DNA of 64,000 nucleotides from Bacteroidaceae bacterium (GCA_963654235.1 CAVJZR010000001.1:5049-69048), one strand, 5' to 3'; counted from the stretch's first letter, positions 1 through 64,000 are shown. Numbers and translations: made by a program. The notes: generated by a model not told the origin, from the letters alone.

Positions 1-1089
1 GTATTTACCATCGTAAACAACGATGAAAACACCCAAGCCTTCATCAATTATATCCACGTTAAGAACGGCGCCATTAACCAAAGCTTCACTTACGAATATC
101 ATAAGAAGCTCGATGAAACCAACGAAGAACTGCTCAACGAGGCTATTCTAGAGATTCGTGAACGCTTTCAGAGCGACGCCAAAGAGATTATCGTACCTTA
201 TATGCTGCCGTTTAAGATCAAAAACGCCGAATTCTTCGTACCCCAGCGAGGCGATAAGCACCACCTGTTGGAGCTCTCCGAGATGAATGCAAAGCAATAT
301 AAGTTTGACAGGTTGAAGCAAACGGAGAAGCTAAACCCTGAGCAGAAGCAGACAAGGCTGATGAAAGAGCTCCAGACGTTGCTCCATCTAGATCACCTCC
401 CCTACCAGATTGAATGCTTTGACAACTCAAACATCTCAGGCACAGACGCCGTTGCGGGCTGCATTGTATATAAAGGTATGAAACCATCGAGACGCGACTA
501 CCGCAAATACAACATCAAAACAGTCGTCGGACCCGACGATTATGCGTCCATGCAGGAGGTTGTGCGACGCCGATACAGCCGTATGAAGGAAGAAGGCACA
601 CCCCTTCCCGACCTTATCATCACCGATGGCGGCAAGGGACAGATGGACGTGGTCCATGCCGTAGTGGTCAAAGAGCTGCACCTCAACATCCCCATTGCGG
701 GCCTTGCAAAGGATGATCGGCACCGCACCAACCAACTTCTCTTCGGCATGCCGCCCGTCACAGTGACCATCGACGTCAAGAGCGAACTGTTTAAAGTCCT
801 CACACAGATCCAAGACGAGGTGCACCGGTATGCCATCACCTTCCATCGTGACAAGCGATCGAAGCACCAACTGCACAGTGCGCTAGACCAGATACCAGGC
901 ATCGGACCCAAGACTAAAGCCTTGATACTCAAGCATTACAAGAGCATCAAACGTGCACAACAAGCTGATTTACAATCGCTTACAGAATGTTTAGGCAAGA
1001 GCAAAGCCGAGATATTGTACCAATATTGGCACCAAGAAGCCACCGAGGGAGATAGCGAGCAAACCGATAACACCCCCATAGACCTATAA
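1..1089 (+). CDS. uvrC: Excinuclease ABC subunit C (UvrC), C-terminal part; 5' end lies outside the window
   Basis: Frame 1 is open from nt 1 into the listed ORF at 202..1089. The translation (IECFDNSNISGTD..., C-terminal GIGPKT helix-hairpin-helix region) looks like the UvrC endonuclease/HhH half. Confidence 0.88.
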   Translation, partial: VFTIVNNDENTQAFINYIHVKNGAINQSFTYEYHKKLDETNEELLNEAILEIRERFQSDAKEIIVPYMLPFKIKNAEFFVPQRGDKHHLLELSEMNAKQYKFDRLKQTEKLNPEQKQTRLMKELQTLLHLDHLPYQIECFDNSNISGTDAVAGCIVYKGMKPSRRDYRKYNIKTVVGPDDYASMQEVVRRRYSRMKEEGTPLPDLIITDGGKGQMDVVHAVVVKELHLNIPIAGLAKDDRHRTNQLLFGMPPVTVTIDVKSELFKVLTQIQDEVHRYAITFHRDKRSKHQLHSALDQIPGIGPKTKALILKHYKSIKRAQQADLQSLTECLGKSKAEILYQYWHQEATEGDSEQTDNTPIDL

Positions 1090-1159
1090 GCGCAGAGGCA
1101 AAGGGCAGAAACCGCACATAATCTTCGTTATTATCAGAAAATAAAAGTATCTTTGCACT

Positions 1160-1612
1160 ATGAGACTAGTGATACAACGCGTACAGAAAGCCTCCGTGAG
1201 CGTGTCCGGAGAGGTCAAAGGCGCCATAGACAAAGGGCTTCTGATCCTCATCGGTGTGGAAGATGCTGACACCCAAGACGATGCCGACTGGTTGGTGAAA
1301 AAGGTCGTAGGCCTTCGTATCTTTGACGATGAAAACGGCGTAATGAACGAAGATATCCGCCAAACAGGTGGTCAAATCCTTGTTATATCTCAGTTTACGC
1401 TCTTCGCCAGCTACAAGAAAGGCAACCGCCCCTCATGGTTTCGCGCCTCAAAAGGCAGTTATTCAGAGCCCCTATACGAGTATTTCTGCGCCGCTCTGAG
1501 CGATGCTTTGGGGCAAAAAGTGGCTCAGGGCGTCTTCGGAGCCGATATGAAGGTGTCGCTGATCAATGATGGTCCCGTGACCATCTGTATGGATACGAAG
1601 AACAAAGAATAA
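1160..1612 (+). CDS. dtd: D-aminoacyl-tRNA deacylase
   Basis: 150 aa. MRLVIQRV... start, SQFTLFA and GPVT motifs typical of Dtd. Confidence 0.9.
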   Translation: MRLVIQRVQKASVSVSGEVKGAIDKGLLILIGVEDADTQDDADWLVKKVVGLRIFDDENGVMNEDIRQTGGQILVISQFTLFASYKKGNRPSWFRASKGSYSEPLYEYFCAALSDALGQKVAQGVFGADMKVSLINDGPVTICMDTKNKE

Positions 1613-1614
1613 GC

Positions 1615-1938
1615 ATGACCATCCTTGAAGCACAACAACAGGTAGACCAATGGATCAAGACCTATGGCGTGAGATACTTCTCCGAGCTCACCAATATGGC
1701 TTGCCTGACCGAGGAAGTAGGCGAACTGGCACGTGTTATCGCCCGTCAGTATGGCGATCAGAGCTTCAAGGAGGGTGAGAGACCCAACCTTGGCGAAGAA
1801 ATGGCAGACGTGCTTTGGGTGCTTCTGTGCCTAGCCAACCAGACCGGCGTGGACCTAACAGAGGAACTACGCAAGAGTTTTGAGAAGAAAACCAAGCGTG
1901 ACGCCACCCGCCATCTCAGCAACGAGAAGCTCAGATAA
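1615..1938 (+). CDS. MazG-like nucleotide pyrophosphohydrolase
   Basis: 107 aa. EEVGELAR ... EEMADVLW acidic helix pair typical of small MazG-domain proteins. Starts 2 nt after the dtd stop, so probably coupled. Confidence 0.75.
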   Translation: MTILEAQQQVDQWIKTYGVRYFSELTNMACLTEEVGELARVIARQYGDQSFKEGERPNLGEEMADVLWVLLCLANQTGVDLTEELRKSFEKKTKRDATRHLSNEKLR

Positions 1939-2159
1939 GCGCCGAACAAGCCGCAAACGCCTCCCCTACACCACCTAACGCCCCATTCCATCGAACCATA
2001 GGGGTGACATAAAAGGATGAAAACGGTATAACAGAAGAACATGAAGTAGATAATAGAAAGACTATAAATATACTATAGAAGAACGATAAGTACATAATAA
2101 CAGAACGATAAAGGTCTAAAGGAAAAACAACAAATATCTAATAAAACAATCCAAACACA

Positions 2160-3101
2160 ATGGGAACAATCAAAGACACTGTCAATCAAGACATTCAAGC
2201 AGAATACAAACAGCAGAAAAGCAAGTACGAGTTGGCTTTAGAGAAGTACGACACCAACCTCGACGACCAGAAAGTGAGCAACAAGGTGAAAGAGATTATC
2301 GCCACAAAGGTGCATGAGAACGACACCTTAGAGGTCAAGAAGTTTCTCATGGGCAGCGTAGAGCTCACCTCTCTCCACACCACCGACAGCGACGTGAGCA
2401 TCATGCAGTTTACTGAGAACGTCAACCGCTTTGACGATCTGTACGCCGACCTGCCCCACGTAGCCACGATCTGCGTCTATCCATGCTTTGCTGAGACCGT
2501 GAAAGACACCCTAGACGTTGACGGTGTGCGCATTGCTTGCGTATCAGGGTCATTCCCTTCATCCCAAGCCGCTATCGAAGTGAAGGTAGCTGAGACCGCT
2601 CTTGCCGTGCGCGATGGTGCCGACGAGATCGACATCGTGATGCCCGTGGGTAAGTTTCTCACCGGTGATTATGAAGGAATGTGCGACGATATCAACGAAC
2701 TCAAGCAGACTTGTGGCCCCGATGTACCCATGAAGGTCATCCTAGAGACAGGCGACCTCGTTACGGCAAGTAACATCATGAAAGCCAGCATCTTATCTAT
2801 GTATGCTGGTGCCGACTATATCAAGACCTCAACGGGCAAAGAGAAGGTCTCTGCCACACCAGAGGCAGCCTACGTGATGTGCCAAGCCATCAAAGCCTAC
2901 TACGATGAAACCGGCGTACAGATCGGTTTCAAGCCCGCTGGCGGCATCAATACCGTGATGGATGCGGTGATATATTACACCATCGTCAAGGAAGTTTTGG
3001 GCGAGAAATGGCTCACCAACGAGTGGTTCCGCTTGGGTACCAGCCGCCTAGCCAACCTTCTTCTGAGTGAGATAGAAGGCCATGAGGTGAAGTTTTTCTA
3101 A
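2160..3101 (+). CDS. deoC: Deoxyribose-phosphate aldolase (long form)
   Basis: 313 aa. DEIDIVMPVG and the active-site Lys context IKTSTGK match DeoC-family class I aldolases. Confidence 0.85.
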   Translation: MGTIKDTVNQDIQAEYKQQKSKYELALEKYDTNLDDQKVSNKVKEIIATKVHENDTLEVKKFLMGSVELTSLHTTDSDVSIMQFTENVNRFDDLYADLPHVATICVYPCFAETVKDTLDVDGVRIACVSGSFPSSQAAIEVKVAETALAVRDGADEIDIVMPVGKFLTGDYEGMCDDINELKQTCGPDVPMKVILETGDLVTASNIMKASILSMYAGADYIKTSTGKEKVSATPEAAYVMCQAIKAYYDETGVQIGFKPAGGINTVMDAVIYYTIVKEVLGEKWLTNEWFRLGTSRLANLLLSEIEGHEVKFF

Positions 3102-3156
3102 GCAATTAGAAGACCGATAAAAGGCCGAGATTACATTCAATTCCATAAAAAAAGCA

Positions 3157-3198
3157 AAACATTCGCTACTTACCTCACGGTAACGGCGAATGTTTTTT
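3157..3198. terminator. Bidirectional hairpin terminator between convergent deoC and the polyprenyl synthetase gene
   Basis: AACATTCGC (3158-3166) pairs with GCGAATGTT (3186-3194), followed by a T-run. Confidence 0.6.
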
Positions 3199-3225
3199 AA
3201 TTCTATGTTAAAAAAATAAAGTATC

Positions 3226-4203
3226 CTACCATTTCCTCTCGCTCACAAAGTCGAGGTAGAGCGAGAGTGCTTTCTTCACTTCCGGATCTTGAACATACTG
3301 ATCTAGGAAGACGAGACAACGTTGATGGAAGTCGTTCATACGCTTCTCAGCATATTCGATACCGCCGTGACGCTTCGTGAAATCGACCAGTTGTGCGATT
3401 TCCTCCTTCGTCACCGTACCTTGTTTCACCTTTTTAGCCCATTCCATCGCTTGCTCGTCCTGCGTCGACTGCAACGCATAGATCACCGGAAGCGTTAGTT
3501 TTCCTTCCGCCATATCGTTGCCCGTGGGCTTTCCTATCAACTTATTGTCATAATAATCGAAGATATCATCGCGTATCTGGAAGATGATACCAAGGTCCTG
3601 TCCGAACGCTTTCGCCGCCTGTTCCTGCTCCTCATCCGCACCGACGGACAAGGCGCCGATGCCCGCACAAGCCTCAAAGAGCGCTGCTGTCTTGTTCTTG
3701 ATGATCTGATAGTAGACCTCCTCGCTGATAACAAACTGCTGAGTGCTAGACAGTTGTAGTATCTCCCCATCTGAAAGCACCTGTCCTAGACGCGCCAGAC
3801 GCTCCACGATACGCTGGTTCTTCGTGAATGCCACATTCAGCAACGCCGTAGAGAGGATGAAGTCGCCCACCAGCACAGCCACCTTATTGTTATATGTGGC
3901 GTTGACACTGTCCTGACCGCGTCGCTGCTCGGCTTCATCCACCACATCATCGTGCACCAGAGATGCCGTATGAAGCAACTCTAGACCCACCGCAGCGTGC
4001 TGAGTCACCTGTGTGATCTGCCCAAAGTTCTTTGCCATGAGCAAGATCAGCATCGGTCGCATACGCTTACCCGCACGTTGGCGGATGTGATGCAACACCG
4101 TGCCAAGCATACCATCCTGATGGGATAGTTGCTCATCAAAGAGTGCGATGAAATCGTTTAATTCTGAGGCAATGGGTTGCTTAATGAGAGATAAGGTATC
4201 CAT
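3226..4203 (-). CDS. Polyprenyl diphosphate synthase (trans-IPPS family)
   Basis: 325 aa with both Asp-rich motifs (LVHDDVVD and FQIRDDIFDY). Confidence 0.88.
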   Translation of the reverse strand: MDTLSLIKQPIASELNDFIALFDEQLSHQDGMLGTVLHHIRQRAGKRMRPMLILLMAKNFGQITQVTQHAAVGLELLHTASLVHDDVVDEAEQRRGQDSVNATYNNKVAVLVGDFILSTALLNVAFTKNQRIVERLARLGQVLSDGEILQLSSTQQFVISEEVYYQIIKNKTAALFEACAGIGALSVGADEEQEQAAKAFGQDLGIIFQIRDDIFDYYDNKLIGKPTGNDMAEGKLTLPVIYALQSTQDEQAMEWAKKVKQGTVTKEEIAQLVDFTKRHGGIEYAEKRMNDFHQRCLVFLDQYVQDPEVKKALSLYLDFVSERKW

Positions 4204-4292
4204 GGATGTCCGATATTTGATACAAAATTACGTAAACTTTCGGATAAAGTATTATTTTTTTTGTACTTTTACACTTAAAAATCGTTACGCAC

Positions 4293-7055
4293 ATGTCCAA
4301 ACTTCTACTCATCGATGCATACGCACTGATCTTCCGATCCTACTATGCCTTGATCCGCTCACCCCGAATCAACTCCAAGGGGCAGAACACCTCTGCCGTG
4401 ATGGGGTTCTGTAACACCTTGCAGGAAGTGCTCCGCACGATGAATCCCACCCATGTAGGTGTGGCGTTCGACCACGGCAAGACCTTCCGTCATGAGGCAT
4501 TCCCCGCCTATAAGGCACAGCGCGACGCCACTCCGGAGGATATCAAAGCCTCCGTACCTATCATTCAGAATATCCTCTCAGCTCTACATATACCCATCTA
4601 TCAGATCGATGGATTCGAGGCAGATGACATCATCGGCACCCTTGCCACCCAAGCCGGCGCGCAGGGCATCGACACCTTCATGCTCACACCCGACAAGGAC
4701 TACGCCCAACTGGTGGGTCCGCATGTGTATATGTACAAGCCAGGCTTCCGCGGAGGCTATGACACCTTAGGCGAGGCAGAGGTCACGGCTAAGTATGGCA
4801 TCGCGTCCACGGCTCAGGTCATTGACCTCCTTGCCCTCATGGGCGACTCGTCAGACAATTACCCCGGCTGTCCGGGCGTGGGAGAGAAGACCGCCGTCAA
4901 ACTGATCAACACCTATGGCAGCGTGGAAGGACTCCTCGCCCACACCACCGAGCTCAAAGGTAAGATGCGCGAGAAGGTGGAGACGGCTGCGGACGATATC
5001 CGGATGTCCTACTACCTTGCCACCATCCGTCGCGATGTACCCGTTGAGCTCAACCTCGATGAGATGCAACGCACCGAGCCCGATGCCGACCAACTGCGTT
5101 CACTGTTCGCCGAACTCGAGTTTAAAACGCTCTTGAGCAAGTTTGTTAACAACCCTGAAAAACCCAAAAAACTTGCTAATACCGAGCCCGACCTCTTCTC
5201 ACAATTCATTGACGAGAACCAAGAAACGCCAAAAACGTCAAGTTTTGAGACGCTTTCTACCACCCCACACACCTACCATCTCGTTGTGTCAGAGGAAGAT
5301 AAGCGTCGCCTTTGTGATTTTTTATTGACAAAGCAAATCCTTTCTTTAGACACAGAGACCACTTCTACGCACCCGATGGACGCCGAACTGGTGGGTTTGA
5401 GCTTCGCCGTGAGCGAACATGAGGCGTGGTACGTGCCCGTGAGCGCCAATCGTGAAGAAGCCTTAAAAACTGTTGCGATATTCAAACCAGCCTACGAGAG
5501 CACTGCCATCCTCAAGGTGGGGCAGAATATCAAGTATGACATCGAGGTGCTAAGCCAATATGATGTGCAGGTGAGCGGCACCCTGTTTGACACGATGCTC
5601 GCCCATTACATCATCCAACCCGAGCTCCATCACAACATGGACTACCTCGCTGAGGTGTACCTCGGCTATCAGACGGTGCACATCGACGAGCTGATTGGTC
5701 CGAAGGGAAAGCAGCAACGCTCCATGCGCGACTTGTCACCCGAGGCGGTGTACGAATACGCGTGCGAGGACGCCGACATCACCTTGCAACTATACCATTG
5801 CCTGCTACCCAAACTGAAAGAGGTCAATGGCGAAGACCTTTTTTGGAAAATAGAGATGCCCCTCGTCCCCGTGTTGGTGGATATGGAGCGCAGTGGCGTA
5901 CGACTAGATACGAACGCGCTGAAGGATACCTCTGCCGGCTTCACCCGACGGCTAAAGGAATACGAACAGATGATCTACGAAGAGGCGGGCGAGACGTTTA
6001 ACATCTCTAGCCCGAAGCAGGTGGGTGAGATCCTCTTCGGGAAGATGCACCTTGTGGACAAACCCAAGAAGACCCGCACGGGACAGTATGTCACCAGCGA
6101 GGAGGTGCTCCAGTCGCTCAGCGCCGCCCACCCCATCGTGGCGCATATCCTTGCTTACCGCGGACTGAAGAAGCTCCTATCCACATACATCGACGCCCTA
6201 CCCCGTCTGATCAATCCCCGCACAGGACATATCCACACATCGTTCAACCAAGCCGTGACTGCCACGGGGCGTCTCTCATCGAGCGATCCCAACCTGCAGA
6301 ATATCCCTGTGCGCGACGATGATGGCAAGGAGATCCGCCGTTGCTTCATCCCCGATGAAGGCCAACTGTTCTTCTCGGCTGATTATTCGCAGATAGAGCT
6401 CCGTATCATGGCGCATCTCAGTGGTGACGAGAACATGATTGAGGCGTTCCGTGAGGGCATCGATATCCACCGCGCCACGGCTGCGAAGATATGGAAAGTG
6501 GGGCTCGATGAGGTCACGGACGCCCAGCGAAAGAAAGCCAAACAAGCCAACTTCGGTATCATCTACGGCATCACGACATATGGTCTAGCCCAGCGCATGG
6601 GCATCCCCAACGGTGAGGCGCGCGCGTTGATAGACGATTATTTTGCCACCTTCCCCAAGGTGAAAGCCTATATGGAACAGGCCAAGGAAGAGGCTCGCCA
6701 GCACGGATATGCCACCACGCTGTTCGGGCGCCGCAGATATCTACCTGACATCCAGTCGCGCAACGCTACCGTGCGTGGATTTGCGGAGCGCAATGCCATC
6801 AACGCACCTATCCAGGGGTCAGAAGCTGACATCATCAAGGTGGCAATGATACGCATCCATCAGCGTTTCCAGACCGAAGGCATCCAGTCGAAGATGATTC
6901 TTCAGGTGCATGACGAGCTCAATTTCTCGGTACTCCCCGATGAGAAAGAACAGGTTCAACGCATCGTAACCGAAGAGATGCAAGCCGCCTACCAGCTCTC
7001 CGTACCCCTCCTAGCAGATGCCGGATGGGGGCACAACTGGCTCGAAGCGCATTAA
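4293..7055 (+). CDS. polA: DNA polymerase I
   Basis: 920 aa. 5'-nuclease N-terminus, 3'-5' exonuclease region (LSLDTETTS) and family A polymerase motifs (DYSQIELR, QVHDEL). Confidence 0.96.
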   Translation: MSKLLLIDAYALIFRSYYALIRSPRINSKGQNTSAVMGFCNTLQEVLRTMNPTHVGVAFDHGKTFRHEAFPAYKAQRDATPEDIKASVPIIQNILSALHIPIYQIDGFEADDIIGTLATQAGAQGIDTFMLTPDKDYAQLVGPHVYMYKPGFRGGYDTLGEAEVTAKYGIASTAQVIDLLALMGDSSDNYPGCPGVGEKTAVKLINTYGSVEGLLAHTTELKGKMREKVETAADDIRMSYYLATIRRDVPVELNLDEMQRTEPDADQLRSLFAELEFKTLLSKFVNNPEKPKKLANTEPDLFSQFIDENQETPKTSSFETLSTTPHTYHLVVSEEDKRRLCDFLLTKQILSLDTETTSTHPMDAELVGLSFAVSEHEAWYVPVSANREEALKTVAIFKPAYESTAILKVGQNIKYDIEVLSQYDVQVSGTLFDTMLAHYIIQPELHHNMDYLAEVYLGYQTVHIDELIGPKGKQQRSMRDLSPEAVYEYACEDADITLQLYHCLLPKLKEVNGEDLFWKIEMPLVPVLVDMERSGVRLDTNALKDTSAGFTRRLKEYEQMIYEEAGETFNISSPKQVGEILFGKMHLVDKPKKTRTGQYVTSEEVLQSLSAAHPIVAHILAYRGLKKLLSTYIDALPRLINPRTGHIHTSFNQAVTATGRLSSSDPNLQNIPVRDDDGKEIRRCFIPDEGQLFFSADYSQIELRIMAHLSGDENMIEAFREGIDIHRATAAKIWKVGLDEVTDAQRKKAKQANFGIIYGITTYGLAQRMGIPNGEARALIDDYFATFPKVKAYMEQAKEEARQHGYATTLFGRRRYLPDIQSRNATVRGFAERNAINAPIQGSEADIIKVAMIRIHQRFQTEGIQSKMILQVHDELNFSVLPDEKEQVQRIVTEEMQAAYQLSVPLLADAGWGHNWLEAH

Positions 7056-7056
7056 C

Positions 7057-7117
7057 GGGGTCACAGACCCTATAGATTCCAAGCGATGCGAAGCAAGACT
7101 AAAGGGGCTGTGCCCCC
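7057..7117. repeat. REP-like imperfect palindromic element just after the polA stop
   Basis: GGGGTCACAGACCCTATAG (7057-7075) faces AGACTAAAGGGGCTGTGCCCC (7096-7117). The unit is related to the tandem units at 22391-22446. Confidence 0.6.
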
Positions 7118-7193
7118 AAGGGTAAGTAAAAACTTTTATTAACAATCTGCCAAAAAACTTGGCATTATAAGAGGTTTTACTTACCTTTGCGTT

Positions 7194-8909
7194 ATGAAAT
7201 GGTACCGTTTTAGTCTAATATTACTTACAATATTTATTGTCAGTCCTTTGAGCGTATCCGGCGCAAAGGATCCTAAAACGACGCAGCTATATAAGCTTTG
7301 GAAGTCAGTACCCAGCGAGAAGCTAGAGAAGATAGCATGGGACTGCGAGATGAGCTACCACACCGATAGCGCTGTGACCGCTTATTCCATCCTCTCCAAC
7401 CGTTACAACATCGACAACGGCCATTGTCCGACCAACCATATCGCCACACATGCCATGCGTCGCCTGGGCTACCTCTACCAGTACGTGTTGTTCGATTACA
7501 GTTTGGCATACCTCAACCTGCAGAAGTGTCTCGACATCTCTGAGGCCGAAAACTATAAGGACAACATCCCCTATATCTATCTCCATTTTGCCAATATCGC
7601 CTATAACGACAGCCAGACTGCCATCAACGGCAACCCCTTTGAGAAGGCAATGCCCCTCTACCGCAAGGCGCTAGATGCTGCTGCAGATATCCGTCGTTGG
7701 GATATGTACCTCAACATCATGGGCAACGTGTTCACCATGGCGTTCGATTGCCGTCATGACGAACACGTCCAAGAGCTCAAGAAGCTGTTCTATCGCAGCG
7801 ATATAGACACCTCCACCCCGCTCTATCGCCATATGCATGCCGTGCTAGAAGCGCTTATCGCCACACATGAGGGGCGATATGAAGAAGCTTTGTCGTCACT
7901 GACCACGGCTGAAGAGGTCACAAAGCAGCTCTCGCGCCCACAATACTACGCCATGCGCACGCTGCGCCATCGGGCTGTGGTATATGCCGATATGCACCGA
8001 TATGACAAGGCGCAGCGATGCTTGCAGGAGCGGTTAAACCTTGCGCAACGCTATCATATAGAGGATGTACGCGTACAGACCTACCGCCTCATAGCCTCCG
8101 TGTTCTACCTACAGGGTGATAGCGCCACAGGTATGCGCTGGCAGATGACCTATTATCAGCAGAAAGACACCTTCCTCCGCAGCAGCCACCTGTTGCGTGT
8201 GGACCGCTTACAGTTTAGCGATATGCTAGCCAAAGCCAACCGCGAGAAGAACGAGCTGGCTCACCGCCACCAGCTAGAGGTTATCGCACTGGGTATCAAC
8301 TACTTCGTCCTAGCCCTCTTGGTGCTGCTTATCGTGTTGCTGACGATAAGCTATCGCAAAGTGCGGCAGAAGAACAAGGCGCTATATGCTAGCACCCAGA
8401 AGATTCTGCAACGTGAGGAGAGCTCCAAGCGCGAGCGCGATAAGATGAACAGGATCCTTGCGGCAGAGAATGAGGAAAACCTTCCCGACCCCACAACGGT
8501 GGTGGAAGATGTACATGCAGATGAGGACCGAAAGTATAAGACCTCAACCCTCACTGACCCTGACAAACTGCGGATCTATAACAGTCTGATTGATGTGATG
8601 AACCACTCGGTGGAGATCTTCTCACCCGACTTCACCATCCATCAGCTAGCCGAGCTCACGGGCATCTCTTCACGCAGCCTGTCTCAGGTGATCAACGAGC
8701 GCTGCGGCTACACCTTCAAGACCCTTCTCACACGCTACCGCATCCGTGAGGCATGCCACCGCTTAGGTGATGCAGACCACTACGGACACCTCTCCATTGA
8801 GGGTATTGCTGATAGCGTTGGCTTCAAGTCGCGCTCCAGCTTTGTTCAGGCGTTCAAGAGAGAGACTGGGCTCTCACCTTCAGATTATCAGAAAGAGGCC
8901 CGCAAATAG
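7194..8909 (+). CDS. Membrane-anchored transcriptional regulator: signal peptide, TPR-like region, one TM helix, C-terminal AraC-type HTH
   Basis: 571 aa. N-terminal hydrophobic signal, TM segment INYFVLALLVLLIVLLTISY, and a C-terminal AraC/XylS-like HTH (SIEGIADSVGFKSRSSFVQAFKRETGLSPSDY). The TAccTTTG box at 7180-7187 is only 6 nt from the ATG, so the mRNA is probably leaderless. Confidence 0.75.
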   Translation: MKWYRFSLILLTIFIVSPLSVSGAKDPKTTQLYKLWKSVPSEKLEKIAWDCEMSYHTDSAVTAYSILSNRYNIDNGHCPTNHIATHAMRRLGYLYQYVLFDYSLAYLNLQKCLDISEAENYKDNIPYIYLHFANIAYNDSQTAINGNPFEKAMPLYRKALDAAADIRRWDMYLNIMGNVFTMAFDCRHDEHVQELKKLFYRSDIDTSTPLYRHMHAVLEALIATHEGRYEEALSSLTTAEEVTKQLSRPQYYAMRTLRHRAVVYADMHRYDKAQRCLQERLNLAQRYHIEDVRVQTYRLIASVFYLQGDSATGMRWQMTYYQQKDTFLRSSHLLRVDRLQFSDMLAKANREKNELAHRHQLEVIALGINYFVLALLVLLIVLLTISYRKVRQKNKALYASTQKILQREESSKRERDKMNRILAAENEENLPDPTTVVEDVHADEDRKYKTSTLTDPDKLRIYNSLIDVMNHSVEIFSPDFTIHQLAELTGISSRSLSQVINERCGYTFKTLLTRYRIREACHRLGDADHYGHLSIEGIADSVGFKSRSSFVQAFKRETGLSPSDYQKEARK

Positions 8910-9029
8910 TTACGGATTATCGTATTTTAACGCGCTACATATATCCACTTAGTATCCTTTCACGTTAAAACACAATAAAAAGATAGATTTTCTTGTTTCA
9001 TTGATAATGATTCCTTACCTTTGCAGCAG

Positions 9030-9170
9030 ATGATTGGTAAGCGAACCAATACTATTACATTTAAGTATCATTTCATAATCAAATATTCATATGTCCGAGG
9101 AGGACATCGACTTACTTACCTATAAAGTTATACAGCAGGAGTTGCCGAGATGGCATTCTCCTGCTTTTTT
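9030..9170 (+). ncRNA. Candidate small RNA, unit A (own promoter and rho-independent terminator); family unknown
   Basis: TAccTTTG box at 9016-9023. Hairpin ATGTCC/GGACAT at 9091-9107. Terminator AGCAGGAG...CTCCTGCT plus T6 at 9134-9170. Paralogous to unit B. The 5' end is an estimate. Confidence 0.45.
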
Positions 9171-9634
9171 CATGTCATGTCTCACCCCTTGATTGACACA
9201 AAACCCTTACCAGACACCCCTAAAACCGCCAAAACAGGCATTGAAGCGGCTTTTTCGCCACTTGAAGCAGCCTTTTTCGGCATTGAAGCGTTTCACCACT
9301 TTGTCGCAATCATCCACAAGAGGTGTCACAATATCCTTTCCAGCTGTCACAAATGCCTCACACGCGCATCACAACAGCCATAGACAGCTAACCCTTTCAG
9401 CCACCCACAAACCGCGCCACAACGCGTCTTCAAGCCCGGAAACGTCCTATTCTTGTCACAAAACGTGTCACCATTTGAGCAAAGCGGCACGTCTCATCTT
9501 CCAAAGAAAAGCGACACCAACGACAAAAAGCATTGTGTCCTAATGCGAAAATATCATGAAAAGCAACTTAGAACACGTTAAAATATTACGATTTGTGTGT
9601 CTTTACACGTTAAAACACATAAATACGGCGGCTA

Positions 9635-9643
9635 CCCCCCCCC
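9635..9643. repeat. C9 homopolymer tract inside the promoter region of sRNA-like unit B
   Basis: Read directly: nine consecutive C between the CACGTTAAAACACA box (9606-9619) and the -7 box (9661-9668). Confidence 0.9.
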
Positions 9644-9674
9644 ATTTCGTTATATTTTATTACTTTTGCTGCAG

Positions 9675-9812
9675 ATGAAAGGAACGCATTCCGGCCATCT
9701 TAAGAGAAAGAACCAAGAAATAATCAAATATTCATAAGTCTGTGAAGACTCAACTTAATTACCTAAAAAGTTATACGAGCAGGGCACGTCGAGAGATGTT
9801 GCCCTGTTTTTT
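9675..9812 (+). ncRNA. Candidate small RNA, unit B (paralog of unit A)
   Basis: TActTTTG box at 9661-9668. Hairpin AGTCT-GTGA-AGACT at 9737-9750. Terminator CAGGGCA...TGCCCTG plus T6 at 9780-9812. Shares the blocks ATAATCAAATATTCATA and TTACCTAnAAAGTTATAC with unit A. The 5' end is an estimate. Confidence 0.45.
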
Positions 9813-9891
9813 GTTGGCCAAAACACGATGTGAAAGCACCGCTTTGACATTCCACCCAGGGCTCGTTTATCTGTCCGAACCAATCGTTTGA

Positions 9892-9969
9892 GAGAGAAAA
9901 ATAAATTAAAAGTCAGGAAAGAATAAATTAATCTTTTCCGAAAAATAAATTAATTTTCCACCCGAAAGG
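9892..9969 (+). repeat. Triple AAATAAATT-box intergenic element, copy S1
   Basis: Three GAAAAATAAATTAAT-like boxes about 22-24 nt apart, followed by CCACCCGAAAGG. Related copies at 30911-30982 (reverse) and 47431-47507. Confidence 0.7.
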
Positions 9970-10239
9970 ATTTCTTTTAGATTATAAAAGGACGGGCGGC
10001 GCATCATGAAAGGATAAGCGCAGCATCATAAGAAAACCACAGCGGCATCATTTCAAAATACATATTGAGGCTTATCTCGTTAAGTTTTTGTACTTTTGCA
10101 AGCAGAAACCATTCCACGCAGAAGCGCCCACGGTTGGCTCAACGATGAGCGAGGCACAGAGGGAAGCGCTGCAGTGAAGATGAAGTAGAACCGGTGCGCA
10201 CCTAAGAGAGACGCACCTCAATGATTAAGATAAAGACCA

Positions 10240-11343
10240 ATGGCATTAAAATGTGGTATTGTAGGATTGCCTAATGTGGGTAAATCTACCTTGTTCAACT
10301 GCCTCTCTAGTGCAAAGGCACAGGCAGCCAACTTCCCTTTCTGTACGATAGAACCCAACCTCGGTGTGATCACCGTGCCTGACGAGCGTCTCAACCGCTT
10401 GGCAGAGATAGTGCATCCAGGACGCATCGTTCCCGCCACCTGTGAGATTGTGGACATCGCCGGACTGGTGAAAGGAGCGTCCAAGGGTGAAGGCTTGGGT
10501 AACAAGTTCCTGGGCAACATCCGCGAGTGTGACGCCATCATCCATGTGATACGTTGCTTTGATGACGATAACGTGGTGCGCGAAGGCGGTGCGCCCGTTG
10601 ATCCGGCTGAGGACAAGAGCGTCATAGACACCGAGCTGCAGCTCAAGGACCTTGAGACCGTTGAGGGACAACTGGCCAAGCAGCAGAAGATGGCAGCAGC
10701 AGGCAACAAAGACGCCAAGACGCTGGTTACCGTGCTCGAGGCTTATAAAGAGGTGCTGGAGCAAGGCAAGAACGCTCGCACCGTCACCTTCGACTCAAAG
10801 GAAGAACAGCAAGCCGCACATGACCTGTTCCTACTCACCACCAAACCCGTGCTCTATGTGTGCAACGTGGACGAGGGCAGTGCCAAGGAGGGCAACGAGT
10901 ACAGCCGTCAGATAGAGCAGATCGCTGCCGAGGAAGGCGCCGAGGCGATGGTTATCGCCGCCAAGACCGAGGAAGACATCGCTTCGCTGGACACCTATGA
11001 GGACAAGCAGATGTTCCTAGAGGAGCTGGGCCTAGAGGAGAGCGGCGTCAATCGTCTCATTGAGAAGGCTTACCATCTGCTCAACCTTCAGACGTTCATC
11101 ACCGCAGGTGAGATGGAGGTCAAGGCGTGGACGTTCCACAAGGGTTGGAAAGCGCCCCAGTGTGCCGGTGTGATCCACACCGACTTTGAGAAAGGCTTCA
11201 TCCGCGCGGAGGTGATCAAGTATGCCGACTATCTCCAGTATGGCTCTGAGGCTGCCGTGCGCGAGGCTGGCAAGCTCGGCATCGAAGGTAAGGAGTATGT
11301 GGTACAGGATGGTGACATCATGCACTTCCGTTTCAACGTCTAA
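10240..11343 (+). CDS. ychF: Redox-regulated ATPase YchF
   Basis: 367 aa. GIVGLPNVGKSTLFN P-loop and a conserved C-terminal TGS-like end (DGDIMHFRFNV). Confidence 0.95.
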   Translation: MALKCGIVGLPNVGKSTLFNCLSSAKAQAANFPFCTIEPNLGVITVPDERLNRLAEIVHPGRIVPATCEIVDIAGLVKGASKGEGLGNKFLGNIRECDAIIHVIRCFDDDNVVREGGAPVDPAEDKSVIDTELQLKDLETVEGQLAKQQKMAAAGNKDAKTLVTVLEAYKEVLEQGKNARTVTFDSKEEQQAAHDLFLLTTKPVLYVCNVDEGSAKEGNEYSRQIEQIAAEEGAEAMVIAAKTEEDIASLDTYEDKQMFLEELGLEESGVNRLIEKAYHLLNLQTFITAGEMEVKAWTFHKGWKAPQCAGVIHTDFEKGFIRAEVIKYADYLQYGSEAAVREAGKLGIEGKEYVVQDGDIMHFRFNV

Positions 11344-11357
11344 TCACTCTCCATCGT

Positions 11358-12197
11358 ATGATATCACCTCTATATATCTATTGGCAACCCAGCGAGATAG
11401 CTTTTCAGGTAGGATCGCTTGCTGTGCGCTGGTACGGCTTATGCTGGCTCACCGGCTTGGTGCTAGGCTTCTTCCTCATGAAGTGGCTCTATCGCCAGCA
11501 TCGGTACAGCGAACAGCAGTTTGAACCGCTGTTTCTCTACGTCTTCATCGGCGTGCTCATCGGTGGACGCCTAGGCCACTGCCTCTTCTACGAGCCCGAC
11601 TATTTTCTCTCCTCTCCCACGCACATGGTGGAGATGGTGCTTCCCATCCACTTCCTTGAGGGTGGCGGATGGCGCTTCACGGGCTATGCGGGCTTAGCGA
11701 GTCACGGCGGCGTGATTGGCATGCTTGTCGGTTTGTATCTCTATCTGCGCCGCACCAAGATGCGTCCGTGGGTGGTGCTCGACTTTATGGGCGTCTGCTC
11801 ATGCATCACGGCAACGTTTATCCGCCTGGGCAACCTGATGAACTCAGAGATCATCGGTAACATCACGGACGTGCCTTGGGCGTTTATCTTCGCCCGTGTG
11901 GATCAGGCGCCACGCCATCCGGGGCAGCTCTATGAGGCATTGGCTTACTTCTGCTTCTTCTGGATCATCCTGGCGGTGTATCGATATAAGCGCAACAAGG
12001 TGGGCACAGGCTTCTTCTTCGGCTTGTGTCTGACGTTGGTCTTCGTGTTCCGCTTCGTGATCGAATACACCAAGGAGGTGCAAGAGAGCTTTGAGAGCGC
12101 GCTACCCATCGACATGGGACAGATTCTCTCCATCCCGTTCATCATCATCGGCATTTGGGCGATGGTGCAGAGCCGCGGCAAGCAAGGCGACGCATGA
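11358..12197 (+). CDS. lgt: Prolipoprotein diacylglyceryl transferase
   Basis: 279 aa polytopic membrane protein with GGRLGH and the Lgt signature HPGQLYEAL. Confidence 0.9.
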   Translation: MISPLYIYWQPSEIAFQVGSLAVRWYGLCWLTGLVLGFFLMKWLYRQHRYSEQQFEPLFLYVFIGVLIGGRLGHCLFYEPDYFLSSPTHMVEMVLPIHFLEGGGWRFTGYAGLASHGGVIGMLVGLYLYLRRTKMRPWVVLDFMGVCSCITATFIRLGNLMNSEIIGNITDVPWAFIFARVDQAPRHPGQLYEALAYFCFFWIILAVYRYKRNKVGTGFFFGLCLTLVFVFRFVIEYTKEVQESFESALPIDMGQILSIPFIIIGIWAMVQSRGKQGDA

Positions 12198-12270
12198 CGT
12201 TGCTACGCAACAACGGGGCATAACAACGCTTTTTTCATCTATTAATAATATGTAGAAGATACTCTTTGGC

Positions 12271-14934
12271 TTACTTGCCAAGGAGTATTTTTTTGATGTC
12301 ATTGAGCCTATTAAGCGCTTCCATCGGCGTGAGATTGTCAATATCCGTGTGCAGAATCTCGTCGCGTATCTGCGTGAGCACCGGATCGTCGAGCTGGAAG
12401 AACGACAGTTGGACACCTTCTTGTGGTTTGGTGGCTTGCGCAAGCTTATCGGGTGCACCCACAGCACCCACCTGTGCGTTATCAGCCTCTAGCTGGCGCA
12501 ACAGCACATTGGCACGCTTGACGATGCTGCGAGGCATACCTGCTATCTCAGCCACATGGATACCAAACGAGTGCTCGCTACCTCCGGGCTCGAGGCGACG
12601 CAGGAAGATCACCTTACCGCCCACCTCTTTCACGCTGACGTTATAGTTCCTGATGCGTGAAAAATGTTTCTCCATCTCGTTGAGCTCATGATAGTGGGTA
12701 GCGAAGAGCGTGCGCGCGGCAGCCTTCGGTTGCTCATGCAGATACTCCACGATGGCCCAAGCGATGGAGATACCGTCGTAGGTGGACGTGCCACGCCCCA
12801 GTTCGTCAAAGAGCACAAGGCTACGCGGCGTCACATTGTTAAGGATATTGGCAGCCTCGGTCATCTCTACCATGAACGTCGATTCGCCCAGCGAGAGGTT
12901 GTCTGATGCACCCACGCGCGTAAAGATCTTGTCCACCCATCCCACACGGGCGCTATCGGCAGGCACAAAGCATCCCACCTGCGCTAGGAGCACGATGAGG
13001 GCGGTCTGTCGGAGCAGTGCCGACTTACCCGCCATGTTAGGTCCGGTGATCATCATCACCTGTTGGCTGTCGCTATCCAGCAACACATCGTTGGGCACAT
13101 AGCGCTCGTCCATCGGCAGTTGGGTCTCTATCACGGGGTGACGACCCTGCTTGATGTCTATCACCGTGCTACCATCCACCACTGGTCGCACATAGCCGTG
13201 CTCCTCAGAGGTCTTGGCGAAGGACAGCAGACAGTCGAGATGTGCCACGAGGTTGGCATCGATCTGTATCTGCGGGATAAACGCTTGCATATCTGCAACC
13301 AGTTCGGCAAAGAGGCGTTGCTCAAGGGCTAGGATGCGTTCGTCAGCCCCAAGGATTTTCTCCTCATAGCTCTTGAGCTCCTCGGTGATGTATCGTTCGG
13401 CTTGCGCTAGGGTCTGCTTGCGTATCCATGTGGACGGCACGCGATCCTTGAACGTGTTACGCACCTCGAGATAATAGCCAAAGACATTGTTGAATCCTAT
13501 CTTCAGCGAGGGGATGCCCGTCTCTTCAGCCTCATGCTGCTGTATCTGCGCCAGATAGTCCTTACCGCCGTCGCGTATCTGCCGTAGCTCATCCAGTTCG
13601 GCATTGTATCCTGTGGCAATGACATTGCCCTTGTTCACCAGCAAGGGAGGGTCAGGCTGGATCTCCTGTTCGATGCGTTGGCGCAGCGAGTCGCACAGAG
13701 ACAGTTGCTCGCCGACGCGTTGCAGCGCCGCATCAGCGCTATCCACGCATGCCGTCTTCACGGGTCGCAGCGCCACCAGCGCCTGTCTGAGCTGCACCAC
13801 CTCACGCGGTGACACACGTCCCACGGCTGCCTTGGAAATGATACGTTCCAGATCGCCCACGCGATGGAACGCTTCGTCCACCACCGAGCGAAACTCCGGG
13901 TCACGGAAGAAGTGCTCCACGCCATCTTGTCGTTCCTTGATGGCACGCTCATCCTTCAGCGGGAACACCAGCCAGCGGCGCAGCATACGGCCACCCATCG
14001 GGGTGACGGTGCGGTCAATGACATCTAGGAGGCTGGCGCCATCGCTCTGCATGGGTTGGAGGAGCTCTAGGGAGCGGATGGTAAACTGATCCATACGGAC
14101 ATATTTCTCCTCCTCGATACGTGCCAGCGAGGTGATATGGGAGATGTGTGTGTGCTGGGTGATCTCCAGATACTGCATGATGGCACCTGCCGCCACCACG
14201 CCGTTGTGCAGATGATCCACGCCGAAGCCCTTCAGCGAACGTGTGCCGAAGTGCTTGAGGAGCTTTCCACGGGCTGTGGTCTCGGTGAACACCCAGTCGT
14301 CTAGCTCAAAGGTGCAGAGCTTATTGCCGAAGCATTGCTGGAAGAGGGTCTTCCGCTCGCGGTCATAGAGCACCTCCTTGGGTGAGAAGTTGCCGAGAAG
14401 CTTTTCCACATAGTCGTATGTGCCCTCGCCGGTAAGAAACTCGCCCGTGCTGATATCTAGGAAGCTCACACCGCAGGCGTTCTTTCCGAAGTGGACCGCA
14501 GCTAGGAAGTTGTTCTCCTTATAGTTGAGCACGTTGTCGTTGAGGGCTATACCGGGTGTCACCAGTTCGGTGATGCCACGCTTGACCATCTTGTCCATCT
14601 GGCTCAGCCCGCGCTTTCCCTTCATCGCGGCACGCTTCTTCTTCGGGTCTTCTAGCTGCTCACATATCGCCACACGCTTACCGCAGCGCACCAGTTTGGA
14701 CAGGTATGTGTCTAGCGCATGATGGGGGAAGCCTGCCATCTCGGTGCCGCTAGAGGCGCCGTTGTTGCGCCGGGTGAGGGTGATACCCAACAGGCGCGAT
14801 GCTTCAATGGCATCATCGCAGTAGGTCTCATAGAAGTCGCCACAACGGAAGAGCAACAGTGCCTCGGGGTGTTTGCGTTTCATCTCGAAAAACTGTCGCA
14901 TCATGGGGGTGAGTGCCTTATCGTCTTTTGCCAT
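12271..14934 (-). CDS. mutS: DNA mismatch repair protein MutS
   Basis: MutS N-terminus ([11 protein letters not shown]) and Walker A (GPNMAGKS). Start moved to MAKDD (14934) because a minus-strand TAccTTTG box (14968-14975) lies inside the longer ORF. Confidence 0.95.
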
Positions 14935-15303
14935 TGTATGAAGGGTTTGAGGGTGGTGGATTATTAGGCAAAGGTACAAATTATCGTGCAAACAACGTCT
15001 CTCTGCGGCGGATATTCTGCCTTGTTATATCCAAAAGGGGAAGAATAATGTTTCATTTGGATGAAAATTCAGTGCTAAAAAGAACGTTACTCTTGTGACA
15101 ATCGTTAATTCTTTGTAACTTTGCACCCGATTAATAGGGCGCTCATTATACATTAGCCCATATCTATAGTGCTATACGTTTCTACACTTGTTGTTCTGTA
15201 TCATAGCCGTGTGACGCTATTCTCCGCAGACGACAAGCCTTGATTTAGGTAAATAAAGATTAGAAATACTTATATAATATTAAAACTTAAAAGGTAAGTA
15301 AAG

Positions 15304-17361
15304 ATGAAACAACTTAGACTTTTATGCCTCTTTGGGGCAACTATGTGTTCATGGCTCGCTGGTCACGCGCAGACAGTGGAGCTGATTAACGACACCATTG
15401 CTACCATCACAACTACTGCTGCAGGACAGATTGGTACGCAGAGCGGTTTGAGTTATGCTTATGCTGACGGCGTGAAGAGCCAGCTCGGTAAGGGTCAGGC
15501 GAAATATTTCAGCGTGGAAGGACCTATCAATGATGCCGACGTGAACGCCATCCTTGATAACGGCGGCAAGAATAACGTGCTGACGCTGGACCTCTCAGGC
15601 GCTACCATCGATCACCTCGAGGAAGCGGGTGCCACTTCAGATAAAACTGAAAGCAAGGGTACATTCTACGTAGCTGCTAAGAATAGCAACTACCCTTTGA
15701 TTTACCTAGCACTACCCAAGATCACATCAACAACCCAGACCAACATCCCGACGTTTGTCATCTCGAATTATGAAAGCAAAATAGAAGAAACAGGTATTGC
15801 GCAATATGCTACCGTGAAATACCTTTCCAACCTCATCATCCCTGAAGGCTACACCAGCATTGACGATGGTGCTTTTGCATACACAATGGAGAGCGCAGCT
15901 ACAGATGTATCTCTGATCATTCCTGAAGGAGTCAAAAAGATTGGCAATTACGCTTTCAGTAAATGTAAAGTGGCAAACCTCACCCTACCCAAATCTCTAG
16001 AGACCATTGGCGATCAAGCCTTCCTATTTCACAAGTGTCAGCTTCTCGTATTCAAAGAGAACCTAAAATATCTAGGTGAAGAGGCTTTCCTTTCCAGTTC
16101 CAACGACTTGCAGGATGTTTACTTCCTAGGAAAGGATGCTCCTGAATGTGCCAATGACGTGTTCGGTAACGGACCATACACAGGATGGGGTGGACATACT
16201 AACTTTGGAGATCAAGACTACGCTACACGTGACAACTTTTACAACAATGGTCATTACTTCTGTATCCTCCACTATCGTCCTGACTTGACCGACGAGCAGC
16301 TCGCCAACTATTGGGACGTAACGCGCGAATATCACTACAAAGACCTTTACCTAGGCAGCGAACGTACATGGCCTAACCAGGCGGACTATAATAAGGCACA
16401 TGGTCCTCAAAAAGCAGACGATAGCAAGGTGGGCGCTATCAATGGTTACCTCTTTGACGGCAGCGAGATGACTGATGAGCAGAAGAAGCACATCGGTATC
16501 CTACGCTTCGTGCTGGGACGTGCCGATGCTCCTATCCCCGACCAACCATTGCCCGTGAAGGACAACAGCTGGTGGACCCTCTGTCTGCCTTACACCCTAA
16601 CCAAGGCAGAGATACAAGAGTACTTCGGCGATGAGACACAGGTATGGAAGTTTAACCGCGTCACACGCGACTATGACAACTTCAAGATCAACATCATCTT
16701 CCAGAACGAACTCTCTTCTGACGATGACTATATCATCAACGCATGGTATCCTTACGTGATCAAGCCAAGCAAGGAATTCACTGCCGATGACAAGATCATC
16801 ATCAACAAGGACCCAGAGCTCGGTTCAGCAAGAACTAATAGTTTTACGGCAACCAAAACGGGAAGCTACATCTCAGATACCGAATACAATTGGATATATA
16901 GCTTCCATGGCAGCTGCTCTGGTGTAGCTTCAGACCAGACCGGTATCCACTATCACCGCCCCAGCGCATGCTACTTCATGGGTGGTAAGGTAGTGAACGG
17001 CAAGACCGAGGTGAAGTTCTACTATCAGAACCTTGAGGAGACGCAGACCAATGGTAACATCTGGAATCCCTACACCTGCGTGCTGATTCCTTATAAGACA
17101 AGCCTCAAGACACAACTTGAAGAGGACGCTGACGATAGCTTCAAGACCTCTTCAGGCAACAGCGCCAAGAGCTACATCACCACATGGGGCGACGAGGAGA
17201 CCGACGCCATCTGGACGGTGAACATCGTCACACCTGACGACATGGTCAACGGCAACATCTATAACATGCAAGGTCAGCTGGTGAAGGCCAACGCAGATAG
17301 CACAGACGGTCTGCCTAAGGGCATGTATATCCACAATGGTAAGAAGATTGTGGTGAAATAA
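15304..17361 (+). CDS. Secreted BspA-type leucine-rich-repeat protein with a T9SS C-terminal sorting domain
   Basis: Signal peptide. LRR units of the IPEGVKKIGNYAFSKC / LPKSLETIGDQAF type. The C-terminus NIYNMQGQLV...LPKGMYIHNGKKIVVK resembles the Por/T9SS CTD. Confidence 0.75.
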   Translation: MKQLRLLCLFGATMCSWLAGHAQTVELINDTIATITTTAAGQIGTQSGLSYAYADGVKSQLGKGQAKYFSVEGPINDADVNAILDNGGKNNVLTLDLSGATIDHLEEAGATSDKTESKGTFYVAAKNSNYPLIYLALPKITSTTQTNIPTFVISNYESKIEETGIAQYATVKYLSNLIIPEGYTSIDDGAFAYTMESAATDVSLIIPEGVKKIGNYAFSKCKVANLTLPKSLETIGDQAFLFHKCQLLVFKENLKYLGEEAFLSSSNDLQDVYFLGKDAPECANDVFGNGPYTGWGGHTNFGDQDYATRDNFYNNGHYFCILHYRPDLTDEQLANYWDVTREYHYKDLYLGSERTWPNQADYNKAHGPQKADDSKVGAINGYLFDGSEMTDEQKKHIGILRFVLGRADAPIPDQPLPVKDNSWWTLCLPYTLTKAEIQEYFGDETQVWKFNRVTRDYDNFKINIIFQNELSSDDDYIINAWYPYVIKPSKEFTADDKIIINKDPELGSARTNSFTATKTGSYISDTEYNWIYSFHGSCSGVASDQTGIHYHRPSACYFMGGKVVNGKTEVKFYYQNLEETQTNGNIWNPYTCVLIPYKTSLKTQLEEDADDSFKTSSGNSAKSYITTWGDEETDAIWTVNIVTPDDMVNGNIYNMQGQLVKANADSTDGLPKGMYIHNGKKIVVK

Positions 17362-17404
17362 ACATTCATCCATCAACCCAAAACAATAATATAAAGACAA
17401 GAAA

Positions 17405-17623
17405 ATGAAAAAGATATATCAGCGCCCCATCACCCTCACCCATCTCATGAGCACCGAAGGACATCTCCTGAGTGGCTCGAAGATCAACGGCAAGACCGAC
17501 CGCTACTCTACCACAGGTAACGGAACTGAGCTCACCCCAACCGGAAAGGTGGACGTGTACACTGGTGACGGATCAATCATACAACGCTCAAAGGATAACA
17601 ATAGCGACATCTGGGACGAGTAA
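17405..17623 (+). CDS. Hypothetical 72-aa protein
   Basis: ORF only. It sits between the LRR gene and a strong terminator. No recognisable motif or signal peptide. Confidence 0.3.
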   Translation: MKKIYQRPITLTHLMSTEGHLLSGSKINGKTDRYSTTGNGTELTPTGKVDVYTGDGSIIQRSKDNNSDIWDE

Positions 17624-17651
17624 GGAACATCAATCGCACCTAGCTATATAA

Positions 17652-17682
17652 GGGAGACAACCTTCGTGGGTTGTCTCCCTTT
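17652..17682 (+). terminator. Rho-independent terminator
   Basis: GGGAGACAACC (17652-17662) pairs with GGTTGTCTCCC (17669-17679), then TTT. Confidence 0.75.
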
Positions 17683-17780
17683 GCGTTGATGTGTTCAAAG
17701 GAAACGATATTTAGAAGAGATGGCTTGGGGGAGAAACAATAATTTTGTAATTTTGCAGGCACAAAAACCACCTATCATCC

Positions 17781-19331
17781 ATGGCACAAGAACTGATACA
17801 GACCCAAGCCCAAAAGCAACAACAACTGCAGAAACTCACCGCGCAGCAGATGCTGCAGGTGAAGCTCTTGGAGATGCCCCTCACGGAGCTGGAGGAGAAC
17901 GTCCGTGCCGAACTGGATGACAACCCTGCGCTGGAAGTGGCGGGTGAGGCGGAGGATGCAGGCGAGGCTTACGACGTTGGCGCTGACAACGATACGCACA
18001 CCGACACGGACGACTATGAGCAAGCGCAGGAACGCGAGGAGCGACAGGATGCGCTGGATGCCGCCCTGGAACGGATGACGGGCGACGACAACGACCTGCC
18101 TACCTATGACGCGAAGAGCCACATGCAGGGTAACGCCGACTATGAAGAGATGGTCTACGGTGACACCACGTCGTTTATCGATAAGCTCAACGAGCAACTG
18201 GGTGTGCAGGACATCACGGATGAGGAACGCGAGATAGTGGAGTACCTCATCGGCTCGCTGGATGGCGACGGGTTGCTCAGAAAGGATCTGGACAGCATAG
18301 AGGATGAGCTTGCCATCTACCATAACATCAACGTCACAACGAAAGATATCAACAAGGCGCTAACGGTGCTGCAAGGCCTAGAGCCCGCTGGCATCGGCGC
18401 ACGGTCGCTACAAGAGTGCTTGTTGCTGCAGATCCACCACAAACAGGAGGAGCTGAAGCCGGTGAACACCACGCAGAAGAAGCAGATGGCGGTGATATAC
18501 AACCTGGTATATGTGGTGCTCAACGAGTATTGGGACGCCTTTGCCAAGAAGCACTGGGACAAGATACAAGCCGCGATGAAGCTCTCCGAGCCACAAGTGG
18601 AGCTCATCCAGCGTGAGATAAGAAAACTCAACCCGAAACCCGGCGCCTCAATGGGTGAGACGATGGGACGAAGCCTGGATCAGGTGACGCCCGACTTTAT
18701 TGTGGATACGAACGAGGATGGGACCATCACGTTCCAGCTCAACTATGGCGAACTGCCCCAGCTACAGGTGTCACCATCGTTCTCGGGGATGGTGCAAGCC
18801 TATAAGGACAACCGCCGCAGCATGAACCGCAAGGACAAGGAGGCGTTGCTCTACGCCAAGGAGAAGGTGGAGAAGGCACGAGGATATATCGAAGCCATAC
18901 GCCAACGGCGACAGACGCTCATCCTGACGATGCAGACCATCATAGACCTGCAGCGCCCGTTCTTCCTCGATGGGGACGAAGCGGACATCCGTCCGATGAT
19001 TCTCCAAGACATTGCGGACCGCACCGGGCTGGACAAGTCGACGATAAGCCGTGTGAGCAACATCAAGTATGCACAGACCAAGTGGGGCACGTTCCCGCTG
19101 CGTTTCTTCTTCTCGGACGACTATGTGACCGAGGATGGGAAGGTGGTGTCCACACGACAGATCAAGTTGGTGCTCAAGGAGATCATCGAAAGCGAAGACA
19201 AGAGCAACCCGATGAGCGACGAGGCGCTAGCTAAGGCACTGAAGGCACGCGGCCTCTCCATCGCACGCCGCACGGTGGCAAAGTACAGAGAGCAACTGGG
19301 GCAGCCCATCGCACGACTAAGGAAAGAATGA
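17781..19331 (+). CDS. rpoN: RNA polymerase sigma-54 factor
   Basis: 516 aa. Gln-rich N-terminus, acidic region and the C-terminal RpoN box ARRTVAKYRE. Confidence 0.95.
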   Translation: MAQELIQTQAQKQQQLQKLTAQQMLQVKLLEMPLTELEENVRAELDDNPALEVAGEAEDAGEAYDVGADNDTHTDTDDYEQAQEREERQDALDAALERMTGDDNDLPTYDAKSHMQGNADYEEMVYGDTTSFIDKLNEQLGVQDITDEEREIVEYLIGSLDGDGLLRKDLDSIEDELAIYHNINVTTKDINKALTVLQGLEPAGIGARSLQECLLLQIHHKQEELKPVNTTQKKQMAVIYNLVYVVLNEYWDAFAKKHWDKIQAAMKLSEPQVELIQREIRKLNPKPGASMGETMGRSLDQVTPDFIVDTNEDGTITFQLNYGELPQLQVSPSFSGMVQAYKDNRRSMNRKDKEALLYAKEKVEKARGYIEAIRQRRQTLILTMQTIIDLQRPFFLDGDEADIRPMILQDIADRTGLDKSTISRVSNIKYAQTKWGTFPLRFFFSDDYVTEDGKVVSTRQIKLVLKEIIESEDKSNPMSDEALAKALKARGLSIARRTVAKYREQLGQPIARLRKE

Positions 19332-19945
19332 ACCAGAAAAACATCATACTCATAGCAAGAATCGTAAGCTTGCTGTTCACCCCCTTCTACCTCCCTTTGG
19401 TAGCACTGGTAGCGCTCTTCGTGTTCAGCTATCTATCCGTGCTACCCCTGAGCTACAAGCTCTCCACGCTGTTCCTGGTGTATCTAGGAACGGTGCTGGT
19501 GCCTACGGTGATGATCCATGTGTATCGCCACTATCAGGGTTGGTCGCTCATCCAGTTGGGACAGAAGGAACGCCGCGTGATGCCTTACCTCATCTCTATC
19601 ATGTGTTACTTTGCTTGTTACTACATCGTCAACGTGCTGCATGAGCCTCACATGATAGGATCAATCCTCGTTGCTGGTCTCGCCATACAGATCCTCTGTG
19701 CACTGATCAATGTGAACTGGAAGGTGTCTACCCACTCGGCTGCCGTCGGAGGGATGACGGGCGGACTGTTGGCGTTCTCGGTGATCTTCAACTTCAACCC
19801 CGTGTGGTGGCTCTGTCTGTGCATCCTCGTAGGCGGACTGGTGGGCACGAGCAGGATGATTCTGCGTCAGCACACACTCGCACAGGTGGTGACAGGTTAC
19901 TTCATCGGGTTGCTCGGCACATTCGTTGTGATAATATTGGTATAG
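19328..19945 (+). CDS. PAP2-superfamily-like integral membrane protein
   Basis: 205 aa, about 6 TM segments. STHSA and SRMILRQH resemble PAP2 motifs 2 and 3. ATGA start/stop overlap with rpoN. Confidence 0.5.
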   Translation: MNQKNIILIARIVSLLFTPFYLPLVALVALFVFSYLSVLPLSYKLSTLFLVYLGTVLVPTVMIHVYRHYQGWSLIQLGQKERRVMPYLISIMCYFACYYIVNVLHEPHMIGSILVAGLAIQILCALINVNWKVSTHSAAVGGMTGGLLAFSVIFNFNPVWWLCLCILVGGLVGTSRMILRQHTLAQVVTGYFIGLLGTFVVIILV

Positions 19946-19979
19946 AAAGATCAACTTAAAACATATAATACATATAGAT

Positions 19980-20486
19980 ATGAAACCAATCGTCAGCATT
20001 ATTATGGGGTCAACAAGCGACCTGCCAGTGATGGAAAAGGCTTGCAAATGGTTGGAACAACAAGAGATTCCGTTTGAGGTGAACGCCCTCTCTGCACACC
20101 GCACACCGGCTGCCGTAGAGCAGTTTGCCCGTGAAGCACAGGGCCGTGGCGTAAAGGTGATCATCGCCGGAGCAGGAATGGCAGCAGCATTGCCAGGCGT
20201 GATAGCTGCATCAACCACCCTCCCCGTCATCGGCGTGCCTATCAAGGGAATGCTGGACGGCCTTGACGCCATGCTATCTATCATCCAGATGCCTCCCGGC
20301 ATACCCGTGGCTACAGTGGGCGTGAACGGTGCACAGAACGCTGCCATCCTCGCAGCAGAGATGATAGCCTTGGCTGACGAGGACATCGCACGCAAGGTGG
20401 CTGCATGGAAAGCAGGCTTGGGAGAAAAGATCGAGAAAGCCAACGCAGAGCTATCAGCCATCAGCGACTATCGTTTCAAGTGCTAA
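19980..20486 (+). CDS. purE: N5-carboxyaminoimidazole ribonucleotide mutase
   Basis: 168 aa. IIMGSTSD, SAHRTP and IAGAGMAAALPG motifs. Confidence 0.92.
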   Translation: MKPIVSIIMGSTSDLPVMEKACKWLEQQEIPFEVNALSAHRTPAAVEQFAREAQGRGVKVIIAGAGMAAALPGVIAASTTLPVIGVPIKGMLDGLDAMLSIIQMPPGIPVATVGVNGAQNAAILAAEMIALADEDIARKVAAWKAGLGEKIEKANAELSAISDYRFKC

Positions 20487-20509
20487 GCACAGTAAGAGAA
20501 GAGAACAAG

Positions 20510-22408
20510 ATGGTAGATTTATTCAACTATTCGCGTCGCGAGACGAAGGTGGTACATGTGGGTACGCTGGATATCGGTGGTGACAACCCCGTGCGTGTGC
20601 AGTCGATGACCACCACAAAGACGGACGACACGGCTTCCAGTGTGGCTCAAGCCGAGCAGATCATCGACGCTGGAGGCACATTGGTGCGCCTCACCACACA
20701 GGGCAAGAAGGAGGCGGAGAACATGAAAAACATCCGCGAGGCGCTGGACAAGGATGGTTATCGTGCGCCGATCTGTGCGGATGTCCACTTCAACGCGAAC
20801 GTGGCGGACATCGCTGCGCTATATGCGGAGAAGGTGCGTATCAACCCAGGCAACTACGTAGATCCTGCGCGTACGTTCAAGAAGCTAGAGTATACGGACG
20901 CTGAATATGCACAAGAGCTGCAGAAGATAGAAGAGCGTCTGAAGCCTTTCATCAAGATATGCAAGGAGCATCACACGGCGGTGCGCATCGGTGTGAACCA
21001 CGGCAGCCTGTCTGACCGCATTATGTCGCGCTATGGTGATACGCCTGAGGGCATCGTGGAGAGCTGCATGGAGTTTCTCCGTATCTTTAAGAAATATCAC
21101 TTCACCGACGTGGTGGTGTCTATCAAGGCTTCTAACACGGTGGTGATGGTGCGTTCGGTACGTCTACTGGTGGACGCGATGGAGAAGGAGAAGATGCAGT
21201 ATCCGCTGCATCTGGGTGTGACGGAAGCCGGCGAGGGCGAAGATGGACGCATCAAGAGCGCTGTGGGCATCGGTGCGTTGCTCGCTGACGGCATCGGTGA
21301 CACAATCCGTGTGTCGCTGAGCGAAGCGCCTGAGAACGAGATTCCGGTGGCTAAGCACCTGGCATGGTATCTGCGTCGGCACCAAGGGCATCTGATGATT
21401 CCCGCTACGGCATATAAGGGTTTTGATTATCTGCACCCTGAGCGTCGTAAGACTGAGGCGGTGTGCAACATCGGAGGCGATAACGCTCCAGTGGTGATTG
21501 TGTCGCAGCTAGGCGAAGAGCAATCAGCATCAGCTACGGATGCGTCGAAGCCTCGCCCCGACTATATCTATGTGGGGCAGAACGTACCAGAGCATCGGGT
21601 GGAAGGACAGGATTATATCGTCGACTTTAACGTGTTTGCGAAGCTCGCCATGGAGGACGCAAGCAGCGTGGACCACTTGTTCCCTATCTTCCCTTACAAT
21701 GCGATGCCTTACATCGCGGCGGCGCAGGAGACCAAGCCATTGTTCCTCGTGTTGCCGTATGGAGCGCCTTCGGAGGAGTATGTGGCGTGCTTGAAGTCGC
21801 ATCCTGAGGTGGTGGTTGTGGTTCCGACGCAGCATCAGAACCGACTAGGTGATCAGCGCGCATTGGTACACGACTTGATGTGTCACGGACTGAAGAACCC
21901 CGTGGTGTTTGTGGAGCAGTATAAGCACACGGCAGCGGAGCAGTCGCTCTTACAGATAGAGGCGGCAGCGGACATGGGTGCGCTGATGGTCGATGGTCTG
22001 ACGGACGGATTATGGTTGATGAACGACGGTGACATCGCACAAGAGGTGATCAGCGACACGGCTTTTGCCATCCTACAAGCAGGCAGACTGCGTATGGTGA
22101 AGACCGAATATATCTCATGCCCTGGCTGCGGGCGCACGCTCTACGACCTACGCACAACGATAGCACGCATCAAGGAAGCTACCGCGCATCTCAAAGGACT
22201 GAAGATCGGCATCATGGGATGCATCGTCAACGGACCAGGTGAGATGGCTGACGCTGACTACGGATACGTGGGCGCCGGACCACATAAGGTTTCGCTGTAC
22301 CGCAAAAAGGAATGTGTGGAAAAGAATATTCCCGAAGAAGAAGCAGTGGAGCATCTCCTTGCACTCATCGAGAATGATGGAGGCTCACAGGGGTCACAGA
22401 CCCTTTAG
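20510..22408 (+). CDS. ispG: 4-hydroxy-3-methylbut-2-enyl diphosphate synthase (long Bacteroidota form)
   Basis: Start moved to MVDLFNYSRRET (20510) because the listed ORF overlaps purE. VRVQSMTTT motif and C-terminal Cys cluster CPGCGRT...GCIVNGPGE. Confidence 0.9.
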   Translation: MVDLFNYSRRETKVVHVGTLDIGGDNPVRVQSMTTTKTDDTASSVAQAEQIIDAGGTLVRLTTQGKKEAENMKNIREALDKDGYRAPICADVHFNANVADIAALYAEKVRINPGNYVDPARTFKKLEYTDAEYAQELQKIEERLKPFIKICKEHHTAVRIGVNHGSLSDRIMSRYGDTPEGIVESCMEFLRIFKKYHFTDVVVSIKASNTVVMVRSVRLLVDAMEKEKMQYPLHLGVTEAGEGEDGRIKSAVGIGALLADGIGDTIRVSLSEAPENEIPVAKHLAWYLRRHQGHLMIPATAYKGFDYLHPERRKTEAVCNIGGDNAPVVIVSQLGEEQSASATDASKPRPDYIYVGQNVPEHRVEGQDYIVDFNVFAKLAMEDASSVDHLFPIFPYNAMPYIAAAQETKPLFLVLPYGAPSEEYVACLKSHPEVVVVVPTQHQNRLGDQRALVHDLMCHGLKNPVVFVEQYKHTAAEQSLLQIEAAADMGALMVDGLTDGLWLMNDGDIAQEVISDTAFAILQAGRLRMVKTEYISCPGCGRTLYDLRTTIARIKEATAHLKGLKIGIMGCIVNGPGEMADADYGYVGAGPHKVSLYRKKECVEKNIPEEEAVEHLLALIENDGGSQGSQTL

Positions 22409-22446
22409 TCTCGCTGCGGGGTCATAGACCCTTTAGTCTCGCTGCG
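22391..22446. repeat. Two tandem 28-nt units GGGTCA(C/T)AGACCCTTTAGTCTCGCTGCG
   Basis: Units at 22391-22418 and 22419-22446 differ at one base. The first unit overlaps the last ispG codons and its stop. Confidence 0.85.
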
Positions 22447-22586
22447 CCGCAAAGGGAAATGAGCCTTTTACCTTATTATATAAGCACAAAGGGAGATTAG
22501 TGGGCGACGTGTCTCACGTCGCAATCGTCTTGATAGCCATTAAGTGTGCAGTGGGACACTGCAAGCACTACAAGGCTTGTAAAACG

Positions 22587-22632
22587 CAACAGTGCGTTCG
22601 CCGATAAATGAAGTCGGACGAACGCACTGTTG
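22587..22632 (-). terminator. Terminator of the CPBP protease gene
   Basis: Perfect 14-bp stem CAACAGTGCGTTCG / CGAACGCACTGTTG, followed on the minus strand by GTTTT. Confidence 0.7.
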
Positions 22633-22653
22633 GTATAGGGGCTTAGAGGAACG

Positions 22654-23490
22654 TTAATCGTTGGGATGGCGCATGCGCTGAGCCAGTTGAAGAAGGCTGG
22701 GAACAAGGATGCACACAGAGAAGAGGATGCCAAGCCACATCGTGCGGTGGCTGCCATGGAAGAGATCGATGAGTTTGCCATCGGCCATCTGAGGCATAAG
22801 AGCAAACATCAGATAAGCCACGCTGTTGTTGACCCAGTGAACAATGATGCCGGGGACGATGCTTCCTGTACGATAATACATCCAACCAAGGATCAGACCG
22901 ATGAGGAACGCATGGACGCCTTGAGCGAAGTTGAGGTGGATAACGCCGAAGATCAGGGCAGAGATGGCTATCGCCACCCAATGACGACGAGCGCCCGTAA
23001 GGTGTAACAGCACACGCAGGACACCACCACGGAAGACCATCTCTTCAGCTATCGGGGCTAGGACGCCAATGGCAATGTATCCCCACGACTCTTTCATGAT
23101 GCTCTGATAGAGGTTTTGCATATTGGGATCAACGTGCATCTGCATACGTTCGTAGAGCCATTCTAGCGGTAAGATGGTGCCTAGAGCGAGCAACGCTGCC
23201 CAACACAGCACGCCCCAAGGACGCGAGCGGAGGTAGGTGCGGGTGAGCGGAGACCAATGGAGACGGGCAAAGAGGAGAATGGTGAGCAAACTCGAGATCA
23301 CGGTGGTGCCCGCCAAGAGCGCACCTAGTTTGCCTTCTTGTAACTGTAAAAGGATCTGTTGGTAGGTGGTATGCTCCACAAAGGAGTAGACGAAGCTGGC
23401 TGCGAGTTCCACCACAAACTGGATCAGCGCAAAGGTGATGACGAAAAGGATGACATCGAGGATGCCCGTCTTGAGTGTATATTGCTTCAT
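22654..23490 (-). CDS. CPBP-family (CAAX) intramembrane metalloprotease
   Basis: 278 aa polytopic protein with EEMVFRG, FGVIHL and HWVNN motifs. Confidence 0.8.
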   Translation of the reverse strand: MKQYTLKTGILDVILFVITFALIQFVVELAASFVYSFVEHTTYQQILLQLQEGKLGALLAGTTVISSLLTILLFARLHWSPLTRTYLRSRPWGVLCWAALLALGTILPLEWLYERMQMHVDPNMQNLYQSIMKESWGYIAIGVLAPIAEEMVFRGGVLRVLLHLTGARRHWVAIAISALIFGVIHLNFAQGVHAFLIGLILGWMYYRTGSIVPGIIVHWVNNSVAYLMFALMPQMADGKLIDLFHGSHRTMWLGILFSVCILVPSLLQLAQRMRHPND

Positions 23491-24470
23491 TCGTGTAGGT
23501 TGTTGAAATGATTGATTACTTGTTCTTTATCTTGAACCAACTGTTGGCGTAGGGTTTCAACGCTGGGAAAGGTTTGTTCATTGCGTATCTTGCTGTGAAA
23601 CGCCACGAGAAGGAGTTTGCCATAAAGGTCACCCGAATATTGGAAAAGGTGCACCTCTATAGTGGTTTGCTTACCGCCAAAGGTGGGTCGCGTACCGATA
23701 TTCATCATGCCTTGGTACCACGTCATGCCTTGTTGTAGGCGAACTTTCACCGCATAGACGCCCGATTGGGGCACCATCTGATGAATGGAAAGCGGATCGA
23801 GGTTGGCTGTGGGAAAGCCCATACGCCGTCCCTGTTGCTCGCCACCAATGACTCTGCCCACCAAGGTGTAGGCGTAACCTAAGCAACGATTGGCTTGCGC
23901 AATATCGCCTTGGGCTATCAAGCGGCGGCAGACGGACGAGCTCACGGGTTCAGCGCCGACGTTCAGAGCCGGATTTTGCACCACATTGATGCCCAAAGTT
24001 TTCCCATATTCCACATACTGAGGGAATCCTTCCGCACGGTTATGGCCGAAGCGGTGGTCATAACCGATATAGAGTGTCTTGACATGAAGTTGACGAAGGA
24101 GCACGTTTTGCATGAAATCGTATGCCGAGAGGTTAGCCAACGCCTCGTCAAAATGGAGCACAGCCACTGCATCTATGCCGGTACGGGAGAGGAGGATGAG
24201 TTTCTCATCAAGCGTGGTGAGCAGCTCCGGTTGGTAATCGGCATGGAGCACTTGGCGCGGATGACGGTCAAAGGTGATGACCAACGACTGTCGTCCTTCA
24301 CGTTTGGCAGCCTCTACGATATGCTGGATGAGGTATTGGTGACCCTGATGCACACCATCAAAGAACCCGATTGTGGCTACACTGTCAGAAAGATCGTCGT
24401 GGAAATCGTTGTTGAGATATATTGTCTTCAATGCATTTACGTCTTTTGCCACCCCTAACAACCTACCCAT
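23487..24470 (-). CDS. ribF: Bifunctional riboflavin kinase / FMN adenylyltransferase
   Basis: GFFDGVHQGHQ nucleotidyltransferase motif and a C-terminal riboflavin kinase region (GFPTANL). Start moved to M13 (24470) because a minus-strand TAccTTTG box (24504-24511) overlaps the first ATG. Confidence 0.88.
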   Translation of the reverse strand: MGRLLGVAKDVNALKTIYLNNDFHDDLSDSVATIGFFDGVHQGHQYLIQHIVEAAKREGRQSLVITFDRHPRQVLHADYQPELLTTLDEKLILLSRTGIDAVAVLHFDEALANLSAYDFMQNVLLRQLHVKTLYIGYDHRFGHNRAEGFPQYVEYGKTLGINVVQNPALNVGAEPVSSSVCRRLIAQGDIAQANRCLGYAYTLVGRVIGGEQQGRRMGFPTANLDPLSIHQMVPQSGVYAVKVRLQQGMTWYQGMMNIGTRPTFGGKQTTIEVHLFQYSGDLYGKLLLVAFHSKIRNEQTFPSVETLRQQLVQDKEQVINHFNNLHE

Positions 24471-24652
24471 AAGGCGGCAGAAGAGGCGTTCTAGATTCGG
24501 ATGCAAAGGTACTACGTTTTCTATACATAACCCTTTGGAAATACCGTTAAAGAAGAAAAAAAAGCCCGAACAAAGAAAAAATCAATATCATAGCTTCGTA
24601 TTTCTCAGAAAATAATGTTACTTTTGCAGTCGAATTGCACTTGCATTTCACT

Positions 24653-24726
24653 GGACTTGTAGCTCAGTTGGTTAGAGCAACAGACTCATAATCTGGAGGT
24701 CCTAGGTTCAAGCCCTAGCTGGTCCA
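24653..24726 (+). tRNA. tRNA with CAT anticodon (elongator Met or lysidine-modified Ile2; not resolved)
   Basis: Hand-folded cloverleaf: GGACTTG/TA/GCTC-AGTTGGTTA-GAGC/A/ACAGA-CTCATAA-TCTGG/AGGTC/CTAGG-TTCAAGC-CCTAG/CTGGTCC-A. One T-T mismatch in the acceptor stem. TActTTTG box about 30 nt upstream. Confidence 0.88.
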
Positions 24727-24732
24727 CATACT

Positions 24733-24770
24733 ACAGCGACTTACGAGCAGACGTAAGTCGCTGTCTTCTT
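24733..24770 (+). terminator. Hairpin after the tRNA
   Basis: ACAGCGACTTACG (24733-24745) pairs with CGTAAGTCGCTGT (24752-24764), then a T-rich run. Confidence 0.6.
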
Positions 24771-24922
24771 ATAGCGGCGTTACGTAGGAGCCCCCACTAA
24801 AGATACTTTCATATAAGGTTTAAACATGGGTTGTACGTGATTCTATACGCGGAAAAAGTGGCAATATTGCCAAAAAATCTGCGTAAGAACAGAACTATGC
24901 AAATTATATGTATACTTCAGTA

Positions 24923-24986
24923 AATGTAAATGATAAAGCAGAAGGAGCTACATTGCTGTAACTCCTTCTGCTTTATCATTTACATT
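24923..24986 (-). terminator. 25-bp perfect inverted repeat downstream of the RiPP-operon OMP gene
   Basis: AATGTAAATGATAAAGCAGAAGGAG (24923-24947) and its exact reverse complement (24962-24986), with a 14-nt loop. About 35 nt past the stop at 25022. Confidence 0.7.
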
Positions 24987-25021
24987 GGTGCGTGGGATGC
25001 GCTTGTCCCAACGAGGTTTCA

Positions 25022-27280
25022 TCAGAGAGAGATGCCCTTCTCTTGGCTCTTTATCTTGTTCTCATCAATATTGATCTTGCTTTTCTTATTCTTACGCATG
25101 GTCCATCGAACGGTCATGCGAAGTTCTCGGTTCGAATTGACAACATGACTGATACGGTCATATCCATCGACATGGTAGTGCTGATCGTATTTGGTCTTAC
25201 CAAATGTCTGGCTGCTACCGAGAATGAAGATAAGGTCTGGAGTGATGTTATAAGAAACATAGACGGCGCTAGAATATGGACCTCTATAACTTGTTTCTGC
25301 ATAAGGAGTATAGGACTTGTTCTGATAAGAAATATCGCTCTCGACATGGAAGCCCTTATAATTCCACATAACGTAAGCGGACAAGCTAAAATACTTCTTA
25401 CACTTCTCACCTAGATATTTGATTAACCCATATTTGGCTGAAGCCGAAAAGTCCAACGTCTTATAGCTATACGTAGCCGTTTGCGAAACCGAAAAGCCAT
25501 GATAGCTGCCATAGTTCTTATAAGTGGAGTAATAAATGCCTTTGTCGTAATAAGAATAAGGGAGTATGAGGTCCTTTGAATAAACATAATCTACGGACGT
25601 GGAGGAACTGAATCCTGAAACATATATGTATTCCTTAAGACTCAATGAATGGGTTCGCTCTGGAACAAGCAGAGGATTACCACTTGAGAATATCAACGAA
25701 TCGGTAGAAGTGTTGTATGGATTCAACTTATCTATAGCTGGTTGTGAATTGGTCAGTTTATATTCTAACGACGTTTCGGATATTCCTTTTTCATAAGAGA
25801 TGTCCGCTGATATATTAGGACGCAAATACGAGTTCTTTACACCTGCAGAATTGAGGTGCATATAGTCGGCTCCTGCAGACAAAACAGAAGAGAAATCGCC
25901 CAACGACATAGACAAGGCTGTATAGAAGTATTCGTTTAAACTTTTAAACTTAAACTGGTTGGCCAAGCTCTCCTGCTTAATTCTATTAGTGGAGTAGTCG
26001 GTAGCGTTTCCGAAATCTAAAGAAAAGACTTTGCTTATCTCCCACGACAAATCCAGTTCTTGACTTAAGAAATGCCTTTTGGTTGAAAACATATCATCGT
26101 CTTGTATATCAGCTTTGCCTAACTGTTGAACCTCACTATTTGTTTGACTGTTATTATTAATCGTGTATCTAGCAGTGTTCTCTAAGGATAAATTCTTACC
26201 AAACTGATGCTTGTAATACAAAGATGATGTATAGACATGAGACCTAACAACCGACTTCTCATAGGAAGAATACTTCAACGAGTCAGAATTGGCATTGACG
26301 TGCCAACCTTTACTATCTGCGTCAGATGTGCTATGATTGTCATCGCCTTGGAAGCTAACAATGAAATAATCTTTCTTTGTAGGTCTCCACTTGATCATGG
26401 TTTGGTAGCTAAAATCATGGTTTCTGTCGTTTATGGCAGAATTATAATCTCTACTATAATCCGTTGATCGAATGTTTTTACTGGAGGAAGCATGATTATA
26501 ACGTTTCCACGTAGGACCTAGAGTAACATAAAGCGACAACTTGCTATTGCCAACTTCAAAGGTCGGGCCCGTCCATCCTGATTTCCAAGGAAATGTGTTG
26601 CCATACCCTAAGCGTAGATATGTGTAGAGAGATTTGGTCTGTTTCAGATGAATATTAACAATACGCTGGGCACCAGACCTTATGTATTTGGAACTAACGA
26701 CATCTATCACCTCTACCGATTCAATCCTAGACGGAGATATGGGAGAAAGTCCGGTATTCATCTTTGCTCCATCTACTAGGAACAAGATGCTTTTGCCATC
26801 ATCAGAACTTAGGCCTTCATTTATATAATCACTCCGCAACTTCGGAATTTCTTGCAACGCAATGTATGGGTTATTGCTTTTTACAGCATCTTCTGAAAGA
26901 AAGTAGATATGACCATAAGGAGTCTTTATTGGACGCCTATGTCCAACAACCGTAACCGAATCCATGCTTATGGTTGTTTCTTTCATTATGCCGTAATAGT
27001 TATTTTTTTCATGCAAGTCTATACTATCAGTAAGGGTCTCATAACCCAAGCAATGTACAAATAGGGCCACCTTTGCGTCTGGTAAATCATCAATAGCATA
27101 AGAACCCTCACCATCACTACCTCCTATTGCGATCACAGAATCATTAAGCGAAACGATGATTGTTGCCTTTTCAATAGGAGTAAAGTTGTTAGTCAGAATC
27201 TTACCTGACAACTTTATCGATTGGGAAAAAGACAATGCACAATATAAAACACAAAAGACTAGAAATATTGTTCGCTTCAT
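25022..27280 (-). CDS. Outer-membrane beta-barrel protein, TonB-dependent-receptor-like (CarboxypepD_reg-like N-domain + plug-like region + barrel)
   Basis: 752 aa. Signal peptide; N-terminal KLSGKILTNNFTPIEKATIIV...GSYAIDDL fold-type motif; plug-like ALQEIPKL...LVDGAKM...IESVEVI; long alternating beta-strand-like C-terminal region. The ATG is 1 nt after the maturase stop. Confidence 0.7.
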   Translation of the reverse strand: MKRTIFLVFCVLYCALSFSQSIKLSGKILTNNFTPIEKATIIVSLNDSVIAIGGSDGEGSYAIDDLPDAKVALFVHCLGYETLTDSIDLHEKNNYYGIMKETTISMDSVTVVGHRRPIKTPYGHIYFLSEDAVKSNNPYIALQEIPKLRSDYINEGLSSDDGKSILFLVDGAKMNTGLSPISPSRIESVEVIDVVSSKYIRSGAQRIVNIHLKQTKSLYTYLRLGYGNTFPWKSGWTGPTFEVGNSKLSLYVTLGPTWKRYNHASSSKNIRSTDYSRDYNSAINDRNHDFSYQTMIKWRPTKKDYFIVSFQGDDNHSTSDADSKGWHVNANSDSLKYSSYEKSVVRSHVYTSSLYYKHQFGKNLSLENTARYTINNNSQTNSEVQQLGKADIQDDDMFSTKRHFLSQELDLSWEISKVFSLDFGNATDYSTNRIKQESLANQFKFKSLNEYFYTALSMSLGDFSSVLSAGADYMHLNSAGVKNSYLRPNISADISYEKGISETSLEYKLTNSQPAIDKLNPYNTSTDSLIFSSGNPLLVPERTHSLSLKEYIYVSGFSSSTSVDYVYSKDLILPYSYYDKGIYYSTYKNYGSYHGFSVSQTATYSYKTLDFSASAKYGLIKYLGEKCKKYFSLSAYVMWNYKGFHVESDISYQNKSYTPYAETSYRGPYSSAVYVSYNITPDLIFILGSSQTFGKTKYDQHYHVDGYDRISHVVNSNRELRMTVRWTMRKNKKSKINIDENKIKSQEKGISL

Positions 27281-27281
27281 A

Positions 27282-28550
27282 TTATTCTCTTTTAAGTTTA
27301 TTTGTAACCAAATACCTGAAGTATTCCTGTTTGCTTATATTAAGCGACTTCAGATAACATTCTGTATGACCAACTTTAATTTGATTGGGGCAAGGCCCAT
27401 AACAAGAAGGAAACCTTCTGCATGATAAACATTCATCTGGACTTTTCGTGGAGTAGTCATACGCCAGTTTTGATTCATTCCATATTATTTGCCCCGTCTG
27501 AGTATCCAATTTACCATAAGCATTTGTTTGATTAAAATCTGATATAGTTGTACATTTGAAGACTTGCCCGTCATAATTTATAACTGCTTCATTATAGCGT
27601 TCACCAAAACACAATTTTCCTTGAGTATAGTAATCAACACTAAAACCTTCTCCATTGAGTTTTTCAATTGTACTATTGACTATTTCATTATTAATATTTT
27701 CGTGATTTACTTGCCAAACTCTTTTTACAATAATAACAGTTCTACGCCTGTCTAATTCTTTGATTCTAGCCAATATCTCGTCAAAACTTTCTAACGTATT
27801 CTCATCAAAGTTGATTCTAAGGAACAACATAGATGAAGGAATCTTTTCTTGAATCAACTTCATATTCTGAAAAGTCAGAGTAAATAAATCTTTACTCCTA
27901 TCCTTTGTATGCTTTACCTTATTATGTTGTTCTTTATTACCATCAATAGTTATTTGAAATTGACATGATAAATCCGAAAGAAAATCTATGTTCTTTGCAT
28001 CTAGCAAGGTTCCGTTAGTGGTAAAATCAAGATATAACGAAATGCCTCTCTTGATGCAAACATTCTTCGCTCTTTCTATAATATCCTTTATTGCAGGATA
28101 GTTGTAGAAAGGTTCTCCTCCAAAGAAAGATAATTTTAATGTAGAGAAAGGCTCGTTATTACACTTCCAAATGATATGCTTTATAATACCATCAGACACT
28201 TCTTTGCTTATTTTGCTACCTTTATACCTTCGCTCGTAACAATACCAACAAGATAAGTTGCAGTCAAGCGTTGGATTGACAATTAAATGGTAAAGGGATT
28301 TATCATATAGTTCGGTGCTTCTTCTAAATTGTACTATATCTTTTTCATTATAATCATCCTCTACTATGAAATCCATTCTTTTAAGAGAATCCCATAAATC
28401 CTGATATTGCTCTACAGAGCTATTAGGTATGTTTTCATAAAATTCATGACCTTCATGGTCTAAGATAACAATTGCGCCATTAAAATAATTAATGTGTAAG
28501 AAAACGCCATCTTGTATCTCGCAACTATCTTGGTAATATATTTTTCTCAT
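27282..28550 (-). CDS. Radical SAM / SPASM-domain peptide maturase
   Basis: 422 aa. CX3CX2C at DCNLSCWYC. SPASM pattern C-x13-G-x4-C (CFGERYNEAVINYDGQVFKC) and CX2CX5CX3C (CLSCRRFPSCYGPC) plus a trailing Cys. Confidence 0.9.
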   Translation of the reverse strand: MRKIYYQDSCEIQDGVFLHINYFNGAIVILDHEGHEFYENIPNSSVEQYQDLWDSLKRMDFIVEDDYNEKDIVQFRRSTELYDKSLYHLIVNPTLDCNLSCWYCYERRYKGSKISKEVSDGIIKHIIWKCNNEPFSTLKLSFFGGEPFYNYPAIKDIIERAKNVCIKRGISLYLDFTTNGTLLDAKNIDFLSDLSCQFQITIDGNKEQHNKVKHTKDRSKDLFTLTFQNMKLIQEKIPSSMLFLRINFDENTLESFDEILARIKELDRRRTVIIVKRVWQVNHENINNEIVNSTIEKLNGEGFSVDYYTQGKLCFGERYNEAVINYDGQVFKCTTISDFNQTNAYGKLDTQTGQIIWNESKLAYDYSTKSPDECLSCRRFPSCYGPCPNQIKVGHTECYLKSLNISKQEYFRYLVTNKLKRE

Positions 28551-28579
28551 ATAATTGGAAGCGTGTGTTCTTTTATTTC

Positions 28580-28622
28580 AAAAAGTATTTCTCCTTTTTG
28601 TATGGTAGAAGAAATACTTTTT
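28580..28622 (-). terminator. Intra-operon hairpin between precursor and maturase genes (candidate partial terminator/attenuator)
   Basis: 13-bp stem AAAAAGTATTTCT (28580-28592) / AGAAATACTTTTT (28610-28622) with a 17-nt loop, in the 81-nt gap between the two genes. Confidence 0.5.
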
Positions 28623-28631
28623 GAATTGCTA

Positions 28632-28910
28632 TTAATAACACGTTTTATTGTCGTTGACAGCAGTACACATAGGCGTATTATTGATGCTGGAACATTCCTT
28701 GGCACTATTAATAGCTGAACAAGTATTGTTGTGATTAATGACTGAGCATATATCCTTGTTATTTATAACATCACAATGCTTTGCGTCATTACTTGCCGTA
28801 CACTTATTACCATTATTAATTTGATCATAAAGAGATTCTCCACCTCTTATAGCCAACATATGCTTCTTGGTCAATTCTTCTAATTCTTTTGCGTTGAATA
28901 TTTGCTTCAT
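28632..28910 (-). CDS. RiPP precursor peptide: double-glycine leader + Cys-x3-Asn nonapeptide-repeat core
   Basis: 92 aa. The leader MKQIFNAKELEELTKKHMLAIRGG has hydrophobic residues at -4, -7, -12 and -15. Core Cys at residues 37, 46, 55, 64, 73, 82 and 91 (exact period 9). Asn at Cys+4 in six repeats. Sits immediately upstream of the rSAM/SPASM gene. Confidence 0.8.
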   Translation of the reverse strand: MKQIFNAKELEELTKKHMLAIRGGESLYDQINNGNKCTASNDAKHCDVINNKDICSVINHNNTCSAINSAKECSSINNTPMCTAVNDNKTCY

Positions 28911-28979
28911 AAACTAATGTATCGGTTAACCGCCACCGAAAGCTTTAAATTATTAATAATATAAAGATGTATACTGGTG

Positions 28980-28987
28980 CAAAGTTA
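28980..28987 (-). promoter_or_regulatory. -7 promoter box (TAACTTTG on the minus strand) for the precursor operon
   Basis: Matches the Bacteroidota TAnnTTTG consensus about 70 nt upstream of the precursor ATG. Confidence 0.5.
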
Positions 28988-29015
28988 CGTCTTTTTTCTT
29001 CGTCCCTAAAATTTT

Positions 29016-29108
29016 ATATATCTAAAAACACTTCAAACGCATAATCAGATAACCTACTGTATTCCAACCGTTTAAACGAATATGTTACATTTTTAGATAT
29101 CTAAATGT
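29016..29108. promoter_or_regulatory. Candidate operator: three ATATCTAAA(AA) half-sites, including a near-palindrome centred on GATATC
   Basis: ATATCTAAAAA at 29018-29028. ACATTTTTAGATATCTAAATGT at 29087-29108 is a palindrome apart from 2 extra T. Confidence 0.3.
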
Positions 29109-29125
29109 GACATATTAGAAACTCC

Positions 29126-30691
29126 TTAGAAGTTTTCTATGAATTCTCTTGCCGAACCATCGCTTCTTCCTAATCCTAGTTTAGGTTTTATTAGATACAG
29201 CTTCTGTCTGACAGAACTTTCTTCAATGTGGTAAATCTTCGCTATTCTATGTATAGGTAATCTTAGCCTTATAAGCATAAGAAAACGAATATCTTTTTGT
29301 GTAAGGGAAGGGAAACTCTCTTTAAGTCTTTCTACAAAATGGTTGTCTGTATTATCTAGATAAGCTATAAGTTCGTCCCATTCTTCTGTGTTCAACACAA
29401 TCCGCTTCTCTTCTCCTTCATTCATTCTCTTGCTCTCCGCTTTTAACTTATTCACAACATCTACATTCTTCAAAAGAATATTACGAACGTTTACTATCTG
29501 CGATTCTTTGATTTCTACTTCCTTTTTGCATTTTACCATCTTCTCTTCTGTAGTTCTCTTTCTCACATAAAATAGTCTTAGGACAAGCAACATAACACCC
29601 CATGAAAGTATTAATAGTATACTTATAAAGATTATGACCCCTGAGTGCTCTCTTTGTGTTACGGAAGTCTTTTCTAAAAGGATTTGGCTATCTTTGGTTG
29701 CACGTTCCTTTGTGTATTTCCTATTTATATATAATTCTGTGGAATCAGCATAATCATCTACTTGTTTATAGTTCTTTTCAGACAATGCGATGAATTGTCG
29801 TAATGAGAATAAGATATCACCGTAATCAGCATAATCTTCCTGTTTAATATGAGAGAGCAAAGACTTTGCAGCCCCTAACGAGTCTGCTTGACAAAAAGCA
29901 TTTTCCAAAGACAATAAAGAGATAATATCCTTTGATGGGTTGTATGAGAAGGATTCTTTTGCCATCTTCACGGCAGAACCTTCATTACCACACATTCGAT
30001 AGAACACTGATAGGTGATGAAAAACATCAGAGATGGCAGAAGAATCATTGATTTCTTTAGCATATTCGAGAATGTTTCTCGCCAACAAGATGCTTTTCTC
30101 TCTTTCGCTAGGCTTGGAAGCGTAACATTGAGCTAAGTTCAAGACCATATATACCTTATTAGCATCACGATTGCCTTTGATATGATCATATACATCGCAA
30201 GCTAACTGCGCATAGTTTATTGCTTTATCAGCATCATAACCTCTGAGAACAACTGACGTTTGAACGTAACACTTGCTTTGCGTCAAATAATCGTGGTTTC
30301 GTTTGGCGGCAGTAGCAGAACGACTAAAAAGATTCAGCGCTTTTGAGGTATTACCATTCAAAGCATAGTGCTTGCCCATATAGTACATGCTTTTGGCATA
30401 AAGAGAATCCTCTGACCTATCTTTATAATAAGCATAAGCGACGAGAAGAAGCGAATCGTTGTTGCTTTCTATCCCTAACTTATCTTGAGCCATTGTATAT
30501 ACAAGCGCATACATTGCCATATTGCTATCCGAAAGTCGGGTTTGATCAACTTGGTTTAGCAATGCAATTGCACTATCAGGCTTTTGTTCTACCAAAGATA
30601 ACGCGGCCGAGATGCGTGTGTTGTTTTGAGCACAAGACATTATAACAGCAAGCCCAAGTGCTAAAGCCAACATCTTGTTTAAACTTTTCAT
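29126..30691 (-). CDS. Membrane-anchored regulator: lipoprotein signal, TPR-like domain, one TM helix, C-terminal LuxR/GerE-like HTH
   Basis: 521 aa. LAVIMSC lipobox-like signal, TM VIIFISILLILSWGVMLLVLRLF, C-terminal LTQKDIRFLMLIRLRLPIHRIAKIYHIEESSVRQKLYLIKPKLG. Minus-strand TAATTTTG box at 30720-30727. Confidence 0.7.
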   Translation of the reverse strand: MKSLNKMLALALGLAVIMSCAQNNTRISAALSLVEQKPDSAIALLNQVDQTRLSDSNMAMYALVYTMAQDKLGIESNNDSLLLVAYAYYKDRSEDSLYAKSMYYMGKHYALNGNTSKALNLFSRSATAAKRNHDYLTQSKCYVQTSVVLRGYDADKAINYAQLACDVYDHIKGNRDANKVYMVLNLAQCYASKPSEREKSILLARNILEYAKEINDSSAISDVFHHLSVFYRMCGNEGSAVKMAKESFSYNPSKDIISLLSLENAFCQADSLGAAKSLLSHIKQEDYADYGDILFSLRQFIALSEKNYKQVDDYADSTELYINRKYTKERATKDSQILLEKTSVTQREHSGVIIFISILLILSWGVMLLVLRLFYVRKRTTEEKMVKCKKEVEIKESQIVNVRNILLKNVDVVNKLKAESKRMNEGEEKRIVLNTEEWDELIAYLDNTDNHFVERLKESFPSLTQKDIRFLMLIRLRLPIHRIAKIYHIEESSVRQKLYLIKPKLGLGRSDGSAREFIENF

Positions 30692-30910
30692 CTTATATTT
30701 TTTCTTGGATACGCTGCTGCAAAATTACATCTAAAATCTTAATTATTCTCATTTCGTTTCTGTTTTTTAGATTCTTTCGTTTTAAAAACGCACCTCGATT
30801 CGGGACAAGAATGCCTTGAAGCCTCCTAGCAAGAGCATTATACGTCTGCGGCACTTATTCTTTCGAGTGTTCATATCATCATTCTCACCCTCTGAAAGCG
30901 CCCGATGCTA

Positions 30911-30982
30911 AACAAAAAATAAATTGATTTTTGCTGAGAAATAATTTATTTTCTTTCAGAAATCAATTTATTTTTCTCTGCC
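30911..30982 (-). repeat. Triple AAATAAATT-box element, copy S2 (reverse orientation)
   Basis: The reverse complement aligns box for box with S3 (47431-47507). Confidence 0.7.
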
Positions 30983-31202
30983 ATACCTACCCTTCTATCT
31001 CTTCATATACCTCATTTTGGAATACAACTTAGCGTATCCGTCACTTTCTTCGAAGGAAGCCTGAACGTACTATGTCCTTGTTTGGCAATGCGGTAATGCC
31101 TTTCAAAGGGAGTGCGTTTCCCGAACTGGGGTAAACGTAGATTAATCATATCGCTATAATTGGTTACTTAATGCGCTCACTGAAACTTTGTGACAACGCA
31201 AA

Positions 31203-33749
31203 CTAGATTGAACAACTGATTTTACAAAGTATTGCACGCGGGCGAAGCGTATTGATGGTAAACGTCCGAAGATAGTCACTTATTACTGTTCGTTCATAAT
31301 GGATTGTTCCAAAAACATTGGTGCATGAAAGCCCCAGTTCATAGCTTTTGGTACGATAGCTTACGTTTACATCACAGAAATAATTGTTACTGATCGTTGC
31401 GTCATTGCTATGGTAATATTCATTTCTCCATTCTATTTGCCATTTGCCTGGCATGAAGATCACGTCAACGGAATGGCAGAAATAGTTCAAGGCAGAACGG
31501 CTGATAGCTTGATCGGGAGATTTCTGAACAATATTGTTCCATCTGCTTTTCCCTTCTACGGATAGCCATGTGCTCGGATGCCACAATAGTTCCAACCCCA
31601 TATAGCCTTTGCGTTGTTTCATCAGCGTTTTATTTCCGCTTATCATAAGGTAGTACTGATACCAACTGATGTTACCTGTTAGAGCTAACGATAGCTTTCC
31701 CCAACCTATCGACTTAGCAATTCGACCGTTAAGGATGTAAGAGCTGGTATTACCTTCGTTCGTCGTCGCTCTTCTAACGTAGATTCCATCCATATACGAA
31801 CTGCTATAAAGTATATTGTTGCTAGAACGGTTATAAGAGAAAGACGTACTAGCAGAAAAGCCATGAACAGGATTGGTATATTGCCAATTGTTGCTCACAA
31901 GATGAACGTTTGAACTTACAAGTCGTCCAAGCCCCTCCACCAATGTAATATAATCAGTATAGATGGGTGACGACGAAATGGCATCCAACGAACCGGGACT
32001 CCATATATAAAGGTAATCAAGATGCGTTTTGAGATATGGACTTAAGCTATACTCCAACGACACTGTTGGTTCAAAAGCTATGTGTTGTTTGTTGGCTTCA
32101 TTGAAACATCTGCTATTCCAACTTAGTTTTGCTATGGCGCTTAAGCTAAGCAATCTTGACTTATAGGAAAATGATGGACTGGCATAAAGTTTCAGCAAGC
32201 TATATCTGTCTTTGTTACTAGTATAATGGTTTTCTATGCCTTGATGATAGTTGTCATATTCTTCGCCAATGGTCCATGCGATGTAAGATCTAGCAACCTT
32301 ATGTCTAAAATACGCAGACGTTTTCACAGATAGGTGATGAATTCCAAGATATTCCCCACTTCCATTCATCAATAGGACGTAGCCCGGAAGGAAGCTGTAC
32401 CTTAACTTGGTGTTAAAGGAAACACTATGCCCACCATAAAGATTTCTGATAAGCCGAAGGGTGTTAGCAATATATCGTTTTCTTGGTTCTACGTCTTGTT
32501 TTACATCTGAGCCATTCAGCAAGGTTGCTCCTCGTGAGTAGTTAAAGTCCATGTATCCTTTAAGACTATTGCTCAGATATGTTTTATCCGAGTTCAACTT
32601 ATAAAGCAGTTCGCCTTTCCATTCATTGCGTTTGCTGAATGCATTTCTGCTTTCAGAGATCATCGCTCCGTCCGATGTGGCATCTAGGAAAGTAGTCTGT
32701 CTGAACATATTCTGTTGAGTCTTATCTAAGAGTCCATCTAGTTGAAATCGAAGGTCAGCATTATCGGTTGGTTTGAAAAGCCAGTTGGTTGCAAAAACAC
32801 GCGAATCATTGAATGCGTACCTTTTCATCTCTAGCGATGGCGCTTGAATGATGATAGAGCTAAGACGTTCTCCGTCATCGGTCATCAAGTCGTTAGCTGA
32901 CAAATCGGTTATTTCATGTCCGATGTCCTTACCCGTGTTATTGGTCTTATACATGCTTATGCTTTGGCGTTTATGAGCAAAAAGCATGGCCATAAGTCTT
33001 GCATCACGAAGCCATTCGCCTTTGCCTTGCAACGTATGTCCACCTGCGACATCAAGCACCCCTTGCCAAACATTCTTAGCATCGTCTTTCAACACAATAT
33101 TCAATGCGGCTTGATCACTAAAACTAACATCACGCAGCGCGCGTACTGGTTGATGATTATTAAGCACTTGTACCTTACTCACTTTGGTAGCATCGATATT
33201 TTCGCTTGCTAAAGAGTATTTGCCGCCTAGCAAGTCCATGCCTTCAATATAGAATTTGTTTATCGGTTGATCATTGACAACAATCTGCCCGCTCGGTCTC
33301 ACTTCGACACCTGGTATTTTGGAAAGCACATCAGCAATACTACGATCTTGCTTCTGCATATACGCTGAGACAAGATAAGTAACCGTGTCACCCTCTATCT
33401 TTGCCCTGTCTGGCATGACCTTTACTTCCTTTAACTCGAATGCTTTTTCATGAAGAATGTATGTAGCGCCTTCTTTGAATTTATCCAAAGGCAATGTAAT
33501 ATCCGCATAGCCCATCTTCCGAAGCCGAATAGATTGTGTCTGCTTCTTTTCTGGACAAACCACCATGAAGCTTCCGTCTTGTTTGCTTTGCGCATAAGCT
33601 ACAGGACAATTGTTGTAAAGCAAGGCTATCGTTACACCCGAAAGAGCATTGCCTATCGTATCTACAATGACGCCACGATATCTTTGCGCAGAGCTAAGGG
33701 TGACTCCGAGCACATTTAAGAAAAATACGATGGCAAATAATCTTCTCAT
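31203..33749 (-). CDS. Outer-membrane beta-barrel protein, TonB-dependent-receptor-like (second copy of the CarboxypepD_reg/plug/barrel architecture)
   Basis: Start set at MRRLFAIVFFLNVLGV (signal peptide); the ORF extends to 33782. YRGVIVDTIGNALSGVTIAL N-domain and a plug-like region (SIADVLSKIPGVEV...FYIEGMDLLGGKY). Confidence 0.7.
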   Translation of the reverse strand: MRRLFAIVFFLNVLGVTLSSAQRYRGVIVDTIGNALSGVTIALLYNNCPVAYAQSKQDGSFMVVCPEKKQTQSIRLRKMGYADITLPLDKFKEGATYILHEKAFELKEVKVMPDRAKIEGDTVTYLVSAYMQKQDRSIADVLSKIPGVEVRPSGQIVVNDQPINKFYIEGMDLLGGKYSLASENIDATKVSKVQVLNNHQPVRALRDVSFSDQAALNIVLKDDAKNVWQGVLDVAGGHTLQGKGEWLRDARLMAMLFAHKRQSISMYKTNNTGKDIGHEITDLSANDLMTDDGERLSSIIIQAPSLEMKRYAFNDSRVFATNWLFKPTDNADLRFQLDGLLDKTQQNMFRQTTFLDATSDGAMISESRNAFSKRNEWKGELLYKLNSDKTYLSNSLKGYMDFNYSRGATLLNGSDVKQDVEPRKRYIANTLRLIRNLYGGHSVSFNTKLRYSFLPGYVLLMNGSGEYLGIHHLSVKTSAYFRHKVARSYIAWTIGEEYDNYHQGIENHYTSNKDRYSLLKLYASPSFSYKSRLLSLSAIAKLSWNSRCFNEANKQHIAFEPTVSLEYSLSPYLKTHLDYLYIWSPGSLDAISSSPIYTDYITLVEGLGRLVSSNVHLVSNNWQYTNPVHGFSASTSFSYNRSSNNILYSSSYMDGIYVRRATTNEGNTSSYILNGRIAKSIGWGKLSLALTGNISWYQYYLMISGNKTLMKQRKGYMGLELLWHPSTWLSVEGKSRWNNIVQKSPDQAISRSALNYFCHSVDVIFMPGKWQIEWRNEYYHSNDATISNNYFCDVNVSYRTKSYELGLSCTNVFGTIHYERTVISDYLRTFTINTLRPRAILCKISCSI

Positions 33750-33760
33750 GCAGTAAGCGT

Positions 33761-34564
33761 TTATGGTTTCTCTATAAGGCACGCTTCCTTATTTCGAGGC
33801 GATTTGCGGTTTCCTTGAGCATCATACGTAGTGCCACGAAATCCCCAAACTCGTTGCATAGCTGCATCCTCGTCTTTAGCCTCAAGGGTAAGAAGGTTGG
33901 CAAGCTGTTTAGCATCACAATGCTTGTATTCTTTCTTTATCGGTTCGAACGTGCTACGCTTGTTGTTACCTTCTATCCCAATAGCGTCAAAGACAAAGTC
34001 CCCTTCTATATCCTTCGCATAAAGAATAAGTCCTGGCAAACCACATAGCTTCCAAGGCCCGTCATCAATAGCTATATCTGGCGTATAGTAAACTATCCAT
34101 GTACGTCCTCGATACGTCGTTTCTGCTTTATAAGCAGCATATCCCAATATAATGGTATCGCTATCTATCAAACGCCATTCAAACTGTGGCATTGGTTCTT
34201 CGTACTTAAAATCATCCCATACCTTGCTGATGTAAGTAAGTGTGCCAGTAGAAGGATAGTTTTTAAACACCTCGATATTAGTGTTCTGCCGTAGTAAATC
34301 CATCTTTTTAAGAACGCTTATAACGTCATAACCGCTATAACCTAAGCGTAACAGACTATCCTTAACTACCTCTCCACGATAATTATCTAGACAATAAAAA
34401 CAAGAAACATCGTCTGAAATATCAAGAACGTTAGTACAAACCATTGGGCTCGCATCGTTTTTGTATTTATGGAAAGTAGTGCTGTACGTCACGCTTATCC
34501 CCCAACATACATTGTAGGAGAAAAGAATCATAAAGAGGAATAATATATTAATTATCTTTGGCAT
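33761..34564 (-). CDS. GLPGLI family protein
   Basis: 267 aa with a signal peptide. Contains the family-defining motif (WKLCGLPGLILYA). Confidence 0.8.
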   Translation of the reverse strand: MPKIINILFLFMILFSYNVCWGISVTYSTTFHKYKNDASPMVCTNVLDISDDVSCFYCLDNYRGEVVKDSLLRLGYSGYDVISVLKKMDLLRQNTNIEVFKNYPSTGTLTYISKVWDDFKYEEPMPQFEWRLIDSDTIILGYAAYKAETTYRGRTWIVYYTPDIAIDDGPWKLCGLPGLILYAKDIEGDFVFDAIGIEGNNKRSTFEPIKKEYKHCDAKQLANLLTLEAKDEDAAMQRVWGFRGTTYDAQGNRKSPRNKEACLIEKP

Positions 34565-34635
34565 ATGCTAATTGAATAAAAGCATTCCACGTTCGTCACG
34601 TTTTTACAAGAGACAAACGTGGAATGCATTCTTAT

Positions 34636-34851
34636 TTAGAACATTCCATATTCTGGATGTTCAGAATACCAAGCCTGATAGATACTAATAATCTGTTCGT
34701 TTGTAAGTACACAATCAAACACTATGTAATCTCCATTTTCAAACACTACCACAGTTCTTTGCGGCTCATCTCTATTGGTAGCATTAGCCGTTGAAAAAGG
34801 ATTGCCCAAAAGTGCTAATGCTAAACCAAGTGTTAATATAAATCTTTTCAT
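34636..34851 (-). CDS. Small secreted hypothetical protein (72 aa from the MKRFILTLGLALALLG start)
   Basis: Clear signal peptide at the internal Met; the longer listed ORF (to 34929) overlaps the upstream gene. Confidence 0.4.
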   Translation of the reverse strand: MKRFILTLGLALALLGNPFSTANATNRDEPQRTVVVFENGDYIVFDCVLTNEQIISIYQAWYSEHPEYGMF

Positions 34852-34909
34852 TGTTTTAACTTTTTTAAAAATGTAATTGTTATAGCGTTGTGCACTTCGC
34901 TTGTTTTGT

Positions 34910-35284
34910 TCATAAGTCCAAACAACCATAGTAGTTGATGTTTTCTTTGTTTACTTGTACATAATACCTACCTTTAAACAAGGTTGGCAAAACAACATAT
35001 TCTTGAGAAACATCAACGTCTAAAGAGCAGACGACTTCTCCCTCGGTAGTTACAATCTCTAGATGACTTGGTTTCAACGTTTCATTAAGCCAAATCCGTT
35101 CACCATCATAATACACATATGCATCATTTGCGTTGGGCATCCGTTGAAGTGGCTTGCTAGACTTTGTATCATCGACGTAATAAGTACGCATTACTATTAC
35201 GTAAATGTCACCATTCTGTCTAGTTTGGGCTTGTAATAGGAAGATTGGTGCAAATAGTATAACCAACAATACTTTCCTTATCAT
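34910..35284 (-). CDS. Small secreted protein; the C-terminal part resembles a T9SS-CTD/DUF3244-type beta-sandwich (tentative)
   Basis: 124 aa. Signal peptide MIRKVLLVILFAPIFLLQAQ. C-terminal LPTLFKGRYYVQVNKENINYYGCLDL. Minus-strand TATTTTTG box about 35 nt upstream. Confidence 0.45.
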   Translation of the reverse strand: MIRKVLLVILFAPIFLLQAQTRQNGDIYVIVMRTYYVDDTKSSKPLQRMPNANDAYVYYDGERIWLNETLKPSHLEIVTTEGEVVCSLDVDVSQEYVVLPTLFKGRYYVQVNKENINYYGCLDL

Positions 35285-35455
35285 CCTTTTATCTTTATCA
35301 TTATATGTTATTATATTGCAAAAATAAAGATAAAAGATTAAGCGGTAAACTTTAATGAGTACACTTAGTACACTTTACGCAAAAGAAGAGTTCTACTTCT
35401 TGTCAGCAAATCCGTGTATCTTAGACAACTAACTCTAGAAATACACATTGTACAC

Positions 35456-37177
35456 CTACAATCCTGTTTTATAAATATTAGAAGTAAATGTTTTAGAGCC
35501 CATATCCCCAAACAATGTTTTGTTTAGTTTTGCACGAAGATTCGTCATTCTCTGCTTAGAAATATCAAGTAATACGGAAATTTCAGATGGTATAAAGTGT
35601 AATCTTGTGAGGATACACACTTTTCTTTCCTGTTCTGTTAATGAAAAGTTTTTGTCGTCAATAAAGTCGTAAAATTTAAACAATGACACCTTTACAATAT
35701 CGTAAAGTTCTTCCCATTCCATATTCGTTGGCCGTTTTATAGTTGAAGCATACTTATGAAATTGTAATACCATCGTATGCTCCATAAGATTTCTTTCAGC
35801 CTCTTTATCAGAAGCGAGAAACTTTCCTGTGTACGATGATAATAGGGTTGAAAGCCTGTTGATTTGATCTTCCTTGTCCTTCTTACTTTTTTCAACATCC
35901 ACTTCCAATTTCCGTAGTTCTTCCAATGCCGCATAATATTGCTGAAGTATCTCTATGTATTTTAAATTATAGATTCTCAGTTCTTGTTTTCGCTTCTTCT
36001 TCCTACTATTGATCAAGAAGCTAGTAGCTACAACTATTACAATCAATAATAATATTAGTAAGATGCAGTAAAAATGATATTCTTTCGCTTCAGCAGCTTT
36101 TTTATCAGCTACTTTTTGCTTTTCTGAGTAATTATAAAGGGATTGCGCTTTGCTAATCTCATCGGCAGAATGAATCACATTGGCAGAATCATTAATAATA
36201 GTAAAGAGCTTTGCGTATTTTACTACAGAATCGATCTCATTCAATTGGGAATAGTCTTCCATGAGTCCTCTATACGCATTTTCTTGACTGTTTAGGTCTG
36301 TAGAACAAGAGGCTAGCTTTCTATAATAGTATAAAGAAGAATCTAGATTGAGCGTTTCTTTATAATAGCGTCCCATATAATAATAGAAGAACTCATGTCC
36401 TTGTGTTAGCTCTCCATTACTAAAAAGCCCAGAATGAAGTATGTACTCAGTAATCTGCTTCTTTGCTAAATTCAGATGTTTGTTCTCTATATTATTATCA
36501 ATTTGGATACCAAGCGATGCGGCAGCATAGTCCTTTCTGCCTATTTTCTTATATTCATTATATGTATCCTTCGCCACCTTCAAGGCTTTGGATTTATTTC
36601 CCCACAAAAGATATGCGCCTACACATCGCTCCTTTAACTGAATAGCCATTAATGTATCACTACACATGAGAGCATATTTTCGTGCCATATTCCAATAATA
36701 CATTTCTTCCTGAGGCATTCTTTGTTCATGAAACAAAGATGCTATTTGCCCATATATTCTAGGAAGTTCTTTTGAAGGACTTACTGTATCTGCAACCTCC
36801 ACAGCTTTCAAATAAAACTTAATTGCAGAAGGACAATCACCTTTATCACGATAGACGCATCCCATCATATAGGATGCATTCATTGTTTCTATTTCGCTAC
36901 CATTCGAATCATAATAACGTAGTACTTCATCCATGAAAGATATCGTATCCATCGGGATATATGCTTTATTCATTGCTTCTGCGTATATCAGTAGGTATTT
37001 CATTCGGTTTCGACGACTGAAGTTCTTTAGACTACTCCATTTGTTCTTTAGGATGACGTATGCTGAATCAGGTTGCTTTTCTAATAAGGAAGAAGCTTCT
37101 ACTATCACCTTAGGTGTTGTAGGATTCTCGCAAGAAACCATAAGAATAAAAAACAAAAAATATAGTATGCGTTTCAT
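35456..37177 (-). CDS. Membrane-anchored regulator, paralog of 29126..30691 (lipoprotein signal, TPR-like, TM, LuxR/GerE-like HTH)
   Basis: 573 aa. FILMVSC signal, TM FYCILLILLLIVIVVATSFLI, coiled-coil region, C-terminal LTEQERKVCILTRLHFIPSEISVLLDISKQRMTNLRAKLNKTLFG. Confidence 0.7.
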   Translation of the reverse strand: MKRILYFLFFILMVSCENPTTPKVIVEASSLLEKQPDSAYVILKNKWSSLKNFSRRNRMKYLLIYAEAMNKAYIPMDTISFMDEVLRYYDSNGSEIETMNASYMMGCVYRDKGDCPSAIKFYLKAVEVADTVSPSKELPRIYGQIASLFHEQRMPQEEMYYWNMARKYALMCSDTLMAIQLKERCVGAYLLWGNKSKALKVAKDTYNEYKKIGRKDYAAASLGIQIDNNIENKHLNLAKKQITEYILHSGLFSNGELTQGHEFFYYYMGRYYKETLNLDSSLYYYRKLASCSTDLNSQENAYRGLMEDYSQLNEIDSVVKYAKLFTIINDSANVIHSADEISKAQSLYNYSEKQKVADKKAAEAKEYHFYCILLILLLIVIVVATSFLINSRKKKRKQELRIYNLKYIEILQQYYAALEELRKLEVDVEKSKKDKEDQINRLSTLLSSYTGKFLASDKEAERNLMEHTMVLQFHKYASTIKRPTNMEWEELYDIVKVSLFKFYDFIDDKNFSLTEQERKVCILTRLHFIPSEISVLLDISKQRMTNLRAKLNKTLFGDMGSKTFTSNIYKTGL

Positions 37178-37438
37178 TGATTCATTTTATAGTTCTATAA
37201 TGCCGAATTGCAAAAATAGCAAATTTCATTCAAACACATACAATGATGCAGACATATATTTCTAAGAACTAAATGCGAGTAATATTTTATAACCATGACT
37301 ATCTTAAACCAAATAGATTGCGCCCTTTTCTATATAGGAAAGTTTCATCACATCCAAAAACAAACTATCAGTGTATGAGCTATTTTGAAAAGAAAATGTT
37401 ATCTTTGCAAGAGAGTCTCGCTTAAAGCGAAGAACGCT

Positions 37439-38689
37439 ATGAAAAATAACCAACTACCTAATGATAAGAGGATGAAAGCAGAAGCATTACAGCCCACATA
37501 CGTATCAGAGATGTCACCTCAAGAGAGACAACCTGCGCAAGTGATTACATCGTCAGGGTTTGAAAAGCTAGACCAGTGGGCAGCCGACTGTATTGCTCAG
37601 AAGAAGATTTCGTTCGGTTATCCAGGCAACCACGATATCAAACTGCAAGAGTTTTACAAGTGGTACACCGATAACCATCTCGAATCGATGATTATCAACA
37701 ATGCAGGTGACCCCTTTTCCACCGGTGACCATCCACTTTCGTCCCTTGATTTTGAGCGGGAGGTTATTGAGCATTTTGGTCCGAAATATGGATTTGACGT
37801 AGATAACCTATGGGGACTGGTCACCATGAGCGGTACAGATGGCAACAACCACGGCATCTATTTCGGTGTCAGTTATCTGAAGAAACTCACAGGCAAAATG
37901 CCCATTGTGTATGTTTCAGATGAAGCCCACTATAGCAACTATCGTCTCTGCGACCAGCAACACCTAGACATCAGGCTGGTAAGAAGCGATAACATGGGAC
38001 GTATGCTTCCCGAAGCGTTAGAAGAAGTTCTTGACACGACACGTCCTTGTTTGATGATTTACGCAATGGGGTCAACGCTCAAGGGAGCCATTGACGATCA
38101 AAAGGCACTCAACAAAGTGTTGGCACAACATAGCGATATGGCAGTGTATCGTCATGTGGATGCCGCTCTCTTCGGAGGCTACCTACCATTCACCCAACAT
38201 AGAGATTTAGTTGACCGCAGGGTATCCGATTTCGATTCGATCAGCATCAGCGGGCATAAGTTTTTCGGTATTGACAATCCTTGTGGCTTGTTCATCACCT
38301 CACGCAGCAGATACGAAGATCTATCCACGAACGACGTTCCTTATCTCAACTCGGACATGCGCATGATCAATTGCTCACGTTCTGGCATAGACCCCATCAA
38401 GTTTTGGTGGCTCATCCAGACCATCGGAGATAAGGGATGGAGCCAACAAGCTGAGCAGATTATACAGAACACGCAATACCTCAAATCACAGCTAGAAAGC
38501 ATCCATTGGCCCTATTGGCAAAACCGATATAGCAACACCATCCTCTTCAAGCGCCCTGCCGATGAGATTATAAGCAGATACAACCTTGCTTGTGGCAAGA
38601 TTGACGATCAGGAGGTGTCACACATCGTTGTCATGCAACACGTCACACGGGATGCCATCGATATGCTCATAGCCGACTTGAAGCAATGA
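37439..38689 (+). CDS. PLP-dependent group II decarboxylase, histidine decarboxylase-like
   Basis: Block-wise resemblance to Gram-negative HdcA as I recall it: FGYPGN, INNAGDPF, LDFEREVIEHF, SGTDGN, GAIDD, HVDAALFGGYLPF and the PLP-Lys motif SISGHKFFG. Start set at MKNNQL, downstream of the TAtcTTTG box near 37398-37410. Confidence 0.78.
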   Translation: MKNNQLPNDKRMKAEALQPTYVSEMSPQERQPAQVITSSGFEKLDQWAADCIAQKKISFGYPGNHDIKLQEFYKWYTDNHLESMIINNAGDPFSTGDHPLSSLDFEREVIEHFGPKYGFDVDNLWGLVTMSGTDGNNHGIYFGVSYLKKLTGKMPIVYVSDEAHYSNYRLCDQQHLDIRLVRSDNMGRMLPEALEEVLDTTRPCLMIYAMGSTLKGAIDDQKALNKVLAQHSDMAVYRHVDAALFGGYLPFTQHRDLVDRRVSDFDSISISGHKFFGIDNPCGLFITSRSRYEDLSTNDVPYLNSDMRMINCSRSGIDPIKFWWLIQTIGDKGWSQQAEQIIQNTQYLKSQLESIHWPYWQNRYSNTILFKRPADEIISRYNLACGKIDDQEVSHIVVMQHVTRDAIDMLIADLKQ

Positions 38690-38771
38690 TCGTCAAGCGG
38701 TTCTTCCTTATATACCTCATTGTCATGGTGGCCGTCAGTAGCCTCCACCTTAAGAAATAGAGAGGTCTCCT

Positions 38772-40322
38772 ATGTCTGCAACCCGTCATTTTCCACTTCT
38801 TCCTGACCGCTGTCCGTTGCTCTTGCCTTTGCTTTCGCTTGTCTGCGGCATTCTGATGGGGCGACATTGGCTCAGTGTGGTTACGCCGTGGATGTGGTTG
38901 GCTGGTGGCACCATCGCTGTGGTAATGTGCTTGTTGATACGCCGCCAACAACAACTAGCCTCTCTCCTTCTGCTTATAGCCACTGCGTTGGTAGGTGCAT
39001 TGCTTTCCTCGATGTCGTTCCGGAGTATTTATCGTCCCCTACCTACCACCCAAAAATCTTATCAGGCCGTAGTGATGAGCAATCCCGTGCGCCACGGCAA
39101 GATGGTTCAGTGTGACCTATTGGTACTCGGCCAAGGCAAACCCATCCTCACCAAAGCATCGTTTCTGCGTGACACCATCTCTGCACAACCGCTCACCTTA
39201 CGCATAGGTGAGGGTATCAGCGCCACATCTTACCTTGAACCACCGCACAACTATGCCGACGCAACGTTCGACTATGCCCAGTGGCTGCGCCTTCATGGTT
39301 ATCAAGCTGAGACCTTTGTGCGATGTGGTGATTGGCAACCCCAAGTGGTTTCATTGCGGCCGTTATCCCTGTTTCAGCGTGCGTTGCTCCGTTCGCGTAT
39401 AGTGCGACAGCGGTTAGTGGACCATCTGCACACCCTCCCCCTTACTGCTGATGATGTGGCAGTGACCATCGCGATGTCCCTTGGCGATCGATCATCGCTC
39501 TCACGCAAGGTAAAAGACGACTATTCGCTGTCGGGAGCATCACACGTCTTGGCACTCTCAGGCTTGCATCTTGGTATCATCTACGCATTACTGATGATGC
39601 TCTTTGCACGATGGCATGACAGTTTCTTAACGCAACTATTGGTCATGACTGCCATCTGGAGCTACGTCTTCCTTGTAGGAATGTCACCCTCGGTGCTGCG
39701 TGCCGCAACAATGCTCACGGTATGTACTGTTGTTTCGATGCTCCATCGCTACGCCATGTCGGTCAACAACTTGCTCGTTTCGGCAACCGTGTTGCTAGCG
39801 GTATCACCGCAGACGTTGTTTGATAGCAGTTTCCAGCTATCATTCCTTGCCGTATGCGGCATTGTCTTGTTTGTCCCCAACCTTGAGCATTGGCTTCCAT
39901 CCCGATTGCAACGCTTCGCCATCGTGCGTCTATTGTGGCAGATGACGCTCGTCTCTATAGCCGCCCAACTCACCACCGCACCTCTAGTGGCTTATGTCTT
40001 CCATCAAGCATCCCCATGTTTCTTGTTGACCAACTGGGTTGTGGTGCCCTGCGCCACACTCATCCTCTATCTCCTCGTGGCTACAATCCTTCTCTCATGG
40101 TGTGCCATAGCCCAACAAGCAATGGTGTGGTTATTGGCCTTTGTGGTATCAGCGATGAATCGTTTCCTTGCTTGGGTATCGTCATTGCCCCTTGCCTCTG
40201 TAACCGATCTACATCCATCAGCCGTGCAGTTGGTGGCGATGTATATGCTCATAGCCGTGACATGGCTCATCGTCTATCGTCTCGAAGATATCAGACGTCA
40301 GAAAGCCGAACTGGCAGCTTAG
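38772..40322 (+). CDS. ComEC/Rec2 family competence channel protein (no metallo-beta-lactamase domain)
   Basis: 516 aa polytopic membrane protein with the ComEC competence-domain motif SGASHVLALSGLHLGIIY. Confidence 0.85.
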   Translation: MSATRHFPLLPDRCPLLLPLLSLVCGILMGRHWLSVVTPWMWLAGGTIAVVMCLLIRRQQQLASLLLLIATALVGALLSSMSFRSIYRPLPTTQKSYQAVVMSNPVRHGKMVQCDLLVLGQGKPILTKASFLRDTISAQPLTLRIGEGISATSYLEPPHNYADATFDYAQWLRLHGYQAETFVRCGDWQPQVVSLRPLSLFQRALLRSRIVRQRLVDHLHTLPLTADDVAVTIAMSLGDRSSLSRKVKDDYSLSGASHVLALSGLHLGIIYALLMMLFARWHDSFLTQLLVMTAIWSYVFLVGMSPSVLRAATMLTVCTVVSMLHRYAMSVNNLLVSATVLLAVSPQTLFDSSFQLSFLAVCGIVLFVPNLEHWLPSRLQRFAIVRLLWQMTLVSIAAQLTTAPLVAYVFHQASPCFLLTNWVVVPCATLILYLLVATILLSWCAIAQQAMVWLLAFVVSAMNRFLAWVSSLPLASVTDLHPSAVQLVAMYMLIAVTWLIVYRLEDIRRQKAELAA

Positions 40323-40380
40323 CTCTTGATAGATGCTAAAACTTGCACAGTTCGGCTTTCTGACGTTATTTGTTTCCGGT

Positions 40381-41388
40381 TTATTTCACTTCCCAAGTAT
40401 CGTTGGTCTCAAGCAGTTCGGCAAAGGTATGATAAGGTTTCTTTGCCTTCACCTCTTCTATCTGATCATTGACACACTGATCATAGGTAGGTGCTTCCAC
40501 ATCGCGGATCACGCCAAGCGCTATCGGAAAACCATGTTCGTTATCCATCATAGCAAGCTTGAGCTGCAACGTGTTGTCCTGGCAGTGAGCATCATGTACC
40601 AACACATCGTCAAGGGTGTACCCGTCCTCACCTATCTTGACCACCTTCAGACCGAATCCTTCCTGCACCAATCCGTATTCGTTATCTTCGCCGAACACCA
40701 GTTTCTCTCCGTGCTTCACGTAGATGGCGTTCTTCTTACGACCTTCACGATTGTAGATTGGCTCATAACATCCGTTGTTGAAGATCATACAGTTTTGCAG
40801 AATCTCGCAAACCGATGCGCCCTTATGTCTATATGCCGCCTTCAGAATCTCCACGGTCTCTGATCCGTCAGTGGCCACAGAGCGAGCAAAGAATCGTCCA
40901 CGCGCACCAAAACAGAGTTCGGCAGGACGGAAGGGATCCTCCACGGTGCCGTAAGGACTCGACTTGGATACAAATCCACGAGGAGATGTAGGCGAATATT
41001 GTCCTTTGGTCAAGCCATAGATACGATTGTTAAGCAAGATCATGTTTAGGTCTATGTTTCGTCTCATGGCATGGATGAAGTGGTTACCGCCGATAGCCAA
41101 TCCGTCACCATCGCCTGACACCTGCCATACGGTGAGCTCGGGGTTCACAATCTTGGTTCCCGTAGCTACCGCTGCCGCACGTCCGTGAATGGTCTGCATG
41201 GCATAGGTGTTCATATAATAAGGTAAACGGCTCGAGCATCCGATACCCGATATCACCGCTGTCTGATGGGGTGGCACGCCTATCTCGGCCATAGCCTTCT
41301 GCAGACTAGCCAGGAAGAAATGATCACCGCAACCAGGACACCATCTAGGTTGTCCTTTCTTAAAGTCTTTTGCTGTATATTGAGTCAT
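40381..41388 (-). CDS. korB: 2-oxoacid:ferredoxin oxidoreductase, beta subunit
   Basis: TPP-binding subunit motifs (WCPGCGDH, GDGDGLAIGGNH). Start set at MTQYTAKDF (41388), 22 nt after the korA stop; the ORF extends to 41481. Confidence 0.85.
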   Translation of the reverse strand: MTQYTAKDFKKGQPRWCPGCGDHFFLASLQKAMAEIGVPPHQTAVISGIGCSSRLPYYMNTYAMQTIHGRAAAVATGTKIVNPELTVWQVSGDGDGLAIGGNHFIHAMRRNIDLNMILLNNRIYGLTKGQYSPTSPRGFVSKSSPYGTVEDPFRPAELCFGARGRFFARSVATDGSETVEILKAAYRHKGASVCEILQNCMIFNNGCYEPIYNREGRKKNAIYVKHGEKLVFGEDNEYGLVQEGFGLKVVKIGEDGYTLDDVLVHDAHCQDNTLQLKLAMMDNEHGFPIALGVIRDVEAPTYDQCVNDQIEEVKAKKPYHTFAELLETNDTWEVK

Positions 41389-41410
41389 GGTGTGAATGCT
41401 TTTGCTGTTG

Positions 41411-43312
41411 TTATTCGATGATTCGTTCATAGTAGGTCTCGCCCGGAGTCTCAGGTTCCTTGATCTCAAGCACGTGCTCAAAGCTCTTCACCAGTTCGCT
41501 CACCACAAAGGGTTGACCTTTCACTTGGTTATATTGATAAGGTGCAAAGTTGTTCACACGGATACGAAGCAAGGATGCCAACTGACCTAGATTCTGCTCT
41601 GCCACCACCACTTTCTTGTAGCTTAGCAACACGTCTGCGGTGTTGTTAGGTAGCGGGTTGATATACTTAAACTGTGCCAGCGCCACCTTGTGTCCCTTCT
41701 TACGCAGTTCTTGCATAGCCGAATAGAGATGACCATAAGTGGAACCAAATCCCACAATCAGCAGATCGGCATCCTCGTCGCCCTCCACCTGTAATGCGGG
41801 AGGATTGATCTGTTGCACCTTCTCATAGCGTAGGTGATCCATGAGGTTGTGATTCTCGGGCTCGGTAGAGATACTTCCGGTCTCGCCATCTTTCTCTAGA
41901 CCACCTAAGATATGCGTGTACCCTTCCTGTCCGGGTATAGCCCAGTAGCGTACGCAGCTCTTCGGGTCACGCTGATAAGGCGTGTACTTATACTTCTGAT
42001 CCTTGGTCACATAGTGAGGATGAATCTCGGGCAGGTCTTCGATGTTGGGCAGACGCCATGCTGCCGAACCATTGGCGATGAAGGCGTCGGTTAAGAGCAC
42101 CACCGGAGTCATGTGTTCCAAGGCTATCTTACATGCCATGAATGCGGCATCAAAACAGTCAGTGGGACTAGTTGCTGCGATGACAGGCATCGGACTCTCA
42201 CCATTACGGCCATAGAGCACCTGCAACAAGTCGGTCTGCTCGCTCTTGGTGGGCAATCCGGTGGATGGTCCACCACGCTGCACGTCAATCACTACCAAGG
42301 GCAACTCGTCTATCACAGCAAGGTTGAGCGCCTCGCTCTTTAGGCAGATACCTGGTCCTGAGGTGGAAGTGGCTGCCAATGCTCCAGCAAACGAGGCTCC
42401 GATGGCACTCGCGCACGCCGATATTTCGTCTTCACATTGTACCGTAATCACGCCAAGCGACTTATGCTTGGACAGCTCATGAAGGATGTCGGTAGCTGGG
42501 GTGATGGGGTAAGAACCTAGATATAGCTTCAGTCCGGCACGCTCAGCAGCGGCAATCAAACCATAAGCGGTGGCTTTGTTACCAGTGATGTCCATATATC
42601 GACCGGGCACCTTGTGCTTGGATTCGATACGATAAGTAGCGGGGACAGATGATTGTGAGTTGTAACCATAGTCGTATCCAGCTGCCACCACCTTGATGTT
42701 AGCTTCAGCAATGGCAGGTTTCTTACGAAACTTCTCGCGTAGGAAGTTGTTGACTAGCTCCAAGTCGCGATTGAACAACCAGCACACCAGTCCTAAGGCA
42801 AACATGTTGCGACACTTGAGCACGGCTTTGTTATCCATCCCCGTGTCTGCCAAGCAGTGCTTCACCATCTTGGTGATGGGGCAAGCCACTACGCGATCAG
42901 GATCGATACCCATCTCGCCTAGATAGTCGTCGCTCTTAAACTGTGCTTTCTTCAGGTCGTCGGGACCGAAGCTATCCGTGTCAATGATGATGGTAGCTTG
43001 CGGTTTGGTGTAGCGATATTGGGTCTTCAGTGCGGCAGCATTCATTGCTACGAGCACGTCACACTTGTCTCCTGGCGTATAGACCTTACCTGCACCGATG
43101 TGCACCTGGAATCCACTCACACCCGTAAGCGATCCTTGCGGGGCACGGATGTCTGCTGGATAGTCGGGGAAGGTTGAGATACCATTGCCAACGGTAGCCG
43201 ATACGGTGGAGAAAATGTTTCCCGCCAACTGCATACCATCGCCTGAGTCGCCCGAAAAACGAACCACTACTTGCTCTAATTCTTTTACATCTAATTCGTC
43301 TGGCATAGCCAT
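41411..43312 (-). CDS. korA: 2-oxoacid:ferredoxin oxidoreductase, alpha subunit
   Basis: 633 aa. SGDSGDGMQ N-terminus and the PFOR domain I/III-like regions typical of KorA. Confidence 0.88.
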   Translation of the reverse strand: MAMPDELDVKELEQVVVRFSGDSGDGMQLAGNIFSTVSATVGNGISTFPDYPADIRAPQGSLTGVSGFQVHIGAGKVYTPGDKCDVLVAMNAAALKTQYRYTKPQATIIIDTDSFGPDDLKKAQFKSDDYLGEMGIDPDRVVACPITKMVKHCLADTGMDNKAVLKCRNMFALGLVCWLFNRDLELVNNFLREKFRKKPAIAEANIKVVAAGYDYGYNSQSSVPATYRIESKHKVPGRYMDITGNKATAYGLIAAAERAGLKLYLGSYPITPATDILHELSKHKSLGVITVQCEDEISACASAIGASFAGALAATSTSGPGICLKSEALNLAVIDELPLVVIDVQRGGPSTGLPTKSEQTDLLQVLYGRNGESPMPVIAATSPTDCFDAAFMACKIALEHMTPVVLLTDAFIANGSAAWRLPNIEDLPEIHPHYVTKDQKYKYTPYQRDPKSCVRYWAIPGQEGYTHILGGLEKDGETGSISTEPENHNLMDHLRYEKVQQINPPALQVEGDEDADLLIVGFGSTYGHLYSAMQELRKKGHKVALAQFKYINPLPNNTADVLLSYKKVVVAEQNLGQLASLLRIRVNNFAPYQYNQVKGQPFVVSELVKSFEHVLEIKEPETPGETYYERIIE

Positions 43313-43544
43313 AATGTTAGGGATTAGTATTGTTTAAAGTTAAAAGACGGGACAAAAGTGCGAAGAAATATCGACAACACAAAATTTTTTCTATAGAATT
43401 TTCATGCGCCTTCCATTTAAGTCGGTGATGCGGTTGTTTCTTAAAAGCCGTTTTTTTACTAAAACATTCTTAACATATGATGTCTCTTTCGAAGGAAAAC
43501 GTTATCTTTGCAACTGATAATATCTTATCATTATCTACCCGTTT

Positions 43545-43883
43545 ATGCAAGAAACTAACCATATATTAGCAATATTGGACCACTATCTCCATGACAATCC
43601 GGATGAGATTGCCACGGAGATAGCCCACGATTTCAGACGGCGAAGGATAGAGAAGAACTTGACACGCGAACAAGTGGCTGACAAGTCGGGGGTAGCCGTG
43701 AGCAACATCACCCGCTTCGAACAGAAAGGATTGATTTCGCTTAAGAACTTGATAGGCATAGCCATTGCTTTGGAATACACTTCAGAGATAAGACATATCT
43801 TCTCTGAAGCCAAGTACTCTACCATGGAGGAGTTGCAGCAAATCAAGCGGAATGCCAACAAGAAAAAAGCATATAGGCAATGA
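43545..43883 (+). CDS. XRE-family helix-turn-helix protein
   Basis: 112 aa. LTREQVADKSGVAVSNITRFEQ is a Cro/C1-type HTH. TAtcTTTG box at about 43503-43510. Confidence 0.7.
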   Translation: MQETNHILAILDHYLHDNPDEIATEIAHDFRRRRIEKNLTREQVADKSGVAVSNITRFEQKGLISLKNLIGIAIALEYTSEIRHIFSEAKYSTMEELQQIKRNANKKKAYRQ

Positions 43884-43962
43884 TATGACGTCGGGATATT
43901 TACGAAGAAGTGAGAATCGAAATCATCCACTTATAATATCAATTAGCAATTGATTATTAAGA

Positions 43963-45216
43963 TCATACCTCCAACACCCATTTCCAAACGGGGATTAACT
44001 CGATGGTTAAACCATTACGCTGCAACAAGCCTTCGTCTTCATATGTTATAATGAGCGCCTTCTTGAGAGGAGAGAAGGTGTGAAGAGCTTCCAAAGCCTT
44101 TGCTTCTCTCTCCAATGTTGCCTCGTCGCTCATCCGGTAACACGCTTGGACGGCTAGTCCTTCGTCTGGTATGTAAAAATCCACCTCGACACTCCGGTTG
44201 TAATAATACAAACTATTGCCGTATTTCTTGTATAAGGTAATGGCGCAGAGGTTCTCTAGCAGTAAGGTGTCTGGATTGTTAATGAATAGATGCAGCAAGC
44301 CATTGTCTGTGAAATAATGTTTTTTGATAGTTTCTTTTTCTACAAACTTCGAAGCATAGTTGTCTAAGGAAATCAATATGCACGACTCCTGTAGATAGCG
44401 CACATATTCCATGATGGTAGAAGTACTGCATGAAGCGCCTGTTGACTTAACCAAATTACACAATCGATTGAGCGAGCAAGGTTGCATAACGCTTTCGGCC
44501 AAGCGACGAATGCAAAGACGTAGAGCATCTTCTTTCTTGATTTTGTGGCGCACCACCAAATCGTTAAAAAAGATACGGTTATACAAACTGTTAAGCCAGA
44601 TTCTCTTCTCTCGGAAATTTACCAGTTCTGGGAACCCACCCCATTCAAAATAAGTTCTGAAATGACGCTGCAGTTCATTGGCTTTTCTCCCATATTGCCA
44701 CCCCTTCGTCAGTGTAACACCATTTGCTAACAAGTACTCCTTAAAGTTGTAAGGAAAGACTTTCAAGTCTAGGAATCTACCACCAAGCACCGTTTCGATA
44801 TCTCTGCTCAGCATCTTTGCATTGCTTCCCGTGATGTAAACTCGATATTTTCGGTTTGCAAGTCTTCTTGCAAAATTGGCCCACCCATCTACATTCTGTA
44901 TTTCGTCAAAGAACAATACAGGACTACCTTCGTTCATGCTATGGTACGCTTGGAGTATGAAATCGAAGTCAGCCGCATTCATATCCTTTAAACGTTCATC
45001 ATCAAAGTTGACATAAACGATATCTTCCATTTTCGTTCCTGTCTCTATCATTTGCTGTATACGTTGATAAAGTAAGTAGGATTTGCCCGCTTGTCTCACA
45101 CCAACAAAAACATAATTGCCGTTTTCTTCTAATGTGACGGGGCGCTTAACCAAGTTGATATCACCAATATATTCTTGATTCTCTGATATGATGGCTCTAA
45201 ACAATTCTATGTTCAT
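43963..45216 (-). CDS. AAA-type ATPase with a DUF4143-like C-terminus
   Basis: Walker A GVRQAGKS and Walker B LFFDEIQ. Start set at MNIELFRAI (45216). Confidence 0.72.
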   Translation of the reverse strand: MNIELFRAIISENQEYIGDINLVKRPVTLEENGNYVFVGVRQAGKSYLLYQRIQQMIETGTKMEDIVYVNFDDERLKDMNAADFDFILQAYHSMNEGSPVLFFDEIQNVDGWANFARRLANRKYRVYITGSNAKMLSRDIETVLGGRFLDLKVFPYNFKEYLLANGVTLTKGWQYGRKANELQRHFRTYFEWGGFPELVNFREKRIWLNSLYNRIFFNDLVVRHKIKKEDALRLCIRRLAESVMQPCSLNRLCNLVKSTGASCSTSTIMEYVRYLQESCILISLDNYASKFVEKETIKKHYFTDNGLLHLFINNPDTLLLENLCAITLYKKYGNSLYYYNRSVEVDFYIPDEGLAVQACYRMSDEATLEREAKALEALHTFSPLKKALIITYEDEGLLQRNGLTIELIPVWKWVLEV

Positions 45217-45466
45217 GACTTTGCTTTTGGGTGTAAAATTAATTATTTTATTCGATGCCACCGAATAAAAAACGATAATTTTATTCAGTGGCATCGAATA
45301 AAAAAATCTTAATAATACATTTTCTATACTTTCCTAGGGGCGCTTTCGGCTTAATAATACACTTTTCTAGGGCTGTATACCGTTGGTTGTTAGAGCATAA
45401 CGTTTATTTCTAGGCGGGGAAGGCCTCCTTGATATTATCTTTAATAATGGAAAGAAAACACAAATA

Positions 45467-45502
45467 CCATAGTTTTATCTTTTACGGAAGACAAAACTAT
45501 GG
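45467..45502 (-). terminator. Terminator of the kinase-like gene
   Basis: CCATAGTTTTATCTT / AAGACAAAACTATGG (15 bp, one mismatch), followed by a T-rich run on the minus strand. Confidence 0.6.
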
Positions 45503-45575
45503 TAGGTCAAGACACACATGAGCGGTGTTTGCAGCACCACAGGAGGAGTGGCTATCTAAGCTAGAACAGTTGGAC

Positions 45576-47237
45576 TTAATACTTGAACGAGCTTCCTCCT
45601 AGGAACTCCCTGATAAGCGAGGTGGGCGGCAAGGTACGGTTGGGGATAGGATGAATGTATCCCAAGAACTTACGGAGGCGATAAGCTTCGGCATATTCGG
45701 GGCAGTTTTCGGGCACCTGTTCGAGGAGCGGTTCGGCTTGCTGCTTGATCACTGCGAGCTCAAAGAGCATGGCGGTGTTAAACATTGCGTCGGCATTCTC
45801 TTGATAAGGGAAGATCCACTTGTTCTCGCCAGCACGCACCGAAGGCCATCGGTGGATGGTTTCCTGTGCATTGACACCACGATACTTGTAGTCGCGGATG
45901 ATGCGGCGAAGCAGTCGGTTGTCGGTGGTAGGGATATAGTTGTGGTCATCCAGCAGAATGGTGGTCAGCGCAGAGATATACACCCGAAACTTCTTATCCT
46001 CACTTATCTGTGCCGTGAGTTCGGGATTGAGGGCATGGATACCCTCCACCACCAACACCTGATTGGCTTCAAGATGCAGTTTCTTACCGCTGCGTTCGCT
46101 CTTACCCGTTTGGAAGTTGTACTTAGGTAGCTCCACTGTTTCGCCGTTGAATAGCTGTTGTAGCTGTTGGTTGATCAGCGGGATGTTCAGCGCATAGATG
46201 CTCTCATAGTCGTATTCGCCATTGGCATCCTTGGGCGTCTGCTCTCGGTTGACAAAATAGTCGTCTAGGGAGATCTGCACCGGCCTGATGCCATTGGTGA
46301 CAAGCTGGATGGAGAGACGCTTACAGAAGGTAGTCTTGCCTGACGAACTAGGACCGGCGATGAGCACCATCCGTGTGCCCTTGCGAGAGGCTATCTGATC
46401 GGCGATGAGCGAGATTTTCTTTTCTTGCAAGGCTTCACTGACATTGATCAGATCGGTAGAGAAACCCGCTTTCACGGCGGTGTTAAAGTCGCCCACGGTA
46501 CTGATGCCTAGGATGCGATTCCAGCGGTGTTGCTCCTTAAAGATATCAAACATCTTGTCCTGCTTGATCATCTCGCCAAGGCGTGAAGGATCTTCTCGGG
46601 ACGGGATACGCAGCAGCAGACCATCAAAATAAGGTTCTACGCCATAGAGCGTGAGCTGCGAGGTGTTGGTCAGCAAGGCCCCGTAGTAATAGTCCACATA
46701 GTTGTCCAGCTGATAATAAGTGGTGTATAGCTTGCCCGTACTCTTGAGTAGGCGCACCTTAGAGGTGTTGCCGCGTTCCTCAAAGAGCCTTATGGCTTCG
46801 TCGGTTGGCACTTCGAACCGACGGATGGGCAACTTCGCTTCTACGATCTGTTGCATACGGCGGCGTATCTTCTCTATATCGTCTTGCGTGATGGCGTGAC
46901 CTATGTTTAGATAGCAGTAGTAGCCATTGCTGACGGGAGTGTCGATGACCGTCTGTGCGGTGGGAAAAAGGTCGTGCACAGCCTTGCAGAGCACCATGAA
47001 GAGCGTACGCGTATAGGTGCGAGAGCCCGATGAGGTGGTGATGTCTTGGTATTCCACATCCTTGTTGTGATACAATCGGTAGTGGAGACCCTCCACCTTG
47101 TTGTTGACCATCGCATTGATGGGTGTGTGCTTCATGTTGAGCTGAAGCAGCGTATAGGCTTCAGAGAGCGTGCTGCCCACTGGTATCTCTAGGGTCTGAC
47201 CATTGTTCTTACAACGTATCTGTATCGTATGTTTCAT
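45576..47237 (-). CDS. Uridine/nucleoside kinase-family protein with an N-terminal TGS-like extension
   Basis: 553 aa. P-loop IAGPSSSGKTTF in the C-terminal half and a PRK/uridine-kinase-like layout. Confidence 0.68.
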   Translation of the reverse strand: MKHTIQIRCKNNGQTLEIPVGSTLSEAYTLLQLNMKHTPINAMVNNKVEGLHYRLYHNKDVEYQDITTSSGSRTYTRTLFMVLCKAVHDLFPTAQTVIDTPVSNGYYCYLNIGHAITQDDIEKIRRRMQQIVEAKLPIRRFEVPTDEAIRLFEERGNTSKVRLLKSTGKLYTTYYQLDNYVDYYYGALLTNTSQLTLYGVEPYFDGLLLRIPSREDPSRLGEMIKQDKMFDIFKEQHRWNRILGISTVGDFNTAVKAGFSTDLINVSEALQEKKISLIADQIASRKGTRMVLIAGPSSSGKTTFCKRLSIQLVTNGIRPVQISLDDYFVNREQTPKDANGEYDYESIYALNIPLINQQLQQLFNGETVELPKYNFQTGKSERSGKKLHLEANQVLVVEGIHALNPELTAQISEDKKFRVYISALTTILLDDHNYIPTTDNRLLRRIIRDYKYRGVNAQETIHRWPSVRAGENKWIFPYQENADAMFNTAMLFELAVIKQQAEPLLEQVPENCPEYAEAYRLRKFLGYIHPIPNRTLPPTSLIREFLGGSSFKY

Positions 47238-47430
47238 AAGGTTTGGGGTTAGGATTGATTGTTTATAGTTCTAAAGGGGGTTGACTATGCAAAGATAGGA
47301 TATTAATCGTCCCTTTACAAGTCATCCATAGGTATTTAACGATATTTTACCCCTTATCCATTTCTTCGTCATACGATAGCTTTCACAGCGTCATCACTGC
47401 CCTTTTATCATCCGATAGAGGCATGAATGG

Positions 47431-47507
47431 AAGGAAAAATAAATTATTCTTTGGAGAAAAATAAATTAATTTTCCTAGAAAAACAATTTATTTTTCCATC
47501 CGAAAGC
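47431..47507 (+). repeat. Triple AAATAAATT-box element, copy S3
   Basis: GGAAAAATAAATTATTC / GAGAAAAATAAATTAATTTTCC / AAAAACAATTTATTTTTCC, followed by ATCCGAAAGC. Confidence 0.7.
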
Positions 47508-47674
47508 AACCTTACAAGAAGGTGAAAGTTAGCATTTTGCCCGTTAAGAAAGCCGATAACGGACAATGTTCAAATATTTACGGGAAAACATTTGCAAGTA
47601 TCTTTGAGATTCATTACTTTTGCTTGCATATTGTAAATAGACGAACCTTCCTTATTAAACAAAACACATACCTT

Positions 47675-48160
47675 ATGGAAAATATAGATAAGTTAGACCG
47701 AAAAATACTTGGCATATTGTCAACCAACGCACGTCTACCTTTCAAGGACGTAGCCGCTCAATGCGGCGTGTCACGCGCCGCCATTCACCAACGTGTACAA
47801 CGACTGGTTGACGATGGCGTGATTGTAGGCAGCGGCTTCCACATCAACCCTAAGAGTCTAGGCTATTACACCTGCACCTATATCGGTATCAACCTGGAAC
47901 GCGGTTCGATGTATCGCGAGGTGGTGGACCGATTGATGTCCATTCCCGAGATAGTGGAGTGTCACTTCACCACTGGTCCTTACACGATGTTGGTGAAGCT
48001 CTACGCCAAGGACAACGAGCAGCTCATGGAGTTGCTCAACGATCAGTTGCAGTCGATACCCGGTGTGGTCAACACGGAGACCCTTATCTCGCTGGAGCAA
48101 AGCATCAAACGCGAGATTCCTATCTCTCCTGAACCTTCTAAACCCAAGGCTGACAAATAA
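47675..48160 (+). CDS. Lrp/AsnC family transcriptional regulator
   Basis: Start set at MENIDKLDRKILGIL, downstream of TAnnTTTG boxes at 47599-47622. HTH_AsnC plus a RAM-like C-terminal domain. Confidence 0.85.
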   Translation: MENIDKLDRKILGILSTNARLPFKDVAAQCGVSRAAIHQRVQRLVDDGVIVGSGFHINPKSLGYYTCTYIGINLERGSMYREVVDRLMSIPEIVECHFTTGPYTMLVKLYAKDNEQLMELLNDQLQSIPGVVNTETLISLEQSIKREIPISPEPSKPKADK

Positions 48161-48183
48161 CTATAAAGCACGATTAAGAAGAA

Positions 48184-50085
48184 ATGAACTTTTCGCTTGA
48201 TAACCATCTGGACACGTTCTACACACGCTTCCCAGAGGGAAATCGTCAGCCCGTGATTGGGTTGACAGCCAACTTTAATGACGGTAACGCACTGCTCAGC
48301 GAGCGCTATTATCAGCAAGTGATTGATGCGGGAGGCACGCCAGTGCTCATTCCGCCTACAGCAACACCCGATGTGCTAATCAACATCTTGGATCATATAG
48401 ATGGATTGCTGCTCACGGGTGGGGCTGACATTAACCCGCTATGGGCAGGGGAGCAACCCTCCACACACCTCCACGGCATCAACGCCAAGCGCGATCTATC
48501 CGAGCTGTTGCTCACACGGCTAGCTTACAATCGGCAGATACCTATGTTGGGCATCTGTCGAGGCATACAAACCCTCGTGACGGCACTGGGCGGCAAGGTG
48601 CAACAGGATATCTATGAGGATTATATCCCTCATGCCACCATGCCTGAGAAGAGCAAGAGCGGCGCGACATTGGGTTCACCATTTGCACCAGCAACCATCA
48701 AGCACAGTCAGGATGCCGACCGCTCTGAACCTACCCATAGCGTACAGGTTGTGGCTGGCACCATGCTCGCCAACATCTATCATGCTGAGACGCTCTACGT
48801 CAACTCATTCCACCATCAAGCGGTGAAGGAGACGGGCAAGCGTTTTCGCATCTCAGCTAGATCGACGGATGGCGTGATAGAAGCCATCGAGAGCCGCGAG
48901 TTTAAGGGTATCATTGGTGTGCAGTGGCATCCGGAATGTCTCGGTGCTGAAGGACAGAGGCTCTTTGCTTGGCTGGTGGATCAAGCACGATGCTTCAGCG
49001 ATGCCAAACGCATACACAGCAAGACCTTGACGCTCGACACCCACTGCGATACGCCGATGTTCTTCCCACAAGGTGTGGCGTTCGATCAGCGTGATGAGCG
49101 CATTTTGGTAGACCTGCATAAGATGACCGATGGCAGACAAGACGCGGTGACTATGGCGGCTTACCTACCCCAACCCAATATAGGTGAGACGTTCTCGTCC
49201 AAGATTGATCTTGCGGGTATCATGAAATACAACGCCCAATTGGCTTCCAAGTATATCAGGCGGAAGGCGGGTGCATCAGCCAAAGAGCCCGAGCAGCTCT
49301 CTATCTCGCCCTTACAGTATGCCGACTTGATATTTGACAAGATTGAGGAAACGGTCAAGCAGAACAGTCGTTACCTAAGTATTGCCCGCACACCATCTGA
49401 TGTGTATGAGGACAAACGGAAGGGTCGTAAGTCTATTCTCTTTGCTATCGAGAACGGATTGGCGCTCGAGGGCAACCTTGCCAATGTGAAGTATTTTGCC
49501 CAGCGAGGTGTGACCTATATCACGTTGTGCCACAATGGGGACAACGATATATGCGACTCGGCACGCGGATGCAACACTCATGGCGGTGTGAGCCGATTTG
49601 GACGACAGGTGATAGAGGAGATGAACCATAACGGCATCATGGTGGATCTGAGCCACGGAGCCGAGAAGAGTTTCTGGGACGCGCTTGAGATCAGTGCTAC
49701 ACCTATCGTTTGCAGTCATGCCAACTGCCGTGCGCTATGTGATCACCCACGCAACCTCACCGATGATCAGCTGCGCGCATTGGCCAAGAAAGGCGGTGTG
49801 GCACACATCACGCTCTACCACGGATTTCTGAAAAAAGAGGGTGAAGCTACCGTGCGTGACGCGCTTGCTCACCTGGAGCATGCCATCGAGGTGGCAGGCA
49901 TCGATCATGTGGGTATCGGAACCGACTTTGATGGTGACGGAGGTGTACGCGGCTTTGCCGATGCATCAGAGATGATACAGTTTACCATGCACCTGATGCG
50001 CCGAAAATATAGCGAGAAAGACATAGAAAAGATATGGGGTGGCAACTGGCTAAGAGTGATGTCTAAGGTGCAACGACAGCGATAA
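48184..50085 (+). CDS. Fusion protein: class I glutamine amidotransferase/peptidase C26-like N-domain + membrane dipeptidase (M19) C-domain
   Basis: GICRGIQ nucleophile elbow and WHPE in the N-terminal half. LDTHCDTP, VDLSH and GTDFDGDGG dipeptidase motifs in the C-terminal half. Confidence 0.8.
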   Translation: MNFSLDNHLDTFYTRFPEGNRQPVIGLTANFNDGNALLSERYYQQVIDAGGTPVLIPPTATPDVLINILDHIDGLLLTGGADINPLWAGEQPSTHLHGINAKRDLSELLLTRLAYNRQIPMLGICRGIQTLVTALGGKVQQDIYEDYIPHATMPEKSKSGATLGSPFAPATIKHSQDADRSEPTHSVQVVAGTMLANIYHAETLYVNSFHHQAVKETGKRFRISARSTDGVIEAIESREFKGIIGVQWHPECLGAEGQRLFAWLVDQARCFSDAKRIHSKTLTLDTHCDTPMFFPQGVAFDQRDERILVDLHKMTDGRQDAVTMAAYLPQPNIGETFSSKIDLAGIMKYNAQLASKYIRRKAGASAKEPEQLSISPLQYADLIFDKIEETVKQNSRYLSIARTPSDVYEDKRKGRKSILFAIENGLALEGNLANVKYFAQRGVTYITLCHNGDNDICDSARGCNTHGGVSRFGRQVIEEMNHNGIMVDLSHGAEKSFWDALEISATPIVCSHANCRALCDHPRNLTDDQLRALAKKGGVAHITLYHGFLKKEGEATVRDALAHLEHAIEVAGIDHVGIGTDFDGDGGVRGFADASEMIQFTMHLMRRKYSEKDIEKIWGGNWLRVMSKVQRQR

Positions 50086-50127
50086 GCACCGCCTACCCAG
50101 TAATATGGAAGTAACAATAAAACAATA

Positions 50128-51189
50128 ATGAAACGACCAACAACAATGAAGATAATAGTCGTTGTGGTGCTCGTGGCGCTGATCGGAGCTTTCACAACGG
50201 GTTGGAAACAGCTATCTGGCTCTCATGATGCTGACGATAGCGAAACAGATACGGCAATGGTAGCAAAACCCCTAGGACCTAAGTTTGACGCTGACTCGGC
50301 TTACACGTTCTGCGCAGCACAATGCGCCTTTGGTGAACGCGTCATGAACAGCCCCGCACACGAGAAGTGTGGCCAATGGATTGTGAACAAATTCAAGCAA
50401 TACGGCTGCGAGGTGACCGAGCAGAAGGTGGATCTCAAGGGTTATGACGGCACCGTGCTCAAGACCACAAACATCATTGCGCAATACAATCCCAAAGCCA
50501 CGCGACGCGTGATGCTCTGCGCTCACTGGGACGCTCGCCCTTGGGCTGACAACGATCCCGACTCTACCAAGCACCACATGCCCGTGATGGCTGCCAATGA
50601 TGGCGCTAGCGGTGTGGGCGTATTGCTCGAGGTGGCTCGCCAACTCAACCTCATGGCAACCTCGAAGGGCAAAGAGGCGGAGGCTTTACCACGCGACCTC
50701 GGTGTAGACTTTGTTTGTTTCGACGCTGAGGACTGGGGTTTGCCACAGTGGGTGACCGACTATCAAGGTCAGGATGACACTTGGGCGCTGGGCGCACAGC
50801 ATTTCTCTAAAAACTATCCATTGCCCGTCAAACCGATGTTCAGTGTGCTGCTGGATATGGTAGGGGGCGAAGGCGCACAGTTCTACCGCGAGGGTATGTC
50901 GGTAGAATACGCTTCAGACGTGGTCAACCGCGTTTGGCAAGCAGCTAAGAACGCCGGTTATGCCAACTACTTCCCTGACGAACAGGGTGGCATGGTAACC
51001 GATGACCATATTCCTCTGAACCAAAACGCAGGCATTCCGACGGCAGATGTGATAGCCTACTACCCCGATTGCCAACAGAGCAGCTTCGGTCCTACATGGC
51101 ACACGGTGTCTGACACGATGGATCACATAGACCGCAACACCTTGCAAGCAGTGGGTCAAACGATGATTCAGATGCTTTGGGAAATCTGA
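50128..51189 (+). CDS. M28-family zinc peptidase fold, glutaminyl-peptide cyclotransferase-like
   Basis: 353 aa with an N-terminal anchor/signal. HWDARPWAD, DGASGVGVLLE and FDAEDWG motifs. Confidence 0.72.
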   Translation: MKRPTTMKIIVVVVLVALIGAFTTGWKQLSGSHDADDSETDTAMVAKPLGPKFDADSAYTFCAAQCAFGERVMNSPAHEKCGQWIVNKFKQYGCEVTEQKVDLKGYDGTVLKTTNIIAQYNPKATRRVMLCAHWDARPWADNDPDSTKHHMPVMAANDGASGVGVLLEVARQLNLMATSKGKEAEALPRDLGVDFVCFDAEDWGLPQWVTDYQGQDDTWALGAQHFSKNYPLPVKPMFSVLLDMVGGEGAQFYREGMSVEYASDVVNRVWQAAKNAGYANYFPDEQGGMVTDDHIPLNQNAGIPTADVIAYYPDCQQSSFGPTWHTVSDTMDHIDRNTLQAVGQTMIQMLWEI

Positions 51190-51212
51190 TCGGAGATTTT
51201 TCACTAAAAAAA

Positions 51213-51258
51213 TCGCCCGAGTATCGTCTGCCAAACGATACTCGGGCGAAATGCTTTT
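51213..51258 (+). terminator. Rho-independent terminator
   Basis: 15-bp stem TCGCCCGAGTATCGT / ACGATACTCGGGCGA with a 7-nt loop. Confidence 0.75.
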
Positions 51259-51504
51259 ATACAACGTCCACCACTAAAAATCTTCACTCTTCCTTGCCTT
51301 CTCGCACCTTGAGATTCTCTCTTGAGCCCCTGCTATACCACTGATATTAACCTTTTTTATCGTGTTACGAATCATTATCAGCGATTTTGGTAATTCTAAC
51401 CGGAAATTATTTATCATCTGTTAGGTATAAAAGGTCTAATTTTGCAAGCGTAAGATATTCGTTATTGACATCTCATGTTTCACCTCTTTATATATTATAA
51501 CACG

Positions 51505-52122
51505 ATGAGAAGAATCTTTTACACGCTAGTAGTGATGATGATGGCTACGTTCCATCTCTCTTCCTGCGCTCAAAACAAATCACAAGAACAAAACACTGGT
51601 AATATGAAATCGACAAAAACGCTCGTTGTCTACTACTCACGCACCGGTAACAATTATGGTGTGGGTAACATCAAGGAGGGCAACACCCAAGTGATGGCTC
51701 AGATGATTGCTGACGAATGGGGTGCCGATCTGTTCCAAGTGGAGCCTGTCAAGGAGTATCCCGCTGACTATACCGCTTGCACCGAGGTGGCCAAGACGGA
51801 GCATAACAGCAACGCTCGCCCTGAGATCAAAGCCGATAAGGACATCGCCGCTTATGACACCATCTTCATCGGATACCCCATCTGGTGGGGCGATGCACCG
51901 ATGCCGCTATACACGTTCATAGAGAAGCACCAATGGAACGGCAAGACCGTCATCCCGTTCTGTACGCATGAGGGTAGCGGTCTGTGCAACGAGGATGACA
52001 TCCAGAGCGCTTGCAAGGGCGCCACACTGCTCAAGGGCCTTGATATGTATGGCCATGTGGCTCAGAACAATCGCAACGAAGCCCGTCAACAGGTGCATCA
52101 GTGGTTGAACAATATCAGATAG
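51505..52122 (+). CDS. Flavodoxin-like protein with a lipoprotein-type signal
   Basis: Start set at MRRIFYTLVVMMMATFHLSSC. LVVYYSRTGNN and IFIGYPIWWG flavodoxin-fold motifs. Confidence 0.62.
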   Translation: MRRIFYTLVVMMMATFHLSSCAQNKSQEQNTGNMKSTKTLVVYYSRTGNNYGVGNIKEGNTQVMAQMIADEWGADLFQVEPVKEYPADYTACTEVAKTEHNSNARPEIKADKDIAAYDTIFIGYPIWWGDAPMPLYTFIEKHQWNGKTVIPFCTHEGSGLCNEDDIQSACKGATLLKGLDMYGHVAQNNRNEARQQVHQWLNNIR

Positions 52123-52157
52123 AACGCAATATTATAAACCTCAAAGATACTACTACA

Positions 52158-53099
52158 ATGAAGAAGTTGTTGATGATTTGCAGCGCGATGATGCTCTTCT
52201 TGACGGCATCGGCGCAACCCAAAGTGTATATGACACGAGAGATCAGTGCCGAATCATTGGTCCGAATATACAAGGCGCTCGGTGTGCCTGCTACTGGACG
52301 AGTGGCTATCAAGATCAGCACGGGCGAACAAGGGGGTAACAACTACCTGAAGCCCACGCTCATCCGAGGCCTTGTGGATGAGGTCAACGGCACGCTGGTG
52401 GAGTGTTGCACCGCCTACGGAGGAAGCAGACAGGACAAAGGAAAGCACTGGCAGACGGTGCACAATCATGGTTTCGACTCGATAGCCGCAGTGGATATCA
52501 TGGACGAATATGGTCAGATTCGCATCCCCGTACAGGACAAGAAGCACATCAAGTATGACATCGTGGGTGACCATCTGGCTCATTATGACTTCATGATCAA
52601 CCTTGCCCACTTTAAGGGACACGCCATGGGAGGATTTGGTGGCGTTCTCAAGAACCAGTCTATCGGTGTGGCTTCCACTGCTGGCAAAGCTTATATCCAC
52701 TCTGCTGGTAAGACGCAGTATGCCGATTCGCTATGGCAGAACATTGCCCAACAGGACGATTTCCTTGAGAGTATGGCTGCTGCAGCACAAGGTGTGGCCC
52801 AGTATTTCGGCAAGAATATTATCTATATAAACGTGATGAACAACATGAGTGTGGACTGCGACTGCGATGCGCACCCAGCCGATCCTATGCTAAAGGACAT
52901 GGGTATCCTTGCTTCCACTGACCCAGTGGCGCTGGATCAGGCTTGCCTGGACCTTGTGTTCAATCACAAAGCTACTCCGGGAGATGACGAGAAACCGCTC
53001 ATCGAACGCATCAACCGCCAGCACGAAACCTACATCACAGATTATGCGGAAAAGATAGGGCTCGGAAGCAAGAAGTATGAGCTGGTGATGATTCCTTAA
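52158..53099 (+). CDS. DUF362-like protein with a signal peptide
   Basis: Start set at MKKLLMICSAMMLFLTASAQ. The AHFKGHAMGGFGGVLKNQSIG block resembles DUF362 as I recall it. Confidence 0.5.
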   Translation: MKKLLMICSAMMLFLTASAQPKVYMTREISAESLVRIYKALGVPATGRVAIKISTGEQGGNNYLKPTLIRGLVDEVNGTLVECCTAYGGSRQDKGKHWQTVHNHGFDSIAAVDIMDEYGQIRIPVQDKKHIKYDIVGDHLAHYDFMINLAHFKGHAMGGFGGVLKNQSIGVASTAGKAYIHSAGKTQYADSLWQNIAQQDDFLESMAAAAQGVAQYFGKNIIYINVMNNMSVDCDCDAHPADPMLKDMGILASTDPVALDQACLDLVFNHKATPGDDEKPLIERINRQHETYITDYAEKIGLGSKKYELVMIP

Positions 53100-53289
53100 G
53101 AACCAATTGTTTCAATCATGATAGGCTTGTGCCTGCTGTCTATGCAGGCCTTGCCACCTTCCTTAAGCAAGACCCTAGAAGGTCCTGCTAGGGGCATTCA
53201 ATCTCAATAGAAAACTTATTTTTCAGTCTCTTGGATAAGGGAAAGTCCATTTTTAATACAGATTATTCAATCTCAAAAAGCTAGAAAGA

Positions 53290-55191
53290 ATGAAATTCAG
53301 TTCTCCAATAATAGTGTGTATATCTATGTGTGCAGTCGGTATCGCAACCTTCTCTTGCGTCTGCGAGGCTTATGCAGCAGACAAGAGAGAGGTTGCTCAT
53401 ACCGATTCACTCTTCACACATCCGCTGGATGAAGTGGTGGTAACGGGTAGCAACAACGCCACCTCTCGCAACCTATTGCCTTACACGGTTTCGGTGGTGG
53501 GTAGCAGACAACTGGAATCGACCGGCCACACCCAACTGCTATCAGCCTTGTCCGGTGAGATACCAAGCCTGTTTGTTTCCCAACGCAGCATGTTGGGCTT
53601 CGGCGTGAGCAACGGCGGCAGTGGCGGTATCAAGATTCGCGGTGTGGGAGGCTCCCCTACCAACGCCATCTTGATGATGGTGGACGGACAACCGCAGTTT
53701 GCTGGCATCTACTCACACCACGTAGCCGACTTCTACCAGACCGAGAATGTGGATCATGTAGAGGTGCTTCGTGGTCCTGGATCGGTGCTCTATGGCTCTA
53801 ACGCAATGGGCGGTGTGGTAAATGTAATCACGAAACAAGCGCAAGCTGATGGCGTAAAGACCACCCTCACGTCCCAATATGGCTCTTATAACACGTGGCA
53901 GACTTCTCTGACCAATATGATTCGCAAAGGACGTTTCTCTTCTTTGGTGTCGCTAGGATACGATCGCACCGATGGTACACAGGATCAGTTCGACTTCAAG
54001 CAAAGTTCGCTTTATGCCAAACTGGGTTACGATCTCACATCGCACCTCACGCTCTCGGCAGATTATTCGTTAATGAACTTTGTGGGTAACGACCCTATCT
54101 ATGCCAAGCTATCCAATCCGGAATCGACCGATATCTACCACCAAGATGTGATTCGGGGTGAGAGTTCGCTGTCATTGACTAACCGATCGGCATCGACCAA
54201 TGGCGCAGTGAGGGTTTATTACAGCTATGGCAACCACTTTATCGATGACCCACGCCACTTCCATAGCTTGGATGATCGGTTCGGTGTGTTGGCTTATCAG
54301 AACTTCAAGCCATGGAAAGCGGCACAAGCCACAGTGGGTTTCGACTTTGATACCTACACCGGTAAGATTCCCGTTTCGGGCGGAAGAGAGCATCAAGAAG
54401 GGTCGCTCTCCACGATGAACCGCAAGAGCATCACCGAATATTCGCCTTACATCACGCTGTCACAAGACTTATGGGAAGGACTGCTGACGCTCAATGGCGG
54501 ACTGCGTATGGCCAACAGCGACCGCTTTGGCACGCATTATGTTCCTCAACTGGGTTTCGCTCTGCATCCCACCGAGGCGCTGAACGTGAAGGTTTCCATG
54601 GCGAAAGGTTACCGCAACCCGTCGTTCCGCGAGATGTATCTGTATCGCACAGCCAACGAAGACCTTGATCCGGAAAGGTTAACCAACTATGAGGTGGGCG
54701 TGAGTTACCAGTTTGGGCGTTATCTCATAGCCGATCTGACGGGCTATTTCAGCCAAGGCAGCAACCTCATCCAAACCGTTGAGATGAAGAACGTGAACAC
54801 GGGGCGATTTATAAATAAAGGTATCGAACTGTCATTGCAGAGCCATCCCGTGGAGAATGTGCTCCTACGTGCCTCATACAGTTATCTGCATAGCAACCTG
54901 AACAACCTCACCGCAGCTCCGAAGAACCAATACTTCTTTGGCGTTACATGGGAGGCGCTGCCACAACTATCCATTGATGCCAACCTCAAAGGCGTAGGTG
55001 GTCTGTATGTTTCTGATGCTATGGCACACCAAAACTATGTGTTGTTACAGATGAAAACTGCTTATCGGGTGATGCGCTGGGCAGAGCTATTTGTCAATCT
55101 CGACAATCTCACCAACGCCAAGTACACCATCAACCGCGGATATGAGATGCCTGGAACCACCATCTCGGGCGGTTTCAAACTCCACTTCTAA
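53290..55191 (+). CDS. TonB-dependent receptor
   Basis: 633 aa. Signal peptide, TonB-box-like DEVVVTGS, plug motif VEVLRGPGSVLYGSNAMGGVVNVITK and a C-terminal aromatic residue (KLHF). Confidence 0.85.
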   Translation: MKFSSPIIVCISMCAVGIATFSCVCEAYAADKREVAHTDSLFTHPLDEVVVTGSNNATSRNLLPYTVSVVGSRQLESTGHTQLLSALSGEIPSLFVSQRSMLGFGVSNGGSGGIKIRGVGGSPTNAILMMVDGQPQFAGIYSHHVADFYQTENVDHVEVLRGPGSVLYGSNAMGGVVNVITKQAQADGVKTTLTSQYGSYNTWQTSLTNMIRKGRFSSLVSLGYDRTDGTQDQFDFKQSSLYAKLGYDLTSHLTLSADYSLMNFVGNDPIYAKLSNPESTDIYHQDVIRGESSLSLTNRSASTNGAVRVYYSYGNHFIDDPRHFHSLDDRFGVLAYQNFKPWKAAQATVGFDFDTYTGKIPVSGGREHQEGSLSTMNRKSITEYSPYITLSQDLWEGLLTLNGGLRMANSDRFGTHYVPQLGFALHPTEALNVKVSMAKGYRNPSFREMYLYRTANEDLDPERLTNYEVGVSYQFGRYLIADLTGYFSQGSNLIQTVEMKNVNTGRFINKGIELSLQSHPVENVLLRASYSYLHSNLNNLTAAPKNQYFFGVTWEALPQLSIDANLKGVGGLYVSDAMAHQNYVLLQMKTAYRVMRWAELFVNLDNLTNAKYTINRGYEMPGTTISGGFKLHF

Positions 55192-55272
55192 TATTCATTT
55201 CATCCTAAAGCCTTCATTTTCATTCAGTGTTAGTGTGAATAAGGTTTATATTTAAGAGGTTTATGTTTATCG

Positions 55273-55320
55273 GATCCTACTCTGGCAGAAAGCGTTCTGC
55301 GGAGTAGGATCTTTTGTTTT
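55273..55320 (+). terminator. Rho-independent terminator
   Basis: GATCCTACTC...GAGTAGGATC with an inner GCAGAA/TTCTGC pairing, then a T-run. Confidence 0.75.
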
Positions 55321-55387
55321 GTTCTGTTTCTGAAAATTAAAAAAGGGGAAAGGTTCGTTCGTTGTACCTTTCTACATATGGAGAATA

Positions 55388-56617
55388 TCACTCGGTGAGT
55401 TTCTTACTCATATATTTCACAGGATAATAGATGGCGAGCCAACCCACCACTATCACCGTGAGGAATACCCCCACCACGTCCGTTGGATGTACGCTGACGG
55501 GATAAGCATCCACCACATAGTTGCCTGCCGAACTGCCGAGGTGCACCAGTCCGTATCGTTGCTGCAACAAGCAGAGCAACAGACCGAGCGCAATGCCTAC
55601 CACCGCACCTGCGATGGCTATCATTCGCCCCTCAAAGAGGAAGATCTGACAGATCTGTCGGTTGGTAGCACCGATGTTACGGAGTGTTCGCACATCGTTT
55701 TTCTTATCAATGATCAGCATCGAGAGCGACCCTACGATGTTGAAACTAGCCACCAAGAGGATAAACGTGAGGAAGATATAAGCAAAGAGCTTCTCTATCT
55801 TCATAATCTTGAAGTTGTCCGCTTGTTGCTCATAGCGATCCATCACGGTGTATTTGTCACCTAAAGACTGCTGTATCTCTTCCTTAGCTTGATTGATATC
55901 CACACCCGGTTTCATACGCAGTTCGAGCGAGGTGAGCTCACCTTGCCGGTTAAACATGCGTCGCGCAAAGGGCAGACTGGTCAAGATATAATGCTTGTCA
56001 TACTTGTTTTGCTTTACTTGGAACACCACGCCGGGTGACAGCACCGAGTCCTCCACGAACGCGTTGGACGGATTGCTCATGTCATACTGCCCCTTACGTT
56101 GTGGCGCATAGATATGGAGATAATCTCTCCAATCCACTCCGGTACCCAACTCCTTAGCTATCCATATGCCCAACACGGCGTACTCCAAGTTGGCAGTGTG
56201 CAGATCGAACGTCCCATCGCCGTAAAGGATGTTACGGATGTTGGTCAGCGAGTCGAAGTTGTCTTCCACTCCCTTAATCGTTATCATCTGTTGCTTTCCA
56301 TGATACACCGCCAACGCCTGATCCTCCACACACGCGGTGGACACCATCACGTCCGGTCGCTGCCGCACCTGGGTGAGCAACGGGTCATCCGCAGCTACAG
56401 CCTTACCGCTGACGGGTTGGATCTTAAGTTGGGGATCAAACTCGGTAAAGAATGAAGCGATAAGGTCTGAGAATCCATTAAAGCTACTGAGCACCACCAC
56501 CATCGCCATCGTTGCCACGGCAACGCCTATCACCGAGATGATACTGATGAGGTTGATGGCATGCGTACTCTTCTTAGCAAAGAGATAACGCTTAGCTATA
56601 TAGAATGGAAAGTTCAT
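55388..56617 (-). CDS. FtsX-like ABC transporter permease (LolC/E-like)
   Basis: 409 aa. N-terminal FYIAKRYLFAKK motif, large periplasmic loop and a C-terminal FtsX 3-TM bundle. Confidence 0.8.
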   Translation of the reverse strand: MNFPFYIAKRYLFAKKSTHAINLISIISVIGVAVATMAMVVVLSSFNGFSDLIASFFTEFDPQLKIQPVSGKAVAADDPLLTQVRQRPDVMVSTACVEDQALAVYHGKQQMITIKGVEDNFDSLTNIRNILYGDGTFDLHTANLEYAVLGIWIAKELGTGVDWRDYLHIYAPQRKGQYDMSNPSNAFVEDSVLSPGVVFQVKQNKYDKHYILTSLPFARRMFNRQGELTSLELRMKPGVDINQAKEEIQQSLGDKYTVMDRYEQQADNFKIMKIEKLFAYIFLTFILLVASFNIVGSLSMLIIDKKNDVRTLRNIGATNRQICQIFLFEGRMIAIAGAVVGIALGLLLCLLQQRYGLVHLGSSAGNYVVDAYPVSVHPTDVVGVFLTVIVVGWLAIYYPVKYMSKKLTE

Positions 56618-56676
56618 GGATATTCACGTCAAAAATACAATCGTCACTCCTTCATTGTCTGAGGAGTGACGGCTCG

Positions 56677-57012
56677 TTATTGTTTCAGAAGGTTGTCGAT
56701 GCGCTCGATATAGTCGAGTGAGTCATCGATAAAGAATCTCAGTTCAGGAATGATGCGTAGCTGATTGTGCACGCGCCGTCCCAGTTCGTAACGTATCTGC
56801 TTCTCGTTAGCATTGATATTCTTCAGCAGTTCCTCTCCTTTCTCAGATGGGAAGATGCTCAGATACGAGGTGCAGATGCTCAAGTCGGGACTCACACGGA
56901 CGCGAGTGACGCTCACGAGCACTCCATGCATCATGCGTGTCTGACTTTGGAAGATCGTTGCGAGTTCTTTCTGTAACAGTCGTGCGATGCGATTTTGTCT
57001 TGTTTCTTGCAT
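56677..57012 (-). CDS. rbfA: Ribosome-binding factor A
   Basis: 111 aa. RIARLLQKELATIF and VTRVRVSPDLS motifs. Confidence 0.9.
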   Translation of the reverse strand: MQETRQNRIARLLQKELATIFQSQTRMMHGVLVSVTRVRVSPDLSICTSYLSIFPSEKGEELLKNINANEKQIRYELGRRVHNQLRIIPELRFFIDDSLDYIERIDNLLKQ

Positions 57013-57098
57013 GTATGATATTGTTATTAACTATGCAAAGTTAAGCAATATTACTGATTTGCCCAAACATTTGCTTTGTGTTTCGTTTCTCTCTGTGG

Positions 57099-57737
57099 CT
57101 AAGGCTTCTTGCGGATGAGCGTCAGTCCGTCACGGATAGGGAGGATAACCTTCTCTACACGTGGGTCGGCGGCAATGGCATCGTTGAACGTGCGGATGCC
57201 TTTGGTTTGGCTATCGTGGTCATATGCGGGGTCTATGACGTGCCCATCCCACAGGGTGTTGTCAGCGAGGATAAATCCGCCGGGACGCAACAGTCCTAAC
57301 ACCATCTCACAGGTAGACAGGTATGTGCGCTTATCTCCATCGACAAAAGCCATATCAAAGGTCACTCCGAGCTTCGGCGCTTCGATGTTTGCGTCACCGA
57401 TACGGAAGTCGATGCGGTCAGCATAAGGCGAACGTTCTATCCACGGACGCGTGAAGTCTTCCATCTCGTCATTGATTTCGAACGTATACACCTTACCGCC
57501 GGGTTGCAATCCCTCTGCCATGCACAGGGCGCTATACCCACTGAACGTGCCCACCTCAAGGATATTGGTGGGACGAATCATCTCCACCATCATCTTGAGC
57601 AGTCGTCCTTGCAGATGTCCGGAAGCCATACGGCCGTGCACGGTGTGGATATTCGTAGCGCGCCACAGCCGATAGAGGTAGTCGCCTTCGGCATCGATAT
57701 GGTCAGAGATATACTGATCGAGTTGTTCGTCCATCAT
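57099..57737 (-). CDS. Class I SAM-dependent O-methyltransferase (family 3, caffeoyl-CoA OMT-like)
   Basis: 212 aa. ILEVGTFSGYS SAM-binding motif and FVDGDK. Confidence 0.8.
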   Translation of the reverse strand: MMDEQLDQYISDHIDAEGDYLYRLWRATNIHTVHGRMASGHLQGRLLKMMVEMIRPTNILEVGTFSGYSALCMAEGLQPGGKVYTFEINDEMEDFTRPWIERSPYADRIDFRIGDANIEAPKLGVTFDMAFVDGDKRTYLSTCEMVLGLLRPGGFILADNTLWDGHVIDPAYDHDSQTKGIRTFNDAIAADPRVEKVILPIRDGLTLIRKKP

Positions 57738-58171
57738 GATTGTCTTTCAAGGGTGATTGCTTTGAGCGCCTCCACTGCCAGTCGATAACTATCCAAACCG
57801 AAGCCTTGGATGGTTCCTACACACGCTGGGGTTATCATAGAATGGTGTCTAAACTCTTCTCTGCCGCTAATATTGCTGATATGAACCTCCACTACGGGTG
57901 TGGTGATGGAACGGATACAGTCGCGCAAGGCTACGCTGGTATGGGTGTAACCGCCCGCATTGAGCACCACGCCATCGTAGCTGAATCCCACTTCTTGTAG
58001 CTTATTGATCAATTCACCTTCTATATTGCTCTGAAAGTAGTGCAAGGTCACATCGGGAAAGGTCTTGATCAGATGATCCATACACGCATCCATCGACTTC
58101 TTTCCGTATATATCGGGTTCGCGAACGCCTAACAGATTGAGGTTAGGACCATTGAGAATTAATATCTTCAT
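57734..58171 (-). CDS. aroQ: Type II 3-dehydroquinate dehydratase
   Basis: 145 aa. ILILNGPNLNLLGVREPDIYG signature. ATGA overlap with the methyltransferase gene. Confidence 0.92.
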   Translation of the reverse strand: MKILILNGPNLNLLGVREPDIYGKKSMDACMDHLIKTFPDVTLHYFQSNIEGELINKLQEVGFSYDGVVLNAGGYTHTSVALRDCIRSITTPVVEVHISNISGREEFRHHSMITPACVGTIQGFGLDSYRLAVEALKAITLERQS

Positions 58172-58334
58172 CGGCTTAATTTATCCAAAATAAATGGTTA
58201 TCTTTGCATGACTCATGCATGATTTTCTTATTGCAAAGATAATGCAAATAGGTCAAGAAACAAAATATTTGTTATCTGTTTTTATGGCTTGTAGAATACC
58301 TATGAGTGAATATGTCAATATAAATTGAATAGCT

Positions 58335-59312
58335 ATGTCCGTCAATACCTCGTCATCCACATCCATGTTTGATCGTTATCGTCAGTATCTGAAGTTAGAA
58401 AAGGGCTATTCTCCCAACACCATTGATGCTTACATTCGCGACCTGGACAAGCTATTGCGTTTTCTCAAGGACGAACAAACGGATGTGTTGGATGTCAAAC
58501 TGAGCCATCTTCAGTTGTTTGCCGCTACCATCTCGAGCATCGGTATCGGTGCGCGGTCACTGGCTCGCATCCTTAGTGGCGTACGACAGTTTTACCGTTT
58601 CTTGGTGCTAGACGATTATCTGGAGAACGATCCCACCGAACTGCTTGAGTCGCCGAAGCTGCCGCAGCATCTGCCTGAGGTTCTATCGACCGCTGAGGTG
58701 GATTTGCTCGAGGGCGCTATCGACCTTACCAAGTGGGAGGGACAGCGTAACAAAGCCATCATCGAGATGCTCTTCTCATGCGGTTTGCGTGTCAGCGAAC
58801 TGGTAAATCTTAAGTTTGCCGACCTGTTCTTGGAGGATCAGTATCTCCGCGTGTTGGGTAAAGGCTCTAAGGAACGCTTGGTGCCTATCTCGGAGCGCGC
58901 CATTGACGAACTGCAAGCTTGGTTCATGGATCGTTCTGCCATGAATATCAAGCCCGGCGAGCAAGAGTATGTGTTCCTTAATCGCCGCGGCCATCACCTC
59001 ACCCGTACCATGATTCTCATCATGATCAAGCGTTATGCTGTCGAAGCGGGCATCCGCAAGACCATCTCACCGCACACCCTCAGACATAGTTTTGCCACCG
59101 CACTACTCGAAGGGGGCGCTGACCTCCGTGCTATCCAAGCGATGCTCGGGCACGAATCGATTAGCACCACGGAGATCTACACCCACGTCAGCACCACCAC
59201 GCTGCGTGAAGAGATTCTCCTCCATCACCCTCGCAACATCATGTATCAGCATCATCAAGATACAGCCAGTCAGCTTCCGTCTGACGAGCCTATCTCTCAT
59301 AACGATTGCTAA
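58335..59312 (+). CDS. xerD: Tyrosine site-specific recombinase XerD-like
   Basis: 325 aa. GLRVSEL, HTLRHSFAT and GHESISTTEIYTHV catalytic motifs. Confidence 0.85.
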   Translation: MSVNTSSSTSMFDRYRQYLKLEKGYSPNTIDAYIRDLDKLLRFLKDEQTDVLDVKLSHLQLFAATISSIGIGARSLARILSGVRQFYRFLVLDDYLENDPTELLESPKLPQHLPEVLSTAEVDLLEGAIDLTKWEGQRNKAIIEMLFSCGLRVSELVNLKFADLFLEDQYLRVLGKGSKERLVPISERAIDELQAWFMDRSAMNIKPGEQEYVFLNRRGHHLTRTMILIMIKRYAVEAGIRKTISPHTLRHSFATALLEGGADLRAIQAMLGHESISTTEIYTHVSTTTLREEILLHHPRNIMYQHHQDTASQLPSDEPISHNDC

Positions 59313-59488
59313 AATATCAAACAAACCGAAAAATATCCGTGAAATTTATATAAAATAAGGAGTATTCTTTGCGTTTCACCGATATTTGCGTACTTTTGCA
59401 ACGTTATATTAGGCATAATCTATGTCCTTTTATGCCATTAGGAACAGTATCAAAAGTAATCGAGAAATATCAACCAAGTATTAATAAT

Positions 59489-62302
59489 ATGAAACTGAAA
59501 CAACTTTTTGTAGTGGTTTTGCTTTCCATTGCAGCCATGGCGTCTGCACAGATGCCTAAGATTCCAGTTGACCCTAACGTGAAAATAGGCCATCTGGACA
59601 ATGGATTGACTTATTACATCCGCCAGAACAACTGGCCTGAACACGTTGCCAACTTCTATATCGCGCAACGTGTAGGTTCCATTCAGGAGAACGAAGACCA
59701 GCGTGGTTTGGCCCACTTCTTGGAGCACATGGCTTTCAACGGAAGTGAACACTTCCCTGACAGCACGCTCTTAGATTACACACGTTCTATCGGTGTCGAG
59801 TTTGGTAGCGACCTGAACGCCTACACTGGTATCGACCAAACGGTGTACCGCATCTGTAATGTGCCTACCCAGCGCGAGTCAGCACTCGACTCTTGTCTCT
59901 TGATTTTGAAAGACTGGAGCAACGGTCTGACCCTTGACGATAAAGAGATAGACCAGGAACGTGGTGTGATTCACCAGGAATGGCAGATGCGTAGCAGCGG
60001 TAGCATGCGTATCTTCGAACGTTTGCTTCCTAAGTTGTACCCTGGTTCTAAGTACGGCGAGCGTCTTCCTATCGGTCTGATGTCTGTGGTGGACAACTTC
60101 AAGTACAAAGAACTGCGCGACTACTACCACAAATGGTATCGTCCAGACAACCAAGCCATCATCGTGGTGGGTGACATTGACCCTGCCAAAGTAGAGGCAC
60201 AGATCAAAGAACTGTGGAAGGACGCTGTCACACCAGCCGATGCTGCCAAGGTGGTAGACGAACCCGTACCTGACAACGACAAAGCTATCTACCTCTTTGA
60301 TAAGGATAAGGAGATGCCTTACAACCTCGTCAGCGTAGCCATGAAGCACGACGTGACTACCAACGAAGAGAAGGAGAGTTTCGGATACCTCTTTAGCAAC
60401 TACTTCAAGAACATCGTTGCGATGATGCTCAACCAACGTCTCAGCGATGCAGCGCAGAAAGCTGACTGTCCTTTCATCCAAGCTTCAGGTAGCGACGGAC
60501 AGTTTATCTACTCTAAGACCAAAGATGCATTCAGCCTAGACGCTGTTGCCAAGGAAGGCAAGATATGCGAAACACTTGAGGCTGTGTACCGTGAAGCACA
60601 ACGCGCACGCCAGTTTGGTTTCACAGCAGGCGAGTATGACCGTATGAAAGCTGAATACCTATCACAGCTCGAGTCTGCTTACACCAACCGTAACAAGATC
60701 AAGAACGACCAGTATGGTGACGAATACCGTGACCACTTCCTCGATAACGAACCTATCCCTGGCATCGAGGTAGAGTATCAGGTGATGAAACAGCTCATCA
60801 GCATGCCTGATCTGTCTGTTGATGTCATTAATGAAGATCTCAAGGAACTGATCTCTGACAATGATACCAACCTCGTGGTGTATGTCATGGGACAGGAGAA
60901 GGACGGCGCTACCTATCCTTCTGAGGCTGACCTTGCCAACAGCATTGCTAAGGTTCGTGGCGAAAAGCTCGAAGCTTACGTTGATAACGTGAAGAACGAA
61001 CCGCTCGTTGACGTTACCACACTGCCTAAGAAGGGTAAGATCGTTAAGGAAACAGAGAACAAGACCTTGGGTTATAAGGAACTGACGCTGTCTAACGGCG
61101 CTCGCGTGATTCTGAAGAAGACCGACTACAAGGACAACCAAGTATTGTTCCAGGCTATGGCCAAAGGTGGTAAGGGTCTCTATGGCAGCAAGGATTATGT
61201 CAATCTGAAACTCTTTGATGACGTGATTGGTGCCAGCGGATTGGGCGAATTCTCTAACAACGAGCTCAGCAAGGCTCTCCTCGGCAAGCAAGCTAACGTG
61301 GCTTGTCAGCTCAGTAGCTACTACCAATCACTCGGTGGATCATGCGTTCCTAAGGATATCGAAACCCTGTTGCAGCTTGTTTACCTCAACTTCAAGAGCG
61401 TAAAGAAGGATATGGACTCTTATAACAGTCTCATGCAGCAGTACGAGGTACAGCTCAAGAGCAAGGGTCTCTCTCCTGAATCAGCCTTCGGCGATTCTGT
61501 AACCACCACACTCTATGGACACAACCCACGTACCGCACCTCTCGAACTGAGCGATTTGAGCAAGGTCAACTATGATCGCATCCTCCAGATTCAGAAGGAA
61601 CGTTTTGCCAACGCAGGTCAGTTTGTTTACTATTTCATTGGTAACTTCGACGAAGCAACGCTCCGTCCACTCATCGAACAGTACATCGGTTGTCTGCCTA
61701 AGGGCAAAGCTGAGAAGTGGAAAGATGCTCCTGAGTTTGCAAAAGGTATCGTTGTGAACAACTTCAAGCGCAAGATGGAGACGCCTAAGGCCATCGCTCT
61801 TGACGTTTATCACCAGCCAATGGCTTACAACGTGGACAATGCCGTGCTCGTTGACGCTGCTGCACAAGTGCTGACGATGGTTTATCTCAAGACCATACGT
61901 GAAGATGCATCTGCAGCTTACTCTGTTGGAGCAGGCGGATCACTTCAGCGTCGTGGCGATAAGGCCATCGCCCTCATTCAGGACTATTGCCCAATGGATC
62001 CTAACAAGTGTGACCAAGCTATCGGTCTGCTCGAGTCGGGTATGAAGGACAACACCGTTAGCGTTGACGCTGACAAGGTGGAGAAGATCAAGACCGCCAT
62101 GCTTAAGAACCTCGATGAGCAGTTGAAGACCAACGGCTTCTGGCTTGACAACATCGACGAGTATGTATGGACAGGCGTAGACCTCGTTTCTGGTTATCGC
62201 AACGCTGTTGAGTCGCTCACTCCAGCTAAGATTGCAGCCTTCTTGAAGGGCTTGGTTAACACCAACAACCACGTTCAGGTCATCATGCTTCCTGAGAAAT
62301 AA
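59489..62302 (+). CDS. M16-family (insulinase/pitrilysin-like) zinc peptidase, secreted
   Basis: Start set at the MKLKQLFVVVLLSIAAMASAQ signal peptide. Inverted zinc motif HFLEHMAFNG. Confidence 0.85.
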   Translation: MKLKQLFVVVLLSIAAMASAQMPKIPVDPNVKIGHLDNGLTYYIRQNNWPEHVANFYIAQRVGSIQENEDQRGLAHFLEHMAFNGSEHFPDSTLLDYTRSIGVEFGSDLNAYTGIDQTVYRICNVPTQRESALDSCLLILKDWSNGLTLDDKEIDQERGVIHQEWQMRSSGSMRIFERLLPKLYPGSKYGERLPIGLMSVVDNFKYKELRDYYHKWYRPDNQAIIVVGDIDPAKVEAQIKELWKDAVTPADAAKVVDEPVPDNDKAIYLFDKDKEMPYNLVSVAMKHDVTTNEEKESFGYLFSNYFKNIVAMMLNQRLSDAAQKADCPFIQASGSDGQFIYSKTKDAFSLDAVAKEGKICETLEAVYREAQRARQFGFTAGEYDRMKAEYLSQLESAYTNRNKIKNDQYGDEYRDHFLDNEPIPGIEVEYQVMKQLISMPDLSVDVINEDLKELISDNDTNLVVYVMGQEKDGATYPSEADLANSIAKVRGEKLEAYVDNVKNEPLVDVTTLPKKGKIVKETENKTLGYKELTLSNGARVILKKTDYKDNQVLFQAMAKGGKGLYGSKDYVNLKLFDDVIGASGLGEFSNNELSKALLGKQANVACQLSSYYQSLGGSCVPKDIETLLQLVYLNFKSVKKDMDSYNSLMQQYEVQLKSKGLSPESAFGDSVTTTLYGHNPRTAPLELSDLSKVNYDRILQIQKERFANAGQFVYYFIGNFDEATLRPLIEQYIGCLPKGKAEKWKDAPEFAKGIVVNNFKRKMETPKAIALDVYHQPMAYNVDNAVLVDAAAQVLTMVYLKTIREDASAAYSVGAGGSLQRRGDKAIALIQDYCPMDPNKCDQAIGLLESGMKDNTVSVDADKVEKIKTAMLKNLDEQLKTNGFWLDNIDEYVWTGVDLVSGYRNAVESLTPAKIAAFLKGLVNTNNHVQVIMLPEK

Positions 62303-62330
62303 ACCTTTCTGAAAGATCCCTATAAATCGA

Positions 62331-62375
62331 GTAGGAGATAAACGCTTATGAGCTGCGTTTATCTCCTACTTTTTG
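62331..62375 (+). terminator. Rho-independent terminator
   Basis: 15-bp stem GTAGGAGATAAACGC / GCGTTTATCTCCTAC, followed by T5. Confidence 0.8.
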
Positions 62376-62453
62376 TTTTGATAGGTACAGACATCGAGTT
62401 AGATACTGCACATATCTGTAATTGATGGTTTGAGTTATTTTCTTACTATGTTT

Positions 62454-63344
62454 TTACAATAGTTTCTTTACTTCATTCATAGGCATTGAGGTAGCGATAG
62501 AAACCTGTTCGGGCGTAAATCCAGCAGAAAGCATTCGTTTTGCAGTAGCCACTTTTTCGCTGTTAGCACCTTCTGCCATACCTTCTGCTCTACCTTCTGC
62601 TCTACCTTCTGCCCGTCCTTCGGCTCTGCCTTCTTGATAACTGTCGTGTTGGAGAGTCTTCTCCACCCTTACGCTATCCCAAAACTTATCATACGCACGC
62701 AACTCTTCCTCATTGAATGCAGACACCTTCACTTCTTCTAGAGCCTTGCTTATTTCTGAGTTGTTAAGCAAATCGGCAGAAACTTCTTGGGTATTGACGT
62801 CTATCTCGGTGAGAAAACGAAGCCAAAGCACCATCATGCGCTTATCGGATATGCTATGCGGTGTAAACTTAGGCAGTTCGATGAAGGTGAAATGGAGTCC
62901 TTCTATCACCTTATCACTATCTTTATCGTGTACGATGCTATAGTTATGGATAAAACATTCGGGCATATCGTGCTCAAATATATCATTCACGAGATTAAGA
63001 GAATAGACGGGTTGAAGCTCGCTATACTTCTCTTTCCGCATGGCTTGGGTGACGTATAGTTTAGAGGCATTAAAGAGAACACGTTGCTTGAAAGAGTTGC
63101 TCCATTCCATTTGCATCTCCACACAGAACTTCCTACCCATGATATCCTCACATAGTACGTCCACAATGGAGTTCTTGTGTTGGTATAACTCAGGTACAAG
63201 TTCGGTGGGCAAATACTTGATACGACGTATTTGTTCACTCTCACCAAGGGGCAACAAGGCATTAAGAAGGCTTATTAGCAAGTCGGGATGTTTGCCAAAT
63301 ATCTTCTTAAAGGTCAAGTCTGCTTTTGGATCTAAATATTTCAT
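62454..63344 (-). CDS. Rpn-family recombination-promoting nuclease / putative transposase (PD-(D/E)XK, YhgA-like)
   Basis: 296 aa. The N-terminus MKYLDPKADLTFKKIFG is characteristic of this family. C-terminal (EGRA)n repeat. Confidence 0.8.
   Translation of the reverse strand: MKYLDPKADLTFKKIFGKHPDLLISLLNALLPLGESEQIRRIKYLPTELVPELYQHKNSIVDVLCEDIMGRKFCVEMQMEWSNSFKQRVLFNASKLYVTQAMRKEKYSELQPVYSLNLVNDIFEHDMPECFIHNYSIVHDKDSDKVIEGLHFTFIELPKFTPHSISDKRMMVLWLRFLTEIDVNTQEVSADLLNNSEISKALEEVKVSAFNEEELRAYDKFWDSVRVEKTLQHDSYQEGRAEGRAEGRAEGRAEGMAEGANSEKVATAKRMLSAGFTPEQVSIATSMPMNEVKKLL
62568..62632. repeat. 12-nt in-frame tandem repeat (about 5 units) inside the Rpn-family gene
   Basis: ACCTTCTGCCAT / ACCTTCTGCTCT x2 / ACCTTCTGCCCG / TCCTTCGGCTCT encode EGRAEGRAEGRAEGRAEGMAEG on the minus strand. 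Confidence 0.85.
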
Positions 63345-63476
63345 ACGTTACGCCTATTATAATGTGTTGTGGCAAAAATACTAATAATCTTTGATAATGC
63401 CAACTTTTGGCAATAGTAAATATTTGATTATCTCATCGCTTTTGATTATCTTTGCATAACTAAAAAAATTCTTCGC

Positions 63477-64000
63477 ATGGAATCGATCAAGAATATTTTC
63501 AGAATAGGTAAAGGTCCTTCATCCAGTCACACGATGGGGCCCAACCACGCCGCAACCATCTACTCGCAGCGTCATCCCGAAGCCAAATCGTTTGAAGTGA
63601 CGCTCTATGGCTCTCTTGCCGCTACAGGAAAAGGTCACCTCACGGACGTGGCTGTGACCGAAGCGTTAGCGCCGCGCCCCGTTAAAATCATCTGGAAACC
63701 CTCTGTGTTTCTACCCTTCCACCCCAACGGTATGCAGTTTGTCGCCGTGGATGGCTTTGGCAATAAGTCGGACGAGTGGACCGTGTTCAGCGTGGGAGGC
63801 GGTGCGCTTTCTGAAGGCAAGGGATTCAATGATCGATTCTATTCCCAACCCGTCTATGAGATGCATTATCTCAAGGACATCCAGCAATGGTGCGAGGCCC
63901 ACGGACGTGGTTACTGGGAGTATGTGGAGCAATGTGAGGAGAGCGATATATGGGATTATCTCCATGAGGTATGGATGGCAATGAAGGAGAGTGTGCGCCG
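63477..64000 (+). CDS. sdaA: L-serine ammonia-lyase (iron-sulfur type), N-terminal part; continues past the window end
   Basis: Absent from the ORF track because no stop is reached. The frame is open from ATG 63477 to 64000: MESIKNIFRIGKGPSSSHTMGP...GSLAATGKGH matches the SDH beta domain. TAtcTTTG box about 25 nt upstream. Confidence 0.85.
   Translation, partial: MESIKNIFRIGKGPSSSHTMGPNHAATIYSQRHPEAKSFEVTLYGSLAATGKGHLTDVAVTEALAPRPVKIIWKPSVFLPFHPNGMQFVAVDGFGNKSDEWTVFSVGGGALSEGKGFNDRFYSQPVYEMHYLKDIQQWCEAHGRGYWEYVEQCEESDIWDYLHEVWMAMKESVR

Follow-up and report, generated by a model that had tools for sequence, protein, structure and literature searches.

In the Bacteroidota, the starch regulator SusR acts as an activator, and SusR-like motifs are direct repeats placed 67 or 77 bp apart (PMC3878776). 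Another described system is headed by BT3442, a TPR multi-domain protein that leads a lipoprotein/porin operon and is followed by the small Ig-like protein BT_3441 (PMC2954219). No functional study of BT3442, DUF3244, BSAP-5, or TPR/LuxR/Bacteroidetes was found in the literature, nor was any experimental paper found on the protein family described here, and the protein atlas returned only clusters named 'tetratricopeptide repeat protein'. In this current study, two members of this family, P0001 and P0002, were analyzed in a 64,000-nucleotide stretch of a Bacteroidaceae bacterium genome (GCA_963654235.1, CAVJZR010000001.1:5049-69048; hereafter the window). Their genes lie in a gene island of Prevotella type. 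Sequence comparisons and structure models indicate that both are probably inner-membrane, SusR-like one-component regulators acting in cis on the adjoining promoter. The features concerned are listed in Table 1.

Table 1. Features of the two regulator modules and the AraC-type protein, in positions of the window.
Feature	Position	Strand	Remarks
P0002, 573 aa	35456..37177	-	Layout as P0001; Cys16, TM 371-389; distantly paralogous to P0001
Predicted operator copy 1 of P0002, GTGTACAATGTGTA	35442..35455	-	Two half-sites, 9-bp period; directly after stop codon
Predicted operator copy 2 of P0002, GTGTACTAAGTGTA	35360..35373	-	82 nt after copy 1
-7 box, TATTTTTG	35319..35326	-	DUF3244/GLPGLI/OMP operon
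Secreted DUF3244-like protein, 124 aa	34910..35284	-	First cargo gene, as usual in the family
Small exported protein, no assigned family	34636..34929	-	Signal-like stretch from residue 27 of listed ORF
GLPGLI family protein	33761..34564	-	TIGR01200, 4e-41
Outer-membrane protein, 859 aa	31203..33782	-	No Pfam match; clusters with 752-aa OMP family
P0001, 521 aa	29126..30691	-	Lipoprotein-type signal (Cys20), predicted periplasmic TPR superhelix ~38-304, TM 352-370, linker helix, LuxR/GerE-type HTH 435-520
Predicted operator copy 1 of P0001, TTTAGATATCTAAAA	29091..29105	-	24 nt into intergenic region, from stop codon
Predicted operator copy 2 of P0001, TTTAGATATATAAAA	29012..29026	-	79 nt after copy 1, immediately before promoter
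-7 box, Bacteroidetes-type, TAACTTTG	28980..28987	-	Precursor/rSAM/OMP operon
GG-leader precursor-like peptide, 92 aa	28632..28910	-	First gene after P0001; seven Cys nine residues apart
Radical SAM/SPASM peptide maturase	27282..28550	-	
Outer-membrane beta-barrel protein	25022..27280	-	CarboxypepD_reg + OMP_b-brl_3; last gene of module 1
P0003	7194..8909	+	Signal peptide, TPR, TM 363-381, AraC HTH (HTH_18 3e-19)

An earlier note on this DNA had assigned both proteins the same layout, namely a lipobox-like signal, TPR-like repeats, one TM helix, a coiled-coil, and a LuxR/GerE-like HTH. Both ORFs were confirmed, as was the shared layout, in which a long linker helix joins the TM helix to the HTH at the C-terminus. 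The N-termini of P0001 and P0002 are basic and hydrophobic and close in ...IMSC or ...MVSC, and the lipobox Cys was invariant among 34 homologues of P0001 and 38 homologues of P0002. When the two proteins were scanned against Pfam and NCBIfam, only weak TPR matches and no HTH were returned; Pfam TPR_12 scored below its cut-off, and a weak NCBIfam match fell on the periplasmic TPR region of FimS. The family profiles matched many solved TPR proteins. In the AlphaFold model of P0001 (pLDDT 83.7), the TPR region formed an all-alpha repeat superhelix, for which the nearest structures in Foldseek were CTPR, Rap, LGN, and NprR. Each protein contains one strong TM helix, with 5 (P0001) or 7 (P0002) Lys and Arg residues among the 15 residues that follow it; in the P0001 model, this helix is embedded in a single 100-residue helix (308-409). 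From the positive-inside rule, taken together with a signal sequence and one TM helix per protein, we infer a periplasmic TPR domain and a cytoplasmic DNA-binding domain, the predicted topology being that proposed previously.

The identity of the C-terminal domain was examined by profile and by model. Neither P0001 nor P0002 matched Pfam GerE (PF00196) or reached its gathering score. When the C-terminal family profile was compared with the PDB, LuxR/GerE DNA-binding domains only were returned (VraR, 3.7e-5; LiaR, 4.5e-4; GerE, 0.011; also NarL and DosR). The AlphaFold model of the HTH (pLDDT 89) superposed on the C-terminal domains of VraR and DosR with target-normalized TM scores of 0.72-0.73 and an rmsd of 1.7-2.3, and the C-terminal HMM matched the same residues of the genome's own Pfam-GerE protein (E 6e-6). 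In the same genome, P0170 carries a propeller/Y_Y_Y sensor joined to the same TM-linker-HTH output module. Combining the four-helix GerE fold with profile similarity to solved GerE members, the domain, as judged from profile and model, is a real, divergent LuxR/GerE-type HTH.

The C-termini of P0001 and P0002 had been reported to align. At the level of BLASTP this was weak (25% identity, E 0.18), and only the N-terminal 122 aa were picked up; by profile comparison, however, the two proteins aligned end to end (hhalign 99.9%, E 3e-37) and are true, distant paralogues. They do not bracket the modules, as had been thought; rather, each gene heads its own module, and P0001 sits between the two. 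P0003 shares their layout, as the earlier note stated, but kinship to the family was undetectable (hhalign 4.9%), and it was rejected as a third member, its layout being analogous only. Its gene is flanked by polA and ychF/lgt and falls outside the low-GC island, and the ORF that follows it (9193-9543), considered as a DUF3244-like gene, proved not to be one. A third member encoded in this genome, P0171, has no adjoining starch locus and no repeat pair behind its gene. The family is large: in a library of 1.84 billion proteins, matches at E up to 1e-30 comprised the representatives of 3,333 clusters formed at 50% identity. Among 150 genomes sampled from the same bacterial family, 71 carried it, one of them with as many as nine matches.

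Behind each regulator gene lies a direct repeat specific to that locus, its copies ~80 bp apart (79 and 82 in the window), and copy 2 ends 31-32 nt ahead of the Bacteroidetes -7 box, against the -33 element. Searching each of 31 intergenic regions for its one best direct repeat gave the same geometry in 24. With the 12-mer that stands 31 nt before the -7 box as anchor, a twin lay 72-83 nt upstream and agreed with it at 9 or more of the 12 positions in 27 of 30 loci. The repeat word varies from locus to locus, and Arg in the recognition helix was paired with TAGAYA and Lys with TAGACC at all 21 loci (21/21). On the tree, this covariation amounted to four changes, with three well-supported independent pairs, all in one direction; as only 3-4 independent changes are available, the sign test was not significant (p 0.25). 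Within the window, each operator word was found only in its own pair, with none expected by chance; genome-wide, no further pair of either word was found, and the P0001 15-mer pattern occurred just twice in 2.79 Mb. The P0002 repeat, a short one, was unexceptional in a shuffle test (p 0.33), although its 14-nt pattern was absent from shuffled sequence; both operator patterns were defined after seeing the data. For this phylum, scanning promoters with the sigma-70 consensus gives no information. These operator-like repeats, to which binding is predicted and which co-vary with the HTH, back the earlier proposal that the proteins are one-component regulators controlling the operon next to them. 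The repeats here are direct, whereas inverted repeats are the usual targets of LuxR-type domains, and this counts against a SusR-like regulator.

Given that the starch locus of this genome contains a 341-aa cytoplasmic-type ORF, assumed to be LacI-type, together with a multi-TM transporter-like ORF but no SusR, a SusR orthologue was sought in another genome. There, P0174 was found via SusE matches and, from its susA-G neighbors, was taken as the orthologue; it is divergent from susA-B-C-D-E/F-G and matched Pfam DUF6377 at 9.8e-90. Comparison of P0174 with the P0002 family by hhalign gave a probability of 94.8% (E 5.3e-8, 235 columns). The homology spanned the stretch from the last TPR repeat through the TM and linker to the HTH, and the C-terminal domain alone was weak (34%). 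P0001 and P0002 had no match to DUF6377 (PF19904) at E up to 1, which, like the missing GerE match, speaks against the SusR-like reading. SusR is the closest known system, and the P0001/P0002 family is a cousin family of it. P0002 also aligned with the BT3442 family NF053779 of NCBIfam (residues 4-555 on positions 6-545 of 563, E 4.5e-11); scoring 42.2 bits against an equivalog cut-off of 940 bits, it was rejected as a member and is a distant relative. P0001 did not match NF053779.

In the mechanism that we propose, the lipid- or signal-anchored N-terminus and the TPR superhelix would face the periplasm, one helix would span the membrane and run on as a cytoplasmic linker, and the HTH would bind DNA. 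Each regulator would act in cis, through the two copies of the locus-specific word, on the promoter that immediately follows its gene, with P0001 activating the precursor/rSAM/OMP operon and P0002 the DUF3244/GLPGLI/OMP operon. Activation of the downstream operon is suggested by the operator position and the SusR precedent, and a target beside the regulator gene suits a protein that is unable to leave the membrane. The best guess for the signal would be a periplasmic protein or peptide in the TPR groove, and in the canonical cassette the leading candidate partner would be the co-transcribed DUF3244 protein.

Cargo was counted at those 37 related loci for which 4 kb or more of sequence was available downstream, and neighbors were annotated by related-locus search, ORF calling, and BLAST clustering. 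At 29 of the 37 P0001-type loci and at 14 of 21 P0002-type loci, the next gene downstream of the regulator is DUF3244, at a fixed distance from the regulator gene, and DUF3244 proteins carry a conserved N-terminal R-x-P segment before a beta-sandwich. The partner-gene profile matched PDB 3sd2 (1.3e-7). The 124-aa ORF of the window had no Pfam match to DUF3244 (PF11589); it aligned with the partner-gene profile (hhalign 88.7%, E 2.6e-6), and iterative search connected it to clear DUF3244 members. One alternative, possible if doubtful, is that the secreted DUF3244 protein itself serves as direct TPR ligand, co-sensor, or anti-activator, providing feedback on export or envelope state instead of reporting an external molecule. 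Its gene position and R-x-P segment favor this idea, as does the best-conserved part of the sensor, the N-terminal ~105 aa, which would fit a conserved partner. However, P0001 would function, if at all, with no DUF3244 gene at its side, and the genome holds a single DUF3244-like gene. The missing partner of P0001 also weighs against the SusR-like reading, and co-transcription alone is no proof of binding.

The earlier note suggested that the TPR domain senses the mature RiPP. Applied to P0001, the TPR would bind the mature Cys-repeat peptide or the cleaved leader in the periplasm and switch on its own biosynthetic operon. This RiPP or bacteriocin autoinduction appears quite unlikely, even though a GG-leader precursor and a radical SAM maturase directly follow P0001, GG-leader peptides are present in several related loci, a radical SAM enzyme occurs in 10 of 37, the TPR fold resembles peptide-binding Rap and NprR, and a survey of Bacteroidales RiPP clusters found TPR genes beside two clusters (PMC10352776). 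The other 27 cassettes have no radical SAM enzyme, GLPGLI proteins occur in only 7 of 37 loci, and P0002 and BT3442 head non-RiPP cargo. Moreover, the best-conserved part of the sensor is common to cassettes with different cargo, the likeness to Rap is generic to TPR folds, and a crude regex count of GG-leader ORFs did not discriminate (20/40 downstream versus 15/38 upstream). With DUF3244 as the usual companion, RiPP sensing as a general rule is unlikely; for P0001 itself, which adjoins a GG-leader Cys-repeat precursor and no DUF3244, peptide autoinduction is possible. Finally, it is very improbable that these proteins are TPR lipoprotein scaffolds for assembly or export of the neighboring OMPs, with another role for the C-terminal domain and the repeats read by another factor: the missing Pfam HTH match, the frequency of assembly factors among TPR lipoproteins, and the large outer-membrane proteins in 19 of 37 loci would fit, but the specific LuxR/GerE fold and profile match, the shared output module of P0170, the covariation of operator word and recognition helix, and the homology to SusR, a known activator, all oppose it.

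Taking the SusR-like regulator as the preferred reading, a broader and somewhat unlikely extension is that these proteins are among the main switches by which Bacteroidales of the gut, mouth, and rumen control secreted antagonism and surface factors. Tethered to the membrane, each would act solely on the promoter next to its gene through a simple, evolvable operator code, a single recognition-helix residue setting a single base, and would be gated in the periplasm by the co-transcribed DUF3244 protein instead of a small molecule. If true, regulator and cargo would form a portable, self-contained, and orthogonal expression cassette, transferred together from genome to genome. Cargo differs among loci (modified peptides, GG-leader peptides, MACPF proteins, outer-membrane proteins) and is of a kind that shapes how members of gut and oral communities compete. 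The operators, promoter geometry, and R/K-to-A/C pairing permit precise, inexpensive tests; if the predictions hold, they would supply orthogonal membrane-gated promoters for engineering Bacteroides and Prevotella and would extend the SusR paradigm past glycan sensing.

Compared with known systems, FimS and other hybrid two-component sensors, as in Porphyromonas, likewise have a periplasmic TPR or propeller, whereas P0001 and P0002 lack kinase and receiver domains. The RRNPP receptors (Rap, NprR, PlcR, PrgX), to which the earlier note drew an analogy, have a TPR superhelix of similar size, and two of them were among the best Foldseek matches; however, they are cytoplasmic, have no TM and an N-terminal HTH where one is present, and depend on peptide re-import, whereas the signal, TM, and positive-inside rule place the TPR of P0001 and P0002 outside the cytoplasm, and SusR is closer. 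ToxR, TcpP, and CadC of Proteobacteria are also single-pass one-component proteins, in which a sensor in the periplasm is coupled directly, with no phosphotransfer, to a DNA-binding domain in the cytoplasm, and their target promoters must likewise reach the membrane. Their polarity is reversed, the DNA-binding domain of ToxR being N-terminal and an OmpR-type winged helix; a TPR sensor is absent, and the sequences are unrelated. BT3442 heads the BT_3442-BT_3433 MACPF cluster, and the cargo of P0002 differs. Unlike SusR (BT3705), P0001 and P0002 have a lipobox Cys at the N-terminus and a far more conserved N-terminal TPR block, and their target sites lie downstream of the regulator gene instead of in a divergent region. 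Their cargo consists of secreted or outer-membrane factors plus a DUF3244 companion, as opposed to glycan-utilization genes; no SusC/D pair or glycoside hydrolase was found in either module, and a sugar ligand, as for SusR, is not expected. With SusR they share a periplasmic helical sensor, one TM, a C-terminal HTH, a home in the Bacteroidota, and a regulator gene that adjoins the target operon, and the operators are similar as well, being direct repeats with long spacers, 67 or 77 bp there and 72-83 bp here.

Both P0001 and P0002, two putative membrane-spanning regulators, had been described in the earlier note as paralogues sharing one signal/TPR/TM/HTH architecture, and this observation was sound. 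Each protein starts with a short signal, basic and hydrophobic, with a Cys at its end, and this Cys was unchanged across 34 homologues of P0001 and 38 of P0002. A single strong TM helix was found in each protein (residues 352-370 in P0001, 371-389 in P0002). Because the 15 residues after it contain 5 and 7 Lys/Arg, respectively, the positive-inside rule predicts a cytoplasmic C-terminus and a long N-terminal domain outside the cytoplasm. The proposal of a periplasm-facing TPR domain with a cytoplasmic HTH fits this topology, which would place both proteins in the inner membrane, their TPR domains facing the periplasm. In its AlphaFold model (pLDDT 83.7), P0001 was all-alpha, with a TPR-like superhelix at residues 38-304, one 100-residue helix (308-409) through the membrane, and then a compact C-terminal bundle. 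Its nearest folds in Foldseek were consensus TPR, Rap, LGN, and NprR, a likeness generic to peptide-binding TPR proteins. BLAST aligned P0001 with P0002 over the first 122 residues only (27% identity), and the two family profiles aligned end to end (99.9% probability, E 3e-37); the proteins are true paralogues, but old ones. The AraC-type protein P0003 (7194-8909), listed in that note as a third regulator, does have a signal peptide, TPR, TM helix, and clear AraC HTH, but it proved unrelated (hhalign 4.9%) and lies among housekeeping genes.

No Pfam match was found in the C-terminal domain of P0001 or P0002. HMMs built from the C-terminal ~95 residues matched four more proteins in the window's own genome, and two of these carry Pfam GerE on the same residues, namely P0172 (GerE 1.8e-8; C-terminal HMM E 6e-6) and P0173 (GerE 1.2e-16). 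When a 35-sequence domain profile was compared with the PDB, only NarL/FixJ-type DNA-binding domains were matched (VraR 3.7e-5, LiaR 4.5e-4, GerE 0.011, then NarL and DosR). Moreover, a domain model (pLDDT 89.2, pTM 0.79) superposed on the C-terminal domains of VraR and DosR at 1.7-2.3 Å (target-normalised TM 0.72-0.73); its Foldseek E-values were poor (0.3-2), as expected with a 60-residue fold. The genome HMMs, PDB profile, and model superposition, three independent lines, concur that the C-terminal domain is a LuxR/GerE-type HTH.

Both regulator cassettes lie inside a low-GC island at ~24.6-37.3 kb of the window (32-44% GC, versus 49-56% in the flanks), with ribF on one side and a PLP-decarboxylase/comEC region on the other. 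The regulators had been thought to bracket the island modules; instead, each heads its own module, and the two modules are co-directional (see the table). In module 1, every one of the seven Cys of the precursor-like peptide is followed by x-x-[IS]-N, and the adjacent maturase scored best against TIGR04463 (6e-34) and CefB (1e-32), Cys-rich-peptide rSAM/SPASM families, both below cut-off. The GLPGLI protein of module 2 matched TIGR01200 at 4e-41. Upstream of the island lies a BspA-type surface protein.

Features of the island region and predicted operators (window coordinates)
Feature	Position	Strand	Description
Module 1	P0001, 29126-30691	-	P0001, 92-aa GG-leader peptide, radical SAM/SPASM maturase, 752-aa outer-membrane barrel, in this order
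92-aa precursor-like peptide	28632-28910	-	leader ends ...AIRGG; seven Cys, each exactly nine residues apart
Module 2	P0002, 35456-37177	-	P0002, 124-aa secreted protein, 97-aa ORF, GLPGLI protein, 859-aa outer-membrane protein, in this order
Predicted operator pair of P0001	29091-29105 + 29012-29026		
Predicted operator pair of P0002	35442-35455 + 35360-35373		
Element upstream of P0001	30720-30745	-	TTTTAGATG abutting TAATTTTG -7 box, ~45 nt before ATG
BspA-type leucine-rich-repeat surface protein	15304-17361	+	685 aa; LRR_5, 8.5e-18

Behind each regulator gene, the intergenic region (28911-29128 for P0001 and 35285-35458 for P0002) contains a direct repeat of fixed geometry. Copy 1 begins ~17-22 nt past the stop codon; copy 2, 75-83 nt beyond copy 1, ends 31-32 nt ahead of a TAnnTTTG -7 box, with a TTTG-like -33 element in between. 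In 24/31 intergenic regions the best single direct repeat had this geometry, and in 27 of 30 a 12-mer anchored at a fixed offset had a twin 72-83 nt upstream that matched it at 9 or more of 12 positions. The repeat word varies by locus (for example TTTTTAGATA, TTTTTAGACC, AAATAGACCT, AAATAGACAT, AAAACTCACCT, and ATGTACACCC), and at P0002-type loci each copy itself comprises two half-sites, their period being 9-11 bp. In the window, each operator pattern was unique to its own pair, with none expected by chance, the patterns having been defined after the data were seen; a genome-wide search found no second pair of either pattern. The TTTTAGATG element upstream of P0001 may be half of an operator through which the gene regulates itself, or may be due to chance.

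The repeat word also covaried with the regulator. In the predicted recognition-helix motif S-[IV]-x-Q-K, Arg occurred with TAGAYA at 9 loci and Lys with TAGACC at 12 loci (21/21); P0001 itself has S-V-R-Q-K and the operator sequence TAGATA. On a maximum-likelihood tree, built with the HTH columns included, each trait changed four times, and the independent pairs with good support numbered three, every one in the same direction; three pairs are too few for significance (sign test p 0.25), which would take at least 6. The covariation is suggestive support for the adjacent HTH reading these operator words.

A species-genome scan recovered 74 family loci in Hallella, Segatella, Prevotella, and Palleniella, often several in one genome. 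Of 150 genomes sampled from the same taxonomic family, 71 had P0002-type regulators (up to 9 matches per genome), as did 3 of 300 sampled across the phylum, and 3,333 cluster representatives of a 1.84-billion-protein library matched at E up to 1e-30. Cargo was surveyed, using our own ORF calls, at the 37 loci whose downstream sequence extended to at least 4 kb. An ORF of 117-130 aa followed the regulator stop codon by ~170-190 nt in 29/37 loci; outer-membrane proteins of the window's type were found in 19, a second ~720-aa family in 14, a radical SAM enzyme in 10, and a GLPGLI protein in 7. The small ORF encodes DUF3244, a small secreted protein: one member exceeded the Pfam cut-off, and the small-ORF profile matched PDB 3sd2 at 1.3e-7. 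In the window, the 124-aa ORF that starts 172 nt downstream of P0002 encodes a divergent DUF3244-like protein (hhalign 88.7%, E 2.6e-6), also linked by iterative search. Small GG-leader peptides occurred downstream of the regulator at L025, L030, L035, L037, L043, L044, L046, L061, L076, and L087; their cores are very unlike (Gly-rich, Cys-rich, or helical with a C-terminal Cys), which suggests a varied peptide-toxin or RiPP repertoire under the regulator family.

Architecture, homology, conserved gene order, and repeat geometry with covariation were all observed, and by this comparative evidence a regulatory reading of P0001 and P0002 is well supported. Each protein would bind at both copies of its repeat and switch on the promoter downstream of its own gene. 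Activation is suggested because copy 2 abuts the -33 element, an activator position, and because SusR is an activator; a target in cis would suit a regulator unable to diffuse from the membrane. As for the signal, the N-terminal ~105 residues are the most conserved part of the sensor (in the P0001 family, mean column identity was 0.71 there and 0.62 in the HTH). Since this block is common to cassettes with different cargo, it points to a common partner rather than each cassette's own product, and DUF3244 would be the obvious candidate. P0001 itself may be autoinduced by its precursor peptide, which adjoins it, there being no DUF3244 gene behind P0001. As a general rule, RiPP sensing by the TPR domain is unlikely, given the same conserved block across cassettes of different cargo.

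In the window's own genome, the true further relatives are P0171 and P0170. P0171 (L020, C12:3204-4937) is a third TPR-TM-HTH member, matching the P0002 family in hhalign at 97.2%; neither a DUF3244 gene nor a repeat pair lies behind it, and the gene that follows has a 1007-aa product in which an RGI-lyase beta-sheet domain is weak. P0170 (L019, C10:5626-8559; 978 aa) has a periplasmic sensor of the beta-propeller/Y_Y_Y kind known from hybrid two-component systems, but lacks kinase and receiver; its output is instead the TM-linker-LuxR-type HTH module also present in P0001 and P0002 (HMM E 1e-11). A starch-type locus at C11:22000-34600 contains SusC/D/E-like genes and large enzyme-sized ORFs; ahead of it are a 341-aa cytoplasmic-type ORF, which we assume to be LacI-type, and a multi-TM transporter-like ORF, with no SusR-like protein.

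Among known systems, P0002 aligned weakly end to end with the BT3442 family of NCBIfam (42 bits, where the cut-off is 940); BT_3442 itself stands first in a MACPF/porin cluster, directly ahead of a small Ig-like protein (PMC2954219). SusR, an activator, has its sensor in the periplasm, followed by a TM helix and an HTH at the C-terminus (Ravcheev et al., PMC3878776), and predicted SusR-like motifs are direct repeats with centres 67 or 77 bp apart (PMC3878776). The SusR orthologue P0174, from another genome (DUF6377 9.8e-90), lies divergent from GH13, GH97, SusC, SusD, SusE/F, and a second GH13, the canonical sus layout. It aligned with the P0002 family from the last TPR repeat through the TM helix and linker to the HTH (94.8% probability, E 5e-8), and a weak 9-nt repeat, its copies 66 bp apart, occurs in the promoter region of P0174. 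Neither P0001 nor P0002 matched Pfam DUF6377. The SusR-like class is known; the literature searched describes neither the P0001/P0002 subfamily nor its pairing with DUF3244 nor its operator code. P0001 and P0002 form a sister family, outside the SusR family proper, that is predicted to work like SusR.
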